Under the pieces are notes generated by a model that saw nothing but the letters and a program-made list of their open reading frames with translations, had not been told where the DNA came from and did not search any database. From positions 465 through 64,464 of the forward strand of contig SLJO01000170.1 in NCBI GenBank assembly GCA_007135095.1: a stretch of 64,000 nt of DNA, read 5' to 3'. Below, one piece after another: positions 1 to 64,000 of the stretch (within the stretch, counting starts at the first letter, position 1; every line of letters starts with the position of its first letter). Both the position numbers and the translations under genes were made by a program. Source of the DNA: Bacteroidales bacterium (GTDB taxonomy: Bacteria > Bacteroidota > Bacteroidia > Bacteroidales > PUMT01).

Positions 1-2553
1 ATGAGAGGCATGGTGGCCTCCTGCGCGGTCAGGGTGAAAGAAGGGATGGAAGTAACAGCCTTTGATGAGGAAATTGAGCAGGCCCGGAAGTTTCTCCTTG
101 ATTACCTGCTGTCCGAACATAATGAGGGTTATGATGCCAGCTATGAAGACGAGTTCCGCGAGCTTAAAATAAAGTACGGACTGGATGACCCTTCTACACG
201 GCAGTTCTCCTCCATCTGGAAGGAGCTGGGCTATCCCGTTGACGATACTTCCCCCATTCTGACTTACGATGCGTCAAAATGCATAAAGTGTTTCCGCTGC
301 ATCAAGGCCTGCGACGAGGTGCAGGGCAAGAATGTACTGTCTTTTGCAAACAGGGGACTGACATCTTATATTATAGCAGGATTTGATAACTGGAAAGGAT
401 CGGAATGTGACGGCTGCGGAGAATGCATTCAGCTTTGTCCCACCGGTGCGATCGTTGAAAAGCCTCACAGGCAGGAGATAAATCTTGAAAAAATTGACAG
501 GAAGGTCATCACTACCTGTCCATATTGCGGGGTTGGCTGTCAGCTTGAATTGCTGGTGAGCAACGGACGCATTGTACGTTCGAACGGGGCAAAGTCATTG
601 CCGCCCAATGACGGCCGGTTATGTGTAAAAGGCAGGTTTGGCTATGATTTTGTACACAGTGATGACAGGCTGACAACACCGCTTATTAAACGAAACGGAA
701 AATTTGAACAGGTATCCTGGGATGAAGCTCTTGATCTTATTGCTGAAAAATTTTCAGGAATACTTGCAGAACATGGAAGTGATGCACTGGCCGGATATTC
801 CTCGGCCAAATGCACCAATGAAGATAATTACCTGTTCCAGAAGTTTATACGCCTTGTATTCGGGAATAATAACGTGGATTACTGCACCCGCCTTTGCCAT
901 GCCTCCACTGTTGTCGCAATGCTCCGTTCAATTGGCGACGGTGCAGGAAGCAATTCCATAGAGGATTATGTAACGGCCGACTGCATCCTTGTTACCGGGA
1001 ACAATATGATCGATACGCATCCTGTTACTGCCACATTTGCAAAACAAGGTAAGAAAAACGGGGCCAGGCTGGTGGTTATTGACCCCAAATGGACTCCGCT
1101 GGTTATCCATGCCGATCTGTGGCTTCAGCCCGCGCTGGGGACTGATGTTGCATTACTCAACGGCATGATGCATGTGATAATCCGGCAGGGTCTGGTTAAT
1201 GAGGAATTTCTGGAAAACAGGGTGGAGGGCGGAATGGAGTCCTTCCGTGAGCTGAAGCTGCTGACCGATAAATATACCCCGGAAAAGACCCAGGAGATAA
1301 CCAGGGTGCCTGCCGGTGATATAATCAAGGCTGCCGTCTGGTTTGCAGAAGCCAAGAGATCAATAGTTGCCACGGGCATGGGCCTGAGCCAGCAGGTTAC
1401 CGGCACGAATAATGTATTCAGCCTTTTGAATATGCTGCTCATCACTGGTCATCTTGGAAAGGAGGGGTCAGGCATTAATCCCCCGAGGGGTCAGAATAAC
1501 GTGCAGGGTGCATCCGACGTGGGCACTTCCCCTTTTACCTATCCGGGATATATTCCTGTTGATGATGATGCGAACCGCAAAAGAGTGGCTGAAATATGGG
1601 GGGTACCCTACGAGTCCCTTTCCGGGGAAAAAGGACTGACTACCGTTGAGATTATGCAGGCGGCTCATTCGGGTAAGATAAAGGGCATGTATATTATGGG
1701 CGAAAACCCGATGCTCACCGACCCTAACCTCAATCATGCAGAAGAGGCATTCAATAACCTTGATTTCCTGGTTATTCAGGATATTTTTCATACCGAGACC
1801 ACGCCGTTTGCGGATGTTATCCTGCCTGCAACCGCATTTGCCGAGAAGAACGGCACGTTTGTAAACAGCGACCGGCGTGTGCTGCGTGTCAGAAAAGCCG
1901 TTGAACCCCCGGGAGAGGCACGCCAGGACTGGGAAATAATTCTGGAAATTGCCCGCAGAATGGGTAAAAGCATTGGTGACTATGCTGATGAAGCCGGAAT
2001 ATTTGATGAAATAGCTGCCGCCACGCCAATGATGGCAGGCATTTCCCATGCCAGGATCGAAGAAAAGGGTATCCAGTGGCCCTGTTTCACGAAAGAGCAC
2101 CCCGGTACCCCTACCATGTTCCTGGAAAGATTCAATACTCCATCAGGAAAGGCAAAACTCAATCCGGTCGAGTATATTGAGCAGAAGGAACAACCCGATG
2201 ATGAGTATCCATTTATCCTCAACAGCGGACGTATATTATACCAGTATCACACGGCAACCATGTCAAGGCGCAATAAATCACTGAATGATTTTGCAAATGA
2301 GGCATATGTGCTGATGCATCCCGATGATGCCGGGAAATTTGATTTTACTGAAGGCTCCGGTGTCAGGCTCACCAGCCGCAGGGGTGAGCTGAGCACAATC
2401 CTGCGCATCAGCAGCGAGGTGTCTCCCGGGGAGCTGTTCATGCCGTTTCACTACAGTGAGTCTGCCGTTAACAGGCTCACAAGGGACGAGCTGGATCCCC
2501 ACTCCAAAATACCTGCCTTCAAATATACGGCATGCCGGGTGGAGAGTTTGTGA
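1..2553 (+). CDS. Formate-dehydrogenase-type molybdopterin oxidoreductase, catalytic subunit with N-terminal Fe-S domains (5' partial, runs off window start)
   Basis: The ORF is open to position 1. It has two ferredoxin-type cluster motifs (CIKCFRCIKAC, CDGCGECIQLCP) and the MopB N-terminal cluster motif TTCPYCGVGCQ, followed by a long molybdopterin-oxidoreductase body. The active-site region CTRLCHAS carries Cys, with no in-frame TGA. Confidence 0.85.
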   Translation: MRGMVASCAVRVKEGMEVTAFDEEIEQARKFLLDYLLSEHNEGYDASYEDEFRELKIKYGLDDPSTRQFSSIWKELGYPVDDTSPILTYDASKCIKCFRCIKACDEVQGKNVLSFANRGLTSYIIAGFDNWKGSECDGCGECIQLCPTGAIVEKPHRQEINLEKIDRKVITTCPYCGVGCQLELLVSNGRIVRSNGAKSLPPNDGRLCVKGRFGYDFVHSDDRLTTPLIKRNGKFEQVSWDEALDLIAEKFSGILAEHGSDALAGYSSAKCTNEDNYLFQKFIRLVFGNNNVDYCTRLCHASTVVAMLRSIGDGAGSNSIEDYVTADCILVTGNNMIDTHPVTATFAKQGKKNGARLVVIDPKWTPLVIHADLWLQPALGTDVALLNGMMHVIIRQGLVNEEFLENRVEGGMESFRELKLLTDKYTPEKTQEITRVPAGDIIKAAVWFAEAKRSIVATGMGLSQQVTGTNNVFSLLNMLLITGHLGKEGSGINPPRGQNNVQGASDVGTSPFTYPGYIPVDDDANRKRVAEIWGVPYESLSGEKGLTTVEIMQAAHSGKIKGMYIMGENPMLTDPNLNHAEEAFNNLDFLVIQDIFHTETTPFADVILPATAFAEKNGTFVNSDRRVLRVRKAVEPPGEARQDWEIILEIARRMGKSIGDYADEAGIFDEIAAATPMMAGISHARIEEKGIQWPCFTKEHPGTPTMFLERFNTPSGKAKLNPVEYIEQKEQPDDEYPFILNSGRILYQYHTATMSRRNKSLNDFANEAYVLMHPDDAGKFDFTEGSGVRLTSRRGELSTILRISSEVSPGELFMPFHYSESAVNRLTRDELDPHSKIPAFKYTACRVESL

Positions 2554-2783
2554 TGAGGGGGTCCGCAGGCCCTGTCTTGCCCTGGCTCGTCTGATTGCCA
2601 GATCATTTATCATGTTTTAAACAGAAAATAATGTATAGTTTTGATGCATGGCAGTGAAGCATCTCAAAGGAGGCTTCCTGGATCATCGAAGGCGCAGCCT
2701 TCTCACCAGGCATGGATCCGGGCAGGCTAAAAGTGGTTGTTTTTTAAGGTTTGACAAACACCCGGCCATTAAAACTATTTTGT

Positions 2784-4649
2784 ATGAATTCATCGGAAAT
2801 AAAGGAATTTTTAAAGGAGATAGAACTTTTCAGGGAACTTGACAACCCGGAGTTCGAGGCACTGAACCGTTCGGTTTCGTCAAAACTGATACCAAAAGGT
2901 TCTTTTTTATTCCAGGAAAATGCTCCCAGGACAAATATATTCCTGATTTACAGTGGTGAAGTGGAACTGTTCAAGCGAACTCCTTTCGGCGTCGAGAAGC
3001 GGCTGACCTATTTCAGCCGCGGCGATTTCCTTGGTGAAGGATCATTCGGAAGCAAATCCCCCCATTCGACTACTGCAAGGGCGCTTATCGATACCTCCGT
3101 ACTGGTAATTGACAGGGAATTTTTCCTTGAGAACAGTTCGGCAGCATTGAAGATATTTTCCAATATCGCAAGGGTGATGTCGCGGCGGATGCGCAATGCC
3201 AATAACAGGATCATTGATGTCGGTGCACAGTATGAGTCCGGGCGGACCAGGAAGGAATACGATCTTCTGGGCGAAAGGAACGTGCCGTATGAGGTCTATT
3301 ACGGGATACAAACTCTCCGGGGAATAGAGAATTTCAATATCAGCGGCATTACCCTTAACTTCTATCCATTGCTTATTAATGCCCTTGCAATGGTTAAAAT
3401 GGCAGCCGCCAAGGCCAATTATGATCTGGGCCTGCTTGACAAGTCGGTATGCGATGCCATAGTGAGGGCCTGTAATGAAATCAGGAACGGCAAGTTCCAC
3501 AGTAACTTCACCATTGACATGATGCAGGGAGGAGCCGGCACCTCTACAAACATGAATGCCAACGAGGTAATAGCCAACCGTGCTCTCGAGATCATGGGGC
3601 ATGAAAGGGGGGAATACCTGCACTGCCATCCCAATAATCATGTAAACCTGTCCCAGTCCACCAACGATGCCTATCCCACTGCAATAAAGATAGCCATCAT
3701 AAACAGCAACAAAACTCTCATTGAGGTTCTCCTGCAGCTCATCGACTCTTTCAGGAAAAAAGGGAGTGAGTTTTCGGAGGTAATCAAGATGGGCAGAACC
3801 CAGCTACAGGATGCCGTGCCCATGACCCTGGGCCAGTCGTTCGAAGCCTATGCCACAACCCTTGAGGAGGAGATCATGAGGCTCGATGAAAATGCAAAAC
3901 TATTCCTGGAGGTCAATATGGGCGCTACAGCCATAGGAACCGGAATCAATTCCGATCCGGAGTATGCCGGCAAAGTGATAAAGCACCTTCAGGCAGTAAC
4001 AGGACTTAAAATCATCAATGCCCAAAACCTGGTTGAGGCCACCCAGGATACGGGCGCATTTGTCATGTACTCATCGGCCCTTAAACGGACTGCAATTAAG
4101 CTCAGCAAGATATGCAATGATCTCAGGCTCCTGTCATCCGGTCCCCGGGCCGGCCTGAACGAGATCAACCTTCCCCCGATGCAGCCCGGCTCATCAATAA
4201 TGCCAGGCAAGGTGAACCCGGTCATACCGGAGGTAGTCAACCAGATAGCCTACCGGGTTATCGGCAATGATCTGACGGTAAGTCTGGCCGCCGAAGCCGG
4301 CCAGCTGGAGCTGAACGTGATGGAACCGGTAATCGCGCAGAGCATTTTCGAATCGGTTGAGATGCTCAAAAACGGCATGTTCACCCTTAAAACACGCTGC
4401 ATTGACGGTATCACTGCCAACGCAGGTCACTGCAGGAATCTTGTGCTGAACAGCATCGGACTGGTAACCGCCCTCAACCCGGTGCTTGGTTATGATATCT
4501 GTACCATGCTTGCCAGGGAGGCGCTTGAGCAGGATCGCGGGGTTTACGATCTGGTGCTTGAAAAGAAGCTGCTGACCAAAGAGGAGCTGGACCGGCTGCT
4601 GCTACCGGAAAACATGATCAAACCCCAGAAGATGACAAGGGGTAAATAA
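2784..4649 (+). CDS. aspA: Cyclic-nucleotide-binding-like domain fused to aspartate ammonia-lyase
   Basis: The N-terminal ~150 aa form a CNB-type beta-barrel (FLFQENAP...GDFLGEGSF...ARALIDTSVLVI). The remainder is collinear with aspartase (KMGRTQLQDAVPMTLGQ, KICNDLRLLSSGPRAGLNEINLP, lyase signature GSSIMPGKVNP). I prefer the ATG at 2784 over the upstream TTG at 2751. Confidence 0.85.
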   Translation: MNSSEIKEFLKEIELFRELDNPEFEALNRSVSSKLIPKGSFLFQENAPRTNIFLIYSGEVELFKRTPFGVEKRLTYFSRGDFLGEGSFGSKSPHSTTARALIDTSVLVIDREFFLENSSAALKIFSNIARVMSRRMRNANNRIIDVGAQYESGRTRKEYDLLGERNVPYEVYYGIQTLRGIENFNISGITLNFYPLLINALAMVKMAAAKANYDLGLLDKSVCDAIVRACNEIRNGKFHSNFTIDMMQGGAGTSTNMNANEVIANRALEIMGHERGEYLHCHPNNHVNLSQSTNDAYPTAIKIAIINSNKTLIEVLLQLIDSFRKKGSEFSEVIKMGRTQLQDAVPMTLGQSFEAYATTLEEEIMRLDENAKLFLEVNMGATAIGTGINSDPEYAGKVIKHLQAVTGLKIINAQNLVEATQDTGAFVMYSSALKRTAIKLSKICNDLRLLSSGPRAGLNEINLPPMQPGSSIMPGKVNPVIPEVVNQIAYRVIGNDLTVSLAAEAGQLELNVMEPVIAQSIFESVEMLKNGMFTLKTRCIDGITANAGHCRNLVLNSIGLVTALNPVLGYDICTMLAREALEQDRGVYDLVLEKKLLTKEELDRLLLPENMIKPQKMTRGK

Positions 4650-4696
4650 AATTATGTTTAGTAATTTTGTGATAACAACCATTAAACAGGAAAAAA

Positions 4697-5446
4697 ATGC
4701 TTGACACTCTACTTAAACACCGGAGTATTAGAAAATACAAAAGCGGGGAAATCGACAATAACACCCTGAATACCGTATTGTCGGCCGGGATCAGGGCTTC
4801 CACCACCGGCAACATGCAGGTTTACAGCATGGTGGTAACAAGGGAGGAAGCCATCAGGAAGCAGCTGTGGGAATGCCATTTCAAGCAGGATATGGTGCTG
4901 CAGGCACCCGTTCATATTACTTTCTGTGCCGACTTTAACCGTTTCAACAAATGGTGTGAACAACGCAACGCCGTTCCCGGTTATGATAATTATCTTTCAT
5001 TTTTTACTGCCGCCATAGATGCATTGCTTGTATCCCAGAATGTCTGTCTGGCCGCTGAGGATATGGGACTGGGAATATGTTACCTGGGCACGGCCACCTA
5101 CAATGCAAGGCGTATCGTTGATATCTTGCAACTCCCCCGGGGAGTGGTACCCGTGGCAGCTATTGTAATCGGGTATCCCGGTGAGGAGCCTGTGCTGACC
5201 GATCGCCTGCCCCTTGAGGCCGTGGTGCATTACGAGCGCTACACCGATTATTCAGCAAAAGACATTGACAGGATATATGCTGACAAGGAAGCTTTGGAGC
5301 AGACCCGTGAACTGCTGGAGATCAATAAGAAAGAGACCCTTGCCCAGATATTTACTGATAACCGGTATAAAAAAGAAGATAATGTTCATTTTTCCCGCGA
5401 ATTTCTGGATGTTATAAGTCAGCAGGGGTTTATGAACAATGACTGA
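4697..5446 (+). CDS. NfsA-like NAD(P)H nitroreductase family protein
   Basis: The N-terminus LLKHRSIRKYKSGEIDNNTLNTVLSAGIRASTTGNMQ is typical of the nitroreductase fold. The length is 249 aa. Confidence 0.75.
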   Translation: MLDTLLKHRSIRKYKSGEIDNNTLNTVLSAGIRASTTGNMQVYSMVVTREEAIRKQLWECHFKQDMVLQAPVHITFCADFNRFNKWCEQRNAVPGYDNYLSFFTAAIDALLVSQNVCLAAEDMGLGICYLGTATYNARRIVDILQLPRGVVPVAAIVIGYPGEEPVLTDRLPLEAVVHYERYTDYSAKDIDRIYADKEALEQTRELLEINKKETLAQIFTDNRYKKEDNVHFSREFLDVISQQGFMNND

Positions 5447-5503
5447 TCAAGCAATGCAAGGCCAGGTAACAGGTACGCCGTAGTGTTGTGCCCTTGTCAG
5501 ACA

Positions 5504-6268
5504 CTAAAAGCCAAGGACTGTAAACCCTCCGTCCACACTTATCGTCTGTCCCGTGATATATGCTGCAGCCGGCATGCACAAAAAGGCTGCTGCAGCCGCC
5601 ACGTCCTCGGGCCTGCCGATTCTTCCCGCTGGGGTGCGTGAGAGAACCTCTGCTTTGTATGCTTCATCCCTGAGCACAGCTTCAGCAAGCGGGGTGCTGA
5701 TATACCATGGAGCAACTGCATTTACACGTATGCCGCCGGCGGCCCATTCTGCAGCCAGGTATTTGGTCATGTGTATCATCGCCGACTTGCTCATGCCGTA
5801 AACCACGCCGGTACGGACGCTGGTCTGACCGGCAACCGAGCTGATGTTTACAATGTTTCCCTGTCCTGATCTGGTCAGCATGGGATAGAACAGCCGGCAA
5901 AGATCCCAGGCCGGGTGGAGGTTGGTGCCCATTATTTTCCGGTATTCATCTTCCGAATATTCCATGGTGGGTTTTCGGATGTTCATGCCTGCATTATTTA
6001 CCAGTATATCAAGTGCTGGCCATTTATTTTCAACGGCAGTCAGCAAGCTTTTCCGCTCGTCCCCGTTGGAAATATCAACCGGCAGTCCGGTAAGCCTGCT
6101 GCTGCTTCCCGGTTCGCTGAGGACTTTGTCTATTCCTTCCCTGTTCCTGGCAACAAATAACACCTCACAGCCAAGAGCAATGAACTCCTTTACAATTGCC
6201 AGTCCGATCCCCTTGGTTCCCCCGGTAACAAGGGCCTTTTTGCCTGCCAGATCCCAGCGGTTCTGCAT
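5504..6268 (-). CDS. Short-chain dehydrogenase/reductase (tropinone-reductase-like SDR)
   Basis: It has the Rossmann motif [11 protein letters not shown], an NNAG motif, and the catalytic YGMSK (YxxxK). Confidence 0.85.
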
Positions 6269-6368
6269 TATTTTGTTTGTGTTAAGTTACATAGACGAAA
6301 CTCCCCTTCCCCGGGTGTGCTTTGCCCGGTTCCTTACCGGATTGTCGGGGCGCTGCTTATTTTGTTTG

Positions 6369-7796
6369 TCAGGCCCTGACCGTTTTGTTGATAAGATTTT
6401 CCACTGTGCCTATTTCAATGTATGAGGCGCCGGTATTGTGGCCAAAGTTACCGGCAATTACCACCAAAAGGTCCAGTTTATCAATAACACCATCGTGCAG
6501 GAGTGAATCGCCGGCAAGTCTGACAAAATCATGCGATGTTTCTGTTGGTTTCATATAATTTGCCCTTACCCCGTAGGAAAGCATGAGTTCTCGCACCACC
6601 CTGCGGTCATAACATTTTGCCCAGATCATTCTGTTGCCCCTGTAAGCTGCAAGACTTCGGATGGTACGCCCGGACATGGAATCAGCGAGTATGGCCCTGG
6701 CCGACAGATTTACCGCTGCCTCAACGGCAGCCTTGATAAGAAATGCCGATATTTCGTTGTTGATAACCTCAACGGGTATATCATGGATGGATTCTTTTGT
6801 TTTTTCCACTTCCAGGGCCACATTAGCCATGGTTTTGAGTGATTCAAGCGGATATTTTCCATATGCTGTTTCCCCGCTGAGCATTATGGCATCGGTATGG
6901 CTGTAAATGGCATTGGCAATGTCGCTGACTTCCGCACGGGTGGGACGGGGATTGTTGATCATGCTGTGGAGCATCTGGGTTGCTATAATAACAGGCTTGC
7001 GCCTTTGAATGCATTTATCGATAAGCATTTTCTGGATGCCCGGTATTTTTGCATATGGTATTTCTATGGCAAGATCCCCGCGGGCTACCATTACCCCGTA
7101 GGCATGATCCAGTATTTCGTCAATATGGTCTACTCCTGCCTGGTTTTCAATTTTGGCAATGATCTTGACCTTGCTTGAATGTTTATCGAGTATTTCCTGG
7201 ATTTGTATTACATCCTCCTTGTTTCGCACGAATGAATGTGCTATGAAATCGATATCCTCATCTATGGCAAGCTGAACAAACTCCTTGTCCCTGTCTGTCA
7301 GCGAGGGGAGCTTTACCTCAATGCCGGGGATATTAACACTTTTCCTTCCCAGGATAATGCCCGGATTCCTGGCCTCGCAAATCAAAAAATCATTATCCCT
7401 GGATTTGACTACCAGCTCAATGTCACCATCATCTATAAGAAGGCGGCTTCCGGCTGGTATTTCCTCTGCAATTCCCCTGTATGACAGGCATATAACATTA
7501 TCGTACGAACTTACATCCGGGGCGCCTTTTACATAAACAAGGTCGCCTGTTTTCACTTCGAGGCCGGTTTCGGTTGAATTGGTCCTTATTTCAGGTCCCT
7601 TCGTGTCAATCAAAAGCGCAAGCCGGTCAGATACCTGCCTTGCGTTTCCAATTACTCTCCGTGAGTCTTCAATACTCTGATGGGCTGTATTCATCCGTAC
7701 CACATCCATGCCGGACTGGAAGAGCTTTTCGAGAAAAGGCACATCGCAGTTACGATCGGAAATAGTCGCCACGATCTTGGTTTTCTTTTTTTCCAT
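6369..7796 (-). CDS. pyk: Pyruvate kinase
   Basis: The N-terminus KTKIVATISDRNCD...GMDVVRMNTAH and the internal motifs MVARGDLAIEIP and VIIATQMLHSM are canonical pyruvate kinase motifs. The length is 475 aa. Confidence 0.92.
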   Translation of the reverse strand: MEKKKTKIVATISDRNCDVPFLEKLFQSGMDVVRMNTAHQSIEDSRRVIGNARQVSDRLALLIDTKGPEIRTNSTETGLEVKTGDLVYVKGAPDVSSYDNVICLSYRGIAEEIPAGSRLLIDDGDIELVVKSRDNDFLICEARNPGIILGRKSVNIPGIEVKLPSLTDRDKEFVQLAIDEDIDFIAHSFVRNKEDVIQIQEILDKHSSKVKIIAKIENQAGVDHIDEILDHAYGVMVARGDLAIEIPYAKIPGIQKMLIDKCIQRRKPVIIATQMLHSMINNPRPTRAEVSDIANAIYSHTDAIMLSGETAYGKYPLESLKTMANVALEVEKTKESIHDIPVEVINNEISAFLIKAAVEAAVNLSARAILADSMSGRTIRSLAAYRGNRMIWAKCYDRRVVRELMLSYGVRANYMKPTETSHDFVRLAGDSLLHDGVIDKLDLLVVIAGNFGHNTGASYIEIGTVENLINKTVRA

Positions 7797-7830
7797 TAGT
7801 TATTAATTGGTCCTGGTTTAAAATATTTTT

Positions 7831-7838
7831 CAAAGTTA
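7831..7838 (-). promoter_or_regulatory. Bacteroidota-type -7 promoter box (TAACTTTG on the minus strand) upstream of pyk
   Basis: It matches the TAnnTTTG consensus and lies 35 nt upstream of the pyk ATG. This is a motif match only. Confidence 0.35.
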
Positions 7839-7913
7839 CGATAATGCGGCATACGTACATAAAAAATGGCTGTATATTTACATGCGCCCGCTAACAGTTT
7901 AACTGATGTTCCG

Positions 7914-8810
7914 ATGCATTGGCATACCGCTATCACTGAGTTCAAGATATATTTAAAACTGGAAAGGTCCTTATCTGCCAATTCTGTTGATGCCTATCTG
8001 CAGGATATCTTAAAGCTGCAGAGTTATACCTCTGCTCTTGGCAGTCCGCCCGAACCTGACAAAATTGAAATTTCCCATCTCCGGGGATTCCTTGAGTGGC
8101 TCAACGGTTTTTATCTTAACCCCGTCACCCAGTCCCGGATAGTATCGGGTATAAGAGCCTTTTTCCGGTTCATGCTTTTAAACGACATTATCGTTCATGA
8201 CCCCTCGGCTCTGCTGGAAATGCCAAAAGCACGAAGGAAACTGCCGGAGGTGCTTTCAGTGGATGAAGTCGATATGATACTTGCCGCCATAGATTTAAGC
8301 ACCCCGCAGGGACAAAGGAACAAGGCGATGATTGAAACTTTGTATAGCGGGGGACTAAGGGTTTCTGAACTGGTGAATTTATGCATCAGTGATATATACC
8401 GCAGCGAGGGATTTTTAAAAATTACCGGCAAAGGAGAAAAGCAGCGGCTCGTACCTGTAGGCACGCGTGCGCTCAGGGAAATTGAACTTTATCTGCCCGA
8501 CCGGAACAGGCTGCCGGCAGTCAGGGGGCATGAAGACATATTGTTCCTTAACCGGCGGGGGAAACCGCTGACCCGTGTAATGGTTTTTACCATCGTAAGG
8601 CAGCTTGCCATGAAGGCATCCATCAACAAAACCATCAGTCCCCACACCTTCAGGCATTCCTTTGCCACCCACCTGGTTGAGGGTGGTGCAGACCTGCGGG
8701 CAGTCCAGGAAATGCTGGGGCATGAATCCATCATAACTACGGAGATCTATACCCATATGGACAGCGATTACCTTCGGGAGGCGATCAACAGTTTTCATCC
8801 GAGATCCTGA
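7914..8810 (+). CDS. xerD: Tyrosine recombinase XerD-like
   Basis: The N-terminal SAM-like domain reads [24 protein letters not shown]. The catalytic domain carries R...[11 protein letters not shown]...[13 protein letters not shown] (the R-H-R-Y set). The ATG at 7914 fits XerD N-termini better than the ATG at 7866. Confidence 0.8.
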
Positions 8811-11127
8811 ACCTGGCAGGTATAAAAATATTCCTGAGGTTATGCCGTGTTTCCTGGTCAAAAGCATCCGGTGATAAACCCTCTGATGCAACCGAACGGG
8901 CAAAGTCCGATGCCAGCAGGTGTCTGGGAATATCGTTCTCGCTCATAAACCCGGAGTTGCTGTCGGGTATTCCCATCCGTTTTTTAATAATATATTTCTT
9001 AAAGTCAAGTGTGGAGAAAAGGTCTTCAGGGGCTGCAATGTTTTTTGCCAGTATTAACCTGGAACCGGGCTCTGCGGGATCAAATCCCTTAAGGTTCAGT
9101 TGTAATTCACTGATAACTTCCCGGCTGTCCTGATTATCGAACAGGAGCACGGAAAAATCAAACCCCCATCCGATCATCAGGTTAACAAGTGTAGTGACCC
9201 CGGCAGGACCGTTTGCCGGCAGAAAATGAATATTTTCCCCGGGGTTCATCATTTTATAAAGTGATGAGAGGTAATAAAAACTGCTGATATCCTCAACAAT
9301 CACGTTGCCGGACTGCAGGGCAAGCTGCTGGCGGTTGAATCCGGCACCAAGCAGGGAACTAAGGGGAGATAGCGTATCTGAAGTTGCCGCATGCAGGTGG
9401 GATGCATCGTAGATTATTGTCTCGCTTTGCTCGTGGTTCTCCGTGCCCCTTTGCACGGCAAGCAGCCTGTAGAGCTTGTCATTATCAATCAGGTGCGGGG
9501 AATGAGTGGTATAAATTATCTGGATTTTCCCTTTTATATCTTCAAAAACCTTGAGTACATCCTCCTGGGCCCTGGCATGAAGACTTAGTCCCGGTTCATC
9601 AATGAGAAACACCCTTTCTGCATTTTCATTCTGGCGCGCAAAGGCTTTCAGCTCCAGGTAAAATGACAGGAACCATCTGACACCCCTGCTTCTTTGTTTG
9701 GGATAAAGCCTTTCATGCTCATCCTTTATCCAGAATTCCAGGTAGGGCTTGCCTTTTTTTTCAGGATTGGAAGTATCGTAATGTTCAAGCTCAAAATGAA
9801 TCCTGATTTTGTTTGTTTTTCCTATGTTCTGGCGCCAGTATTCCTGAAAATCAACCGTTACATCGTTATTGAGGTTTTCAATTTTTTGTTTCAGGATGCG
9901 GTTGTTTGTTTGTCTGAAAAACTGCGGATCCAGTCCGGCGATAATCAAAAAATTCTTCACTGCCTTGTATCCTTCAACCTTGTTGTTATTTTGAAAAATA
10001 TCTTCAAGATCGATGCGGTTCGGCAAAAGGCTGCTGAAATCCTGAAAAAATTCATGAGGGGGTATGCACTTGAAAAAAGCTTCTCCTGCCTCTTCGCGGG
10101 TATAAAGTTTATTGCGTGCATTGAACTCATCAACAGCCTCTTTTTCAGCCTCATTCAATGTTTTTCCCTCCAGGAGTTTTTTCACAAGCCTTGTGCTGAT
10201 TCCTGCCTTTTCCTTCAAAGATTCCATGTTGCGGCGTACCCTGATATAATTTTCCTTGGCTTCGAATAACTTAAGTTCGCCGGCCCTTGTTTCCTTCTCG
10301 CCCCTGAGAAAAGCCATGTTTGCCTGCACTTCCATTAGCTCTGTGTAGGCTTTGTCCAGTTCCGGTTTTGTGTTTTCCAGGTCTTTGACTGATGTAAGGC
10401 ATATATTGCCATGCTCACGAAAAATAGCCCTGTCATTAAGATTTTTCCTTAATTCTGCCAGGAGGGCCGATTCTTTTTGCAGCTTTCCGGTGATGCACTC
10501 AATTTGTTTTTCAACTGATCCTGTATCTTGTTTCAGGACTTCCTGTTTTGCAGGATCGGACGAACGCGTTGAAAGCTTTTTCAATTCTGCCTGCCTTCTG
10601 GTTATTTTTTCCAGCTCCCCGGCAAGCTCAGCTGTGCTTTCTTCAAGCCTGATAACATCCTGCCGGGTTTCTCCTGATTCTTCCAGCGCCTTGTATATAG
10701 CGGTCATTACTGTCTGCGTCATACCGAGTTCCTTTTTTTCGATCTCATCGAAAATTACCGATATCTCATCGCCTGATAAGGTAATCCGGCTGCTCATATC
10801 CGGCAACCATTCCCTGGTAAGTACCAGATTCTTTTCCTTTTGCATGACCGGCAGCATCCCGGCGGGCAAACGCCCGTTATCGATGAAATCAAATGATTCG
10901 TCTGAACCGGGCCTGTAAAGGCATGATACCTCCGGAAATGTCATATCGCTGCGCAATACATCCTCTGAGATTGTTCCTTCCCAGAAGCTGTAAAGGCCCT
11001 CCAGCACAGATGTTTTTCCCGATTCATTCTGACCTATCAGGGCAGTGATGTTATCGGAAGAAAGAGTGTTCCATCCTGAATCAACAATACTCCTGAAATT
11101 TTTAATTCTGAATTCTAGAAGCCTCAT
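8785..11127 (-). CDS. ABC/SMC-type ATPase with a long coiled-coil insertion and a C-terminal Toprim-like domain (OLD-family or fused PARIS-like architecture)
   Basis: It has Walker A GQNESGKT, a ~300-aa K/E/L-rich insertion, Walker B/D-loop [12 protein letters not shown] and H-loop YTTHSPH. The C-terminal ~200 aa read VIVED...[11 protein letters not shown]...LLFDNQDS...APEDLF, which resembles the Toprim Glu/DxD pattern. The Toprim assignment is by eye only. Confidence 0.7.
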
Positions 11128-11139
11128 TATTAGTATAAG

Positions 11140-11967
11140 TTAGGTAATTTTGAATCCCATGAGCAAAACATCATCAACCTGCTCATGCTTCCCCAGCCAG
11201 TTAATAAAAGTTTCCCTGAGGATATTGTGCTGTTCCTTCATATCCTTTTGATGGATGTCGATCAGTAGCTTTTTAAATGGTCTGTACTTGAATTTTTTTC
11301 CTGCCGGTCCGCCGAACTGGTCCGGAAAGCCGTCTGTAAACATATATATTACGTCATTTTTACTGATTTCAATATCACGGCTGGAAAAGGGTTCTTCACG
11401 CAGGGCATTGATACCAACAGGCATTTTGTCAGCTTTGATTTCGAGCAGAGCTTTATCCCTGACAATATAGACAGGGTTGTTAGCCCCGGCGAACTGCAGA
11501 TTAGTCATGTCATGGTTTATAATGCAAAGCGACAGATCCATGCCGTCCTTTGATTCATTGAATTCGCCGGTCTGATGGAGGGCTTTCATTACTTTTTCCC
11601 TTAACCTGTTAAGAATGTGCCCCGCCATGTCAGATGAACCGGTTTTTACAATTTCATTAAGAAATGAAATACCCAGGATGCTCATTAATGCGCCGGGAAT
11701 GCCGTGACCGGTGCAATCGGCCACTACTATATAGGTTTTCCGGTTTTTTTGTGTTATCCAGTAAAAATCGCCGCTTACAACTTGTTTAGGTACGAACAGT
11801 ATAAAATATTCACCCAGCAGCTTCTTCAAAAGCTGCCCTGAGGGAAGCAGTGCGCGTTGTATTAATTCTGCACACCGGACGCCTTCCATTATTTCCCTCT
11901 CGGTGGAATTCTCAGGATCAGGCATAAAGCTGCCTGATCGGGCATCAGAATCAGATGATTCCTGCAT
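11140..11967 (-). CDS. Stand-alone PP2C/SpoIIE-family serine phosphatase
   Basis: It carries the motifs SGDFYW, VVADCTGHGIPGALMS, MFTDGFPDQ and DDVLLMGF. Its stop lies 12 nt upstream of the ATPase start codon. Confidence 0.85.
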   Translation of the reverse strand: MQESSDSDARSGSFMPDPENSTEREIMEGVRCAELIQRALLPSGQLLKKLLGEYFILFVPKQVVSGDFYWITQKNRKTYIVVADCTGHGIPGALMSILGISFLNEIVKTGSSDMAGHILNRLREKVMKALHQTGEFNESKDGMDLSLCIINHDMTNLQFAGANNPVYIVRDKALLEIKADKMPVGINALREEPFSSRDIEISKNDVIYMFTDGFPDQFGGPAGKKFKYRPFKKLLIDIHQKDMKEQHNILRETFINWLGKHEQVDDVLLMGFKIT

Positions 11968-12254
11968 ATATGCTGGTTTCTTATTAAATTAAAATTAACC
12001 TTTCCGGAATCCGGCTGTTTATTGTGAAACGAACCATGCGTGATTTTGTTACAAACACAGGCAGAACCTGCCTTTTTGCCACGATGCAAAAAGACAAACC
12101 TGAAAAAATGGCTTTTTTCTTACCTTTAAAGACAAAATGTCGGTAGGAACCTGCAATTAAGGATTTGGTTAATTTTTTGAAGGGGGCATAATAAAATTTG
12201 GAAATGAGGGTTGTTTAGAATATTAATAATTTTAACAAATTAACACTGAAAAAA

Positions 12255-12935
12255 ATGGCTCCAATCTTTATAATATTCATAGGATTCATGCTTATTAGCT
12301 GGCTGGTTGGAAATCAGCTTAAATCCAGGTTCAGGAAGTATTCAAAGATTCCCGTTAACTATGGCATAACGGGGAAGGAAGTTGCTGAAAAAATGCTATA
12401 TGATAACGGTATCACCGATGTCAGGGTGGTTTCCGTTCCCGGTGAACTTACCGATCATTATCATCCTGGCCATAAAACAGTAAATCTCAGCCGTGATGTT
12501 TACTCCTCCAACAGCGTTGCTGCTGCCGCGGTTGCTGCCCATGAATGCGGTCATGCCGTTCAGCATGCCAGGGCATATGCATTCCTGAAAATGAGGTCTG
12601 CTCTTGTGCCGGTGGTGAGCCTGGCATCCAGGTATGTGCAATGGGTCCTGCTTGCCGGTATATTGATGGTTGAATCGTTTCCCGGAATACTGCTTACCGG
12701 GATCGTGCTGTTCGCGATGACAACTCTTTTCAGCTTTATTACCCTTCCTGTTGAAATAGATGCAAGCCAGCGCGCCCTTGCCTGGCTCAACCACAGTAAC
12801 ATCACAAACAGGTCGACCCATCCCCACGCTCAGGATGCCCTCAAATGGGCTGCATACACATATGTTGTGGCTGCGCTGGCTTCACTGGCAACACTGCTTT
12901 ATTATATTTGGATATTTATGGGCAGGCGGAGTTAA
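12255..12935 (+). CDS. YugP-family membrane zinc metallopeptidase
   Basis: It has an N-terminal TM segment, the HExxH motif AAHECGHAVQH, and C-terminal TM segments. The length is 226 aa. Confidence 0.8.
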   Translation: MAPIFIIFIGFMLISWLVGNQLKSRFRKYSKIPVNYGITGKEVAEKMLYDNGITDVRVVSVPGELTDHYHPGHKTVNLSRDVYSSNSVAAAAVAAHECGHAVQHARAYAFLKMRSALVPVVSLASRYVQWVLLAGILMVESFPGILLTGIVLFAMTTLFSFITLPVEIDASQRALAWLNHSNITNRSTHPHAQDALKWAAYTYVVAALASLATLLYYIWIFMGRRS

Positions 12936-12999
12936 TGACCGCCTGGATATTGTTATGGAAATATGACTGAGTAGTAAATATCTTTAAAAATCTTTGGTT

Positions 13000-13410
13000 A
13001 TGGGATTCAAGGATTTTTACGGTATACTGAAAATAAAGCAGGATTCGGGCATTCGGGAGATTAAGGACGCCTATCGCAGGATGGTCAATCTTCATCATCC
13101 CGACAAGCATCCGGAAAGTAATACCGATACAGCACCTTTTGTTGAGATCCAGGAGGCTTATGATACATTAAAAGATCCTGAAAAAAGGAAAGAGTATGAC
13201 AGGTTATACGACAAGGAAATAAATAAAACCCGGGAGGAATCCCGGGGCTATAAAGAACCTTCAGATAGCTTTACCCGGTGGGACGATGATCCGGATAACC
13301 TTATTGATGAAATTTTCAGCCGTTTTTTTAGCCGGTTTCCCGGCAGGGGCGGGTCAGAAAAGAGATCGGGTGGCGGGCCGGACCATATTCACTATGATGA
13401 TCTTTTATAG
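13000..13410 (+). CDS. J-domain (DnaJ-like) protein with a disordered acidic/Gly-rich tail
   Basis: It has DFYGILKI...IKDAYRRMVNLHHPDKH (HPD tripeptide) and then EAYDTLKDPEKRKEYD. There is no zinc-finger or C-terminal DnaJ domain. Confidence 0.8.
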   Translation: MGFKDFYGILKIKQDSGIREIKDAYRRMVNLHHPDKHPESNTDTAPFVEIQEAYDTLKDPEKRKEYDRLYDKEINKTREESRGYKEPSDSFTRWDDDPDNLIDEIFSRFFSRFPGRGGSEKRSGGGPDHIHYDDLL

Positions 13411-13772
13411 GGAAAGGAATTCCCGCTTACCGTATTTGGATTCACCTTTTAAAGCCTTCCTGGCCGATATCCTTTACCTCACCGGCGACCTAATGGTCTG
13501 CCGGTGCCCCTTCCTTCTATTCACTTATAATCCTGACATTCCGGGTATCGATATTAAATGATAAAATAAAAGTAAAAAAACAGCAATTTGCTGTAACATT
13601 TCTGCCGTCAGATAGTCATATATACATAATGTACAATTCCGTACACCAGTGTATCGCCTGCGTGCACATTCAAGAGACACCATTATGCGGCTATATGGCA
13701 CTGTGTCAGTAAAAAAGAATGATTGGCATGAAAGCTGATAATAATTATTAACAGAAGAAACCCTAAAATAAT

Positions 13773-14087
13773 ATGGTCATGCAAATAGATTTCAAACCCA
13801 ATGAAGTTGTCGTAAAAGCAGGTAATTCTGACCGACTTCACAATGGCATAAAAATTGATGGAAAGTTTATTGTAACAAACCAGCGTATATACTTTAAATG
13901 CCTGAACGGTAATGCCGGGAAGTATGATCTGGAAATAGTACCATCACAGATAAGTGAGGTGCATTTTTTCAACACCGGATTTTTAGCTCCCAACGGGCTG
14001 AACCTGATACTTAAGGATGGAGGAGAGTTTAAATTCAGGGTAAAACAGAGAAACTCCTTCGGAGAGCTTATAAACAGGATGTATTAG
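13773..14087 (+). CDS. Small hypothetical protein, possibly of GRAM/bacterial-PH-like fold
   Basis: The 104-aa ORF is followed by a strong terminator. The pattern KFIVTNQRIYFKC...ISEVHF is reminiscent of PH/GRAM-like domains. The fold call is weak. Confidence 0.45.
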   Translation: MVMQIDFKPNEVVVKAGNSDRLHNGIKIDGKFIVTNQRIYFKCLNGNAGKYDLEIVPSQISEVHFFNTGFLAPNGLNLILKDGGEFKFRVKQRNSFGELINRMY

Positions 14088-14146
14088 CTTAAAATCCAAT
14101 ATATAACCGGCGATTGCATGCCGGTCCTGATTATTAAAAAGTAATG

Positions 14147-14184
14147 CCCTTTCTGCAATACCATATTGCAGAAAGGGTTTTTTT
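14147..14184. terminator. Bidirectional intrinsic terminator between convergent genes
   Basis: A perfect 12-bp stem (CCCTTTCTGCAA / TTGCAGAAAGGG) has a 7-nt loop, a T7 run downstream and an A-rich run upstream. It lies between the stop at 14087 (+) and the stop at 14187 (-). Confidence 0.85.
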
Positions 14185-14186
14185 CT

Positions 14187-15227
14187 CTAAAAATCCCTGT
14201 CAGTCTCACCGGCCGGAGTTTTGGTTGACAACATACCGCAGGCAGCATAAATATCTTCCCCGCGCGACTGCCTGATGGTAGTGAAAAGTCCTTTTTTGTT
14301 AAGTGCCTCCCTGAACTGTTCCATTTTAACGCTGTCTGAACTTTTCAGAGGCACTCCGGGGACAGGGTGAAAGCGGATCAGATTAATCCTGCAGCGCATT
14401 CCACCGAGCAGTCTGACAAGTTCCCTTACATGCCTGGGGGTATCATTCATATCCCTGAACATTATATACTCGAAGGATATCCTCCTCTGTTTGCCCATAT
14501 CAATGGATTTCAGTTCCTCAATAACCTGTGCCAGTGAATAAACACTTTCAACGGGCATCAGGTGCCTGCGTTCCTCCTCGAAGGGGGAGTGCAGACTGAC
14601 AGCCAGGTGGCAATTGCTTTTTTTAAGGAATTCCCGTATTCCCGGAATGAGTCCTATTGTTGACACAGTAATCCGCCTTGGACTCATTGCGAAACCATAT
14701 TCTGAGGTTAGTATTTCCAGGCTTTTCATTAATTCCTGAAGATTATCCAGGGGTTCTCCCATTCCCATATAAACCAGGTTGGTTACATTTTCCAGTTCAG
14801 GAATTGATCTCAGCTGGTTTAATATCTCTCCTGCAGTGAGGTTCCCCTGAAAACCCTGTTTGCCGGTCATGCAGAAAAGGCAGCCCATCTTGCAGCCCAC
14901 CTGGGTTGAGAGGCACAGGGTATTCCTCCTGCTTTCGGGTATATATGCAGCTTCAACAAATTTCCCCTGACGGGTGGGAAACAGGTATTTCCTCGTGCCA
15001 TCGGCCGATTCCATAACCTTTTTGTAAGGAATGAGTCCGGTTTCATACTTTTCTGCCAGCCGCCTCCTTGTTTCTTTCGACAGGTTGGTCATCTCCTCAA
15101 TGGAAGATATGTTTTTTTTATACAGCCATTCTGCAATCTGCCTGGCCGAGAATGAGGGAATATCCAGCAGTGTGGCTATGGCCCTGAGTTCGTCATATGT
15201 TTTTCCAAAAAGGGGTTCTTTGCTCAT
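14187..15227 (-). CDS. rlmN: 23S rRNA/tRNA (adenine-C2)-methyltransferase RlmN (radical SAM)
   Basis: The radical-SAM motif is CKMGCLFCMTG. Also present are GMGEPLDN and a C-terminal conserved Cys (AACGML). The length is 346 aa. Confidence 0.9.
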   Translation of the reverse strand: MSKEPLFGKTYDELRAIATLLDIPSFSARQIAEWLYKKNISSIEEMTNLSKETRRRLAEKYETGLIPYKKVMESADGTRKYLFPTRQGKFVEAAYIPESRRNTLCLSTQVGCKMGCLFCMTGKQGFQGNLTAGEILNQLRSIPELENVTNLVYMGMGEPLDNLQELMKSLEILTSEYGFAMSPRRITVSTIGLIPGIREFLKKSNCHLAVSLHSPFEEERRHLMPVESVYSLAQVIEELKSIDMGKQRRISFEYIMFRDMNDTPRHVRELVRLLGGMRCRINLIRFHPVPGVPLKSSDSVKMEQFREALNKKGLFTTIRQSRGEDIYAACGMLSTKTPAGETDRDF

Positions 15228-15245
15228 ATAGTTTTTTGCTTTTAC

Positions 15246-15995
15246 TCAGAAATATATTTCTGAATAGATATTTTTAAAAGGTATGCCTTTTCTTATCAGG
15301 ATATCACGCACTTCAACCACCATTTCAGCCCTGCCGCAAAGATAAAAGGCCTGATCTGCCGGCAGATTTTCCTGTTCTTCAAGCCAGGCAGTCAGCCGCC
15401 CGGAATAAATGCCTTCCCTGTTTTCTCCCGGGCAGCAGCGTATATAATTTTCCTGCAAAACTGCAGCAAATTCTTCCTGGAAAAAGAACGAACCTGCAGT
15501 CCTTCCCCCATGTATCAGAATCTTATCCTTTCCCAGGCCTGAAAAAAACATTGAAGCAAAAGGGGCAATACCCGTACCCGTGGCAATCCACCAGGCTGGT
15601 TTTTCATAGCATGTGAACCACCCGAAGGGCGTTGTTACAAAGAGATTGTCTCCTTTTTTGCGCTCAGCAAGGAAGGGTGAAATAAAGCCACCGGGCTGAA
15701 TATCGAACAATATCTTTATATGTTCGTCATTTATGCCGCTTGCAATACTGTATAACCTGGCATCGGGAGCAGGCTTGAAGTGAATGCCTGTTACCTGGCC
15801 GGGATCAAAATCGAAATGGCGTTCCAGGCTGATTAAAAAAACCCCTTCTGCAATCTGCTCGTTATCAATAACTTTGGTTTTGATAAATTCGGCCGATGAG
15901 GGAAGAAGTGACGGGTTATCGCTCACAATTAATTTTTTTATGTTTTTGCCTCCTTTGTTGCAGGAATTAACGCAGTTTTCATGATAATAGTTCAT
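15246..15995 (-). CDS. Ferredoxin-NADP(+) reductase-like FAD/NAD(P)-binding oxidoreductase
   Basis: It has the FAD-binding RLYSIAS motif, the NAD(P)-binding ATGTGIAPF motif, and a C-terminal aromatic residue (SEIYF). The exact start is uncertain. Confidence 0.7.
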   Translation of the reverse strand: MNYYHENCVNSCNKGGKNIKKLIVSDNPSLLPSSAEFIKTKVIDNEQIAEGVFLISLERHFDFDPGQVTGIHFKPAPDARLYSIASGINDEHIKILFDIQPGGFISPFLAERKKGDNLFVTTPFGWFTCYEKPAWWIATGTGIAPFASMFFSGLGKDKILIHGGRTAGSFFFQEEFAAVLQENYIRCCPGENREGIYSGRLTAWLEEQENLPADQAFYLCGRAEMVVEVRDILIRKGIPFKNIYSEIYF

Positions 15996-16053
15996 CGCAG
16001 GGGTTTAATTTCAGGACACCGGCCTTGCACACCGGCTGGTTTGCAGATTCTAT

Positions 16054-16082
16054 CCCGGCGGCTCCCTGATTGGGAAGCCGGG
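16054..16082 (-). other. GC-rich stem-loop in the 5' leader of the FNR-like gene
   Basis: The structure is an 11-bp stem with a 2-nt bulge. One position is a C-A mismatch on the plus strand but a G-U pair on the minus-strand RNA. It sits inside a ~90-nt stretch of ~60% GC within otherwise AT-rich spacer. Confidence 0.3.
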
Positions 16083-16349
16083 ATGCCGGCAGTGAGCAGG
16101 CTGGCTGTAAGCCTTCGCTAACCATGGAATGCAATTAATTTAAATTGATTCTACTTAAGCAGCCTGTTTTTTCTTCCCGTATTTACCCGTATATACTTGG
16201 AAAGCCGGGAATGCCCGGGCGATTAATTCAAAGGATATATGTGCCGTTTAAAATAACTTTCAAATTCACTTACCCTGAGTTAAATAAAACTATTCCTTTA
16301 TACCTTTACGTTATATAACCGGATAGCAAAAAAGATGGGAGGGAAAGTG

Positions 16350-16637
16350 ATGAAAAAATTTTTGATCGAGGTTCCTCATAAAAACAACAAAAATGATTGC
16401 GAAAAAGCAATCCGGATTTTCCTGGATACGGGCTCTCATTTTTTAAACAAGGCAGACTGGGGCTGCACTGATGGTGAGCATAAAGCGTGGATCGTGGTGG
16501 AGGTTCCAAGGAAAGAAGATGCAAGGAACATAATACCCCCCCTGTACCGGCCCATTGCAAAAATAGTTGAATTGACAAGCTTTGACGTGGAGGAGACTGC
16601 AAAATACCATAAGGAAAGCTCTCCAAGAAGCAGGTAA
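16350..16637 (+). CDS. Small conserved Cys/His protein of unknown function (paralog A)
   Basis: The 95-aa ORF has 60/78 identical residues (hand count) with the ORF at 44246..44524. The ATG at 16350 is preceded by GGGAGGG. Confidence 0.75.
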   Translation: MKKFLIEVPHKNNKNDCEKAIRIFLDTGSHFLNKADWGCTDGEHKAWIVVEVPRKEDARNIIPPLYRPIAKIVELTSFDVEETAKYHKESSPRSR

Positions 16638-16681
16638 ATCACCACACGGAGCCCTGTCGGCAAACGGGCAGTGCGGTATGA

Positions 16682-18625
16682 CTATTTCTGGTGTTTAATG
16701 AAGACAGCGCCCAGCGGGGGTAAAACAAGCGACAAGGTAAATGGTTTGCCATGTGAGGGGTGCTCCCAGGCATCAATTTCGCCTGAATTCTTCACGTTGC
16801 TTCCACCCAGGTTTCCGTCATCACTATTGAATAATTCAACCCATTTTCCGCCCGCGGGAACACCTATGTGATAATCATGTCTTACCACGGGAGTGAAATT
16901 GCATACTACCGCAATCAGCTCATCGCCGGTATCCCCCTTTCGTATAAAGCTGATCACGCTGTTTACCGTATCGTTGATATCAATCCATTCAAAGCCTGCC
17001 GGGTCAAACTGAAGTTCATAAAATGCTTTTTCCCTTCTGTAAACATCATTGAGTTTTTGTATCGTTTTCATAATTCCCTTATGATGGCCGTATTGCAGCA
17101 AATGCCAGTCCAGGCTCCTCTCATGGGCCCACTCGGAAGTCTGGGCGAATTCACTGCCCATAAAAAGCAGTTTTCCGCCGGGATGGGCAAACATATAGCT
17201 ATAGAGAAGCCTCAGGTTGGCAAACCGCTGCCATTCATCACCGGGCATTTTCCCTATCATAGATTTCTTTCCATACACCACCTCATCATGCGAAAGAGGG
17301 AGAATGTAATTTTCACTAAAGGCGTATACAATACTGAAGGTGATCTCATTCTGGTGGTAGTGCCGGTGCACGGGATCCTTTGAAAAATAACTGAGTGTGT
17401 CATGCATCCATCCCATCATCCACTTCATGTCAAAACCCAGTCCCCCCACATATGAAGGACGCGAAACCATGGGCCATGCGGTTGATTCTTCTGCCATGTT
17501 ATATATATCGGGAAATTCTTCATGGGTGGCTTCATTGACCTGTTTTAAAAAGCTTATCGCTTCAAGGTTTTCCCTGCCCCCGTATTTGTTTTTCACCCAT
17601 TCCCCCTCTTTGCGGGAATAGTCACGGTAAAGCATGGAAGCCACAGCATCTACCCTCAATCCGTCAATATGGTAAACCTCGAGCCAGAACAGTGCATTGC
17701 TGATAAGGAAACTCTTCACTTCATTTCTCCCGTAGTTGAAGATGTAGCTGCTCCAGTCGGGATGATAGCCTTCGCGCAAATCCTGGTGCTCATAAAGGTG
17801 CGAACCGTCAAAATATGAAAGGCCGTGCTGGTCAGAGGGAAAGTGCGAGGGAACCCAGTCAAGAATAATCCCGATGCCTTCCCGGTGAAGTTCGTTTATC
17901 AGGAACATAAAATCCTGTGGGGAGCCGTACCTGCTTGTCGGGGCAAAATAACCGGTAACCTGGTACCCCCATGAACCGTAAAAAGGATGCTCGGTCACTG
18001 GCATAAATTCAACATGGGTGAACCCCAGCTCCTTAATGTATGGGGGTAACCGGGCGGCAAGTTCACGATAGGTGAGATAGCGGTTACCTTCTTCCGGACA
18101 CCTTTGCCAGGATCCGAGGTGCATTTCATATACCGAAAAAGGTCTGGGCTTACCGGCGGTTTCTTTTCTTGTTTTCAGCCATTTTCTGTCATCCCAGGCA
18201 TATTTCCTGTCCCATATCACCGAGGCTGTGCGTGGAGGCTCTTCCCACATGAATGCATAGGGATCTCCCTTTTCAACACGGTAATTATTCAGGTTGGATT
18301 CTATATGGTATTTATAAGCCTCGCCATGGCCAATATCCGGAATAAATCCCTCCCATATTCCCGACCCGTCCCACCGCGCAAAAAGCTTGTGCAAGCGGGA
18401 ATTCCAGCCGTTGAAATTTCCTATAACACTTACTTCCCTGGCATTGGGTGCCCAGACACCAAAAAAGGTGCCTTTTCGCCCCTCCACTTCAACGGGATGG
18501 GAACCAAGCTTTTCATACAATTTAAAATGCCTTCCTTCCCTGAAAAGATGAATGTCGAAATCATTCATCAGGGAGTATGTAAATACCGGGCCTTCTTTTT
18601 CTGATTTCCCTGGATTCTTTTTCAT
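16682..18625 (-). CDS. glgB: 1,4-alpha-glucan branching enzyme
   Basis: It is a 647-aa GH13 protein with GIGIILDWVPSHF, DGLRVDAVASM, EESTAWP and LSHDEVV, which are typical GlgB regions. Confidence 0.92.
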   Translation of the reverse strand: MKKNPGKSEKEGPVFTYSLMNDFDIHLFREGRHFKLYEKLGSHPVEVEGRKGTFFGVWAPNAREVSVIGNFNGWNSRLHKLFARWDGSGIWEGFIPDIGHGEAYKYHIESNLNNYRVEKGDPYAFMWEEPPRTASVIWDRKYAWDDRKWLKTRKETAGKPRPFSVYEMHLGSWQRCPEEGNRYLTYRELAARLPPYIKELGFTHVEFMPVTEHPFYGSWGYQVTGYFAPTSRYGSPQDFMFLINELHREGIGIILDWVPSHFPSDQHGLSYFDGSHLYEHQDLREGYHPDWSSYIFNYGRNEVKSFLISNALFWLEVYHIDGLRVDAVASMLYRDYSRKEGEWVKNKYGGRENLEAISFLKQVNEATHEEFPDIYNMAEESTAWPMVSRPSYVGGLGFDMKWMMGWMHDTLSYFSKDPVHRHYHQNEITFSIVYAFSENYILPLSHDEVVYGKKSMIGKMPGDEWQRFANLRLLYSYMFAHPGGKLLFMGSEFAQTSEWAHERSLDWHLLQYGHHKGIMKTIQKLNDVYRREKAFYELQFDPAGFEWIDINDTVNSVISFIRKGDTGDELIAVVCNFTPVVRHDYHIGVPAGGKWVELFNSDDGNLGGSNVKNSGEIDAWEHPSHGKPFTLSLVLPPLGAVFIKHQK

Positions 18626-18637
18626 AGGTTCCCTGGT

Positions 18638-21600
18638 TTACTGTTCACTCTTTGATTTCATAATATAATTTATACCCTTTATGGGTATAAGCACCCAGTC
18701 CGGTCTGTTATTCAGCTCATAGCCTAATTCATAAACAGCCTTTTCAAGAATATAGGTGTCAAGCATTGTTTTCAGATCTTCTTTATTATCGGGTATCAGC
18801 CTTGTTTCTCCAAGTGCCCCGGTGTAGGTTTTCAGATATGTGCCACTTATATAATGATACCATAGCTCTGCCCACTTTTCAAGTATGTCAAAGTCTTCCT
18901 GCCTTATGGCTGAATAATTGAACAATGCGCTGTATGCAGCATAATGGAATGATCTTAACATTCCGGCAACATCCCTCAGAGGGGATCTCTTCAGGCGCCT
19001 TTCACTGAATGACCGTGCAGGTTCGCCTTCAAAATCAATGATAAAAAAATCCTTGCCTGTAAAAAGTACCTGTCCAAGATGGAAATCACCATGGTTCCTT
19101 ATTTTCAGGGAATTGAATTTTCTCGAATGAATCTTTTTCATCCGTATCAGGATATCATTTTTAATTACCAGGATACCGCGGGCTTCCTCTTTTACATTAT
19201 CCGGTATGCAAGCCATATTCTGTTCGAGCGACTGGAACGAGGACCTTGTCAGCGACTGGAGTGATGAAAATAAAGACCGCTGGTAGTGCAGTGAAAACGC
19301 TTCGGGTTCGAAATCCGGCTCACTGGAAGATGCCAGGCTTATATGCATTTCTGCAGTGCGTTTTGCCAGAAGACTCATCCTTTCAAAAACAGCAATTCCC
19401 ATTATATCTTTTATTTCTTCATCCAGTACACTGAAGGAATCCGGTTCCTCCAGTGTGCCAGTAAGCTGCGGGATATTCCTGAAATCAGGGAATGCAAGTA
19501 TCCTTTCAAAATAACGGTTTAGCTCATCAGCTGCATAATCCCAGGCGTCACCCTGATTTTCAACCATCTCCTGCATCATCCCCATGACCATTGGAGGCTG
19601 TTTCACCTGCAGGTGTTCAATGCCGCCCATGTACCTTGGAATATTGCCGAAAGAGGTTTTTTCAGTGAGAAATCGCAATATCTCCACGTCGGGATTAATA
19701 ACGCGGTCAAGCTTCCGGTACAACTTAAAGAAATATTTCCGGTTGAAAATGATGGATGTGTTACTCTGTTCGGCGCTCAATATTCTGGAGTGAAATTCCC
19801 TGGCCTCCTGCTCGGTTTTCTGTGCCTTTTTAAACTCGGAATTTACGTAAAACACCAGTTCTCCGCTTTTTTCCCTTATTTTCCTTCTTTTTGTCATGTA
19901 TTCATACACCGCCTCGCGGAATAACCTGCTGTAAACCGCATCATATAAAATTCCCTGGGTGTCGCCTATAGTTACAGGCGCAATGATTGACTGGACCGAT
20001 CCTTCGCGCAGCAGGGCTTCATATTCCCTGCTTGCAAAACTGACCGGCAGTTGATAAAACTCAGGCAATCCTTCAATATATTTTACCTCAATGATCAGCC
20101 ATGAAAACCGTTCGTGGTGGAATGTGAAATGGACAGCCTCGGAAATGCCAATTTCGCGGATCAGCCTGGCCTTTCCTCCAAACCACCTGCAGGTTTTGAT
20201 ATAGTTCCGGATCAATTTGCCTGTGAGCACCTTGGCATTGGAAGCCTTGAAAAGATCCTCGTATTTTGCCACCTTCATTTTAGGTACGTGGGTATCATCG
20301 ATCCTGGCCTTTGCCGGAACCGGCTGCTCCAGAAGGAACCAGTAATATCCGTGCGGACCGAGGGTAATCTGATATGAGGTTTCTTTTATTTTTGGGAATT
20401 TATTGTTGGAAAAAACCTCTATCGGGATATATTCCCTGTAACTGTGGAGATCAAGTTCGACGGGCTGGCTGTACCGGGACAGGTTTGCTATTACAAGGAT
20501 GGTCTCCTCCCTGTAGCATCTTAAAAAAGCAAGGACCTTTGAGTTGGAGGGAGACAGGAAATTTATGGTGCCGCGGCTGAAAGCCTTAAACTGCTTTCTC
20601 ATTCCAATAACCCGTTTGGTCCACCAGAACAGGGATGATGAATTGCTTTGTTGAGTTTCCACATTTACCGCTTCATACTGATATTCCGGATCAAGGATCA
20701 CAGGGAGATAAAGCTGCTGGGGATTTGCATCAGAAAAGCCGGCATTACGGTCGGCCGTCCACTGCATAGGTGTCCTCACCCCGTCGCGGTCGCCAAGATA
20801 AAAGTTGTCGCCCATGCCGATTTCATCGCCGTAGTAAAGGACAGGGGTGCCGGATAAGGAAAACAAAAGGTAATTCATCAGTTCTATCTTCCGCCGGTTA
20901 TTGTCTAGAAGAGGAGCAAGGCGGTGCCTGATACCCAGGTTTATTTTCGCCTTTGGATCCTTTGTATAGACCTTGTACATGTAATCCCTTTCTTCGTCGG
21001 TCACCATCTCAAGGGTCAGTTCGTCATGATTCCTGAGGAACATGGCCCATTGGCATGTTTCCGGGATTTCAGGGGTCTGGTCGAAAATATCCGTCAGAGG
21101 ATAGCGGTCTTCCATTTTCAGTGCCATAAACATACGGGGCATGATGGGGAAATGATAATTCATATGGCATTCATCACCATCTCCGAAATAGGCAGCTGAG
21201 TCTTCGGGCCACATATTTGCTTCGGCCAGGAGCAGCTTGCCGGTATATTTGGAGTCTACATGTGCCCTGAGTTTCTTCAGGAACACATGGGTCTCATCGA
21301 GGTTTTCACAATTTGTGTTTTCCCTTTCAAAGAGATAGGGAACGGCATCCAGGCGAAACCCGTCCACGCCCATATCCAGCCAGTAATCCAGCACCTTGAA
21401 TATTTCCTTCTGCACCTTTGGGTTATCAAAATTCAGATCGGGCTGGTGCGAATAGAAACGGTGCCAGTAATATTGATTTGCCACATTATCCCAGGTCCAG
21501 TTTGATTTTTCAAAATCCTTGAATATAATCCTAGCATCCTTGTATTTATCGGGATCGTCGCTCCAGACATAATAATTACGGTATGCCGAACCCCGTTTTG

Positions 21601-21991
21601 ATTTCCGTGCCCGCTGAAACCATGGATGCTCATCGGAAGTGTGGTTTATTACCAGCTCTGTTATGACCTTTAGATTCCGTTTGTGAGCCTCTCTGAGGAA
21701 CCGTCGGAATGAACGAATATCACCATATGACGGGTTTATGCGATAGTAATCGGAAATATCATATCCGTCATCACGCAGTGGCGAAGGGTAAAACGGAAGA
21801 AGCCATATAGCCGTTACCCCCAGGTTTTCCAGGTAATCCAGTTTGGAAAGCAATCCGTTGAAATCTCCGATACCGTCTGCATTGCTGTCGTAAAAAGCTT
21901 TGATATGAAGTTCGTAAATAATTGCATCCTTGTACCAGAGCAACTCTTCATCCAGCTCACTCACTTTGTTTTTTAATTCCTTTTTTGCCAT
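18638..21991 (-). CDS. treS: Trehalose synthase (maltose alpha-D-glucosyltransferase) fused to maltokinase
   Basis: The N-terminal GH13 TreS part reads LWYKDAIIYELH...DGIGDF...DGFRLDAVPYL. The C-terminal ~450 aa are a Pep2/Mak-like kinase (GDFHLGQVLF...IIDFEGEP...RSPLRDVAGMLRSFHYA). Confidence 0.9.
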   Translation of the reverse strand: MAKKELKNKVSELDEELLWYKDAIIYELHIKAFYDSNADGIGDFNGLLSKLDYLENLGVTAIWLLPFYPSPLRDDGYDISDYYRINPSYGDIRSFRRFLREAHKRNLKVITELVINHTSDEHPWFQRARKSKRGSAYRNYYVWSDDPDKYKDARIIFKDFEKSNWTWDNVANQYYWHRFYSHQPDLNFDNPKVQKEIFKVLDYWLDMGVDGFRLDAVPYLFERENTNCENLDETHVFLKKLRAHVDSKYTGKLLLAEANMWPEDSAAYFGDGDECHMNYHFPIMPRMFMALKMEDRYPLTDIFDQTPEIPETCQWAMFLRNHDELTLEMVTDEERDYMYKVYTKDPKAKINLGIRHRLAPLLDNNRRKIELMNYLLFSLSGTPVLYYGDEIGMGDNFYLGDRDGVRTPMQWTADRNAGFSDANPQQLYLPVILDPEYQYEAVNVETQQSNSSSLFWWTKRVIGMRKQFKAFSRGTINFLSPSNSKVLAFLRCYREETILVIANLSRYSQPVELDLHSYREYIPIEVFSNNKFPKIKETSYQITLGPHGYYWFLLEQPVPAKARIDDTHVPKMKVAKYEDLFKASNAKVLTGKLIRNYIKTCRWFGGKARLIREIGISEAVHFTFHHERFSWLIIEVKYIEGLPEFYQLPVSFASREYEALLREGSVQSIIAPVTIGDTQGILYDAVYSRLFREAVYEYMTKRRKIREKSGELVFYVNSEFKKAQKTEQEAREFHSRILSAEQSNTSIIFNRKYFFKLYRKLDRVINPDVEILRFLTEKTSFGNIPRYMGGIEHLQVKQPPMVMGMMQEMVENQGDAWDYAADELNRYFERILAFPDFRNIPQLTGTLEEPDSFSVLDEEIKDIMGIAVFERMSLLAKRTAEMHISLASSSEPDFEPEAFSLHYQRSLFSSLQSLTRSSFQSLEQNMACIPDNVKEEARGILVIKNDILIRMKKIHSRKFNSLKIRNHGDFHLGQVLFTGKDFFIIDFEGEPARSFSERRLKRSPLRDVAGMLRSFHYAAYSALFNYSAIRQEDFDILEKWAELWYHYISGTYLKTYTGALGETRLIPDNKEDLKTMLDTYILEKAVYELGYELNNRPDWVLIPIKGINYIMKSKSEQ

Positions 21992-22070
21992 AAGATAAGA
22001 ATATCGGTTTTTAACCGGGTGTATAGCCTGCTGCCGCAGTTATTAATGCCTGGTGTTTCAACTGCCGGGT

Positions 22071-24026
22071 TTATTGATCAATTTTAAAAATATGTGCAGG
22101 AAATATAAGCGGGTTCAGTTCCACATAATTCCATTCGCCGTTCCAGTGATATCTCTGACCCGTGAGCAGATCATGCATGTTGTATCCCCTGTCGGCCGAA
22201 ATGCCCAGTTCGTGTAAGGGTACTTTTATCCAGCTCCCCTGTGTGAAATCGGGATCCATATTAACCACAACAAAAATCCTGTTGCTTTTTTCATCATCGG
22301 TTTTCCCGTAACAAAGCAGGTAATTGTTTTGGGAATCGGCAAAATGAATATTCCAGGTAGTTTGTAATGCCGTGTTTTCCCGACGGATGCGGTTTATCAA
22401 GGCAATAAGTTTTCTCATCCTGGTCATACTTTGCCAGTCATAATTCTTTATTTCATATTTTTCGTTATCAATGTATTCTTCCCTCTTCGGATGGGGCACA
22501 TTCAGGCCTGATTCAAATACAGGACCGTAAATGCCGTAATTTGATGACAGGGTTGCTGCCATAACAAGACGTGCAACGAAGGCAGCCTCATTTTTGTATT
22601 GAAGGGATTCGGGTAAAATATCCGGGGTATTCGGCCAGAAATTGGGTCTGAAAAATTCTCTTCTTTTGGTCTTTGTAAGCTCATGCAGGTACTGCACAAA
22701 CTCTTCCCGGGTGTTTCTCCAGGTAAAATAAGTGTATGACTGGGTAAATCCGATTTTCCCCAGCTTATCCATCACTTTGTTCCTGGTGAATGCCTCTGCG
22801 AGAAAAATTATATCGGGATGCTCAAGTTTTATCTCACCGATCATCCATTCCCAGAATCTGAAAGACTTGGTGTGGGGATTATCGACCCTGAAAATGCGCA
22901 CCCCCTGCTGTATCCAGTAATCAACTATGCTCTTCAGCTCTTTCCACATATTCTGCCAGTCGTCATTTTCAAAATTCATTGCCAGCACATCCTGGTATTT
23001 TTTCGGGGGATTCTCTGCGTATTGTACAGTGCCATCAGGCCTCCAGGTGAACCAGCGGGGATGTTCGGTCACGTAGGGATGGTCCTGTGAGCACTGGTAG
23101 GCAAGATCCAGTGCTATTTCAATATTGTTTTCGGCTGCTATCCGCACCACATTGTGGAAGTCTTCCAATGTGCCGAGCTCCGGGTGGATGGCTTTATGCC
23201 CCCCTTCCCTGCCTCCTATGGCCCACGGAGACCCCGGCTCGCCGGGTTCTGCCTCCGGAGAATTGTCTTTTCCTTTCCTGAAGGATTCTCCTATAGGATG
23301 AATGGGGGGAAAGTATAAAATATCAAACCCCATTTTTGCAACCAGCGGTATCACACTTTCAACATCCTTGAAAGTCCCGTGTTTTCCTGGCACCGGTGAT
23401 GTGGAACGGGGAAACACTTCATACCAGCTGCTGAACAATGCCCTTTTCCTTTCCGCCAGCACCGGAAGGATCTTTTCGTAGGTGGCAGCATCCTTGCGGT
23501 CGGTACATTGATACATCACCTCACTTACCTCCTCGCCAAGGACCAGCGCCATTGCAGCAGCAGGGACGTATTCCGTTTCGGTAATAAAATCAATCCATTC
23601 GTCGATCTTCTTCTGGACATTCGGTACAGCAAGCTGACTGGCTTTCTGCATCAACAGGGCACCAATTTTCATTTCAATGCGAATATCCTGGTTTGCTTCA
23701 TATTTGAGTTTTATGCCCTTTTGCCATGAAGCAAAATGGTCTACCCATGCCTGGAAGGTATATTCGTAATACCCCATTTCATTCACCACAAATTCAGCCT
23801 CCCACCTGTCATTTGATATATGCTGCATAGGCGTTTCATCCCAGGGACTGGATCCTTTTTTGCGGTGCAGCAGCACGGCCCTCATTTCATTATGGCCATC
23901 GGCAAAAATATCGGCACTGACCCGTACCTTTTCTCCAATTACTCTTTTTATGGGATATTTTCCACAGTCTATTTCAGGATTAACATTTTCTATTATTGCT
24001 CTTTTTCTGCCTTCAATGTGGTTCAT
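22071..24026 (-). CDS. glgE: Alpha-1,4-glucan:maltose-1-phosphate maltosyltransferase
   Basis: It has the GlgE-specific N-terminal domain (IENVNPEIDCGKYPIKRVIGEKVRVSADIFADGH) and a GH13 core (RIFRVDNPHTK). The gene is adjacent to treS-mak and glgB. Confidence 0.88.
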   Translation of the reverse strand: MNHIEGRKRAIIENVNPEIDCGKYPIKRVIGEKVRVSADIFADGHNEMRAVLLHRKKGSSPWDETPMQHISNDRWEAEFVVNEMGYYEYTFQAWVDHFASWQKGIKLKYEANQDIRIEMKIGALLMQKASQLAVPNVQKKIDEWIDFITETEYVPAAAMALVLGEEVSEVMYQCTDRKDAATYEKILPVLAERKRALFSSWYEVFPRSTSPVPGKHGTFKDVESVIPLVAKMGFDILYFPPIHPIGESFRKGKDNSPEAEPGEPGSPWAIGGREGGHKAIHPELGTLEDFHNVVRIAAENNIEIALDLAYQCSQDHPYVTEHPRWFTWRPDGTVQYAENPPKKYQDVLAMNFENDDWQNMWKELKSIVDYWIQQGVRIFRVDNPHTKSFRFWEWMIGEIKLEHPDIIFLAEAFTRNKVMDKLGKIGFTQSYTYFTWRNTREEFVQYLHELTKTKRREFFRPNFWPNTPDILPESLQYKNEAAFVARLVMAATLSSNYGIYGPVFESGLNVPHPKREEYIDNEKYEIKNYDWQSMTRMRKLIALINRIRRENTALQTTWNIHFADSQNNYLLCYGKTDDEKSNRIFVVVNMDPDFTQGSWIKVPLHELGISADRGYNMHDLLTGQRYHWNGEWNYVELNPLIFPAHIFKIDQ

Positions 24027-24207
24027 GAGAATAAATTATGGTTATTAAGCTTATATTCAATTATTCCGAAGATAAGAAAACTTACCCGCAAAAAAAAGCT
24101 GTGCTGATGGTTTTGGGATGCCTCCTTCAAATTATAAGGACAGTACTATTTCAATGGTAATGAATTTTTAACGGATTAAAGGGCTAAAATGTTCAATGGG
24201 TTTTTAT

Positions 24208-24215
24208 TATATTTG
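24208..24215 (+). promoter_or_regulatory. Bacteroidota-type -7 box (TATATTTG) upstream of the GH15 gene
   Basis: It matches TAnnTTTG and lies 83 nt upstream of the ATG at 24298. This is a motif match only. Confidence 0.3.
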
Positions 24216-24297
24216 TATAGGGACCGGCGGAGTTAAATTACCGCTGGCATTATTGAAAATTAATACATGCAACAGGAAACCTGTTAAATTCAATCAA

Positions 24298-26106
24298 ATG
24301 GAGAACCTTGATTACGGAGTAATCGGGAATTGCATTAGCGCCGCCCTGGTATCCAAAAAGGGCTGGATAGACTGGTGCTGCCTCCCGGAATTTAATTCCG
24401 CATCCGTGTTTGCAAGAATACTTGATGTTAACATAGGGGGAACTTTCGGATTCGAATGTGCAGATGATTACCAGATCAGTCAAAGGTATTACCCGGGCAC
24501 CAACATACTGCTGACCACTTATGAACAGGGGGATAATATTTTTGAGGTAATCGATTTTATGCCCCGGTACTATTACGAGGATGGAGGATATTATGCTCCT
24601 CCCGACATTATCAGGTACCTTGTTCATAAATCGGGGAAACCTGAATTTAAGGTTGTATATGACCCGAAACTGAATTATGCCAGGGATGAAACCAAAACAA
24701 TCATAGAAGAGGATTATATAAAAAGTTTCAGCCTAAAGGGTAGATATGAGTCCATATACCTTTATTCGGACCTTGATAAAAAAAGCATAGTTGAACGCAA
24801 TAAAATAGTGCTCGAAAAAAATGCCTTTTTCCTGTTATCCTACAACCAGAAAATCCGCCACCAGGATATTAACCGGATCTACCTTAAGTATGAAAGAACA
24901 AAGGTATACTGGCTGAACTGGACTGAAAAAACCATCCACCTGAAAAAGTATGATGAAGTTGTTAACAGAAGCGCCCTGTTGCTTAAACTGCTGACTTTCC
25001 AGAAAACCGGTGCGGTGCTCGCCGCTGTTACCACATCACTTCCCGAAACAATCGGTGAAGTAAGAAACTGGGATTACCGGTTCTGCTGGATAAGGGATGC
25101 CGCCATGACAATCAATATATTCAACCGTATTGCCCATGTCATTGAAGCCAAGAGTTTCCTGCGCTTTATTATTGAGGTTACTCCCGCAAAGGATGAGCGG
25201 ATACAGATAATGTACGGGATCAGGGGGGAGAAAGAGCTTACCGAGCAGATCCTTGATCACCTTGCAGGTTATGAGGGTTCATCGCCTGTAAGAATTGGTA
25301 ACGCTGCATATACACAGAAACAGCATGATATTTACGGCGTGCTGATGGATGTAATATACCAGGATGTGAAGTATTACCAGGTTTCCACTGAGAATGCCGA
25401 GGAATTATGGACCGTCGTGCGAAGCATTGTCAGATCGGTCGAAAAGAACTGGAAAAATCCCGATAAGGGAATATGGGAGATACGCTCGGAAGGGCGTCAT
25501 TTTACTTTTTCCAAGTTGCTTTGCTGGGTAGCGGTTGACCGGGCAATAAAAATGGCCCGGATACTCAGGATGGAAAATTATGTAAAAGACTGGCACAGGT
25601 TAAAAATTGAAATATGTGAAGATATCCATGAAAATGCATGGAACCCCGGGCTCAATTCTTTTACCCAGTATTATGGAAGCGATGAAATGGATGCTTCCAA
25701 CCTGCTCATGGAAACCTACGGCTTTCTCGAGGCAAATGACCCGCGGTTTATCGGCACGGTGGAAGCAACCCAGCGGGAATTAATGGAAGACGGCTTAATG
25801 TACAGGTACAGGAACCAGGATGATTTCGGTGTGCCGTCTTCATCATTCACTATATGCAACTTCTGGCTGATCACCAGTTTATGCCGTATAGGCCGGAAGG
25901 AAGAGGCGGAAAAAATGTTCACGCGAATACTTTCCTACGGTAATCATCTCGGATTGTTCAGTGAAGACATAACTTTTTACACCCACAGGCTTCTTGGCAA
26001 TTTCCCCCAGGCCTATTCACACCTTGCCCTTATCGAGTCGGCACTTTCACTGGCAACAGGCACCACAAGTGAGACCAAGGTGGTTAAGGCACTGGAAAAA
26101 TCTTAG
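24298..26106 (+). CDS. Glycoside hydrolase family 15 (glucoamylase/trehalase-like)
   Basis: The N-terminus DYGVIGNCISAALVSKKGWIDWCCLPEFNS and the (alpha/alpha)6 core (NWDYRFCWIRDA, GIWEIR, DASNLL) are typical of GH15. I prefer the ATG at 24298. Confidence 0.85.
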   Translation: MENLDYGVIGNCISAALVSKKGWIDWCCLPEFNSASVFARILDVNIGGTFGFECADDYQISQRYYPGTNILLTTYEQGDNIFEVIDFMPRYYYEDGGYYAPPDIIRYLVHKSGKPEFKVVYDPKLNYARDETKTIIEEDYIKSFSLKGRYESIYLYSDLDKKSIVERNKIVLEKNAFFLLSYNQKIRHQDINRIYLKYERTKVYWLNWTEKTIHLKKYDEVVNRSALLLKLLTFQKTGAVLAAVTTSLPETIGEVRNWDYRFCWIRDAAMTINIFNRIAHVIEAKSFLRFIIEVTPAKDERIQIMYGIRGEKELTEQILDHLAGYEGSSPVRIGNAAYTQKQHDIYGVLMDVIYQDVKYYQVSTENAEELWTVVRSIVRSVEKNWKNPDKGIWEIRSEGRHFTFSKLLCWVAVDRAIKMARILRMENYVKDWHRLKIEICEDIHENAWNPGLNSFTQYYGSDEMDASNLLMETYGFLEANDPRFIGTVEATQRELMEDGLMYRYRNQDDFGVPSSSFTICNFWLITSLCRIGRKEEAEKMFTRILSYGNHLGLFSEDITFYTHRLLGNFPQAYSHLALIESALSLATGTTSETKVVKALEKS

Positions 26107-26398
26107 CTCCATAGATTGCAAAAATTACAATTTTATTATAATACCATTGCGAATTTACCCATATTTGCACCCCGGATAACTTATGTATGGATCCATTTTA
26201 CCGCATAAATTCACATATCAGGCATCTCTTTATTAATATAAAAAAAAGAGATACCTATCCCTGTTTCTGCTCCCCGCTGGTCCGGCAGCGGTGATTCCTG
26301 TATTAGCACCCCATTGATCAACGGCTGGTTATTCATGTTTAATGTTGGCAGCCAGGTCAATAATTAAGAACCAAAAAATTTCAAAACACATAACAGTT

Positions 26399-27775
26399 AT
26401 GGAACTTCCATTTGCCGAATCATATAAAATAAAGATGGTGGAACCCATCAGAAAAAGCACTCCCGCCCAAAGGGAGGCATGGATAAGGGAGGCAAAATTC
26501 AATGTTTTCAATTTACGCAGCGAACATGTCTTCATCGATCTGCTGACCGATTCAGGGAACGGCGCCATGAGCGACATGCAATGGTCGGCCCTTATGCAGG
26601 GAGATGAAAGCTATGCCGGCGCTTCAAGCTATTACCGGCTAAAGTCTGTTATTGAAGATATTACAGGCTTTCCTTATTTTCTGCCCACGCACCAGGGAAG
26701 GGCGGCTGAAAATGTCCTTTTTTCGGCCATGGTCAGGGAAGGAGATATTGTTCCCGGCAATTCTCATTTTGATACCACAAAGGGGCATATAGAATTCAGG
26801 AAGGCTCAGGCGGTTGACTGTACCATCAGTCAGGCATTTGACACAACCATTGAACATCCGTTCAAGGGCAATATCGATCTCATGAAGCTCGAGCAAGTGC
26901 TGAAATCCTATCCGCGCGACAGGATCCCTTTTATCATAGTGACAATCACCTGTAATTCCTCGGGTGGCCAGCCAGTGTCAATGGAGAATCTCAAAGGGGT
27001 ACGTCGACTGGCAGAGAGGTACGGGATACCCGTTATACTGGATTCGGCGCGTTTTGCCGAAAATGCATGGTTCATAAAGCTTCGCGAAAAGGATTATCAC
27101 GACTCGGATATAAGGAACATTGCAGGGGAGATGTTTGCCTGTGCTGATGCAATGACCATGAGCTGCAAAAAGGATGGCATTGTTAACATGGGCGGTTTTA
27201 TTGGCTTCAGGGATGAGGAACTGTATAAAAAGGCCTCTGTTTACAACATAATGTTTGAAGGCTATAATACCTATGGCGGCATGTCGGGAAGGGATATGAA
27301 TGCACTGGCGCAGGGGCTCATTGAGGGTACGGAATTTGATTACCTGCAGACCAGGATAAACCAGGTAGCTTACCTGGGCAACAAACTCCGGGATTTTGGC
27401 GTCCCTGTGCTCGTTCCTTATGGAGGGCATGCCATATTTGTTGATGCCAAAAGGTTTTTCCCCCATATACCCGTCAGTGAGTTTGTTGCGCAGACCCTGG
27501 TGGTTGAATTATACAGGGAGGCAGGAGTGAGGGCCACTGAAATCGGAACCCTTCTGGCCGACCGTGATCCTGTTTCCAGGGAGAACCGCTACCCTGAGCT
27601 TGAGTTGCTGCGCCTTGCCATACCCAGGCGTGTTTATACCAATAACCACATGGATGTGGTGGCAGTTGCGCTTAAAAATATATATGACAGGAGGAAGGAT
27701 ATAAAGCGGGGACTGAAAATTATCAGTGAAGCCCCCATAATGCGCCATTTCACCGTTGAACTCGGCATGGCATAG
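26399..27775 (+). CDS. tnaA: Tryptophanase (beta-eliminating PLP lyase)
   Basis: It is collinear with TnaA/TPL. FDTTKGH and DSARFAENAWFIK match tryptophanase rather than tyrosine phenol-lyase. The PLP-lysine region reads MSCKKDGIVNMGGF. Confidence 0.85.
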   Translation: MELPFAESYKIKMVEPIRKSTPAQREAWIREAKFNVFNLRSEHVFIDLLTDSGNGAMSDMQWSALMQGDESYAGASSYYRLKSVIEDITGFPYFLPTHQGRAAENVLFSAMVREGDIVPGNSHFDTTKGHIEFRKAQAVDCTISQAFDTTIEHPFKGNIDLMKLEQVLKSYPRDRIPFIIVTITCNSSGGQPVSMENLKGVRRLAERYGIPVILDSARFAENAWFIKLREKDYHDSDIRNIAGEMFACADAMTMSCKKDGIVNMGGFIGFRDEELYKKASVYNIMFEGYNTYGGMSGRDMNALAQGLIEGTEFDYLQTRINQVAYLGNKLRDFGVPVLVPYGGHAIFVDAKRFFPHIPVSEFVAQTLVVELYREAGVRATEIGTLLADRDPVSRENRYPELELLRLAIPRRVYTNNHMDVVAVALKNIYDRRKDIKRGLKIISEAPIMRHFTVELGMA

Positions 27776-27778
27776 ATT

Positions 27779-28474
27779 TTAATGCATTCCGTTCAGCGAG
27801 TTCAGCAGTTCCCAGTGTTCGTTTGAAAAATGCTCAAGGCTGTCAAGCCTGACATCGGCAAGGGTAAACCTGGGATTGCTGCGGTTGGCTTTCTCGGGTA
27901 TAACAAGCGTTCTCATCTTTGCAGATTTGGCTGCTATCAGTCCTGCCAGGGAATCCTCTATTGCAAGGCAGTTGACCGGCGGGATATTAATTGTTTTAGC
28001 CGTAGTGATATAAACTGCCGGATGCGGTTTGCCAAACTCCTCATTTTCAGCGCTGACAATCACTTTAAACTCATCTTTCAGTCCGAGCCTGCCAAGAACC
28101 CGTTCAATAACCTGACGGTTTGATGAGGATGCAAGGGCTTTGGGCAGCCCGGTGCGGTTGAAAAAATCGATGATCTTGTTTACTCCCGGAGCCGGGAATC
28201 CCTTTCTGTCGATAATTTTACATACGGTATCTTCAATCTCTCCGCCTACCTCTTCCTGTGATTTATTGTCCCAGGGTTTATACCGGTACCAGTGTGCAAC
28301 AGTCTCATCTGTCCTTAACCCGGTAGTCTGCAGGCACATCTTTTCAGTCAGCTCAATTCCGACCTTGCTGAACACAATTTGTTCGGCCTCACGCCAGAGA
28401 GGCTCCGAGTCAATCAGCACCCCGTCCATATCAAATATTACTGCCTCTATCATAATTTTTTTAATTAAACGCAA
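27779..28474 (-). CDS. HAD-superfamily sugar phosphatase (hexitol/2-deoxyglucose-6-phosphatase-like)
   Basis: It has HAD motif I (IFDMDGVLIDSEPLW), motif II (LASSS), and motifs III/IV (KPHP...IEDSLAGLIAAKSA). It resembles the YniC/HxpB type. Confidence 0.85.
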   Translation of the reverse strand: MRLIKKIMIEAVIFDMDGVLIDSEPLWREAEQIVFSKVGIELTEKMCLQTTGLRTDETVAHWYRYKPWDNKSQEEVGGEIEDTVCKIIDRKGFPAPGVNKIIDFFNRTGLPKALASSSNRQVIERVLGRLGLKDEFKVIVSAENEEFGKPHPAVYITTAKTINIPPVNCLAIEDSLAGLIAAKSAKMRTLVIPEKANRSNPRFTLADVRLDSLEHFSNEHWELLNSLNGMH

Positions 28475-28609
28475 ATATACTATTAAATTTTTTCAGCTTA
28501 AATTGCACAGAGGCAAATGAAAAATTGCTCTTGTTTTTTTCTGCAGCAAAAACAGGAAGCAAAAAATGGCGCCGCTACAGTAATTTCCTGAAAATCCAAT
28601 CTATTGTCT

Positions 28610-28649
28610 AAAATCCGGGGACTCGCTACGCTCAGGCAGCCCGGATTTT
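28610..28649. other. Orphan strong stem-loop (terminator-like) in a divergent intergenic region
   Basis: A perfect 10-bp stem (AAAATCCGGG / CCCGGATTTT) encloses a 20-nt loop. It lies between the divergent starts at 28474 (-) and 28842 (+). Confidence 0.5.
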
Positions 28650-28841
28650 TAAACGAACTGAATTTGATTTTCCTCACCAGGAATTCCCTTAGACGGTATG
28701 AAGAGAACGGGAAAGCATATTTTTCATTATCTTCAAAAATCAAACACGAATATTGTTTGTGCTAAGTAGCATATTATCAATAAATTAATATGAACATATA
28801 AATATCCTTTTGTTAAGGATGAAATGTTTTGCGGCCTGATC

Positions 28842-30314
28842 ATGCAAAATAAACAGCAATTTTTTTCAAACAAGCTTGGGTTTATTATGGCAGCTATTGC
28901 CATGGCAGTCGGGACAGGAAATATCTGGCGTTTCCCCCGTATGGCTGCTGCCAATGGCGGAGGTGCTTTTGTTATCATCCTGATAATTGCCGTGTTTGTC
29001 TGTTCTGTGCCTTTGCTGATGTCAGAAATGGCCATCGGCCGCCATACCCGGAAAGGAACCATCGGCGCGGCAGGTGATTTTATGGGGGCAGGATTCGCAT
29101 GGATCGGTGCATGGATGGGTTTTGTATGCATTGCCATAATGTTCTATTATTCTGTTGTGGCGGGATGGACCATAAAATACGTTGTATTATCGTTGCAGGG
29201 GGAATTTGTAGTGGGCACTGATACAAAATTCCTGTGGGATACATTTTCCACCAGTCCCCGGCAAACCATTTTTTATCACTTTATAGCCATGGCCTCCGCC
29301 TTTTTTATCCTTTTTCAGGGTGTGGTAAAAGGAATTGAAAGGTACTCCAGGATACTGCTTCCTGTTCTGGCCCTGCTACTTGTTGCAGGGGCTCTCAGGG
29401 CCCTGACACTTCCAGGTGCCTCACTTGGCGTGGAGTACCTTTTCCGCATCGATACGGATTATCTCCTGAACCCCCGCACCTGGCTGGAAGGATTTACACA
29501 GGCTGCCTGGTCGACCGGTGCAGGATGGGCTCTTCTGATGACCTACGCGATTTATACAAGGCCCCAGGACGGAATCGGGAGAAGTATGTTTGTTGTCGCC
29601 TATGCCGACATCGCGGTAGCCATTATTGCCGGACTTGCCATACTCCCTACTGTTTTTGCGCTTGCATCCTCGATAGAGTATGCACATAATGCACTGGCAG
29701 CCGGAAATGCGGGGATGACGTTTATCTATATGTCTGAACTTTTCACACTTATGCCGGGTGGCTATTTTATGGCAATCGTATTTTTTTCAGGTCTTGCCTT
29801 CTCTGCCCTCTCCTCGCTTATATCGATGGTGGAGGTAGGAGTGGCCAACCTGGTGACTGCCGGCTGGAGCCGCAAAAAGGCGGTACTGTTCACCTGCGGG
29901 GCCGGTTTTATTTGCGGTATACCTTCGGCCTGGAGCCTTGAGTTTTTAAATAACCAGGATTTTGTCTGGGGTGTGGCGCTGCTGATCAGCGGAATGTTCA
30001 CGGCAATTGCCATAATGAAATTCGGGGTGGAGAGGGTAAGGACAGAGCATATTAATCAACCCGGAACAAGGATCAGGACAGGGCGCTGGTATAATGTCCT
30101 GATTTGTATCAACCCGGTAATAATAAGCATAATATTCGCCTGGCTGGTATACCAGTCCGTTATTCACGATCCGGCCAACTGGTGGAATCCGTTCAGGGAA
30201 TCGACTGCCGGCACCATGTTCTTTCAATGGATGACCGTGCTGATAATACTGATGCTGGTTAACAGGAAGCTTGTCAGATATTTTAACCCCGGCCCTCTAA
30301 AAGGCAGCCAATAA
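28842..30314 (+). CDS. Neurotransmitter:sodium symporter (NSS/SNF) family transporter
   Basis: The TM1 signature is AVGTGNIWRFP, and the protein is polytopic with ~11-12 TM segments. The ATG at 28842 gives a LeuT-like N-terminus. Confidence 0.88.
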   Translation: MQNKQQFFSNKLGFIMAAIAMAVGTGNIWRFPRMAAANGGGAFVIILIIAVFVCSVPLLMSEMAIGRHTRKGTIGAAGDFMGAGFAWIGAWMGFVCIAIMFYYSVVAGWTIKYVVLSLQGEFVVGTDTKFLWDTFSTSPRQTIFYHFIAMASAFFILFQGVVKGIERYSRILLPVLALLLVAGALRALTLPGASLGVEYLFRIDTDYLLNPRTWLEGFTQAAWSTGAGWALLMTYAIYTRPQDGIGRSMFVVAYADIAVAIIAGLAILPTVFALASSIEYAHNALAAGNAGMTFIYMSELFTLMPGGYFMAIVFFSGLAFSALSSLISMVEVGVANLVTAGWSRKKAVLFTCGAGFICGIPSAWSLEFLNNQDFVWGVALLISGMFTAIAIMKFGVERVRTEHINQPGTRIRTGRWYNVLICINPVIISIIFAWLVYQSVIHDPANWWNPFRESTAGTMFFQWMTVLIILMLVNRKLVRYFNPGPLKGSQ

Positions 30315-30329
30315 ATTGCAATCGAGTAA

Positions 30330-31826
30330 ATGCGAACAATAGATCTTCTGATTTTTATCGCCTACCTGACGGGGATTGTTTTATTTGGTGTCTCCTTTTA
30401 TAAAAAAGGCAGGACATCGGCCGATTATTCGACTGGCTCAGGAACAATACCGGCCTGGGTGATCGGCTTGTCAATTTTTGCAACCTTTGTCAGCAGCATC
30501 AGTTATCTTGCACTTCCCGGCATAGCCTTTTTATCCAACTGGAATGCCTATGTCTTCAGTCTCTCGATTCCCTTTGCCATTTTGATGGCGGTGAAATTTT
30601 TTATCCCTTTGTACCGCAGTGTAGGCAGTCCCTCTGCATACACATATCTTGAAAAGCGTTTTGGCACCTGGGCAAGGATCTATGTTGCCACTTTCTGGAT
30701 ACTGACACAGGTAATGCGTGTGGCAACAATTCTTTATCTGCTTGCCTTGCCGATGTATATCATCCTTGGATGGGATATGCGCATCATTATCCTGACAACA
30801 GGGGTCAGTGTGCTGATCTATTCTGTTATGGGAGGGATCAGGGCTGTTGTGTGGACCGATGCCATTCAGGCAATTGTACTTATTTCTGGAGCTATAGTAA
30901 CGCTTGGAATAATATTTTTTTCACTCCCGGGAGGGATATCGCAGTTTTTTGAGATTGCCTCCAGGCATAATAAATTCAGCCTGGGCAGTCCTGCCATAAA
31001 CTTCACCGAATCTACCTTCTGGGTTGTGTTTATCTACGGATTGTTTATCAACATTCAAAATTATGGCATAGATCAGAATTATATACAAAGATATATGAGT
31101 GCAAGAAATGACAGGGAAGCCATATCGTCTGCCCTTGGCGGGGGATTGTTATATGTGCCTGTATCTTTGCTTTTTTTCCTGATAGGTACCGGTTTGTTTG
31201 TTTACTATCAGGTCTATCCAGGTGCATTGCCTGCCGCGTTTCTGGAAAAAGGTATGTCGGACAGTGTTTTTCCTTATTTCATTGTGAATGTTTTACCTGC
31301 CGGAATTACCGGGTTGCTTGTTGCTTCGGTATTTGCAGCCGGAATGAGCACTATTTCGACCAGCCTGAACAGCAGCGCAACGGTAATCCTGAATGATTAT
31401 TACAAACGGTTCAAAAAAGAGTTCAATGAGCAGGAATCGGTCAGGGTATTGTATATATCATCAGCCCTTGTCAGCATCCTGGGAATAATTATTTCATTTT
31501 ATATAATCAGGGTGGAAAGCGCCCTTGATATATGGTGGAACCTTGCAGGGATTTTCAGCGGAGGTATGCTTGGAATATTTCTGCTGGGCTATTTTGCCCG
31601 AAAGGTTGAAAATGTTGCCGCAATAACCGGGGTTGTACTGGGACTCCTGGTTATAATCTGGATGAGTCTCTCCCGGGTCTATTTTACGGGTGATCTGGAA
31701 AAATTCCAGAATCCGCTTCATAGCTATATGACAATAGTGGTGGGCACTATGGTGATTTTTTTCACCGGCCTTCTTTTAACAGTTATTATAAATAAAATAC
31801 CAAAAAAAAATGAAACAAAAAACTGA
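30330..31826 (+). CDS. Sodium:solute symporter (SSS) family transporter
   Basis: It is a 498-aa polytopic protein with typical SSS segments (GGIRAVVWTDAIQ, NYGIDQNYIQRYMSA). It starts 15 nt after the NSS stop. Confidence 0.85.
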   Translation: MRTIDLLIFIAYLTGIVLFGVSFYKKGRTSADYSTGSGTIPAWVIGLSIFATFVSSISYLALPGIAFLSNWNAYVFSLSIPFAILMAVKFFIPLYRSVGSPSAYTYLEKRFGTWARIYVATFWILTQVMRVATILYLLALPMYIILGWDMRIIILTTGVSVLIYSVMGGIRAVVWTDAIQAIVLISGAIVTLGIIFFSLPGGISQFFEIASRHNKFSLGSPAINFTESTFWVVFIYGLFINIQNYGIDQNYIQRYMSARNDREAISSALGGGLLYVPVSLLFFLIGTGLFVYYQVYPGALPAAFLEKGMSDSVFPYFIVNVLPAGITGLLVASVFAAGMSTISTSLNSSATVILNDYYKRFKKEFNEQESVRVLYISSALVSILGIIISFYIIRVESALDIWWNLAGIFSGGMLGIFLLGYFARKVENVAAITGVVLGLLVIIWMSLSRVYFTGDLEKFQNPLHSYMTIVVGTMVIFFTGLLLTVIINKIPKKNETKN

Positions 31827-32997
31827 ATCATGTGTAAGCACCTTGCCGGCATATGTTATTCTCTTAGCGGTCGTGACTGTTCTTTTATCATGTAACAGAG
31901 TGAAAGAAGACCATGAAATTAGAAATCTGGTGGTTTATCATGAACCCGGCCGTTTCGGTGGCTGGCCTGCCAATCACGGGATATGGTCATGGGGAGATGA
32001 AATTCTTGTTGGCTTTTGTGCTGCCTGGTATATGGACCGTGGCGGCGGACATGCTGTTGACCCTGATAAGCCGGAACACCATGTTCTTGCAAGGAGTCTT
32101 GATGGCGGGGAGACCTGGGAGATGGAATATCCCGAAAAACAGGGGGCTTTGCTTCCGCGGGGAGCTATGCTGTTTGGCAGCACCCTCCCGGATGTGGAAT
32201 ATCCGCCCATTACGGAGCTTACCGAACCAATAGATTTTTCCCATCCCGATTTTGCAATGACGTTCAGGATGGAGGACCACAGGGGAACCGGGCAGTCGCG
32301 CTTTTATTATTCGTATGACCGGGGAAAAAACTGGAATGGCCCATTTGCTTTGCCACTTTTTGATACTCCGGGGATAGCTGCAAGAACTGATTACCTGATT
32401 GAGAATAAAGATGAGATGCTGGTGTTTTTAACGGCCGGAAAATCAGACGGTAGTGAAGGCCGGACCCTGTGTGTAAAAACCTCTGATGGCGGTTTAAGCT
32501 GGGAATTCCTGTCGTGGATAGGTCCGGAGCCTGATGTTTTTCGCATAATGCCCTCAACGGTCAGATTATCAGGGAATGAGATCCTCACCACCGTTCGCAA
32601 AAGAGAACGTGACCGCAGACTGATAAAGGCATGGCTGTCAAAAGATAATGGCGCCAGCTGGGAGTTTCTTTCCGAGGTGGCACCTGATACAGGTGCTGGC
32701 AATCCCCCGGGCCTTATTAAACTTCGCGACGGCCGCCTGGCTGTGACTTATGCCCACAGGGCTGAGCCTTATGGAATGAGGGGCCGGCTGAGTGAAGATA
32801 ATGGCAGGACCTGGAGTGACCCGGTTATTTTCAGGGAGGATGGCGGGAACTGGGATATAGGTTACCCCCGGTCTGTACAGCGTACTGACGGAAAGATAGT
32901 CACCATCTACTACTACTGGGATCCGGAAACCGGGCCGGAAAGGTATATTGCAGCAACCATCTGGGATCCTGATGCAACAAATCCTGCAGGCGATTAA
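31810..32997 (+). CDS. BNR/Asp-box repeat sialidase-fold lipoprotein (paralog 1)
   Basis: It has a lipobox (VLLSC) and four Asp-boxes (SLDGGETW, SDGGLSW, SKDNGASW, SEDNGRTW). Its start overlaps the SSS gene by 17 nt. Confidence 0.8.
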   Translation: MKQKTESCVSTLPAYVILLAVVTVLLSCNRVKEDHEIRNLVVYHEPGRFGGWPANHGIWSWGDEILVGFCAAWYMDRGGGHAVDPDKPEHHVLARSLDGGETWEMEYPEKQGALLPRGAMLFGSTLPDVEYPPITELTEPIDFSHPDFAMTFRMEDHRGTGQSRFYYSYDRGKNWNGPFALPLFDTPGIAARTDYLIENKDEMLVFLTAGKSDGSEGRTLCVKTSDGGLSWEFLSWIGPEPDVFRIMPSTVRLSGNEILTTVRKRERDRRLIKAWLSKDNGASWEFLSEVAPDTGAGNPPGLIKLRDGRLAVTYAHRAEPYGMRGRLSEDNGRTWSDPVIFREDGGNWDIGYPRSVQRTDGKIVTIYYYWDPETGPERYIAATIWDPDATNPAGD

Positions 32998-33029
32998 ACC
33001 GATTTTGGTTAACTTTAAAATTTCAGGTT

Positions 33030-34244
33030 ATGATCAAAAACATTTTTCAAAACCAGCTATATCGCGTAGCTTATTTATTGTCGGCATCCTTTTTAGTGAT
33101 GCCGGCATGCAGAAGTGGTGCCGGGCATATTGACGGCGGAGTTGATACTCAGCATGAAATTGTTTATTATGAAGAGGGCCGTTTTGCTGCATGGCCGGCA
33201 AACGGGGGAATGTGGGTGTGGGATAAGGAGATACTGGTCTGCTTTAATGTGGCTGATCACGTTGATAAATCCGGCCATACCTATGATGTATCCACAGCTC
33301 GCAATATGTTCGCCCGAAGCCTGGATGGAGGCGAAACATGGGCCATTGAGGATGCCTATGAGAGTGGTATTACCGGATATGCAATGGATCACCGCATTGG
33401 TGAAAAGGCCGTTGCACCCCGGCAACTGGAAAAGCCAATGGATTTTCATAATCCGGATTTTGCATTTATGTTTCAGCGCGAAACCAATAACCGGGGTCCG
33501 GCCCATTTTTATTACTCTTACGACCGGGGCAAATCATGGTTTGGACCTTACAGTTTTCCCGAATTGGATCCTGCAGGAATTACAAATCGGACTGACTACA
33601 TTATAGATGGCCGGCATGAGATGCTGGCTATGCTTTCTATCGGGCATGGACGCACCGGGGTTGCACAAACAAAGGATGGCGGGATCAGCTGGGAGCTTTT
33701 ATCTTATATCGGGCCTGATTTTACAAGATCTGAGGAGCTTCAGGGCAGGAATGACTATTCCTTGATGCCATCAACTGTAAGGTTATCATCATCTGAGATA
33801 TTAACTGCAATCCGGCATCGTGAAGGGGATGAGGGAAAGGTTTGGTTAACAAGCTATCTTTCTGAGGACAACGGTCAAACCTGGAATCAAATCGATGATC
33901 CTGTAAAGGATAATATTAATTCACCGCCAGCGCTAATGCAACTGAGTGACGGGAGACTGGTACTGGTTTATATATTCAGGAGGGGCGGATGGGATGCAGA
34001 TCCCGGCACCTTTGAGGGATCAAGCTTATGTGCCAGGATAAGTTCAGACAATGGCCGCACCTGGGGTGATGAAATAGTTTTGCGTGGCGATGAAGGAGCA
34101 AACAATGATTCGGGATATCCCCGTATAGTGGCCAGACCTGACGGGAAACTTGTAATTACCTATTACTGGAACCATTCTCTTGACAGAACCAGACCACCCT
34201 ACAGATATATAGTTGCTACTATCTGGGATCCCTGTGGTTATTGA
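33030..34244 (+). CDS. BNR/Asp-box repeat sialidase-fold lipoprotein (paralog 2)
   Basis: It has a lipobox (VMPAC) and Asp-boxes (SLDGGETW, KDGGISW, SEDNGQTW, SSDNGRTW). It is collinear with the preceding ORF. Confidence 0.8.
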   Translation: MIKNIFQNQLYRVAYLLSASFLVMPACRSGAGHIDGGVDTQHEIVYYEEGRFAAWPANGGMWVWDKEILVCFNVADHVDKSGHTYDVSTARNMFARSLDGGETWAIEDAYESGITGYAMDHRIGEKAVAPRQLEKPMDFHNPDFAFMFQRETNNRGPAHFYYSYDRGKSWFGPYSFPELDPAGITNRTDYIIDGRHEMLAMLSIGHGRTGVAQTKDGGISWELLSYIGPDFTRSEELQGRNDYSLMPSTVRLSSSEILTAIRHREGDEGKVWLTSYLSEDNGQTWNQIDDPVKDNINSPPALMQLSDGRLVLVYIFRRGGWDADPGTFEGSSLCARISSDNGRTWGDEIVLRGDEGANNDSGYPRIVARPDGKLVITYYWNHSLDRTRPPYRYIVATIWDPCGY

Positions 34245-34352
34245 TAAAAATTATACTGGTTAAGTAATTACCCTCAGTAATATGGTTTGAATTAATTTGC
34301 TGATAAGTTTGCCTGAAAACTGTTATATAGATGCAACAAAATTTAATGCGTC

Positions 34353-35414
34353 ATGGAGAACAGGATTGATCTTCACAGGAGGTTCTGGAGGGGTGAGGGG
34401 CCCGGTCTTATTTTAATTCCCCCGTTCAGGGAAGAGTTGTATGATCTTAATGATTATCCTGCCAGGTTTCATGACCCCCGGTTAATGTGGGAATCGGAGA
34501 TCAGGCGGGCCAGAGCTTTGATCCGCTGGCCTACCGATGGTATTCCGACCGTAAGGCCAAACCTGGGAGTTATTACTATTCCTGCCATGGCCGGCCAGGC
34601 ATATAAAACTCCCCCTGATTCAATGCCCTGGCCGGGAGAGCCGCTTACCAGGGATGAAATCAGGGCTATTGTCAAATCTGAAATAAAATGTTCTGAGGTT
34701 TTCAGATTGGCGGCTGGTTTTTATAATATTCACCTGGAAAGTGGCGAATCCGGTGTTTATCCTTATCTGCCGGATACCCAGGGGGTATTTGATATAGCAC
34801 ATTTATTATCCGGAAATGATATATTCCTTTCTGCCTTCGAGGATGCAGAAGAGAGCTGGTTTATGGAATTGATGGAGATCAGCCTTTATCTGTATCTTAA
34901 AGCAACCAGGGAGTTTAAAGCTCTATTGGATGAAAGCCATAATTCAATGGTACATGGTCATGGCACTGAACAGGGTGTTTATTTTCCGCATTGCGGGGTA
35001 AGGATCGCCGAAGATACTGCCATATTGTTATCTCCGGAAATGATAGAGGAATTGATAATTCCTTTTATTAAAAGAAGTGTGGAACCCTTTGGAGGTGGTT
35101 TTTTGCACTTTTGCGGCTACCACCCAACCATATTTTCCCAGTTTTCAGCGTTAAGCGAGATAAAGGCCATAGATCTTGGAAACCCTGAAAAATATGATAT
35201 CAGATGGTTACTCGGCAGGTGTGCCGAAACAGATACAGTGCTTTACAGCCGTGTGGCTGAAGAACCCGGGGAATCATGGAAGGAATATGTTGAAAGGATT
35301 GGCAGGATGACGGCTGAAACAGGGGCCCGGGTTATTCTGCGCCCGAAGGTTTTTCCTGATAATGCCAGGGAATGTAAAGAAATGCAGGAAATATGGCATC
35401 AAATGACATCCTGA
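34353..35414 (+). CDS. Hypothetical cytoplasmic enzyme, possibly of uroporphyrinogen-decarboxylase-like (URO-D/MtaA-like) fold
   Basis: The 353-aa ORF has no signal peptide. The patterns DTQGVFDIAHLLSGNDIFL and GGGFLHFCGY loosely resemble the URO-D superfamily. The fold call is tentative. Confidence 0.5.
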   Translation: MENRIDLHRRFWRGEGPGLILIPPFREELYDLNDYPARFHDPRLMWESEIRRARALIRWPTDGIPTVRPNLGVITIPAMAGQAYKTPPDSMPWPGEPLTRDEIRAIVKSEIKCSEVFRLAAGFYNIHLESGESGVYPYLPDTQGVFDIAHLLSGNDIFLSAFEDAEESWFMELMEISLYLYLKATREFKALLDESHNSMVHGHGTEQGVYFPHCGVRIAEDTAILLSPEMIEELIIPFIKRSVEPFGGGFLHFCGYHPTIFSQFSALSEIKAIDLGNPEKYDIRWLLGRCAETDTVLYSRVAEEPGESWKEYVERIGRMTAETGARVILRPKVFPDNARECKEMQEIWHQMTS

Positions 35415-35451
35415 TTTGTATTTTTGACTTGAATTTATAAAAACAAACTCA

Positions 35452-36945
35452 TTGAAAAAATTTAAATACTTTACTATTTTATCTGCAATTGCAACATTTA
35501 CCAATTGCACTGACGGTGAAAGAAATCTTCCAAATATCGTAATAATTTATGCCGATGATATGGGCTATGGTGATCTTAATATTCAGAACCCTGACTCGAA
35601 AATTCCTACTCCATATCTCGACCAGCTTGCCTCGGAAGGCATTCGCTTTACCGATGCGCACAGCTCTTCCGGAATATGTTCGCCCAGCCGTTTTGCCTTG
35701 CTAACAGGAACGTATCACTGGCGAAGGCAGCACGAAATTGTTAATTCCTTTGAAAAACCATTTTTCAACGAATCAGATATTACCTTACCCCAGGTTTTAA
35801 AAGAAAATGGTTATACAACAGCCTGTATCGGGAAATGGCATTTGGGCTGGAACTGGGAATTCATAACCGAACCAGCAGATGTAGTGACGGTGAATGACAT
35901 AGACTGGAGCAAATCAATTTCTGGCGGACCACTGGATCGTGGATTTGATTATTACTTTGGTGATGGCACCATAAATTTCCCCCCATATGCGTGGATTGAA
36001 AATGACAGGATTATTGAGGCTCCTACTGAAATGATGTACACGGATAATATAGGGTTTGAAACAATGGAGGGCAGTTGGGAATTTCGTCCCGGACCGAGGG
36101 TCAAAGGCTGGAATCCCTATGAGGTATTACCGGCTCTTACAGATAAAACGGTAGAGTGGATTAACAATCACAGTAAGGAACAACCCTTTTTTCTTTACTT
36201 TTCATTACCCTCTCCCCACGCCCCGATTATACCCAATGAAGAGTTTATCGGGAAATCAGATGCGGGAGGATATGGTGATTTTGTATATCAGACAGACTGG
36301 GTGATCGGACAGGTTCTTAACGCGATAAAGGAGAATGGGTTTGAAGACAACACCATTGTTATTTTTTCCTCTGATAATGGCCCGGAAGCTTATGCTTTCG
36401 AGAGAGCCAGAAATTACGGTCATTTCAGCATGGGGGATTTGCGGGGACTGAAGGTTGATATCTGGGAAGGAGGACATCGCGTGCCAATGATCATTAAATG
36501 GCCCGGGCATATTGAGGCAGGGTCAGTTTCCGGTAAGCTGATTTCACAAATAGATTATATGTCGACACTTGCAGCCATAACCGGCATTAAACTCCCGGAA
36601 GGCTCAGCCCCGGACAGTTATAATTTTCTGCCGACATTACTGGGGAAGAAATATGATTTTCCGGAAAGAGAAGTATTAATACATAACACCTATCAAAACA
36701 GATGGGCCGTAAGAGAGGGTGACTGGCTTTATATGAATACTAATTCAGGTGAACATAGAATAATGCCGGAATTCTTTAAAGAACTCAGGGGATATACTGA
36801 TTTTGAAACGGAAGGATTACTGTTTAACCTGGAGAATGACATTGAACAGCGCGTAAACCTTTATTCAGTTTATCCAGAAAAAGTGAAGGAAATGGACAGG
36901 TTGATTACTGATTATAAAAACCAGGGCTACCTGATAAAAGAATGA
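35452..36945 (+). CDS. Sulfatase (formylglycine-dependent arylsulfatase family) lipoprotein
   Basis: It has the CxPxR motif [27 protein letters not shown] and a lipobox (FTNC). The only in-frame start that keeps the signal peptide is the TTG at 35452, because a TGA lies 9 codons upstream. Confidence 0.88.
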
Positions 36946-38789
36946 ATATCAAAAAATTTATAATCACCGCTTTCCTGATTAGTGGAATTATTATTGGCTA
37001 TGCAGCCCGCCCGGGGGGCAGAGATATTGGTACTGACTGGAGGAACGCAAAGCATGGAGATCTTATCTATGCTTATGGATACTCCGACCAGCCTTACGTA
37101 GTCGTACTTGAAAATGGCAAATGGCTTACTGTTTTTACGACCAATGCCGGGGAAGAAGGTACGGCAGGCCAGCATATCGTAAGCAGCATCAGTGAAGACC
37201 AGGGAAAAACGTGGTCCGATACTGTCAGAATTGAACCTCCCCGACGTGAGTCTGCCTCATGGGCAATGCCCTATCTTACTGATTTTGGCAGGATATATGT
37301 GTTTTATGTTTTCAACGGGGATAAGATTTTTGAGCTTAGAGGGGACAATATCAGAGAGGATGTGCTGGGATGGTATTGCTTTAAGTATTCTGACGATGAC
37401 GGGGCAACCTGGTCTGAAAGGCACCGGTTGGACATGCCAAAAACAAAAGTTGATTATAACAATGACTGGGGAGGGGAAGTTCAGATGTTTTGGGGAATTG
37501 GCAAGCCTGTTGATATTAATCATGGTATGATGTTTGCGTTTTCCAAAATTGGAAAACACCTTCTCGATTATAGTGAGGGCTGGTTTTTCAGATCCGATAA
37601 TATTAACATTGAGAAAAATCCCGACAAACTCAATTGGGTTATGCTTCCTGATTCGCAAACCGGGGTAAAAAATGATATGCTGGGGCCTATCAATTCGGAG
37701 CATAATATTTTTCAGATGAGTAATGGCACTTTATACTCTATGCACAGGACTGTTTCAGGCTATCCTGCCGAGTCATATTCCTATGATGGCGGGTATTCAT
37801 GGACTTTGCCACAGATCCCCACGTATGAACACGGTGTCAAGCTGAAAAATCCCCGGGCCTGCCCGCGAATATGGAAAACCAGAGATGGAAAATACCTTTT
37901 TTGGTATCACAATCATGGGGGCAGGGATTATATGCACAGAAATCCTGCATGGATCAGCGGTGGAATGGAGAAAGATGGCAGAATTGTCTGGGGCCAGCCG
38001 GAGATCCTTCTATATGAAGACAATATAAATATTCGAATGAGCTACCCGGATCTTATCGAGCAGGATGGCAGGTACTGGATCACTGAAACCAACAAGGAAG
38101 AAGCGAGGGTCCATTCAATCCCAACAGAGTTTTTAAATACCCTCTGGTCACAATTCGACCGGGATTTTATTACCAGGGATGGTTTGCTGGGTGAATGGAC
38201 TGAGTACGAGCTCGGGCCGGAAAATAAATTAAGCATTCCGTCCCCTGGCAGAAATAAGCCAACCGGAGGGTTCACCATCGATTTACGGTTCAAGCTGGTT
38301 GACATATCACCGGGGCAAATAATTTTTACAGCCGGCAGTGAAAATAGTAAATCGCTGGTGCTCAGAACAGGAGAGCACGGATCGGTTGAAATAGTTCTCA
38401 ATAACGGTGAGATAACTGACTCATGGCGTTCTGACCCGGGTCTTGTAAATGCTTTCAGGGACCATGCTGTTTCTGTTACTGTCGACAACGGACCTAAGAT
38501 CATCCAGTTTGTAGTGGACGGAATAGTAAATAACGGGAACGATTTTCGTCAATATGGCTGGGGTCGTTACAGGGGCAGTTTTGAAGGTTTCGATTTTGAC
38601 ACCATTGAAATTGGTCAGTTGGGAAGGGGACCCCTGAGCGGGTTGGGGCAGCTGTCAAATCTCAGGATATATAACAGGCCCCTGATGAATACTGAACTTA
38701 TCGGAAATCATAATCATGATATGAACCGTCCATTAGCCTGGTCATTCAAAATTCAAAAAATCTACATCCACCGAACCTTTATCAATTAA
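36942..38789 (+). CDS. BNR/Asp-box sialidase-fold protein with a C-terminal LamG/concanavalin-A-like domain
   Basis: It has Asp-boxes ([23 protein letters not shown]). The C-terminal ~190 aa show the LamG pattern (FTIDLRFKL...[10 protein letters not shown]...FVVDG...[11 protein letters not shown]). Its ATGA start overlaps the sulfatase stop. Confidence 0.78.
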
Positions 38790-38891
38790 GTAATTGGAAA
38801 ACTATCACAAATTCCTTACAATATCCCCGGTCTCTGCCCCGATTTTAATTGAGATGGTAATTCCGACAGGTTAAGTATGCCGGCGGTAATT

Positions 38892-39746
38892 TCAGCCATT
38901 GCAGTTACCGCAATTGCAAAGATCATTGACTTCTTCGCGGAGATCTTTTCTTTTGCGGGGACTAATTTCCAGTTTCTTCAGTACCTCCGGGTTTTGGCAG
39001 ACCTGCCGGCAAATTACTATCCCGCTGTCCAGCAATATTTTTTTCTGAAGTGTATTTATTGTTGTAAGGGCCGTTACAGGGAAAAAATTCTCTTTTTCTA
39101 TTATGTCCTTTAGTCCTTGACCTGCGGGGTAATCCCAGCTTATCATGTGCAGTCCCGCACACATCCCGTAATCAATTGCATCAGAGGTAAACCTGGTGTT
39201 GGTCACTACCCACCCCTGGAAGGAGATATTGTTGAACTCCGGGTTCATCTCTCTTTTCTTGATAATATCATCCACCCTTGAACGGATGTAAAGTGGCACC
39301 CTGACATTTGCATACTTTCCCTGACTGTTGTAAAACTTGCATTCCACGAATATCTGCTTGTTGTTTCCCGTTGCCACAACATCCACCTCATGCCGGACAC
39401 AATGCCCCTGCACGATCTGGCCAACTTTAATTTCGAAGCCAAAATGTTTCACGATCTGGCCAATGAAGTGCTCAAAGGGATAGCCGGTCGGACCAAGCTC
39501 CATGATGGCCTGCTTTAGCTTATAACGCGCAGCGGTGCTGCTTTTATGCTTCTGTAAAAGACGGAATGCCTGCCTGTAAATTTTTTTGGTGCTTACTCCT
39601 TCATAGAGCCAGTTGCTGAGCTCATCGCTTATCTTATTAATTATTTTATTGTCGGCTCCAACTCTTTTAAGTGAGTTTACAAGTTTTTCCTGTGAAAAGG
39701 GTTCTTTTTCCCCGGAGGCTTTCGTGATAATAAGAGGCTGGTTCAT
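38892..39746 (-). CDS. ATP-cone domain fused to a PD-(D/E)xK (Mrr-like) restriction-endonuclease-fold domain
   Basis: The N-terminal ATP-cone reads IITKASGEKEPFSQEKLVNSLKRVG. The nuclease core reads FEHFIGQIV...EVDVVATGNNKQIFVECKF (D...ExK). I prefer the ATG at 39746 over the TTG at 39812. Confidence 0.75.
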   Translation of the reverse strand: MNQPLIITKASGEKEPFSQEKLVNSLKRVGADNKIINKISDELSNWLYEGVSTKKIYRQAFRLLQKHKSSTAARYKLKQAIMELGPTGYPFEHFIGQIVKHFGFEIKVGQIVQGHCVRHEVDVVATGNNKQIFVECKFYNSQGKYANVRVPLYIRSRVDDIIKKREMNPEFNNISFQGWVVTNTRFTSDAIDYGMCAGLHMISWDYPAGQGLKDIIEKENFFPVTALTTINTLQKKILLDSGIVICRQVCQNPEVLKKLEISPRKRKDLREEVNDLCNCGNCNG

Positions 39747-40178
39747 TACTGATTTATAATAATTCAGACCGCTGACGTTGCAGTCGGTGGATATTGAAAA
39801 ATAAAAAATCAATAATAAGGATTATATACCGGTTATGCAATAACCGATAATTCAATCTGTGCTACAGCCATGACCCATAAAGGTCAATCAGTGATTTTCA
39901 TATTTCAGGCTTTCATCCGGTTACATATTCATGGTTCCGCACCGTGCACCTTCCGGAGGAAGAACACGGATGGTGTGAAGGCACTTCCTGTAAAAATCCC
40001 GCGCAACCTTAATTTATTAAACAGGGCAAAGACCCTTTTTTTTCATAAATTCGTTGCATAAACGGCTCCTGTTTTTGCAGGGGAAGAAAACCAGGAAAAC
40101 CTTCTTGGGGCGAGGTGATTGTTACAGGACGGAAAGAACGGTTATTTCAGCCGGCAAAGAACCACAGAAACGATATTG

Positions 40179-43100
40179 ATGCAGAAACTCATTATTTACA
40201 AGGCCTCGGCCGGATCAGGAAAAACATATAAGCTAACCGAGGAGTATCTGCGCCTGGCATTCAGGGTTCCGTTCCGCAATATTCTGGCGGTTACTTTCAC
40301 CAATAAGGCCACCGCCGAAATGAAAGACCGTATCACCGGCGTACTCGACTCACTGGCTAGGGGCTCCCACTCATCCTACCTGCAGGTTCTTATGGAAGAA
40401 ACAGGACTGGATGAAGCATCTGTAAGGGAAAAAGCCGGAAAGCTGCTGGACGAAATACTTCAGAACTACTCGCGGTTCTCGGTGGGCACCATAGACAGTT
40501 TCTTCCAGCGTGTAATACGCAGCTTTGCCAGGGAAACAGGATTACAGTCCGGTTTTGAGCTTGAACTTGACAACCGGAGGGTGCTTGAAAAGGTCATTGA
40601 CCGCCTGATGATAGAGACCGCCACCAACAGCGGCCTGAGAAAATGGATGATGCAGTATGCCCAGGACAGGATAAGGGATGGCCTGTCCTGGAATTTCCTG
40701 CAGGATATTGGCCGGCTGGGGAACCAGGTTTTCAATGAGACATTCATGGAGTTCAGGCAGGAGATGACTGAAAAACTTTCCGACCGCAAATTCATGAATG
40801 ATTATATGGGCTCAATGCAGGCTGTAAGGAATGATTTTGAAAAACAGATGAGTGAGATTGGGACTGCCGCCCTGGAAATCATTGACCGGCGGGGGCTTTC
40901 GGTCAATGATTTTAGTTACGGATCAAAAGGTGTCGCCGGATATTTTGAAAAGCTGGCTGCAAAAAAACAATTTGAGCCCGGAAAGCGTGTCCTTGATGCT
41001 GCAGCTGACCCGCAAGCCTGGTCTACTAATAAATCAATAAAAAAAGAGGATATTACAGATGCAGTGGCAGGGGGTCTGATGCGGATGGTGAACCAGGCAA
41101 TTGACAAGTACAATGATTCCTATCCTTTATATATAAGCAGCAGACTGGTGCTCTCAAATTTTTATACCCTGGGGATACTCAATGATATTACCCGGAATGT
41201 AAGGGAATATGCGGCCGAAAACAACCTTTTTCTTCTTTCCGATGTGGCATCGCTGCTTGCAGGTATCATCGGCAGCAATGATGCGCCCTTTATCTATGAG
41301 AAGACAGGCCATTTCTACCGGCATTTCATGATCGATGAATTCCAGGATACCTCATCCATCCAGTGGAAGAACTTCGTTCCGCTCATAACCAACAGTCTGG
41401 CTGAAAACAACCGCAATATACTGGTGGGTGACATAAAACAGTCCATATACAGGTGGCGCAACGGCGACTGGCGGATACTGGCAACGGGGATCCAGGAAGA
41501 TATGAAAATCTTTGCCCCGCAGGTGCACACCCTGGAGGTCAACTGGCGGAGCAAAAAAAATATCGTGCAGTTCAATAACTCGTTTTTCCATTATGGCCCG
41601 GAGATTATCCGCCAGCAATTCCAAAGGGAGTACCTGGATGCCGGTCTGCCGGAAGATTTCGCCTCCGATATAAGTGAACAGATCGAAAGGGCCTATGCTG
41701 AACAGGCCCAGAAGCTGCCGGGCGGGGAAGATAAAAACGGGGGCTTTGTCAGTGTTAAATTCCCCCGGAACGGTGACCGCCAATGGAAGCAGAACGTGCT
41801 TGACAGCCTTCCGGAACTTCTCACCGGCATAAGATCCAGGGGATACAGGCTGAGGGAAATTGCCATCCTGGTTCGAAACAAAAAGGATGGCAATCAGATA
41901 GCCCGCAGACTGCTTGACTGGCAGGCAGACCCTGGCCGGGAAGCCGGGACGCGGCTTGATTTCATTTCCGAGGAATTCCTTTTGTTACAGGAATCAACAT
42001 CCGTCCGTCTTCTGCTTGCCCTGCTTGGCTACCTGGCCGATCCTGCCAACAGGATAAACAAGGCTGTAATCCTCCGTGAATATTTAATCTACCTTCGGGG
42101 CAATCCCGGTCAGGCATCTGATCATGACCTGTTTGGCAGCATTGCAGCATCTGATGATACTGCCTATAACAACCTGCTGCCGGAAGATTTTATATCCCGA
42201 AAGGAATATTTAAGACAATTGTCACTATATGAGCTTGTTGAGCAGCTTATTGCCATTTTCGGCCTTAATGTCCACGATACCGAGATTCCCTACCTGATGG
42301 CTTTTCAGGATGTGGTGGTTGATTATTCCAGGAAGGAGGGAGGGGGCACGGGTCCTTTCCTGGAGTGGTGGGAGGAGCACTGCGGCAGCTTTTCGGTAAG
42401 CAGCAATGACAGGCAGGATGCCATACGGATAATGACTGTCCATAAAGCCAAGGGGCTGCAGTTCAAGGTGGTGCTCATTCCTTTTGCGGAATGGAATATC
42501 GATCACGATCCCCTGCATGATAATTTCCTGTGGTGCAGACCAGTTATCAAACCCTTTGACAAGCTTGATCTTATTCCGGTAAAATATAAATCGGAACTTG
42601 CCGGAAGCATATTTGCACATGAATATTTCACTGAGAAGATGCAGGTGTTTGTCGATAACCTTAACCTGCTGTATGTTGCCTTTACCAGGGCAGAGGAGGA
42701 GCTGTATGCTTTTTCTCCCCTTCCTGAGGAAAAACAAAGGGGTGCGGACCAGGTAAAAAATATCTCAGGACTTCTTTACAGGATTCTTTCAGCCGGGTTG
42801 CCGGAGGATCATGCCGCAGATGCCGGCGGAGGACGGAAAGATCCGGCAGGTGCTGCTGACCGCCAGGCTGACGCAGGTGAATCAGGCGACCGGCCGGATG
42901 ATATGGCCGATACAACCGGGCACCTTATTGATAATGCAAGTCAAATAATTACTTCTTCAGTTACCGGCGGACAGTGGGATGATCAGCAAAAAACCTTTTC
43001 CCTTGGAAACCCGTGTGTGGCATCCGGCAGCGAGGCATTGGGCGATGACGAGCTGGTGCCGGAAAGTTACCATGTAAATGATTTCAGGGATAAGCTGCGC

Positions 43101-43601
43101 CTGCGACCCTATGGCAACCTGTTTTTCAGCGACGACAATGACATCGGGAAGCGAATCGATCATGGCAGACTGATGCATGAAATCTTCGAGCATATCATCA
43201 CCTCAGGGGATATAAAAAAGGCGGTCATGCAAAAGTCCCGGGAAGGTATAATAACAAGGGAAGAAGCCATGGAGATGATCGGCACCATTACCGGCATCAC
43301 CGGCAAAAAGGAAGTGGCCCACTGGTTTGACGGAAGCTGGAGGGTCAGAAATGAGACTGCCATCCTTTTGAAGGGCGGGAAAACAAGGAGGCCTGACAGG
43401 GTAATGATAAAGGAAGGGCAGGTTGTGGTGGTTGATTACAAATTCGGCCAACATGTGCAGCCGCGGTACAGGAACCAGGTGCGCCGCTATATGGATGAAC
43501 TCAGGGAAATGGGGTATAATAACCTGAAAGGGTATGTGTGGTACCCCCTTGCCGGAGTGATCGATGAAGTTGACATGAACCCTGAGCTGGAATTTGATTA
43601 G
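40179..43601 (+). CDS. UvrD/AddA-like superfamily-1 helicase with a C-terminal PD-(D/E)xK nuclease domain
   Basis: It has Walker A ASAGSGKTY, motif II MIDEFQDTS, VHKAKGLQF, and the nuclease motif RPDRV...VVVDYKFG. A low-complexity insert separates the helicase and nuclease parts. Confidence 0.85.
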   Translation: MQKLIIYKASAGSGKTYKLTEEYLRLAFRVPFRNILAVTFTNKATAEMKDRITGVLDSLARGSHSSYLQVLMEETGLDEASVREKAGKLLDEILQNYSRFSVGTIDSFFQRVIRSFARETGLQSGFELELDNRRVLEKVIDRLMIETATNSGLRKWMMQYAQDRIRDGLSWNFLQDIGRLGNQVFNETFMEFRQEMTEKLSDRKFMNDYMGSMQAVRNDFEKQMSEIGTAALEIIDRRGLSVNDFSYGSKGVAGYFEKLAAKKQFEPGKRVLDAAADPQAWSTNKSIKKEDITDAVAGGLMRMVNQAIDKYNDSYPLYISSRLVLSNFYTLGILNDITRNVREYAAENNLFLLSDVASLLAGIIGSNDAPFIYEKTGHFYRHFMIDEFQDTSSIQWKNFVPLITNSLAENNRNILVGDIKQSIYRWRNGDWRILATGIQEDMKIFAPQVHTLEVNWRSKKNIVQFNNSFFHYGPEIIRQQFQREYLDAGLPEDFASDISEQIERAYAEQAQKLPGGEDKNGGFVSVKFPRNGDRQWKQNVLDSLPELLTGIRSRGYRLREIAILVRNKKDGNQIARRLLDWQADPGREAGTRLDFISEEFLLLQESTSVRLLLALLGYLADPANRINKAVILREYLIYLRGNPGQASDHDLFGSIAASDDTAYNNLLPEDFISRKEYLRQLSLYELVEQLIAIFGLNVHDTEIPYLMAFQDVVVDYSRKEGGGTGPFLEWWEEHCGSFSVSSNDRQDAIRIMTVHKAKGLQFKVVLIPFAEWNIDHDPLHDNFLWCRPVIKPFDKLDLIPVKYKSELAGSIFAHEYFTEKMQVFVDNLNLLYVAFTRAEEELYAFSPLPEEKQRGADQVKNISGLLYRILSAGLPEDHAADAGGGRKDPAGAADRQADAGESGDRPDDMADTTGHLIDNASQIITSSVTGGQWDDQQKTFSLGNPCVASGSEALGDDELVPESYHVNDFRDKLRLRPYGNLFFSDDNDIGKRIDHGRLMHEIFEHIITSGDIKKAVMQKSREGIITREEAMEMIGTITGITGKKEVAHWFDGSWRVRNETAILLKGGKTRRPDRVMIKEGQVVVVDYKFGQHVQPRYRNQVRRYMDELREMGYNNLKGYVWYPLAGVIDEVDMNPELEFD

Positions 43602-43639
43602 TTCATGGACCCTCCGGTGCAATTTCAATAAATTGAAGC

Positions 43640-44125
43640 TTAGTTCACATCTTTGGGGTAATCATAAACAACTCTCCTGAAATCGCTCATTTCAGGATTA
43701 TACCTTCTGGCGATATTCCCCAGTCGCCGGCTTGCCGGAATATTTCCGGGCAAATCAAGGGCTCTCAGAAAATGGGCCACCGGCACTCCGGTTTCTTGCT
43801 CCAACTCTGACAGTGTCATGGATCCGTGAATTGTAATTTCATCGTAGCGGGTATAAGGCGGATATTCTCTGTCATTCTCTGACGCTAATTCTCTTTGAGA
43901 GAGGAGAGGGGTAACTGCAATAATCACAACACCCAGCATAATCAGGCCTGTCTTGATGCCTGCCCTTTTCACTGGTTTGCCGATGGTCATATATACGATC
44001 CATTTCCAATGCAGGTAAATATGCAATACTATAAGCATGATAAACATTAGCGAGATCCAGAAGTGGATTGTGCCCAGTCGTGCCCTGTTTTTGTTGACAC
44101 TTCCGATTTCAGTTGTGACATTCAT
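43640..44125 (-). CDS. Small membrane protein (DUF4405-like N-terminal TM region plus a soluble C-terminal domain)
   Basis: Two TM segments include IHFWISLMFIMLIVLHIYLHWKW. The C-terminal motif SMTLSELEQETGVPVAHFLRAL is also present. The function is unknown. Confidence 0.55.
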   Translation of the reverse strand: MNVTTEIGSVNKNRARLGTIHFWISLMFIMLIVLHIYLHWKWIVYMTIGKPVKRAGIKTGLIMLGVVIIAVTPLLSQRELASENDREYPPYTRYDEITIHGSMTLSELEQETGVPVAHFLRALDLPGNIPASRRLGNIARRYNPEMSDFRRVVYDYPKDVN

Positions 44126-44245
44126 GCTGTGTTGTGAGTCTGAATGGCACAGATTTTGGGCGAATTTGAAAAATCACACAGCAGATGAAGTGTTCTATGA
44201 GCAAAAAAATTTCAGGTATCATAAAAATAATTGGAGGATTGGGAT

Positions 44246-44524
44246 ATGAAAAAGTTTATGATCGAAGTTCCTCATGGAGAAAACAAAAAAGATTGCGATA
44301 AGGCAATACGGGTTTTCCTGGAAACCGGCTCTCATTTTCTAAAAAAAGCCGACTGGGGATGCAAGGATGGCGTTCATAAAGCATGGATAATAGCAGAAGT
44401 TCCGGGTAAAGAAGATGCCAGGAATTTAGTCCCTCCCTTGTATCGCCCCACCGCAAAAATAGTTGAGCTAAATACCTTTACCTCGGAAGACATCAGCAAT
44501 CCTGTCAAATATCATAAGGAATAA
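44246..44524 (+). CDS. Small conserved Cys/His protein of unknown function (paralog B)
   Basis: The 92-aa ORF is 77% identical over 78 aa to the ORF at 16350..16637. Its ATG is preceded by GGAGG. Confidence 0.75.
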   Translation: MKKFMIEVPHGENKKDCDKAIRVFLETGSHFLKKADWGCKDGVHKAWIIAEVPGKEDARNLVPPLYRPTAKIVELNTFTSEDISNPVKYHKE

Positions 44525-44863
44525 CTTGCATAACAACCCTTTCTGACAGTTTTACTGATTAGCAAGCAGTATTGTCATTTTAAGTGGCAATGGAAGTTAA
44601 TTGTTCCTGCGATGATAATTCAACGCTGCTCCTTGCTAAAACATCAGGATCAATATATTTGCAATTCCTTTTAAAACCTTATTTTCAATTGGAGCTCCGG
44701 GTATTTTTTTGCTTCGGGAATTAATAGATTTGTCCCGGGAAAAATAAATCACTATCCCGGCAGGAAACAGGAGAGGAGTTTTAATTAGTTGAGAAGGAAT
44801 TTTATTTTCCTGATTTCGTTATAATTGAATAAATAGCAACAGAAAAGAAGGGTGAGCGACAAA

Positions 44864-45826
44864 ATGGCAGAGCAAAGTCTATATCAGTGGGGCACAGCAA
44901 GGCGGTTCAATTCCCTGCCGGATCATTTCAAAAAGCAGTTCGGGGGAAGAGTGCAGAAGGTTTCTGTTAATGCCGGCTTCACCTGTCCCAACCGTGACGG
45001 GAAGGCAGGAACCGGGGGCTGCACCTATTGCAACAACAATGCATTCAGTCCTTCCTACTGCCTTGTTGAAAAGCCCGTTACAGTGCAGATCGGGGAAGGC
45101 ATTGAATTTCATAAAACCAGGTACCGCCGTTCATTTGGCTACCTTGTCTATTTCCAGTCATACACCAACACCTATGCCGGTTCTTCCCATTTGAGGGAAA
45201 TATATGAACAGGCCCTGTCGGTGCCTGGAGTAAAGGGCCTGGTCATTGGTACCCGCCCTGATTGTGTTGATGAAGAAATACTTAACCTGATAGCCTCAAT
45301 TGCAAAAGACAATTATGTCATTGTGGAATATGGGATAGAATCATGTTATAACAAGACCCTTAAGGAGATCAACAGGGGGCATGATTTTGAAGCATCGGTT
45401 GCCGCAATCCGTAAAACATCAGAACTTGGGATACGCACCGGGGCCCATATTATTTTTGGTCTGCCGGGAGAAAGCCGGCAGGATATGCTTGCTGAAGCTG
45501 AAATACTATCTGCCCTGCCGCTCGATAATATCAAATTTCATCAGCTCCAGATAGTAAAAGACACCCTGGTGGCCAGGCAATATTCAGAAGAGCCTGAAAA
45601 ATTCAACCTTTTTACTCTTGAGGATTACCTGGATTTCCTGGCAGAATTTATTGAAAGGCTTAACCCTTCATTCGTAGTTGAGCGTTTTGCCGGTGAAGTG
45701 CCATTAAGGTTTATCGCCGGAGGGGTACGGTGGGGACTGCGATACGACCAGGTCCTCGGACTGTTCGAACAAAAACTTAAGGAGAAGGATACCTGGCAGG
45801 GGAAATATTACAGCCCCGTGTATTGA
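44864..45826 (+). CDS. TIGR01212-family (YhcC-like) radical SAM protein
   Basis: It has the characteristic FTCPNRDG...GGCTYCNN cluster motif and is ~320 aa long. I prefer the ATG at 44864 over the GTG at 44852. Confidence 0.85.
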   Translation: MAEQSLYQWGTARRFNSLPDHFKKQFGGRVQKVSVNAGFTCPNRDGKAGTGGCTYCNNNAFSPSYCLVEKPVTVQIGEGIEFHKTRYRRSFGYLVYFQSYTNTYAGSSHLREIYEQALSVPGVKGLVIGTRPDCVDEEILNLIASIAKDNYVIVEYGIESCYNKTLKEINRGHDFEASVAAIRKTSELGIRTGAHIIFGLPGESRQDMLAEAEILSALPLDNIKFHQLQIVKDTLVARQYSEEPEKFNLFTLEDYLDFLAEFIERLNPSFVVERFAGEVPLRFIAGGVRWGLRYDQVLGLFEQKLKEKDTWQGKYYSPVY

Positions 45827-45877
45827 AAGATGATTTAATCGCTAAAGCGGATTAATTATAGTTATTCCAAAAAGCCC

Positions 45878-45885
45878 TAATTTTG
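45878..45885 (+). promoter_or_regulatory. Bacteroidota-type -7 box (TAATTTTG) upstream of the TldD-like gene
   Basis: It matches TAnnTTTG and lies 52 nt upstream of the ATG at 45937. This is a motif match only. Confidence 0.35.
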
Positions 45886-45936
45886 CTTAAAGGGTCGTGA
45901 AGCCAATTTGATTATAATATATAAAATTCAATAATC

Positions 45937-47604
45937 ATGAAGAACCTGTTATTGTTGTTTGCCCTTCTGTGGATTGCCGTACCGCTTGAAGCACAGGACA
46001 CGCTTTCAGCCCTGCTTGAGGATGAACTGGTGCGCAACATGAAAGGCATGGGGGGCGAAGAAATCCAGCCCTATTTTATGTCCTATCGGGTCAATGAAAT
46101 TAAGAATTACCGTATACGAAGCTCTTTCGGACAACTGATGGAATCCTTTGGCGACCATTCTCGCAGACTCTCTGTGCATGTGCGCGTTGGCAGTCATGAA
46201 CTGGACAATACCCATCCCCTCAGGGGAAGCCGCTATGGCATATTGATCACTGACACAGGTAAAGACCTGCCACTTGATAACAATCCCGAAGGCATCAGGC
46301 AGATACTGTGGCGCGAAACTGACAAGAATTTTATCCAGGCCAATGAACGGTTTGCCAGGGTGCAGGCCGAAACGGCCATAAAGGTGGAAACCGAAGACCA
46401 TTCCAACGACTTCACCCATGAAAAGCCTGTTACATATCACGAGCAGCCCTTTGAAACGAGTGACACCGATTTTGATGTTGCCGCATGGGAGGAGAAATTA
46501 AAGGAATATTCTGCCATCTTCCTGCAGAATGAGGATATTCTCAGGGGCTCTGCCACCTTTATCTTTTCATATGAACGCAAATACTTTGTATCCTCCGAGG
46601 GCAGTAACATTACTGAAAACCGCCTCACCTGCCGCCTATTCATCAGCGGACTAACACAGGCCGATGACGGCATGGAGCTTCCACTAAACCTGAGCTATTT
46701 TGGTTTCAGGCCTGAGGACCTTCCTGGACACGGGCAAATACTTGCCGACACTGAAAAGATGGTGCAAACACTGGTCAGGCTCAGGGAAGCCCCGGTTGCA
46801 GATGCCTATAGTGGTCCCGCGCTGCTTTCTCCTGAGTCGGCAGGAGTATTCTTTCATGAAATTTTCGGCCATCGTGTTGAAGGCCATCGCCTGAAGCAGG
46901 AAAGCGATGCCCAAACCTTCAAGAAAAAAGTTGGCGACAAGGTGCTTAACGAAAACCTTTCCCTTTACTTTGATCCGGGAATGGAGAGATACGGCGATTA
47001 CTTCCTGAACGGATCATATAAATATGACTGTGAAGGCCAGCGGGGTCAAAAGGTCACCATTGTGCAAAACGGCATCCTGAAAAACTTCTTAATGTCGCGA
47101 ACACCCATCGAAGGTTTCAGCAATTCAAACGGTCACGGCAGGGCACAGGCCGGGTATCAGCCCGTGAGTCGCCAGTCTAACCTCATTGTAGAAAACAGCA
47201 AGCCTTACAGCGAATCCCGTTTACGCGAAATGCTCATTAACGAAGCACGGCGACAGGGAAGGGATTATGGCTATTATTTCGTTACCACAATGGGTGGCTT
47301 TACAATGACGGGAAGGTTTATGCCCAATGCCTTCAATGTAACACCTCTGGTGGTTTACAGGATATATACCGATGGGAGGGAGGATGAACTGGTCAGGGGT
47401 GTTGACCTGGTCGGCACTCCACTGGCTATATTCTCAAACATAGAAGCGGCGGGTGGAACGCGGGGCATCTTCACGGGCACCTGCGGAGCTGAATCAGGAG
47501 GGGTTCCCACATCGACGGTCTGCCCCATGGTATTCGTCAGCCAGATTGAGACCCAGCGCAAACCAAAGGGACAGGAGCGTTTGCCCCTCCTGCCAAGACC
47601 GTAA
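45937..47604 (+). CDS. Secreted TldD-like metallopeptidase (TldD/PmbA family, catalytic subunit)
   Basis: It has a signal peptide (LLLLFALLWIAVPLEAQ), the metal motif HEIFGHRVEGH, and C-terminal Gly-rich motifs of the family (GTCGAESGGVP). Confidence 0.8.
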   Translation: MKNLLLLFALLWIAVPLEAQDTLSALLEDELVRNMKGMGGEEIQPYFMSYRVNEIKNYRIRSSFGQLMESFGDHSRRLSVHVRVGSHELDNTHPLRGSRYGILITDTGKDLPLDNNPEGIRQILWRETDKNFIQANERFARVQAETAIKVETEDHSNDFTHEKPVTYHEQPFETSDTDFDVAAWEEKLKEYSAIFLQNEDILRGSATFIFSYERKYFVSSEGSNITENRLTCRLFISGLTQADDGMELPLNLSYFGFRPEDLPGHGQILADTEKMVQTLVRLREAPVADAYSGPALLSPESAGVFFHEIFGHRVEGHRLKQESDAQTFKKKVGDKVLNENLSLYFDPGMERYGDYFLNGSYKYDCEGQRGQKVTIVQNGILKNFLMSRTPIEGFSNSNGHGRAQAGYQPVSRQSNLIVENSKPYSESRLREMLINEARRQGRDYGYYFVTTMGGFTMTGRFMPNAFNVTPLVVYRIYTDGREDELVRGVDLVGTPLAIFSNIEAAGGTRGIFTGTCGAESGGVPTSTVCPMVFVSQIETQRKPKGQERLPLLPRP

Positions 47605-47606
47605 AA

Positions 47607-49460
47607 ATGGAAATGTTCAATAAATACTTTGTAAGGATGAACACAAAAACCATCATAAAATTTGCCCTTGTTGCCGTTTTGTGTGCCGGCACTGTCTCAG
47701 AAATCTATTCCCGCGATAGCATTTACATGCAGGCCATGCAGGAAGAGGTGCAGCGGGGAATGGAGGGCCTGATACTTGACCGTATGCTGCCCCCCGGATT
47801 TATCAGCTATCATGTTGTCGATGCCGGCACCTTGCAGATATCTGCAGTGCTTGGCGGTATTGTAAGCTCTCGGGAGCGCAGGATAATCAAGTTCGACAAC
47901 CGTACCATGATTCTCAAAGATGGCATATCCAGTGAGAATTTTATTGACCTCGATAACCTCGGCACATGGAGCAGGTACGAAAACAACATACCCCTCACGG
48001 CCAGCAAGGATGATGTAAGGCGGGCATTCTGGCTGGTAACCGACGATAACTACAAAAAGGCATTAAACACCTACGAATCAAAAATTTCAGCCCTGAGGCA
48101 GCAAAGCCTGAGCCAGGAAGAAAGAGAACTGCCTGATTTTCTGCCTGCCGAAAGCCAGGAGGTCGTTATACCCTACCAGGCCATGAGCATTGATAAAGAT
48201 CAGCTGGAGAACCTGGCACGAAGCATATCTGCCGTTTTCGACGGTTTCGGAAATATTATCTCATCCCGGGTAAATATTTATGTTTATGACGGAGAGGTAT
48301 TCCATTACAACAGTGAAGGTACCAAATCCCGCTATCCATTCCAGGTTGCAGCTGTGCTGACTGCTGCTTCAACACAGACACCATCGGGCGAGGTTATCTT
48401 TGAGCACTCCCTTCATTTTGCTAATAATGTTTCTGAAATACCTGCCAGGGAAGTCCTTATATCCGAAGCCCTGGCGGTAGCCGCGTACCTTGATAATTTA
48501 GCCGGCATCATCCCCGTAACAGAACCTTACTTTGGTCCGGTCTTGCTGGAAGGTCAGGCAGCTGCTGAAATATTTGCCCGGGTATTGTTCGGTGATGTTG
48601 ATGGATTGATTGCTGTAAGAAAGCCTGTTATTGGTGACGAACAGATGATTCGATACGCATCTGACTGGATAAAGGAAAACAGCCTGGAGGCAAGGATGGG
48701 ACGAAGGATAATGTCAGGAAATATCAGCATTGACGCTTTGCCGGGACTTGAATCATACCGTGGTGAAAATCTTATTGGTAGTTTCATGGTCGATGCTGAA
48801 GGTATTCCCTCACTGGAAAAGCTTAACCTTGTCGAAAACGGTGTTCTTAACAACCTGCTTAGCACCAGGGTTCCTACATTAAGGGTGCAGGAATCAAATG
48901 CACACGCCCGTCTCGCAATTAACAACGCCTCTGTGACCACTGTTACAGCTCCCGGGGTTATTGAAATGTCCGTTGATCAGGATGCCTCTTATGATGAGCG
49001 GGAATTAAAAGAAATGCTCATTAGCTTAGCCATCCGCGAAGGGCTTGACTATGCTTATATTGTTCGCAAGGTATTTTCACCGGTGGCGGCGTTATCGCTG
49101 GATAACGATTTGATTGTCTCGGGTCAGGTCCGTCAAAAAAATGACCTTTCAAAAGCCATACAGGCCTACAGGGTTTATGTTGAAGATGGCCGCGAGGAAC
49201 CAGTCAGCCTGGCCGCGATCAAAGGTGTTAACATTAGATCGTTCAGGCGGATACTTGGCGCTTCCCATGACATGCAGGTATACAATACCATGTTCACACC
49301 GGTGAATACGCCCCTTTACGGCAGTATCTTTGAACTCACCGGCACGCCGGTTTCCTATATTGTTCCGCAGGCCCTGCTTTTTGAAGAACTTGACCTGGTT
49401 CGTGAAACCCAGCAGTTTGTAAGAAACACCCCGGTGGTGGAAAACCCTTTGAAACGGTAG
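47607..49460 (+). CDS. Secreted TldE/PmbA-like protein (TldD/PmbA family, no HExxxH)
   Basis: It has a signal peptide and a family-like layout, and it starts 2 nt after the TldD-like stop. The position equivalent to HExxxH reads AAEIFARVLFG, with no His. Confidence 0.7.
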   Translation: MEMFNKYFVRMNTKTIIKFALVAVLCAGTVSEIYSRDSIYMQAMQEEVQRGMEGLILDRMLPPGFISYHVVDAGTLQISAVLGGIVSSRERRIIKFDNRTMILKDGISSENFIDLDNLGTWSRYENNIPLTASKDDVRRAFWLVTDDNYKKALNTYESKISALRQQSLSQEERELPDFLPAESQEVVIPYQAMSIDKDQLENLARSISAVFDGFGNIISSRVNIYVYDGEVFHYNSEGTKSRYPFQVAAVLTAASTQTPSGEVIFEHSLHFANNVSEIPAREVLISEALAVAAYLDNLAGIIPVTEPYFGPVLLEGQAAAEIFARVLFGDVDGLIAVRKPVIGDEQMIRYASDWIKENSLEARMGRRIMSGNISIDALPGLESYRGENLIGSFMVDAEGIPSLEKLNLVENGVLNNLLSTRVPTLRVQESNAHARLAINNASVTTVTAPGVIEMSVDQDASYDERELKEMLISLAIREGLDYAYIVRKVFSPVAALSLDNDLIVSGQVRQKNDLSKAIQAYRVYVEDGREEPVSLAAIKGVNIRSFRRILGASHDMQVYNTMFTPVNTPLYGSIFELTGTPVSYIVPQALLFEELDLVRETQQFVRNTPVVENPLKR

Positions 49461-49467
49461 AGTATCT

Positions 49468-49533
49468 CACAGATCAACCGGCACCTGGAGGGGTGTTTTT
49501 CACAGATCATCTGACACCTGGCCGGGTGTTTGT
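49468..49533 (+). repeat. Tandem 33-nt imperfect direct repeat (2 copies), each able to form a small CACCT/GGGTG hairpin followed by a T-run
   Basis: Copy 1 is 49468-49500 and copy 2 is 49501-49533, with 27/33 identical positions by hand alignment. Copy 1 looks like the intrinsic terminator of the upstream gene. Copy 2 encodes the last 8 codons and the stop of the minus-strand ORF that ends at 49507. Confidence 0.7.
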
Positions 49534-50217
49534 CTCCTGCAGATGAACAGCGATCTTGTAATTCATGTGGCTAATGCGGTCATGCATCAATGCTGTGGTC
49601 CTGACCAGGTCGCTCCACTGATCATCGCTGCACTCATTGATATATTCCACAAACTGGCTCCATTCCTCACCGGAAATGCGGCCGGCATAATCCGGCGGCC
49701 TGCATTTACCTTCCTCCTTTTGGGCTGCATATCCGGCCCATTGGTCCATAAGCTCATACAGCATGCTGGTGAAGAACTGCATTTTTTGCATTGCAGAATG
49801 CAGGTGCTGTTCCTCAAAACCTGTATGCCAAACCAGCTCCCGGAATTCATCCCTGGTAACTGGTGTGATATTGATTTCCCGGGGTTCAGGCAAAGTTTCT
49901 GCAGACGGGTATACAGTCCTGTCTCCGATATACTGCCCGATGTCGATTCCACGATCCCTGCTTTCATTGTCATAGACAATTGAATTGTACATGATATGGT
50001 GCACCCGGTCATGCATGATCTCGGTTATCTGCACGAAATCCCGCCATGAAGAACCTGTAATGGCCTCTTCTATGTTTTTCCGGTACTCACTCCATTCACC
50101 TCCCGAGATGCGCAGGCTAAAATCAGGAACTCTGTCACCGCCATCTCTCTCAAGTGCATCATGTCTAAAATGGATCCCCCTGGTTTGTTCATGCCTTTTT
50201 GTGTCACTCAGTGACAT
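49507..50217 (-). CDS. Hypothetical protein with an internal ~50-aa duplication (RISGxEWS...W.D.V..T..MHDR..H..Y)
   Basis: The 236-aa ORF carries two clearly related segments, RISGGEWSEYRKNIEE...MHDRVHHIMYN and RISGEEWSQFVEYINE...MHDRISHMNYK. I recognise no family. Confidence 0.6.
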   Translation of the reverse strand: MSLSDTKRHEQTRGIHFRHDALERDGGDRVPDFSLRISGGEWSEYRKNIEEAITGSSWRDFVQITEIMHDRVHHIMYNSIVYDNESRDRGIDIGQYIGDRTVYPSAETLPEPREINITPVTRDEFRELVWHTGFEEQHLHSAMQKMQFFTSMLYELMDQWAGYAAQKEEGKCRPPDYAGRISGEEWSQFVEYINECSDDQWSDLVRTTALMHDRISHMNYKIAVHLQETNTRPGVR

Positions 50218-50350
50218 GGGGATTCATTCGAATAAATTGTGTTTTGATGCTGCCTGATGCCCGTTCTAAAAGCACCAGTGTTTAAACAACTGCAAATCTG
50301 TATTGTTCAGGTGCGCATCATTAACCCTTGAAAGTGCAGGAGAATAAAAA

Positions 50351-50983
50351 TTAATTTGAAAAAACGATCAGGTTATTTTTGATTTTTACATTGGGAAAAC
50401 CAAAATTATCCGAAATAAAACCCAGTGTGTCTTTTTGGTAAAAAAACACATGTGTTTGATCGTTTTTGTATTGCCAGGTTTTAAAATCTGTTTTTTCATT
50501 ATAAATACTTGTCATGCAATACAATTTACCATTTTCATCAAGCATTTTTCTCAGCAGTCGAAATTCCCTGGCTGGCTTATGAAAATGTTCAATGACTTCA
50601 CAACAAACAATATAATCATACTTTAATTCAAGCAAGTGGGGAAAATTGTAAAAAAACGGATCGTATTGCATTATTCGGTAATTCCTGTCGGCTAATATTT
50701 TGGAGATGACCGGGCCGGGACCCGCACCAAAATCCAGTCCGATATGCAAAGGCCCAAAATCTGTAAAAATTTCGTTTACAATAGGATCCACAAATTTTTG
50801 ATAGCCTTTGTCTTCCACATCGTTGTTGTGTTCCTTATATCTTTTTATTTCAGACGATTTATCCGGCAAATATAGACTATGTACAAAAATGGCTTTGCAG
50901 CCATTACATTTTAAAAACAGCCTTTTTTTATCTTTAAAATATTCTTCAGACTCATTATTGCACAGGGAGCATAAAGTGTTCAT
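50351..50983 (-). CDS. Class I SAM-dependent methyltransferase with an N-terminal CxxC...CxxC zinc ribbon
   Basis: It has CSLCNN...CNGCKA and SAM motif I (GLDFGAGPGPV). Its ATG at 50983 overlaps the upstream stop as TAATG. Confidence 0.8.
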   Translation of the reverse strand: MNTLCSLCNNESEEYFKDKKRLFLKCNGCKAIFVHSLYLPDKSSEIKRYKEHNNDVEDKGYQKFVDPIVNEIFTDFGPLHIGLDFGAGPGPVISKILADRNYRIMQYDPFFYNFPHLLELKYDYIVCCEVIEHFHKPAREFRLLRKMLDENGKLYCMTSIYNEKTDFKTWQYKNDQTHVFFYQKDTLGFISDNFGFPNVKIKNNLIVFSN

Positions 50984-51306
50984 TATTTTGCACAATTTAC
51001 ACAGTGTAAACTTTGGGGTCTTAAAAGTATCCTGCCGGCAGGTATTTGTGTTTTACATTTAATGCAACGTCCGAATTCGGGAGTGCCATACATTGACAAC
51101 ACCCTCTTTAAGCTTTGCAGTTTAAGTTTAGCTTGTCGTAATGATGCTTCGGTAACGCTTCTGTTGTTAATCGCATCCATCCTGGAAATTCGACCAATTG
51201 CAACATCCGGTGCAACTGGTTTGGTCATATCCTTATACTCTTCAATTAGTTTCTCTGTTTTCGGGATCTCATCCAATATCTTTTGTTTAATATCATCGTT
51301 TTCCAT
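50983..51306 (-). CDS. TraR/DksA-family C4 zinc-finger protein
   Basis: It has RISRMDAINN and the C-terminal CIKCKTQIPAGRILLRPQSLHCVNC (C4 finger). The start is placed at the ATG encoding MENDD. In-frame alternatives extend to 51372. Confidence 0.8.
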   Translation of the reverse strand: MENDDIKQKILDEIPKTEKLIEEYKDMTKPVAPDVAIGRISRMDAINNRSVTEASLRQAKLKLQSLKRVLSMYGTPEFGRCIKCKTQIPAGRILLRPQSLHCVNCAK

Positions 51307-51556
51307 ATTGTAAAAGTACAAATTCATGGACAAGATTTTTTTTCTTAAATAATCACTGATACTGATATCCACAATTCAATGTCTTAAATTATTTGCCTAA
51401 AGGACGGATAATATATATCTTGTCAGAAGGGGCTTTCCTGAAAGATTCATCAGGCCCCCGGAGCAGGCTGTTTTTGATTGACCGGGCGACATTTGAGCTA
51501 TCAGGAGGCTCTTTTTCCTTAAGATACAAAATGATCAAAAATTGCCGGATTTGAAG

Positions 51557-51564
51557 TATTTTTG
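51557..51564 (+). promoter_or_regulatory. Bacteroidota-type -7 box (TATTTTTG) upstream of the DUF2254-like gene
   Basis: It matches TAnnTTTG and lies 37 nt upstream of the ATG at 51601. It overlaps the alternative TTG start at 51562, which argues for the ATG. Confidence 0.35.
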
Positions 51565-51600
51565 TTATATATCACAAACCCCCGGATAAAGATTGAAGCT

Positions 51601-52899
51601 ATGACAAGATTACGTTATATTTGGGAAGAATTGAACGCAAGTTTCTGGTTTATTCCAACGCTAATTCTTGTATTTTCCATTGTTGCTGCATCCGCTTTTG
51701 TTTACACAGACCATCTGATTGATTATTCTCCTTCCGGTTTTCTGGAACATCTCTTTTCCGGAAGCGTTGATTCGGCCCGCAGGATACTTACAGTCATAGC
51801 CGGTGCAATGATAGGTGTTGCCGGCACAGTTTTTTCGATTACCCTTGTTGTTTTAACACTGGCTTCTTCACAGCTTGGGGCAAGAATGCTGAGAAACTTC
51901 ATGTATGACAGGCTCAATCAATTTGTTCTGGGCACTTATGTATCCACCTTTGTTTATTGCCTGATGGTGCTTAGCTCAATCAGTCAGGATGACGACTCCT
52001 ATTTTGTGCCGGTTATTTCCGTCTTCGTTGCAATAATTCTGGCCATTGCAGGGATAATGCTCCTGATTGTTTTTATTCATCACATATCCGTCAGTATTCA
52101 TGCAAACAAGGTTATTTCAGACATATCCGATTCATTACTTAAAAACATCGACAAACTTTTTCCTGATGAGCTGGGATATGGAAATACAAGGCCTGTGCCT
52201 GATGTCGGTGCCATAAAAAAGAAAAGCAACCGGGCGATAATAAAATGTCTCAGAAGCGGATACCTGCAATCGGTTGACAGTGACAACCTGATGGAGCTTT
52301 CCAGAAAGGAGGATCTTGTAATTTTCCTCAATTTCAAGCCGGGAGGTTATGTTGTAAAAGACCAGATAATTTCTGAAGTATTTTCCGACGGGGAAATCAA
52401 AGAGGGAATATCTGAAAAAATTAACAAGTCCTTTATTATAGGGAAAATACGTACCCCGATTCAGGACGCAGAATTCTCAATCCAGCAGATGGCGGAAATT
52501 GCCTGCCGGGCTTTATCACCGGGAATAAATGATCCTTTTACTGCAATCAGTTGCATAGATAGCCTGACAGCCGTTATGTGCCGGATGACAAGTGTCAGTT
52601 TTCCCTCCCCCTATCGTTATGATGATGACGACAAACTCAGGATAATTGCCAATTCTCCTTCTTACGGAGAAATGCTGGATGCCGCTTTTAATCAGATCAG
52701 AAATTATGCCGAAGGCAGCCCTGCTGTAATTATCAGGTTGATGGATTCGATTGTTACCATCAATAAATTTGTAAATGTTGATGAACAAAAAAAAGAGTTA
52801 CTTATCCATGCAGAAATCACTATGAATTCGGCTGAAAATACCTTTAAGGAGCATCGGGACCTGAATGCTCTTAAAGACAGATTTTTAACCCTGAGGTAA
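51601..52899 (+). CDS. DUF2254-like integral membrane protein
   Basis: The N-terminus reads LRYIWEELNASFWFIP and there are four N-terminal TM segments, followed by a soluble C-terminal domain. This layout matches the DUF2254 family as I remember it. Confidence 0.65.
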   Translation: MTRLRYIWEELNASFWFIPTLILVFSIVAASAFVYTDHLIDYSPSGFLEHLFSGSVDSARRILTVIAGAMIGVAGTVFSITLVVLTLASSQLGARMLRNFMYDRLNQFVLGTYVSTFVYCLMVLSSISQDDDSYFVPVISVFVAIILAIAGIMLLIVFIHHISVSIHANKVISDISDSLLKNIDKLFPDELGYGNTRPVPDVGAIKKKSNRAIIKCLRSGYLQSVDSDNLMELSRKEDLVIFLNFKPGGYVVKDQIISEVFSDGEIKEGISEKINKSFIIGKIRTPIQDAEFSIQQMAEIACRALSPGINDPFTAISCIDSLTAVMCRMTSVSFPSPYRYDDDDKLRIIANSPSYGEMLDAAFNQIRNYAEGSPAVIIRLMDSIVTINKFVNVDEQKKELLIHAEITMNSAENTFKEHRDLNALKDRFLTLR

Positions 52900-53187
52900 T
52901 ATGCAATATTGCCCTTCAACTCACTCAGAATCAGACAGCCCTGTATCCCCCACCAGTTTATCGCTATCCAGCTTTTATCACCAACCGGATATGGCCTCTG
53001 CCATATAATTTACCTGTGCAGGTCTTCAGTATTCCCGGCTTTGACCGTGGGGAATGTTTTTTTTAATATATTTAGTGATTCAATTTCGGGTATTAACTTA
53101 TGAACCTATTGATATTCCAAAGTCTGCTCATTCCTCAGCAATGTAAATTAAGATTAGCAAAGAGAGTTTTAATAATGACGAAAAATT

Positions 53188-54609
53188 ATGAAATCATTTA
53201 ATTCAGGCATCATCGCCATGACCGGGTTACTTTCCATAGGATTTGCCAGCCAGAGATGCGCTGTAGAAAATAAAGATTCAAATCCCAAAATGCCTAATTT
53301 CATTATTATTTTTACTGATGATTTAGGATATGGCGATCTGGGAGTATTCGGGCATCCTACCATTAAAACCCCCAACCTCGACAGGATGGCCTATGAAGGT
53401 CAGAAATGGACGCAGTTTTATGTGGGGAAATCAGTGTGTACACCTTCACGAGCTGCATTATTAACAGGCAGGTTGCCCATCAGGTCAGGAATGACCAGTG
53501 ATACCCGAAGGGTTCTTTTCCCTGATTCCAATGGCGGTCTGCCTCCTGAAGAAATAACTATTGCTGCAGCATTAAAAACCATGGATTACCGGACTGCGGC
53601 AATAGGGAAATGGCACCTGGGTCACAAGTCCCCGTTCCTGCCAACTGATCATGGCTTTGACTATTATTATGGAATTCCCTATTCCAATGATATGGACCGG
53701 GTGGCAGAATTGCCTGGCGATTGGATAACCTCACAGATTGCCTTTGCAGAAGAAGAATTTTGGGAAGCTTATAATGTTCCCCTTATGCGTAATGATGAGA
53801 TTGTTGAAAGGCCCGCTGATCAAAGAACTATAACCAAACGCTTTACTGAAGAGACAGTTGCAAAGATCAAGGAATATAAAGATGAGCCATTTTTTATTTA
53901 TTTGGCACATTCTATGCCACATATCCCGCTTTTCAGGTCAGAGGAGTTTAAGGACGCTTCACTGGCGGGAATATACGGCGATGTGATTGAGGAGATAGAC
54001 TGGTCAGTCGGACGGATCATTGAAACTCTTAAAGAGGAAGGATTAGACGGGAATACCCTGGTAATTTTTACTTCTGATAATGGTCACTGGCATATCTTTG
54101 AAACCCATGGGGGGTTTGGCGGACTGTTAAGGGGAGCAAAAGGCGGCACCTTCGAAGGAGGAATGCGGGTTCCAACCATCTTCTGGTGGCCTGGACAGAT
54201 TGAGCCGGGAATTAGAATGGAACTTGGAACCACGATGGATCTTTTCCCGACTTTCTGCAAGCTTGCTGATATAAAACTTCCGGGAGACAGGCTATATGAT
54301 GGTTATGATATTTCACCTGTAATGTTTCAAACAGGAGCGGGTCAGCGCGAGGATGTCTTTTATTATCGTGGCACAAAAGTCTTTGCTATCCGTCATAACA
54401 GCTATAAGGCTCATTTCCTGACAAGGGATGAATACGGCGACCCGACTGTAACAACCCATGATCCGCCTCTTTTATATAACCTTGATATTGACCCTTCTGA
54501 GAAGTACAACATTGCCGGAAAGCATCCGGAAATAATCGCTGAAATAAGGAAGGTCCTGGAAGACCATAAATCAACTATTATTCCCGTTGAGAATCAGCTT
54601 GAAAAGTGA
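53188..54609 (+). CDS. Sulfatase (arylsulfatase A / N-acetylgalactosamine-6-sulfatase-like)
   Basis: It has TDDLGYGDLG, the CxPxR motif SVCTPSRAALLTGR, GKWHLG, an N-terminal signal and a possible lipobox. Confidence 0.88.
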   Translation: MKSFNSGIIAMTGLLSIGFASQRCAVENKDSNPKMPNFIIIFTDDLGYGDLGVFGHPTIKTPNLDRMAYEGQKWTQFYVGKSVCTPSRAALLTGRLPIRSGMTSDTRRVLFPDSNGGLPPEEITIAAALKTMDYRTAAIGKWHLGHKSPFLPTDHGFDYYYGIPYSNDMDRVAELPGDWITSQIAFAEEEFWEAYNVPLMRNDEIVERPADQRTITKRFTEETVAKIKEYKDEPFFIYLAHSMPHIPLFRSEEFKDASLAGIYGDVIEEIDWSVGRIIETLKEEGLDGNTLVIFTSDNGHWHIFETHGGFGGLLRGAKGGTFEGGMRVPTIFWWPGQIEPGIRMELGTTMDLFPTFCKLADIKLPGDRLYDGYDISPVMFQTGAGQREDVFYYRGTKVFAIRHNSYKAHFLTRDEYGDPTVTTHDPPLLYNLDIDPSEKYNIAGKHPEIIAEIRKVLEDHKSTIIPVENQLEK

Positions 54610-54881
54610 AATAACCGGAATATCTCATATTTGCCTTATCATGCTCAATGACACCGATCGGTTCCAGCATCCGTGAAGGCTGATCCAGATATAGTATGGA
54701 ATTGATCAGGATATTGCAAATCATCCAGGTTAAAAAGGGAATCTGGTTGCGATAAATCGGCTCTCCTCATCATTAAGACCGTTGTTGGATGCTGATTATT
54801 CAGCATGTAAACGAAAATTTGAATTTCTGCTTTTAAAAATATTATGTAAATTTATATCTGTCAGGTAACTATAATCAAAAT

Positions 54882-55694
54882 ATGAGATTGATTATGATAA
54901 ATGAAGATTTGCAAAATAGTTTCGAGATAAATTATGAACTGAGACATTTCGAAATGAATAAGTTCGGAGAAGCCTCACCTGCCATTATGCTTGCGTTACT
55001 CGAGGAGGCAGCCGCAGAACATTGCTATTCAATAGATTATGGCCTGTATGACCTTGTTAAAGAGAATATAGGCTGGGTACTGCTCTCCGGTGTAATGAAA
55101 ATGGAACGGTATCCCCATTACAAGGAAAAGATACTCATCCGGACCTGGCTGTCTAATTTTTCAACTGTAAGGGGTTTCCGGGAAAATATTATTTATGATG
55201 AAAGAGATAATATCATCGGACGGGCTAAAGGGCTATGGATGTTTTTTGATATTAAACGCCGGCGGCCAGTTCCCGTTTTTGATGATATTGTCAAAAAATG
55301 GTCCTTTATTGATGAAGAGGCCATAGAACATAATATTGCAAAAAAAATCGATCCGGTTCAGACGGGTGATTATAAAAAAGAATTCAAGGTCAGGCAGTCA
55401 GAAATCGACATGTATCTTCATGTGAATAACATAAAATACCTCCAATGGCTGCTTGACTCAATTCCCGATGAGGTTATTGAGAACAATTTCCTGCATTTTA
55501 TTGACGGGCGCTTTATATCGGAAATTCAGTATGGCGATGAGGTTGTTATGCTTTCTCAGAAGGACAGCACAGATGAAAATTCATTTTGCCATACAATAAA
55601 AATAAAAGATACAGGCCGCGTTTGTGCCTGCGCAACGACCAGATGGAAGCCAAGAATCTTCTTGCCCGGGTCAGGTTCCGGTGCATTGGCATGA
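54882..55694 (+). CDS. Acyl-ACP thioesterase (double hotdog)
   Basis: It is ~270 aa long with IGWVLLSGVMKMERYPHYKEKILIRTWLS and a second half beginning VRQSEIDMYLHVNNIKYLQW, as in FatA/B-like bacterial thioesterases. Confidence 0.75.
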   Translation: MRLIMINEDLQNSFEINYELRHFEMNKFGEASPAIMLALLEEAAAEHCYSIDYGLYDLVKENIGWVLLSGVMKMERYPHYKEKILIRTWLSNFSTVRGFRENIIYDERDNIIGRAKGLWMFFDIKRRRPVPVFDDIVKKWSFIDEEAIEHNIAKKIDPVQTGDYKKEFKVRQSEIDMYLHVNNIKYLQWLLDSIPDEVIENNFLHFIDGRFISEIQYGDEVVMLSQKDSTDENSFCHTIKIKDTGRVCACATTRWKPRIFLPGSGSGALA

Positions 55695-55833
55695 TTCTAC
55701 AAAGAACATTCAACCGCCCATAATGTATGGCAAGTCCTTTAAAGAACCCGCCCGGGTGCACATAGTGATAATGAACCCTTTGCTCACCCTTTTATGCCGG
55801 TGCGTAAAAAAGCAACCCGGAAGGCCTTTAAAC

Positions 55834-57636
55834 TTAAGCTCCGGCTAAGTCTGAGATCAGTGTTGAATCCGGTTCTGCAGATTTCGCATATGGAAGGGTG
55901 AAAATAAACCGCGATCCGGTGCCGGCTTCGCTCTCAGCCCAGATCCTCCCCCCATGAATGGTGATCAACTCCCGGCATATAATTAGACCAAGGCCGGTTC
56001 CTGTTTCATTCGAGGTGCCCTTCGTCGTAAACACCTGAGTTATGTTAAATAATTTTGGCAATAAATCAGGGCTTATCCCAACCCCGGTATCAGAGACCGT
56101 AATTTTTACATGGCGTTTGTCCTGCTCGGCTCTTATGAAAACTTCCCCTCCCTTGCGGGAGAATTTTATTGCATTCGTGCATATGTTCCGCAGTATTGAT
56201 TTGAGCATATATGTATCGGCAAATATCTTTATGTTCTCATCTGAACAGCTGTTTATCATGATGTTCTTTGCTTCGGCCGCCGGACGAAGCTGGTGGTGAA
56301 CTTCATTGCAGATTTCCTTGAAATTACATATCTCCGGTTTAAATTGAATTTTTCCGGATTGCGTATTAGACCATTCCATAAGGTTTTCAAGAAGTCCGTA
56401 GGTGTTTTTCGCCACGGTGCTGGTTTGATTCAGGTACAGCTCGATTTTTTCTTTCCCAAGGAGATGATAGTCCTTTTTTAAAATTTCCAAAAACCCAAGG
56501 AGGCTGTTAAACGGGTTCCTCAAATCATGCCCGAGTATTGAAATAAACCGGTCCTTGTCCCTGTTCAGCTGCTTTATCTGTTCCATATTCTTGCTCATCT
56601 TTATCAGCGACAGCGTCAAAAGATATAGCAACAGGCTTATAATGATGCCGACAAGAAAAACGACAAACACAACTCTGTTGAACAAAGATAATTCTTCGCT
56701 TTTCCTGGTAAGAACCATAGTCCATTCCTCGCTGTTTAATCTTACGGGAAGGGTAACTGACAGATTTGGATCGGCATTTTTTCCTGAATCTTCACCCATC
56801 TGACTGTCAAATAACAGGGCGTCATCCGATTGACTGATGTTGTCGTAAATTCTAAGGTGTATCCTGTTTGATCCGGGATGATCCCAGTTCCCCAGTATCC
56901 CTTCAGTCAGATCATTTATCCTGTAAGGACTGTATACCCAGCCCTGTATGGCTGCCCTGCGCTCTTCGACAGTGCTGGTGGGCATGCCCTGCCTGTAGAC
57001 AGGACTATACATCAATGTTCCCGGCTGAACATCTTCTGAGGTTTCCTGTACCAGGCGGACCATGCCCGATAATACGGAATAAGCAGAATCCCTGGCTGTT
57101 TCCATTGCCTTTCGCCGAACTTCTTCGGAAAACATGTCAAAGCCAAATGCCCGAAGGTTCCTGTCGGAAAATGGTTCAAGGTAAATAATGGATGTATACA
57201 GTTCTCTTTCTCCCTCCGGCCAGACAGTATATCCAGGGAAACCGCTTTCACGGATTTCCTTAACATGATGGGACAGCTGTTCCGGAGGAATGATCATACT
57301 ATAGCCAAAACCCTGTATACCGGGCATATACCGGTGAATTCTTGACCGCTGGTAAAACTGGTTCCACTGTTCACGTGTTACCGAGTCGGTGGCGGCGAAA
57401 AGTGCAACACCACTGCGAAGCAGCTGGGCGTGGGCCCTGAGCCTGGCCTCCATTTTATTTTGCAGCTCGGCACTGTCAAAATCGAAATCCTGTATAGCGG
57501 CTTTTTCTATCAGGTTCCTGGTATTGTATACCATGACGGCCGTTAAAAGAAGACCGATGGTTAATACCAGAAATGCTAACCACGGGCCTTTCGGCAGAAG
57601 CCGGTAAATTGCCCTTTTTTGATCGATACTCTTCAT
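55834..57636 (-). CDS. Sensor histidine kinase with a periplasmic CHASE domain
   Basis: The order is TM, CHASE-like region (GFGYSMIIPP...YTSIIYLEPFSDRNLRAFGFDMFSE), TM, H-box (FISILGHDLRNP), then N/G1/G2 boxes (DTGVGI, GTGLGL). Confidence 0.85.
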   Translation of the reverse strand: MKSIDQKRAIYRLLPKGPWLAFLVLTIGLLLTAVMVYNTRNLIEKAAIQDFDFDSAELQNKMEARLRAHAQLLRSGVALFAATDSVTREQWNQFYQRSRIHRYMPGIQGFGYSMIIPPEQLSHHVKEIRESGFPGYTVWPEGERELYTSIIYLEPFSDRNLRAFGFDMFSEEVRRKAMETARDSAYSVLSGMVRLVQETSEDVQPGTLMYSPVYRQGMPTSTVEERRAAIQGWVYSPYRINDLTEGILGNWDHPGSNRIHLRIYDNISQSDDALLFDSQMGEDSGKNADPNLSVTLPVRLNSEEWTMVLTRKSEELSLFNRVVFVVFLVGIIISLLLYLLTLSLIKMSKNMEQIKQLNRDKDRFISILGHDLRNPFNSLLGFLEILKKDYHLLGKEKIELYLNQTSTVAKNTYGLLENLMEWSNTQSGKIQFKPEICNFKEICNEVHHQLRPAAEAKNIMINSCSDENIKIFADTYMLKSILRNICTNAIKFSRKGGEVFIRAEQDKRHVKITVSDTGVGISPDLLPKLFNITQVFTTKGTSNETGTGLGLIICRELITIHGGRIWAESEAGTGSRFIFTLPYAKSAEPDSTLISDLAGA

Positions 57637-57925
57637 TCCCGCAAGTAATTTTTAGATGCAGATAGTCAATATATCATTCCTGGCATGAAAACTCTGATTT
57701 CTTTTCCGGGCATTCCATTTTGTCATATTATTTGCCTGAGACTCGCACAGCGCCACACTTTTATATATGTGTATTTTTTCAGGACAAAATATTTAACGAT
57801 ATTAAAACCTTAATATTTTAGTTAGCATATAAAAAAACAGTTTCCACTCTCTTCCTTCCATAGAATTAAAGCCGGCATTAATTGTAAATATAAATCATTT
57901 AATCTTAAAGTTCAACAAGGCTAAT

Positions 57926-58093
57926 TCATTGCCCGGGGATATGCCTAATTCCTGCCGTCGTAACGAAGGGCCGGGAAAAATGCCTCTAATGATACAAGGG
58001 GTGCTGCTGGACCGTGCCGGTCACTATCCGCAGGTTGAGCGACCGGGTGAGTTTTTTCAACAGGTAGAGGAATTTCTTGATGGTAACTGGTAG
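57926..58093 (+). pseudogene. Remnant of the C-terminal end of an alpha/beta-hydrolase gene
   Basis: The reading frame ends ...VLLDRAGHYPQVERPGEFFQQVEEFLDGNW*, the typical catalytic-His C-terminus of alpha/beta hydrolases. There is no upstream nucleophile-elbow region or credible start, and it sits in a 610-bp spacer. Confidence 0.45.
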
Positions 58094-58222
58094 TATAATA
58101 GAGTCTGTTCCGCACAGCATATTCCAGCCGGTTTCTGCAGAATCCTGAATCCTGCCGGGAAAATCTTTTTGTATGGATTGAACAAAGCCATAAAATAAAT
58201 GTAATATATCAAAGCGTATGCT

Positions 58223-58230
58223 TAGATTTG
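58223..58230 (+). promoter_or_regulatory. Bacteroidota-type -7 box (TAGATTTG) just upstream of the TetR gene
   Basis: It matches TAnnTTTG and ends 17 nt before the ATG at 58247. This is a motif match only. Confidence 0.3.
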
Positions 58231-58246
58231 TAAAAACTTTGCTTTT

Positions 58247-58825
58247 ATGTCCCGGAACAAGTCATATGATGAAAATGCGGTACTTGAGCGCGCCATGATT
58301 GTTTTCTGGATTAACGGGTATGAAGCCACTTCGGTCCGTTTGCTTGAAAAGGAAATGGGCATAAACCAGTTTTCTATTTATTCCAGCTTTACCAGTAAGA
58401 AAAAGTTGTTCATTGAATCTATCCGCAGGTACCGCGAACATGTAAAACAAAATGTCTATCAAACCCTGCTTCGGGAAGATGCGGGCATGAAAGAACTTGA
58501 GCAATATCTTTACAAGGCCGCTAGGAAAAAAAAGAAACCCGGTTTATCCAGGGGGTGTCTTGTGGTTAACACGGCAGCCGAATTAGTAAGCAGTGATGAG
58601 GAGATAGCTGCAGAAGTGAACGGTTACTTTATTTTTATCCGTGAGATGCTGAGAAAGGTTCTTCAAACCGCTGTTGATAAAGGCGAAATAGCACCGGATA
58701 CCGATGTTGAAAAACAATCGGCCTTTTTCCTTGGGGTAATGCAGGGTCTTTCTGTTGCTTCAAAAACAACGGATACCGGTCAGTTAAATGATTTTGTTTC
58801 AGTTGCACTCAAACAGATTAAATAA
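58247..58825 (+). CDS. TetR/AcrR-family transcriptional regulator
   Basis: The N-terminal HTH reads GYEATSVRLLEKEMGINQFSIYSSFTSKKKLF. The length is 192 aa. Confidence 0.88.
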   Translation: MSRNKSYDENAVLERAMIVFWINGYEATSVRLLEKEMGINQFSIYSSFTSKKKLFIESIRRYREHVKQNVYQTLLREDAGMKELEQYLYKAARKKKKPGLSRGCLVVNTAAELVSSDEEIAAEVNGYFIFIREMLRKVLQTAVDKGEIAPDTDVEKQSAFFLGVMQGLSVASKTTDTGQLNDFVSVALKQIK

Positions 58826-58957
58826 TTTTTTTGGCCTGTTTCTAAGCAACTGATTAGATATCAGGGCCATTTTACATAACTGTTGAAAAATAAATGTTTC
58901 TAATTAACAATGCTTCTTAAAACTCAGTTTTATTCATCAATTCTAAAAAATACTGTT

Positions 58958-59389
58958 ATGAAAGCCAGTAAAATCTTATTATTATCATTTGCATTGCTGT
59001 TTACCTACAGCCATTCCGGAATTACTGCGCAGCCAGAAGAATCTGCTGAAAGTAATGACAAGCTGGTAGTGGTGTGGACCAGCGATGATCCGTATGTGGC
59101 AGAACGGGTTGCATTTATGTATACTCACGCGGCAAAGACAGCAGGCTGGTTCAATGAGGTAACGCTCATTATCTGGGGTCCTTCTGCAAAACTGGCGGCT
59201 GAAAATATCAAGGTACAGGAAAAACTGAAGGCTATGCAAAAAGACGGTGTAGTGATTGAAGCCTGTATTGTTTGTGCCGACGCTTACGGGGTAACCGATG
59301 TATTGAAGAATATGGACTTTGTTGTGAAGGGAATGGGGAGTCCGCTGACCGGTTACCTTAAGAGCGGGGCAAAGGTTCTGACATTCTGA
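58958..59389 (+). CDS. Secreted DsrE/DsrF-like family protein
   Basis: It has a signal peptide (MKASKILLLSFALLF...AQ). The core reads KLVVVWTSDDPYVAERVAFMY...IIWGPSAKL...EACIVCADAYGV, which matches the DsrE-family pattern as I remember it. Confidence 0.55.
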   Translation: MKASKILLLSFALLFTYSHSGITAQPEESAESNDKLVVVWTSDDPYVAERVAFMYTHAAKTAGWFNEVTLIIWGPSAKLAAENIKVQEKLKAMQKDGVVIEACIVCADAYGVTDVLKNMDFVVKGMGSPLTGYLKSGAKVLTF

Positions 59390-59819
59390 TTAACTTCCGG
59401 TTCTCACCAGACAATGTAAGGATTTACTCCTTAATCCGTCTGTTCTTTTGAATTCTGTAAGCGAATTCCTGGCTGGAAAAGCATGTATCCGGAAACTCTT
59501 GTTTTATCAGAAGAAACAGGCTATAACAGGAATTACAGCAGATACCCTTATGGCGATTATAAAACAAACAATTTGATTATTTTCCCGGTCAATAATGAAG
59601 ATGACCGTTTGCACCGAAAGGAAAGGTAGCTGTTATGACAGCTCTTATCAGAGGCATATTCCACACTATCAAGGCGGTGATGATTGCATAAATAACAGAT
59701 AGTGAGCAATGGACCACGATGGCGGCAAGGGTCCTGCCGGTTATCTGCACCATAAAAGTACACAGCCATTCATGAAGGAAAGAAGCAGCCTTTTCTGGAA
59801 AGATGCAGACAGCCGGCAG

Positions 59820-60159
59820 GTGAAAATTACCAAAATCGCAGTATTACTGGCTTTCTGCGTTATCAGAGTTAACTCCCATTTTCCTTAATATTTCAGCCAG
59901 TTGGTGCGGTCCTTGCAATGCACTGAAAGCTAAAACCTTTCCTGATGGAGAGGTTGGAGAATTTTATAATACCAACTTTATCAATGTTATGGTTGATGGG
60001 GAAAAAGGGGAAGGGATTGAACTGGCCCGAAAATATGAAATCAGCGGATATCCAAGTTTGATTTTTATCGACAGTAACGGTGAGTTTATAGCACAAACAG
60101 CCGGTTACCGTGATCCCGAGCAGTTTGTTGAGATTGGCAAAGTAATTATAAACAGATAA
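59820..60159 (+). pseudogene. Frameshifted/truncated thioredoxin-fold (TlpA/thioredoxin-like) gene
   Basis: A signal-peptide-like ORF (VKITKIAVLLAFCVIRVNSHFP*) stops at 59886-59888. A Trx domain then continues in the +1 frame (IFLNISASWCGPCNALK...ISGYPSLIFIDSNGEF...) to TAA at 60157-60159, with no start codon of its own. Confidence 0.7.
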
Positions 60160-60286
60160 TTACATCAATATCCTGCATAGGACCAACCCTTTTAATGCAA
60201 TAAGAATAGTGCGGGCATTAATTTCTTATATTTGAGATTTTGGTTATTTTAGCCTTCGAAATGACCAACCAAAAAACCTTATTGTA

Positions 60287-61312
60287 ATGACTATTTATTA
60301 CACCTGTTTAAAGGAAAATATTTATTTTTCTTTAAAATGCGCCTCATCTGCAGCGTATTTCATCACAGTGCTTTCAATACTTTTGTTAATAACCCCGGAA
60401 CTCAGCGCCAGGGAGCGCATACTGACACCGGTCGAATACAACAACGATCAACTTGTTAAGATGGCCGTTATGGGTCAGATAGGCGAGGCACGGATGAACT
60501 ATCCGCCATACAGGATCGGGGCTGACGGCTCTCTCAAAGTAGTACCCGGTACTGGCAGTATTACCTACAATTTTCGCACAGGCGATACTGCAATCGATCT
60601 GGCCGGCGACCATGTTGAACCGGCAGTAACACTGGTCCATCCCAGCGGCAGGGCGAGTGCGGAAAGCAGGGGCCTCAACGTACTTTCCTGCATCGGGAAT
60701 GAGGTCAGGGTCACATCTGGCGAAGCAAGGGGTGCAAAAGGCTACGTAATTGGCAAGCACGGCGGGTCGGAACATGTCATGGTCGATTTCGCTGATCAGG
60801 CAGTATTTGATAAGCTGCTGCTGGGCGACCGGATGCACATTTACGCTTACGGAACGGGAATGGAACTGACAAATATAGAAGGTGTAAAAGCAATGAACGT
60901 CAGTCCCCGCCTCATGGAGGCGCTTACCGGTGCAGGAATGGGAATATCCCCGGAAGGAAAGCTGCGAATCGGGGTGGCACTGACCGTTCCGGCAAAGATT
61001 ATGGGTAGCGGGCTGGGACACGACCATTCCTACAGCGGCGACTATGACATTCAGTTATTCGACGAGAGGGTTGTTGAAAAATACAACCTGAACAGTCTGA
61101 GGTTCGGAGACATAGTGGCTATAATCGATGCTGATACCAGCTACGGCAGGGTATTCAGGACGGGCGCCGTTACCATTGGTGTGATAACACACAGTAGCAG
61201 CATAATTGCCGGGCACGGACCGGGTGTCACAACGCTTTTCACATCGGCAGAAGGCCTGATCGAAACTGTTATCGATCAGAAAGCCAACCTGAAATATCTG
61301 CTGTTTAAGTGA
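60287..61312 (+). CDS. Conserved hypothetical protein (possibly DUF4438-like)
   Basis: The 341-aa ORF is Gly-rich and beta-rich (GTGSITYNFRTGD, GAKGYVIGKHGG). The family assignment is from memory only, and the start is uncertain. Confidence 0.5.
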   Translation: MTIYYTCLKENIYFSLKCASSAAYFITVLSILLLITPELSARERILTPVEYNNDQLVKMAVMGQIGEARMNYPPYRIGADGSLKVVPGTGSITYNFRTGDTAIDLAGDHVEPAVTLVHPSGRASAESRGLNVLSCIGNEVRVTSGEARGAKGYVIGKHGGSEHVMVDFADQAVFDKLLLGDRMHIYAYGTGMELTNIEGVKAMNVSPRLMEALTGAGMGISPEGKLRIGVALTVPAKIMGSGLGHDHSYSGDYDIQLFDERVVEKYNLNSLRFGDIVAIIDADTSYGRVFRTGAVTIGVITHSSSIIAGHGPGVTTLFTSAEGLIETVIDQKANLKYLLFK

Positions 61313-61358
61313 TATTTCCACCAGGTGATCACGAAGATGCTGTTATTGACCAGCAGAC

Positions 61359-62205
61359 TTGATATTGCATCAAATTCGAGTGTCCGAAGCTGATTATGAA
61401 ACGCAGATGAGTGTAATTCCTGCCGGGGGAAAACTGATCACGCATGATAACCGGGTTGTTGTAAGGGGTGCCGATAAGCCAAAATCATTAATATATGATT
61501 ATGAAGAAATTAGTTTCAGTTCTGGTAAGTTCTTTGGTATTGTCATGTTCAGTTGATGACCATGAACCTGGGAAACGGGCATGAACCTGGACCAGATCAA
61601 CGACTTCGAACGTATCCGTGATTATGGGATGCTGGTGGTCTATTCCAACTGGTCGTTTCTGAAAAACTACAGCCCGGTGAAAGATCAGTACAGCCGCCGG
61701 AAACTGGAATGGGTAGCCCATATTGCCGGAAAACGTGAATCACGAAGGTTACTGGGCGATCACATTTTAACAGAACATGATCTTGTTAACTATGTTATCT
61801 ACCCTGATGGCTCTGCACCCACGACATGGACCATTGATCTGCACTATCCCGATCCAAAAAACACAGAACATTTTCTGGGTATGGAGTTCAAAGCCATTGC
61901 CGTGCACGAACACATTCATCCATATCCCATTCCTTACCGCTGTTTTTACTCGAGAAGCATCGATAACCTGTTTATGGCCGGACGAAATATCAGCGTAACA
62001 CATGTGGCACTTGGCACTGTTCGTGTTATGCGCACCACCGGCATGATGGGTGAAGTTGTTGGAATGGCAGCCTCGGTTGCAGTAAAAAACAAAACCAGTC
62101 CACGCGGTGTCTACATCAATCCTGATGCATGAGGGCGTTGGGAAATACGACATGGAGAACATTCAGAATTACAATCTGGGAGGGACGCTGGGTCCCAGGG
62201 AATAG
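61359..62205 (+). pseudogene. N-terminally truncated, interrupted FAD-dependent oxidoreductase gene
   Basis: The C-terminal region of the family is present (LEWVAHIAGKRESRRLLGDHILTEHD, YPIPYRCFYSRSIDNLFMAGRNISVTHVALGTVRVMRTTGMMGEV). There is no GxGxxG N-terminal domain. Three in-frame TGA codons lie at 61554-61565, and the frame shifts near 62130. Confidence 0.7.
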
Positions 62206-62273
62206 AAGCATTTCAGGATATTCATTCCGTAATGCCGCTGACCGGTTTCATTGCCAGGGAAGGGGAGCGTCAT

Positions 62274-62308
62274 GAAAAAAATGCCCGGCACATAACAGCG
62301 ACGGGCAT
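62274..62308 (-). terminator. Intrinsic terminator downstream of the TPR-protein gene
   Basis: On the minus strand, the stem ATGCCCG / CGGGCAT (7 bp, 14-nt loop) is followed by T7. It lies ~90 nt after the stop at 62396. Confidence 0.6.
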
Positions 62309-62395
62309 TATTAACTGCAAAACAAGCTTACATTACACTCTCTCATCTTGAATGTAACCAGCCTTTGTCATAACTACTATACTTTGGTTAGACAT

Positions 62396-64000
62396 TTATT
62401 TTTCTGTAACAAAGTTCCAGGCTTCTTCCAAATCCTGACGATCCGAATCACCTGCAATAGTCAGAAGTCTGTCGAAAAGTTGTTCAGCGGCTTCTTCCTC
62501 GCCTGCATCAATTGCTGACCGGGCAGCTCCCAGCAGTGTGTTGTAGCGTTCCGGCCAGATTTCATCAGACTTCAGATATGCTTCGAGAGCTTCGGAGGAA
62601 CGGTTCAACTCCATAAGCAGGTATCCGAGAGCTTCATAGGGAGGTACCAGTGCACCCGGGGTTACAGGGTGCTTCTCAATGGTTCTTTCCAGTTCAGCTG
62701 CTGAACGCGTCAATTCCAAAGCTCTGTCATCATTGCCACGTGAATGCTCTATCCGTCCGGCAAGCACAAGACGATCAATCTCTATGTATGTAGCCATCGC
62801 CTGATCGCCTGATTCTATTGCTCTTTCCCGGAGTTCATCAAGCCGCACTTCCGCATTACGGGCATTTTCCATATCACCTGTATGAATGGCGCCCAAACCG
62901 CGGGCAAACCATGTTAAACCTTCTGCCCATGGGGATTGATCCCATGGCAGATAATCAGGTGTACGTGGCTCAAGCGCTGCAGCCCTCTCCCAGTCACGCT
63001 GTTCAACTGCAATCCGGGCGGGCATAGCGGCCGCATGAAACGCGCTGATGAAGGTTGGCTGATGCTTTTCTTTATTCCAGGCTTCCTCGAAATAAGATTC
63101 GGCCTTTTCATCATTGCCTTGCTGCAAAGCAGCATAGACTATGTAGTCTATCGCATGGATATAATGATGGGATTCGGCATCGCCGGCCGGATGGTTCAGC
63201 GCAGCATCGGCAGATGCAATATTCCATTCAATAACCTGTGGCCAATCTCCAAGGCGTACATAGATATGTGAAGGCATATGCAAGGCATGCGGTACTTCCG
63301 GGGCAATCTCACCATACATCTCTACCATATCAAGGGCATTTTCGGCCCGGCCATCAACATCGGTAGCATGAATACTGTAATGGATAGCACCGGGATGGGT
63401 TGGAATCTGCTCGAAAATTCCGCGCAGAACTTCTTCTGCTTCGTCAAACAGAGGCTCACGTTCATCTGCATGCTGCGCGATGGTCAGGAGTGACAACCCG
63501 TATAATGCAGCTATATCCGGATCGTCCGGGTATGCCCGGTAGGCAGCATCCACACCATCAGTCCATCGCCCCAGCCGGGTATGGAAATCAGCTGTTTCAG
63601 GCTCTTTAAAAAATCCTGCTGTTGATTCAATCAGGTATTTTTCCCGTTCATCATCTGCCAGCTCTCTGGCTGTTTCGATTTTTCGCCAGCCACGCTGCAG
63701 GTCATCTTCACCTGGCCGCGTACCCCATAGCGGCTGGAAAAGAGTGGTTGCTACACCCCAGTATGCCATAGCGCAATCAGGGTGATTCTCAATTATATTT
63801 TCGAATTCAGCACGTGCAGATACGTACATCATATGATGCATCATACCTAGTGCATAGTCGAAATCCTCTCGCGCCTCATCACAGGAAACCCTGAAGTCAA
63901 CATCACCTATTGACGCGCCCTCAGGTACTGGATGATCATCATGCATGTGCTCATGCTGGGCAAAACCGGATATGCTGAAGGCAATAAAAAATATGACAAT
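62396..64000 (-). CDS. Acidic TPR-like repeat protein (5' partial; the reading frame continues to the window end through a signal-peptide-like segment)
   Basis: The frame stays open upstream of the Met at 63946 (IVIFFIAFSISGFAQHEHMHDDH...), so the true start lies beyond 64000. The protein is helical-repeat and Asp/Glu-rich throughout. Confidence 0.7.
   Translation of the reverse strand: MVIFFIAFSISGFAQHEHMHDDHPVPEGASIGDVDFRVSCDEAREDFDYALGMMHHMMYVSARAEFENIIENHPDCAMAYWGVATTLFQPLWGTRPGEDDLQRGWRKIETARELADDEREKYLIESTAGFFKEPETADFHTRLGRWTDGVDAAYRAYPDDPDIAALYGLSLLTIAQHADEREPLFDEAEEVLRGIFEQIPTHPGAIHYSIHATDVDGRAENALDMVEMYGEIAPEVPHALHMPSHIYVRLGDWPQVIEWNIASADAALNHPAGDAESHHYIHAIDYIVYAALQQGNDEKAESYFEEAWNKEKHQPTFISAFHAAAMPARIAVEQRDWERAAALEPRTPDYLPWDQSPWAEGLTWFARGLGAIHTGDMENARNAEVRLDELRERAIESGDQAMATYIEIDRLVLAGRIEHSRGNDDRALELTRSAAELERTIEKHPVTPGALVPPYEALGYLLMELNRSSEALEAYLKSDEIWPERYNTLLGAARSAIDAGEEEAAEQLFDRLLTIAGDSDRQDLEEAWNFVTEK

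Follow-up and report, generated by a model that had tools for sequence, protein, structure and literature searches.

A conserved PP2C phosphatase–OLD-family ATPase gene pair in Bacteroidales as a candidate signalling variant of the OLD family

The 64,000-nucleotide stretch of Bacteroidales DNA analysed here (the window) carries two adjacent minus-strand genes, one for a stand-alone PP2C/SpoIIE phosphatase and one for an ABC-ATPase. An ORF map of the window and Pfam confirmed both ORFs where the first-pass annotation had placed them, with the stop codon of the 275-aa phosphatase 12 nt before the ATG of the 780-aa ATPase. The spacer, CTTATACTAATA, is exactly 12 nt long, implying that the genes would be co-transcribed; orthologous spacers are mostly 10–100 nt. 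The motifs quoted earlier were also present (DCTGHG, TDG and VDDV in the phosphatase; VIVED, FDNQDS and PEDLF in the ATPase). The locus comprises the following features, given in the direction of the genes.

11968..12254, minus strand: intergenic region 5′ of the phosphatase gene, common to a divergent Zn-peptidase gene (ORF map)
11140..11967, minus strand: stand-alone SiaA-type PP2C/SpoIIE Ser/Thr phosphatase gene, 275 aa (ORF and Pfam SpoIIE)
Within 11764-11778 (SGDF), 11701-11718 (DCTGHG), 11329-11337 (TDG) and 11167-11178 (VDDV), minus strand: predicted PP2C metal-binding Asp motifs
11128..11139, minus strand: 12-nt spacer from the phosphatase stop codon to the ATPase ATG
8785..11127, minus strand: OLD-family ABC-ATPase/Toprim gene, 780 aa, stop codon included
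10774..11127, minus strand: ABC-ATPase N-terminal lobe, residues 1-118, with Walker A GQNESGKT at 11011-11034
10063..10773, minus strand: expanded all-helical, coiled-coil-like insertion, residues 119-355 (AlphaFold helices)
9448..10062, minus strand: ABC-ATPase C-terminal lobe, residues 356-560 (motifs and PDB profile match)
9682-9696 (signature-like QRSRG), 9589-9606 (Walker B LIDEPG) and 9499-9507 (H-loop THS), minus strand: motifs of the C-terminal lobe
9313..9447, minus strand: linker, residues 561-605 (pLDDT and conservation)
8788..9312, minus strand: predicted OLD-type Toprim and helical domain, residues 606-780 (structure model and domain-profile relatives)
9289-9303 (VIVED, with the Toprim Glu) and 9133-9141 (F663-D664-N665, the degenerate DxD position), minus strand
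9022-9027 (E701-D702) and 8998-9006 (D708-F709-K710), minus strand: conserved residues of the Toprim domain

The region 11968..12254 is presumed to hold the promoter of the operon; a scan of it for sigma-70-type promoters gave matches at chance level only.

The phosphatase matches Pfam SpoIIE (PF07228, E=2e-22), and its best solved structure is the PP2C domain of SiaA (6K4E, E=8e-33, residues 22-273). The NCBIfam SiaA model also matches (E=5e-50), through its C-terminal region only and under the equivalog (whole-protein) cut-off. D84, D212, D265 and D266 are invariant among 82 orthologues. Judged by these features, the protein is a catalytically intact SiaA-type PP2C and belongs to the SiaA clade. 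Its nearest relatives that are not stand-alone are REC-SpoIIE and TPR-SpoIIE fusions (53-57% identity), whose operons also encode a SiaB-family kinase and SiaC. SiaA is known to dephosphorylate SiaC at pT68 (PMC7647112). The earlier observation that no kinase or phospho-substrate gene lies nearby held for the window, where we found no SiaA-partner gene (SiaB, SiaC or SiaD) or other substrate gene, and next to most pairs neither SiaC, SiaB nor another substrate gene was found. It did not hold for a sister clade of the pair, the K-D/F-G-N clade: there a SiaC gene (PF09345, E=3e-30), about 1 kb from the pair, and a sensor-PP2C gene flank the pair in 14 of 21 loci, a linkage that belongs to one clade and counts as a single evolutionary event. 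SiaB was never adjacent to the pair in the loci examined.

The 780-aa protein, which has more than 1500 full-length homologues, matches Pfam AAA_15 over residues 1-547 (E=5e-22) as well as AAA_21. All four ABC motifs (Walker A, signature-like, Walker B and H-loop) are present; the Walker A residues G32-T39, together with Q478-W485, D510, E511 and H542, are invariant in 43 homologues. Since these motifs are intact, the protein probably still cycles ATP. In a PDB profile search the C-terminal lobe matched OLD (6P74, 8e-9) and AriA. The coiled-coil-like insertion, estimated at first at ~300 residues, was borne out by the AlphaFold model, in which residues ~119-355 form long helices (120-188, 192-232, 234-271, 277-319 and 324-339) with pLDDT near 90. 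The insertion, through which the protein may putatively dimerise, is weakly conserved in sequence and, in the model, much larger than its counterpart in OLD or GajA. The ~600-aa relatives have a shorter, low-complexity stretch in its place, and the expanded insertion sets the PP2C-linked long forms apart from them. The linker (561-605) is modelled with low confidence, yet S568-E569-T570 and D584-T585-L586-S587-P588 are invariant; the Ser/Thr motif is equally conserved in short relatives lacking the PP2C. A full-length Foldseek search with the models, which are of moderate confidence (pLDDT 78-81), returned GajA (8U7I) as the best match and also Thermus OLD (6P74), over about 815-850 columns. 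As predicted from sequence and model, then, the protein has the OLD-family architecture: an ABC-ATPase, a helical insertion and a Toprim-type C-terminal domain.

The proposal that the C-terminus is Toprim-like survived as far as the fold is concerned. The top PDB matches to the model of this domain were the C-terminal regions of OLD proteins, 6NJW and 6NK8 (prob 1.00, 200 columns, TM 0.42-0.53), followed by 6P74. Pfam and PADLOC scans of the C-terminal 231 aa gave no match even at E<=10, DUF4435/AriB included. A profile of the domain recovered the ~600-aa relatives (E 1e-28 to 1e-60). Among four distant relatives found through this profile, three reach the gathering score of Pfam PF20469 (OLD-like_TOPRIM), while the fourth scores slightly under it. 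Three of the four were scanned with PADLOC, and its Old model matches each of them across the ATPase-Toprim junction. VLLFDNQDS, which had been read as the Toprim DxD, was misplaced.

In an ungapped alignment to relatives with canonical motifs, the DxD position corresponds to residues 663-665 and reads F-D-N, whereas the Toprim Glu (E612, within VIVED) is retained. Glu and DxD are the metal-A ligands (PMC6755086). The metal-A site is thus degenerate, by alignment, in the 780-aa protein and in most of the PP2C-linked family: DxD is intact in about 23-25 of 117 PP2C-linked long forms (about 21%), and Glu is replaced by Lys in 22 and by Gln in 6 (about 25%). Relatives without a PP2C retain both Glu and DxD, the latter in 31 of 32 (29/30 short forms and 2/2 PP2C-less long forms). 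Decay of the nuclease site therefore appears confined to PP2C-linked genes (Fisher p=5e-16 for DxD loss against PP2C linkage, with sequences treated as independent despite their shared phylogeny). Since about a fifth of the family has a canonical site, the ancestral pair probably had an active nuclease. A triple mutant of the BpOLD Glu and DxD residues no longer cleaves linear DNA, although BpOLD metal-A mutants still nick DNA (PMC6755086). Because the candidate metal-B residues E701/D702 are conserved, as are K710/R717, residual nicking by the 780-aa protein is possible by analogy with these mutants.

The adjacency of the two genes recurs elsewhere. The PP2C gene lies directly upstream of the ATPase gene, on the same strand, in all 83 reference-genome loci with upstream DNA and in 44 of 46 long-form metagenome loci, that is, in 127/129 informative loci across very different neighbourhoods. 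Upstream of the short (~600 aa) relatives it was found in 0 of 35. Pairwise identities of the ATPase and the PP2C correlate with r=0.95. The adjacency is far beyond chance, and no third gene conserved with the pair was found among the loci compared. In agreement with the first-pass annotation, we found no OLD or PARIS class with a PP2C partner in the searchable literature (OLD classes reviewed in PMC10568477 and PMC12796447), and no PADLOC v2.0.0 model matches the PP2C. The pair is a new variant of the OLD family.

The two-gene operon is kept throughout environmental Bacteroidales. Its flanking genes are housekeeping genes (pyruvate kinase, an Xer-like recombinase, a Zn peptidase and RlmN); such neighbours were seen in six different contexts, and flank synteny is retained across the clade. 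The G+C content of the pair matches that of its flanks. The ATPase co-diverges with RlmN, but only moderately (r=0.59, Mantel 0/2000), and the pair diverges slightly faster, with a mean identity of 0.50 against 0.60 for RlmN. A copy in a Chlorobiota MAG is as similar as many Bacteroidales copies, which, with the moderate co-divergence, makes some horizontal transfer of the pair likely. Only 523 reference species genomes carry the family, and most Bacteroidota lack it. Phage and plasmid collections contained no full-length relative of the pair. Short relatives were found on plasmids and beside a methylase-like ORF. DNA-related neighbours recur, namely the Xer-like recombinase, SSB and, in 12 loci, an RNase_T/GIY-YIG/UvrC_M gene. 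The locus does not resemble a defence island. Defence systems also occur outside islands, and this family has its root in a defence family.

We propose that a repurposed OLD-family ATPase senses a signal and controls the PP2C within this conserved operon, and we put the probability of this reading at roughly 45%. The features of the pair suit a signalling module better than defence by a nuclease, because DxD is lost, the context is housekeeping, phage and plasmid copies are absent and the PP2C belongs to the SiaA clade. Beyond the architecture, homology, conserved adjacency, motif decay and SiaA-clade membership observed here, the proposal adds a physical interaction between the two proteins and a direction of control: the ATPase would act in trans as sensor and regulator of the PP2C, whereas the closest paralogues carry receiver or TPR sensor domains that control the same PP2C module in cis. 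The cue would most plausibly be a foreign protein or a particular state of DNA or nucleoprotein, as for other OLD, AriA and Rad50-like ATPases. The ATP cycle would then activate or release the phosphatase, which may dephosphorylate a SiaC-type switch protein whose gene would lie elsewhere in the genome or, in one clade, next to the pair, and this dephosphorylation would change a downstream response. The Toprim domain would have been kept for structure, docking or nucleic-acid binding and not as a processive nuclease.

A bolder form of this proposal, which we offer tentatively, is that exaptation in Bacteroidales turned an immune-type OLD nuclease into a sensor that is nuclease-dead and powered by ATP, with the SiaA-type phosphatase as its sole output. 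If this were true, detection of aberrant DNA, a phage protein or replication stress would be wired to a SiaC partner-switch, and the cell would alter its behaviour or physiology where other systems destroy nucleic acid. The ATPase would then be the first OLD-family member from bacteria to act by signalling and not by cutting; its partner would likewise be the first PP2C with known in-trans control by an ABC ATPase.

The pair might instead be a further OLD class in anti-phage or anti-plasmid defence, with the ATPase sensing infection and the PP2C as a toxic or regulatory effector that aborts infection, for example by dephosphorylating host or phage proteins; the Toprim nuclease would be a second effector, dispensable in many lineages. 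Bacterial OLD classes 1-4 are all defensive (PMC10568477), the PADLOC models that give the ATPase its highest scores are AriA, Old, PtuA and GajA, and defence systems usually take the form of a compact two-gene operon that pairs a sensor ATPase with an enzyme (Payne et al. 2024 preprint). The sparse distribution of the family and the settings of its short relatives point the same way. We nevertheless consider defence somewhat less likely than signalling. The defence-type module proposed in the first-pass annotation stands in its OLD-family architecture but not in its context, since the flanks are housekeeping in all contexts examined, with synteny retained, and copies on phages and plasmids are missing. 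In addition, the architecture is uniform, divergence only slightly exceeds that of RlmN, no PADLOC model recognizes the PP2C, and ordinary signalling phosphatases of the SiaA type are its close paralogues. Cran1 also sets a precedent for an OLD clade whose role is not defence (PMC12796447).

Cran1 gives some weight to another possibility, a housekeeping factor of DNA metabolism or the cell cycle comparable to this archaeal protein or to Rad50/RecN, in which the chromosome would be the target of the ATPase-Toprim protein and the PP2C would do no more than tune that protein. Cran1 belongs to an OLD clade that is confined to one order, is inherited vertically and has a role in the cell cycle (PMC12796447); the ATPase has a head like those of SMC and Rad50, with a long helical arm, and the recurrent DNA-related neighbours would suit such a role. 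However, the metal-A site is lost in most members, the 780-aa protein included, whereas Cran1 is an active nickase, and absence from most Bacteroidota is unlike an essential function. The PP2C, moreover, is always present and as conserved as the ATPase, which suggests that it is central rather than accessory. We thus find this explanation improbable.

It is very unlikely that the PP2C regulates a nuclease, as had been suggested at first, by dephosphorylating the ATPase-Toprim protein and so switching it on or off. The long forms that keep Glu and DxD could preserve such an arrangement as the ancestral one, and the invariant Ser/Thr residues of the flexible linker (568-570 and 585-587) would offer sites. 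Yet DxD is gone in about 79% of orthologues and Glu is often replaced, while the PP2C remains intact, and a regulator would not persist once its effector had gone; the linker motif, too, is just as conserved in relatives without a PP2C. Finally, that the genes are unrelated neighbours whose adjacency has no functional meaning is refuted for practical purposes by the conservation data (127/129 adjacent loci, short spacers, correlated identities and no PP2C beside any short relative).

Among known systems, class 1 OLD proteins (P2 Old and Thermus scotoductus OLD, 6P74) and the ~600-aa relatives share with the 780-aa protein the order of ABC ATPase with helical insertion, linker, and Toprim with helical region, as well as the ATPase motifs and an (I/L)ED...DFK segment after Toprim strand 4. 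The 780-aa protein differs from them in ~170 extra residues in the helical insertion, and the pair in its obligate PP2C, degenerate DxD (F-D-N) and stable chromosomal context; unlike the short relatives, the protein also gives no direct Pfam Toprim match. The top PADLOC match is the AriA model PDLC02979 (E=5e-23, residues 1-547), and the Old, PtuA and GajA models match the same generic region. As in PARIS, an AAA_15-type ABC ATPase would scaffold or control a separate enzyme, and the proposed sensor-ATPase/effector logic is PARIS-like; however, AriB is a DUF4435 Toprim tRNase, whereas here a PP2C takes the partner's place and a degenerate Toprim is fused to the ATPase. The pair resembles Gabija in its full-length structural likeness to GajA (8U7I) and its two-gene operon, but it lacks an adjacent UvrD-like helicase and the class 2 metal ligands are not conserved. 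No helicase is conserved near the pair in 84 loci, and in the window the ATPase gene neighbours the PP2C and the Xer-like recombinase. No reverse transcriptase ORF, as in class 3 retron-OLD systems, is conserved beside the pair, and NCBIfam retron-effector models score far under their cut-offs.

HEC-04, a fused ABC ATPase-Toprim encoded by a single gene embedded in Hma systems, requires Glu and DxD for defence, its E319A/D375A/D377A mutant being inactive (Payne et al. 2024 preprint). It resembles the 780-aa protein in this fusion and has been compared structurally with BpOLD (6NK8), but the 780-aa protein naturally lacks the DxD that HEC-04 defence requires. Cran1 (class 5 OLD, Sulfolobales; PMC12796447) also belongs to a one-lineage, largely vertical clade in which a partner gene is conserved and the role appears to lie outside defence. 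The resemblance would be one of evolutionary pattern only, because Cran1 is archaeal, an active nickase and essential, with a membrane-protein partner, whereas the family described here is bacterial, mostly without DxD, and partnered by a PP2C. The phosphatase itself is nearest to the SiaA phosphatase domain of the SiaABCD system of Pseudomonas aeruginosa (PMC7647112), and its Bacteroidales paralogues occur, as there, with a SiaB-family kinase and SiaC. SiaA, however, has its own membrane/HAMP sensor region, whereas the PP2C described here stands alone, with an OLD-type ATPase as its constant partner.

We located both open reading frames of the pair on the minus strand, exactly where the first-pass annotation had placed them and with the same 12-nt gap between them; all of the motifs quoted there occur in the two proteins. 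The genes and neighbours considered here are as follows.

7866-8810, plus strand, Xer-like tyrosine recombinase (314 aa; Phage_integrase and SAM_1)
8785-11127, minus strand, ATPase gene (780 aa; Pfam AAA_15, E=5e-22, residues 1-547, and AAA_21)
between the two reading frames, minus strand, 12-nt PP2C-ATPase spacer, CTTATACTAATA
11140-11967, minus strand, PP2C gene (275 aa; Pfam SpoIIE PF07228, E=2e-22)
12994-13410, plus strand, DnaJ-domain protein (138 aa), between the Zn peptidase and RlmN
13773-14087, plus strand, protein without a Pfam match on record (104 aa), between the Zn peptidase and RlmN

The two genes have a G+C content of 0.44-0.47, like their flanks. A promoter and terminator scan gave chance-level matches only, the consensus being that of sigma-70, which is unsuited to Bacteroidota.

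The C-terminus of the 780-aa protein had been read as Toprim-like, a claim that stood by fold and by transitive homology and failed in direct scans. The last 231 aa gave no match at E<=10 in either Pfam or PADLOC, and a profile of the C-terminal family matched no Toprim protein among PDB sequences; its sole match there at E<0.01, a telomerase-associated protein, was treated as chance. Because these direct scans were empty, the assignment relies on comparing folds and on homology traced through intermediate relatives. Modelled whole with AlphaFold2 (43-sequence alignment, mean pLDDT 80.6), the protein has a beta-alpha-beta-alpha-beta-alpha-beta unit spanning residues 608-694 with helices after it, and GajA (8U7I) and the Thermus OLD protein (6P74) were among the best Foldseek matches of this model, with ~815-850 aligned columns. 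Since full-length fold searches mostly return ABC heads (SMC, Rad50, PtuA) and the coiled coil depresses global TM scores, the C-terminal domain was also modelled separately (pLDDT 77.9), both models being of moderate confidence. The top matches of the isolated domain were the C-terminal Toprim regions of class 2 OLD proteins, 6NJW and 6NK8 (E=1.7e-4 and 7.8e-4, respectively; prob 1.00, 200 columns, TM 0.42-0.53), with 6P74 next. A search of 1.84 billion representative proteins with the domain profile gave 889 matches, many of ~570-640 aa and of the same overall architecture. Three of the four more distant relatives tested reach the gathering score of PF20469 (Pfam OLD-like_TOPRIM), the fourth falling just under it, and the PADLOC Old model spans the ATPase-Toprim junction in 3/3 distant relatives scanned. 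Judged by its predicted fold and by transitive homology, the 780-aa protein is a divergent member of the OLD family.

The adjacency of the two genes, on which the proposal of a module depended, is conserved in other genomes. Relatives were found in 523 species genomes in a scan of one genome per species, almost all of them from metagenome-assembled genomes (MAGs); the loci examined were the best 80 per scan, and the best 80 of the 523 are all Bacteroidales, Bacteroidota or Chlorobiota MAGs. Wherever upstream sequence was available (83 of 83 loci), the ATPase gene is immediately preceded by PP2C on its own strand, at a distance of 10-267 nt. When metagenomes were scanned with the short relatives (~600 aa) as seeds, PP2C was found at 44 of the 46 long forms (~775 aa, with an enlarged helical insertion) that had upstream DNA, and in 0 of 35 short-form flanks. 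The pairwise identities of the ATPase and PP2C are correlated (r=0.95), and no third conserved gene (kinase, STAS protein, helicase or reverse transcriptase) was found beside the pair across 84 loci. Nor was a conserved neighbour found for the short forms. Directly upstream of four short relatives without PP2C (L092, 742-2676; L094; L096; L112) is a 644-aa DNA-methylase-like ORF, suggesting that the short forms sit in a restriction-modification or defence setting.

Metal A of OLD nucleases is bound by the Toprim Glu together with both Asp residues of the DxD motif, and metal B by a Glu located where the helical domain begins; a metal-A triple mutant loses cleavage of linear DNA and retains some nicking (PMC6755086). 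The equivalent triple mutation abolishes defence by HEC-04, a fused ATPase-Toprim protein (Payne et al. 2024). In the window protein, E612 is the Toprim Glu. The DxD had been placed at the "DNQD" of VLLFDNQDS, which is the wrong site, because an ungapped alignment puts the DxD position at residues 663-665, where the sequence reads F-D-N. We also considered D664 and D667 as a replacement DxxD and rejected them: D667 varies even within the nearest clade, and many members carry Gly at position 664.

Retention of metal-A residues among relatives of the ATPase
117 unique long proteins (~775 aa): Toprim Glu kept in ~75% (Lys in 22, Gln in 6); DxD kept in ~23-25 (21%)
30 short relatives: Toprim Glu kept in 30/30; DxD kept in 29/30
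2 long forms without PP2C (L113, L159): Toprim Glu kept in both; DxD kept in both

Where the long proteins have lost the DxD, it has been replaced in many different ways, and the contrast in motif loss gives a Fisher p=5e-16 with the sequences treated as independent despite their shared phylogeny. Walker A, Walker B and the H-loop, by contrast, are invariant or nearly so, as are E701-D702, D708-F709-K710, R717, N724 and D757. Sequence comparison thus points to a Toprim domain that is kept while its metal-A site is released from selection, and the division of long from short forms by PP2C indicates that the partner accompanies both a larger helical insertion and a decayed nuclease site. The two long-form genes with no PP2C within 4 kb upstream (L113, 3995-6328; L159, 4001-6319) both carry a canonical D-D-E or D-D-D motif; L113 in addition carries the 'LEE' Glu motif of the short forms and may represent a transition between the two forms.

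Among solved structures, the window phosphatase is closest to 6K4E, the PP2C domain of Pseudomonas SiaA (E=8e-33), and the C-terminal domain of the NCBIfam SiaA model matches it at E=5e-50. Its metal-binding Asp residues are invariant among 82 orthologues. The nearest relatives that do not stand alone are receiver-SpoIIE (53%) and TPR-SpoIIE (57%) fusions, two of which share operons with a SiaB-family kinase (NF038262, above cut-off) and SiaC (PF09345). SiaA acts in a partner switch as the phosphatase of SiaC, at pT68 (PMC7647112). A Bacteroidales SiaABC-like operon (L165, 5001-8992; L166, 3135-7148) encodes REC-SpoIIE, TPR-SpoIIE, a SiaB-family kinase (DUF6272) and SiaC. Ahead of it lie Cupin_5 and ADP-ribosylglycohydrolase genes in divergent orientation; two phosphatases within one partner switch are unusual.

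Among the loci examined, SiaC is linked to the pair in one clade only, in which the Toprim Glu is replaced by Lys and the DxD reads F-G-N. Of the 21 loci of this clade, 14 have SiaC (PF09345, E=3e-30) some 1 kb downstream of the ATPase gene, and most of the remaining 7 have too little downstream DNA; a Reg_prop/Y_Y_Y sensor-PP2C lies directly upstream of the pair in at least 11. The block in L144 (50-8913) runs Reg_prop/Y_Y_Y-TM-SpoIIE, PP2C, ATPase, Peptidase_C26, convergent SiaC and TsaD; its sensor phosphatase has 1046 aa and a stop that overlaps the PP2C start, and similar blocks occur in L124, L132, L136, L155, L162 and L164. No SiaB or SiaC was found in the window by tblastn and HMM searches.

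The window pair is flanked by the Xer-like recombinase and pyruvate kinase on one side and by a Zn peptidase, the DnaJ-domain protein and RlmN on the other. The Xer-like gene converges on the ATPase gene, overlapping its 3' end by 26 nt (8785-8810), and resembles a housekeeping Xer more than the integrase of an island, because it adjoins the pair in the closest clade at 67-79% identity. Other identities in this synteny are 54-67% for the ATPase, 74-79% for pyruvate kinase and 83-91% for the Zn peptidase; RlmN lies within ~6 kb even in a clade whose ATPase is only 44% identical. The 138-aa DnaJ-domain and 104-aa proteins are both conserved in the syntenic clade (L001 and others). Divergence of the ATPase correlates moderately with that of RlmN (r=0.59, Mantel 0/2000), mean identities being 0.50 for the ATPase, 0.55 for PP2C and 0.60 for RlmN. 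Some horizontal transfer is nevertheless likely, since the copy in a Chlorobiota MAG is as similar as many Bacteroidales copies. Five more contexts held metabolic or housekeeping genes only, and a full-length relative was absent from 50,697 phage and 72,556 plasmid records, the partial plasmid matches being short OLD-like genes of other phyla. In 12 long-form loci a 459-aa RNase_T, GIY-YIG and UvrC_M gene is convergent just downstream of the ATPase gene (for example L029, 5515-6684; L159, 6334-7713; L168, 10359-11738); in L167 its place is taken by SSB and thioredoxin. DNA-metabolism genes are thus recurrent neighbours. Overall, the locus is unlike a mobile defence island. In this it resembles the archaeal OLD protein Cran1, whose comparable genomic pattern led to the discovery of a non-defence role (PMC12796447).

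The most economical reading of these comparisons is that the pair is conserved as an ATPase and a phosphatase, and not as a nuclease. Since the PP2C modules of paralogues are controlled in cis by sensor domains and the constant partner here is an OLD-type ATPase, we propose that the ATPase would control the PP2C in trans. If the ATPase behaves like OLD, AriA and Rad50-like ATPases, its cue may be a foreign protein or the state of DNA or of a nucleoprotein, and the pair's output would be to dephosphorylate a SiaC-type switch protein; we infer all three of the ATPase-PP2C interaction, the cue and the substrate. A Ser/Thr motif in the linker was rejected as a PP2C-specific target, being common to relatives without PP2C.

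We tentatively favour a signalling or domesticated role, with a probability of about 0.45. A true defence system with a phosphatase as effector comes behind it as a somewhat unlikely reading. A role in DNA metabolism is more doubtful still. A model that reduces PP2C to the regulator of a nuclease effector is difficult to maintain: most members have lost the "effector" site, and PP2C persists.

The OLD family forms a major part of bacterial immunity that is still poorly understood, and the pair bears on what its ATPase domains sense and how the signal reaches the effector. Its lineage is a natural experiment, in which the nuclease site decayed repeatedly with the ATPase and partner phosphatase still under selection, separating sensing and signalling by the ATPase from cutting. 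If the signalling role is correct, the pair would represent a route for domesticating defence hardware into bacterial signalling, parallel to archaeal Cran1, a new mode of PP2C phosphatase regulation and a new type of input for SiaC-type partner switches, which in Pseudomonas control aggregation and biofilm formation. If the role is defence, the pair would add to the OLD family a class whose effector is a phosphatase, undescribed in searchable sources.

No model of PADLOC v2.0.0 matches the window PP2C, and no PP2C partner of an OLD, PARIS or Gabija-type ATPase was found in the searchable literature, the main ABC-ATPase classification aside; the pairing of an OLD ATPase with a PP2C appears undescribed in these sources, with the caveat that one candidate system shown in the preprint of Payne et al. 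(2024) contains a PP2C. Apart from the uncharacterised clades U1-U10 (PMC12796447), the partners of OLD classes 1-4 are none, a UvrD-like helicase, a retron reverse transcriptase and split AriB (PMC10568477), and that of class 5 is a membrane protein (PMC12796447).

Follow-up and report, generated by a model that had tools for sequence, protein, structure and literature searches.

Two genes of one family in the window

The analysed window is a stretch of 64,000 nucleotides from a Bacteroidales bacterium, and it holds two related genes on its forward strand. Copy A lies at 16350-16637 and encodes a protein of 95 amino acids, assigned to an uncharacterised His/Cys ferredoxin-fold family from its open reading frame (ORF), its homologues and an AF2 model. 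Copy B, at 44246-44524, encodes a paralogue of 92 amino acids and was recognised by its ORF and by BLASTP against copy A. The two proteins have 66 identities over 92 positions (72%, E 1e-51), and 60 of the first 78 residues, which align without gaps, are identical. The latter count was already given in the preliminary description and was reproduced exactly; the match is far above chance, and the residue pattern quoted there for both copies is correct. Longer ORFs are available at both loci, from an ATG at 16335 for copy A and from a TTG at 44231 for copy B. All homologues start with M-K/P-K/R-F/Y-L-I-E-V-P-H, and together with the position of the Shine-Dalgarno (SD) boxes these N-termini identify the ATG codons at 16350 and 44246 as the true starts, so that the coordinates first proposed for the two reading frames were right. 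Both products are basic (pI ~8.6) and 10.5-11 kDa in size, and no signal peptide was found in either of them. The family gene count for the whole assembly (4.0 Mb, 286 contigs, 94% complete, 45% GC) is two, namely copies A and B. A search of the window against Rfam returned no riboswitch or other RNA element, and scans for sigma-70 promoters and terminators gave nothing beyond the shuffled expectation.

Shine-Dalgarno leaders

Both genes are preceded by an SD-like sequence on the same strand. Copy A has GGGAGGG at 16337-16343, separated from its ATG by 6 nt, and copy B has GGAGG at 44233-44237, with a spacing of 8 nt. Ribosomes of Bacteroidia sequester their anti-SD sequence and are blind to SD boxes, with rpsU and rpsR as known exceptions (PMC9976891; PMC7797042). 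Counting either GGAGG or AGGAG before the first ATG as a box, we found one at 1.6% of the ORFs of at least 250 amino acids in this genome and in 2.3% of random 19-mers. Among family genes in Bacteroidota loci (L009-L084) the box was present in 27 of 47 (57%), and among neighbouring ORFs of the same loci in 22 of 298 (7%), kin not being independent in these counts. A strong box on both copies and on this share of their orthologues is unusual for Bacteroidia. The box persists where synonymous sites are saturated. As an alternative to selection on the leader, the family box may be a leftover of transfer from a phylum which does use SD sequences.

Two side observations concern the known exceptions. 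The Pfam model of bS21, the rpsU product, (PF01165) had no match in the 94%-complete assembly, though it does match in Bacteroides thetaiotaomicron. The rpsR gene, at C152:20379-20534, has only a weak AAGGAAG leader.

Age of the duplication and history of the loci

The copies had at first been taken for recently duplicated, and this part of the preliminary description did not survive. Comparison of the two genes by blastn gave 79.6% identity over 221 nt (16350-16570 against 44246-44466), in a match which begins at the first base of the ATG in both copies and stops within the coding sequence. The flanks were searched for the extended homology that a segmental duplication would leave, and no match was found in 1.3 kb on either side. 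Over 78 codons the Nei-Gojobori estimates were dS ~1.1, which is saturated, and dN 0.13, with a dN/dS of 0.12. Both copies are under purifying selection, and every signature residue is retained in each. A maximum-likelihood tree built from 95 members of the family paired copy A with P0001 (100/100) and copy B with P0004 (100/93), two proteins from other metagenome data, as sisters, and copies A and B were sisters in none of the 200 bootstrap trees. Because the DNA homology is confined to the coding sequence, dS is ~1.1 and the tree separates them, the copies are old paralogues, both keeping the full site, and a recent segmental duplication was rejected.

Only in L010 and L090, two close relatives of which the latter is from a congener, was the order RlmN, FNR-like gene, family gene and GlgB found again. 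GlgB adjoins the family gene also in L006-L009 and in L091. P0001, a 90%-identical orthologue of copy A, adjoins GlgB too, but its upstream gene differs. The locus of copy A beside glgB is thus the ancestral one. None of the fetched loci showed the gene order that surrounds copy B (AddA-like helicase, DUF4405, the family gene, radical-SAM). Beside copy A, the reverse strand of the window at 16682-21991 carries GlgB followed by a 1117-aa alpha-amylase/maltokinase-like fusion protein, and in the close relative L006 the next gene is GlgE-like; taken together, these genes resemble a cluster for an alpha-glucan pathway of the GlgE type, here in a genome of Bacteroidales.

Pairs of paralogues on one contig arose independently elsewhere, for example in a Nitrospirota MAG. 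The two copies of that MAG lie ~8 kb apart, at L118:1057-1335 (+) and L118:8935-9213 (-), and directly before the His of a C-x-D-G-x-H motif one has Glu and the other Val, which is the same difference as between copies A and B of the window. In an Anaerolineales MAG that also holds two copies, the residue at this position is Glu both times. In two Bacteroidales MAGs the apparent copy pairs (L033/L046 and L032/L077) have near-identical upstream 110 nt, and these may be co-binned strain variants rather than true paralogues.

Gene neighbourhood

Each copy is transcribed divergently from a gene on the reverse strand. Copy A faces an FNR-like flavin reductase (15246-15995; PF00175, E 4e-7, a weak match to PF00970, and a match in NCBIfam), and copy B faces a DUF4405-like membrane protein (43640-44125) whose match to PF14358 lies exactly at the cut-off (26.7 bits, E 8e-6). 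Both neighbours had been identified rightly from the start, but the meaning attached to a redox and a membrane gene at this position fails, since the FNR-like order is limited to L010 and L090, P0001 has another gene upstream, and the pairing with DUF4405 was seen at no other locus.

The neighbourhoods of homologues were surveyed by calling and clustering ORFs in 80 loci from other genomes. The commonest neighbour family was an aldo-keto reductase, in 9 of the 80 loci, followed by glutamate dehydrogenase, a BlaR1-like M56 peptidase, transaldolase, CorA and an AraC regulator in 4-7 loci each. These recurrent neighbours track synteny among related Bacteroidales. The median intergenic distance was 146 nt upstream and 136 nt downstream, and co-directional neighbours at 60 nt or less were present upstream in 11 loci and downstream in 7. 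The close co-directional set was mixed: Zn-ADH, SDR, F420/NADP oxidoreductase, GFO/IDH/MocA, two FAD_binding_3 monooxygenases, five SAM methyltransferases, two DUF4395 proteins, a cupin, YecM, DinB, GNAT and DUF1801. Such neighbours give the loci a loose flavour of small redox and detoxification genes, no more. DUF4405 was seen beside a family gene at no other locus fetched; among five congeners one homologue of it was found (in G011), on a contig other than that of its family gene. Across the 80 loci there was thus no conserved neighbour or operon partner. A functional link to the FNR-like gene, to DUF4405 or to any other neighbour was rejected in view of the low recurrence, the mixed operon candidates and the separate contig in G011, and in the absence of a conserved neighbour the FNR-like and DUF4405 genes represent local synteny only.

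Two conserved upstream blocks, each specific to a sub-clade, were noticed in two sets of loci (L018, L023, L038, L048, L058, L064 and L020, L030, L033, L036, L046). The first, TGAATGAACATAAGT, lies ~80-95 nt before the start, and the second is an inverted repeat TATAAC...GTTATA ~45-75 nt before the start. These blocks could be operators or merely reflect shared ancestry.

Distribution and database status of the family

The family comprised 450 clusters at 90% identity in a word-indexed search and 343 clusters at 50% identity in an exhaustive HMMER scan of 1.84 billion representatives. A scan of 185,579 species, with one genome per species, gave 432 loci. The best 80 of these 432 are all MAGs, mostly from Bacteroidales and Prolixibacteraceae, and the other taxa among them include Gemmatimonadota, Acidobacteriota, Chloroflexota, Nitrospirota, Omnitrophota, Methylomirabilota, Planctomycetota, Betaproteobacteria, Zixibacteria, WWE3 and more. 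The listed members all come from uncultivated bacteria of sediment, soil and groundwater. Identity across phyla is 50-60%, and most members are exactly 92 amino acids long; truncated entries in the databases resemble products of fragmented assembly or of frameshifts. The gene was present in 4 of 15 other species of the same genus, several of the genomes without it being 95-98% complete, in 12 of 401 genomes of the order that are at least 90% complete, and in 3 of 301 sampled genomes of the phylum to which a Deferrimicrobium MAG belongs. It is a rare, patchy accessory gene under strong constraint.

The remark in the preliminary description that the family was not recognisable is borne out. Neither copy had a match in Pfam, 43 members had none at E up to 10, and no Pfam domain is on record for members. 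Profile searches with NCBIfam and PADLOC gave no family match, nor did the PDB by sequence or by profile, and PHROGs returned just two matches at E 0.15, which is noise. The name in every source is 'hypothetical protein', and searching the literature with descriptive terms yielded no publication about these proteins. On these results membership of a known family was rejected, and neither the HMM searches nor those based on structure prediction gave a significant match to a well-characterised domain. Searches by tblastn of 72,556 plasmid and 50,697 phage records had zero matches and a Foldseek search of a viral library gave no fold match, so that carriage on mobile elements was rejected for these collections. 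An anti-phage defence or phage family was rejected on the PADLOC, PHROGs and tblastn results.

A rare distant subfamily (P0265, P0267, P0270-P0274; loci L101-L103) carries N-terminal signal peptides. Its members keep H10, C17, C39 and H44 (copy A numbering, as throughout), so exported versions of the module exist; the gene contexts of L101-L103 were uninformative.

Conserved signature

Residue conservation was counted in 311 full-length members. The strongest positions were G38 and C39 (99% each), C17 and H44 (98% each), W47 (97%), H10 (96%), and E7, P63 and R67 (95% each), and the full set E7-H10-C17-C39-H44-W47-R67 was found in 263 of the 311. In an alignment of 108 sequences C17, C39, H10, H30 and H44 were invariant, which upholds the first impression that the Cys residues of the DC and WGC motifs and several His residues do not vary. 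The four residues H10, C17, C39 and H44 are unvarying in Bacteroidota, Gemmatimonadota, Acidobacteriota, Chloroflexota, Nitrospirota, Planctomycetota, WWE3 and others; a lack of Cys/His conservation among homologues was looked for, and the residues were kept in 96-99% of the members across phyla. In the main clade G28-S29-H30 and D41-G42 hardly vary either, nor does a His that stands four residues from the C-terminus.

The four Cys/His residues are also lost together. Two or more of them were changed in 7 of the 311 sequences, whereas 0.7 would be expected if changes were independent, and in two sequences three or all four had gone. Shared ancestry and decaying genes could inflate this count. 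The conservation of the Cys and His residues from one phylum to another makes a metal-linked or redox-linked function a reasonable proposal for the family.

Predicted fold and position of the conserved residues

AF2, run on the monomer, gave a pLDDT of 77.5 with 38 sequences and of 88.8, with a pTM of 0.75, with 108 sequences. The model has strands at 2-9, 45-52 and 71-75 and helices at 14-27, 30-34, 55-59, 64-69 and 80-89. The predicted fold is an alpha+beta sandwich of ferredoxin-like type whose second strand is short. Foldseek found no significant match in the PDB; the best E value was 0.009 for the first model and, for the better second one, 0.06, at TM 0.52 or less. The entries listed are all ferredoxin-like and comprise chloromuconolactone isomerase ClcF, olivetolic acid cyclase, YCII HI0828, ABM monooxygenases, LsrG and YgiN, as well as Lrp RAM domains, RAM/ACT, ribosomal S6 and the HMA domains of Atx1, ATP7A and plants.

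In the ferredoxin-like topology the loop between strand 1 and helix 1, the hairpin of strands 2 and 3, and the loop between helix 2 and strand 4 share one pole. The near-invariant residues E7, H10, C17, G38, C39, H44, W47, P63, R67 and A70 map to these elements, and because all of them do so they probably form one functional site, a conclusion drawn from the topology of the fold. In the model H10, C17, C39 and H44 are thereby predicted at one pole of the fold, their closeness likewise following from the topology.

The list of structural neighbours would be in keeping with a cofactor-independent dimeric alpha/beta-barrel enzyme, of an isomerase, cyclase or monooxygenase-like kind; Cys, His and Glu would then be its active-site residues, situated in the sheet-helix cleft, and act on a small aromatic or electrophilic metabolite. 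The top Foldseek matches (ClcF, olivetolic acid cyclase, ABM monooxygenases, LsrG, YgiN and YCII HI0828) are enzymes or proteins of this group, and same-strand neighbours in other phyla are typical of tailoring or detoxification, i.e., SDR, Zn-ADH, two FAD_binding_3 proteins, five SAM methyltransferases, cupin and aldo-keto reductase. Conserved hydrophobic residues on the outer face of the sheet (L5, W47 and I72 in alignment A3) would also resemble a dimer interface. However, the structural matches are weak (E 0.009-0.1, TM 0.52 or less) and generic for the fold, and the HMMs of those families do not match. By the topology argument the conserved residues lie at the pole and not in the usual sheet-helix cavity, and no neighbour goes beyond 9 of 80 loci. 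We therefore regard an enzyme of this type as unlikely.

A second reading turns on macromolecular binding. The Cys/His cluster would then be a structural zinc knot in an adaptor or regulator, whose real job is to bind a partner protein encoded elsewhere, the ribosome or RNA. The gene stands alone as an accessory gene with no operon partner, a cross-phylum identity of 50-60% is very high for 92 amino acids and would fit a conserved macromolecular partner, and the fold is common to RAM/ACT and ribosomal S6 domains in the Foldseek list. The patchy spread of the gene (4 of 15 congeners, 12 of 401 genomes of the order) nevertheless argues against a universal partner. Conservation of the surface is, moreover, highest at the Cys/His pole itself. 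Such a role appears very improbable to us.

A candidate His2Cys2 metal site

The reading which we tentatively favour, as plausible though short of probable, is that the conserved pole is a His2Cys2 metal site. Each gene would give rise to a soluble cytoplasmic protein with a beta-alpha-beta-beta-alpha-beta ferredoxin-like fold. The candidate ligands are H10 (end of strand 1), C17 (first helical turn after it, in helix 1), and C39 and H44, which flank a tight C-x-D-G-x-H hairpin between strands 2 and 3. As C39 and H44 close this four-residue hairpin, their side chains should be neighbours. The four residues may chelate one transition-metal ion, most likely Zn(II) or Fe(II) in a tetrahedral His2Cys2 arrangement; Cu, Ni or a small Fe-S centre would be possible as well. 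E7, W47, P63, R67 and the conserved His of the C-terminal region would make up a second shell. The protein could then act as a small stand-alone metal-binding module, be it a carrier, a buffer, a sensor or a one-electron/redox centre, made from its own monocistronic gene and, in Bacteroidales, presumably through its unusual SD-led start.

In favour of a metal site, His and Cys are equally conserved and lost together among the 311 members. The signal-peptide subfamily with all four residues fits a metal or a disulfide role, and fits an Fe-S cluster less well. Against it, the family has no sequence or profile relation to HMA domains (hhalign probability 0.16%) or to any solved metalloprotein, and the neighbours have no metal theme, with CorA at 4 loci, an ArsR/ArsC-like pair at one, and the rest oxidoreductases and methyltransferases. 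In addition, a thiol-based catalytic site would be just as compatible with two Cys alongside Glu, Arg and His.

A rival reading, which we consider improbable, is thiol-disulfide redox chemistry, with C17, at the N-terminus of helix 1, as an activated thiolate, C39 as the resolving residue, and E7, R67 and the His residues tuning the chemistry. The protein would on this view serve as a reductase or peroxidase of small size, or as a sensor of redox state, in the manner of Ohr/OsmC or ArsC-type enzymes. Of the two invariant Cys one lies in the first turn of a helix, and an invariant Glu and Arg are found at the same pole. Oxidoreductase, DinB and ArsR/LMW-phosphatase neighbours are frequent, though not conserved, and the window itself has FNR-like and cytochrome-b-like neighbours. 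Against a dithiol mechanism, both His are as strictly conserved as the Cys and are lost with them, which such a mechanism does not need. A thioredoxin-type CxxC is absent, and the 80 loci showed no conserved reductase partner. Selenocysteine variants, sought as a marker of redox function, were absent: all genome-search matches were without internal stops, and in none of them, including those from the 301 genomes of the phylum of the Deferrimicrobium MAG, was an in-frame TGA variant seen.

A bolder proposal would join the site to the leader. The family might represent an unprecedented His/Cys metal or Fe-S centre on a ferredoxin-like scaffold and, through its conserved SD leader in Bacteroidales, be a client of an SD-competent subpopulation of ribosomes (e.g., those without bS21), made only in particular physiological states. 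This we regard as a long shot. If the His2Cys2 site proves real, the proteins would be an undescribed and widely scattered small metalloprotein or redox family, worth a family definition and a structure. As it stands, the family is well defined, absent from databases and marked by a clear active-site signature, a conserved hypothetical rather than a new system.

Comparison with known systems

The CDGSH proteins of the mitoNEET type use three Cys and one His in the motif C-x-C-x2-(S/T)-x3-P-x-C-D-G-(S/A/T)-H. Their Cys-Asp-Gly-x-His turn resembles the C-x-D-G-x-H hairpin of the family, a likeness that is a lead only. Membership was rejected, because the family has only two conserved Cys, a C-x-D-G-x-H spacing, a different fold and no Pfam match.

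The closest structural neighbours are the dimeric alpha/beta-barrel proteins (ABM PF03992, MIase PF02426, YCII PF03795 and Dabb PF07876), which share a length of 90-100 amino acids and a ferredoxin-like fold with the family and are, like it, encoded by stand-alone small genes, often near oxidoreductases. The Foldseek matches to them are weak (E 0.009-0.1, TM 0.45-0.52), without any HMM match, and in contrast to the family these enzymes have no invariant Cys2His2 set. Homology to the GYD domain (PF08734) was rejected as well, with no Pfam match and an hhalign probability of 0.09% for alignment A3 against a Bacteroidia GYD protein.

For the putative metal site the HMA domains (PF00403; Atx1/CopZ, MerP) offer the nearest parallel. 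HMA metallochaperones bind metal at the very pole of the ferredoxin-like fold that is conserved here. They are likewise small beta-alpha-beta-beta-alpha-beta modules, and HMA structures are among the Foldseek matches. The geometry proposed for the ligands is plausible in this light, as H10 and C17 take up the same places as the metal-binding residues of HMA chaperones, namely the loop between strand 1 and helix 1 and the opening turn of that helix. Both groups have cytoplasmic and signal-peptide forms, and the pair of periplasmic MerP and cytoplasmic CopZ parallels the exported and cytoplasmic members of the family. The differences are as clear. Neither GMxCxxC nor CxxC occurs in the family alignments A1-A3, which have H10-x6-C17 instead, so the ligands would be His-x6-Cys and, from a second loop, Cys-x4-His; moreover, the family is ~30 residues longer, with a C-terminal helix. 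There was no Pfam match to HMA, and hhalign of A3 against 14 HMA domains gave the probability of 0.16% quoted above. Since profile comparison rejected homology, HMA serves as an analogy of possible working and not as a family assignment.

The leaders of copies A and B have their counterpart in rpsU, which encodes bS21, and in the rare other SD-led genes of Bacteroidia (PMC9976891). Common to both are a strong GGAGG and canonical spacing in a lineage whose ribosomes as a rule disregard SD sequences. They differ in that rpsU has an extended SD of 10-13 bp and a product which masks the anti-SD, whereas the family has a core of 5-7 nt and an unrelated product; no Bacteroidales meet the criteria of rpsU autoregulation (PMC9976891). 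The family would be a second, non-ribosomal class of Bacteroidia genes with an SD under selection, and would give a handle on when ribosomes unmask their anti-SD.
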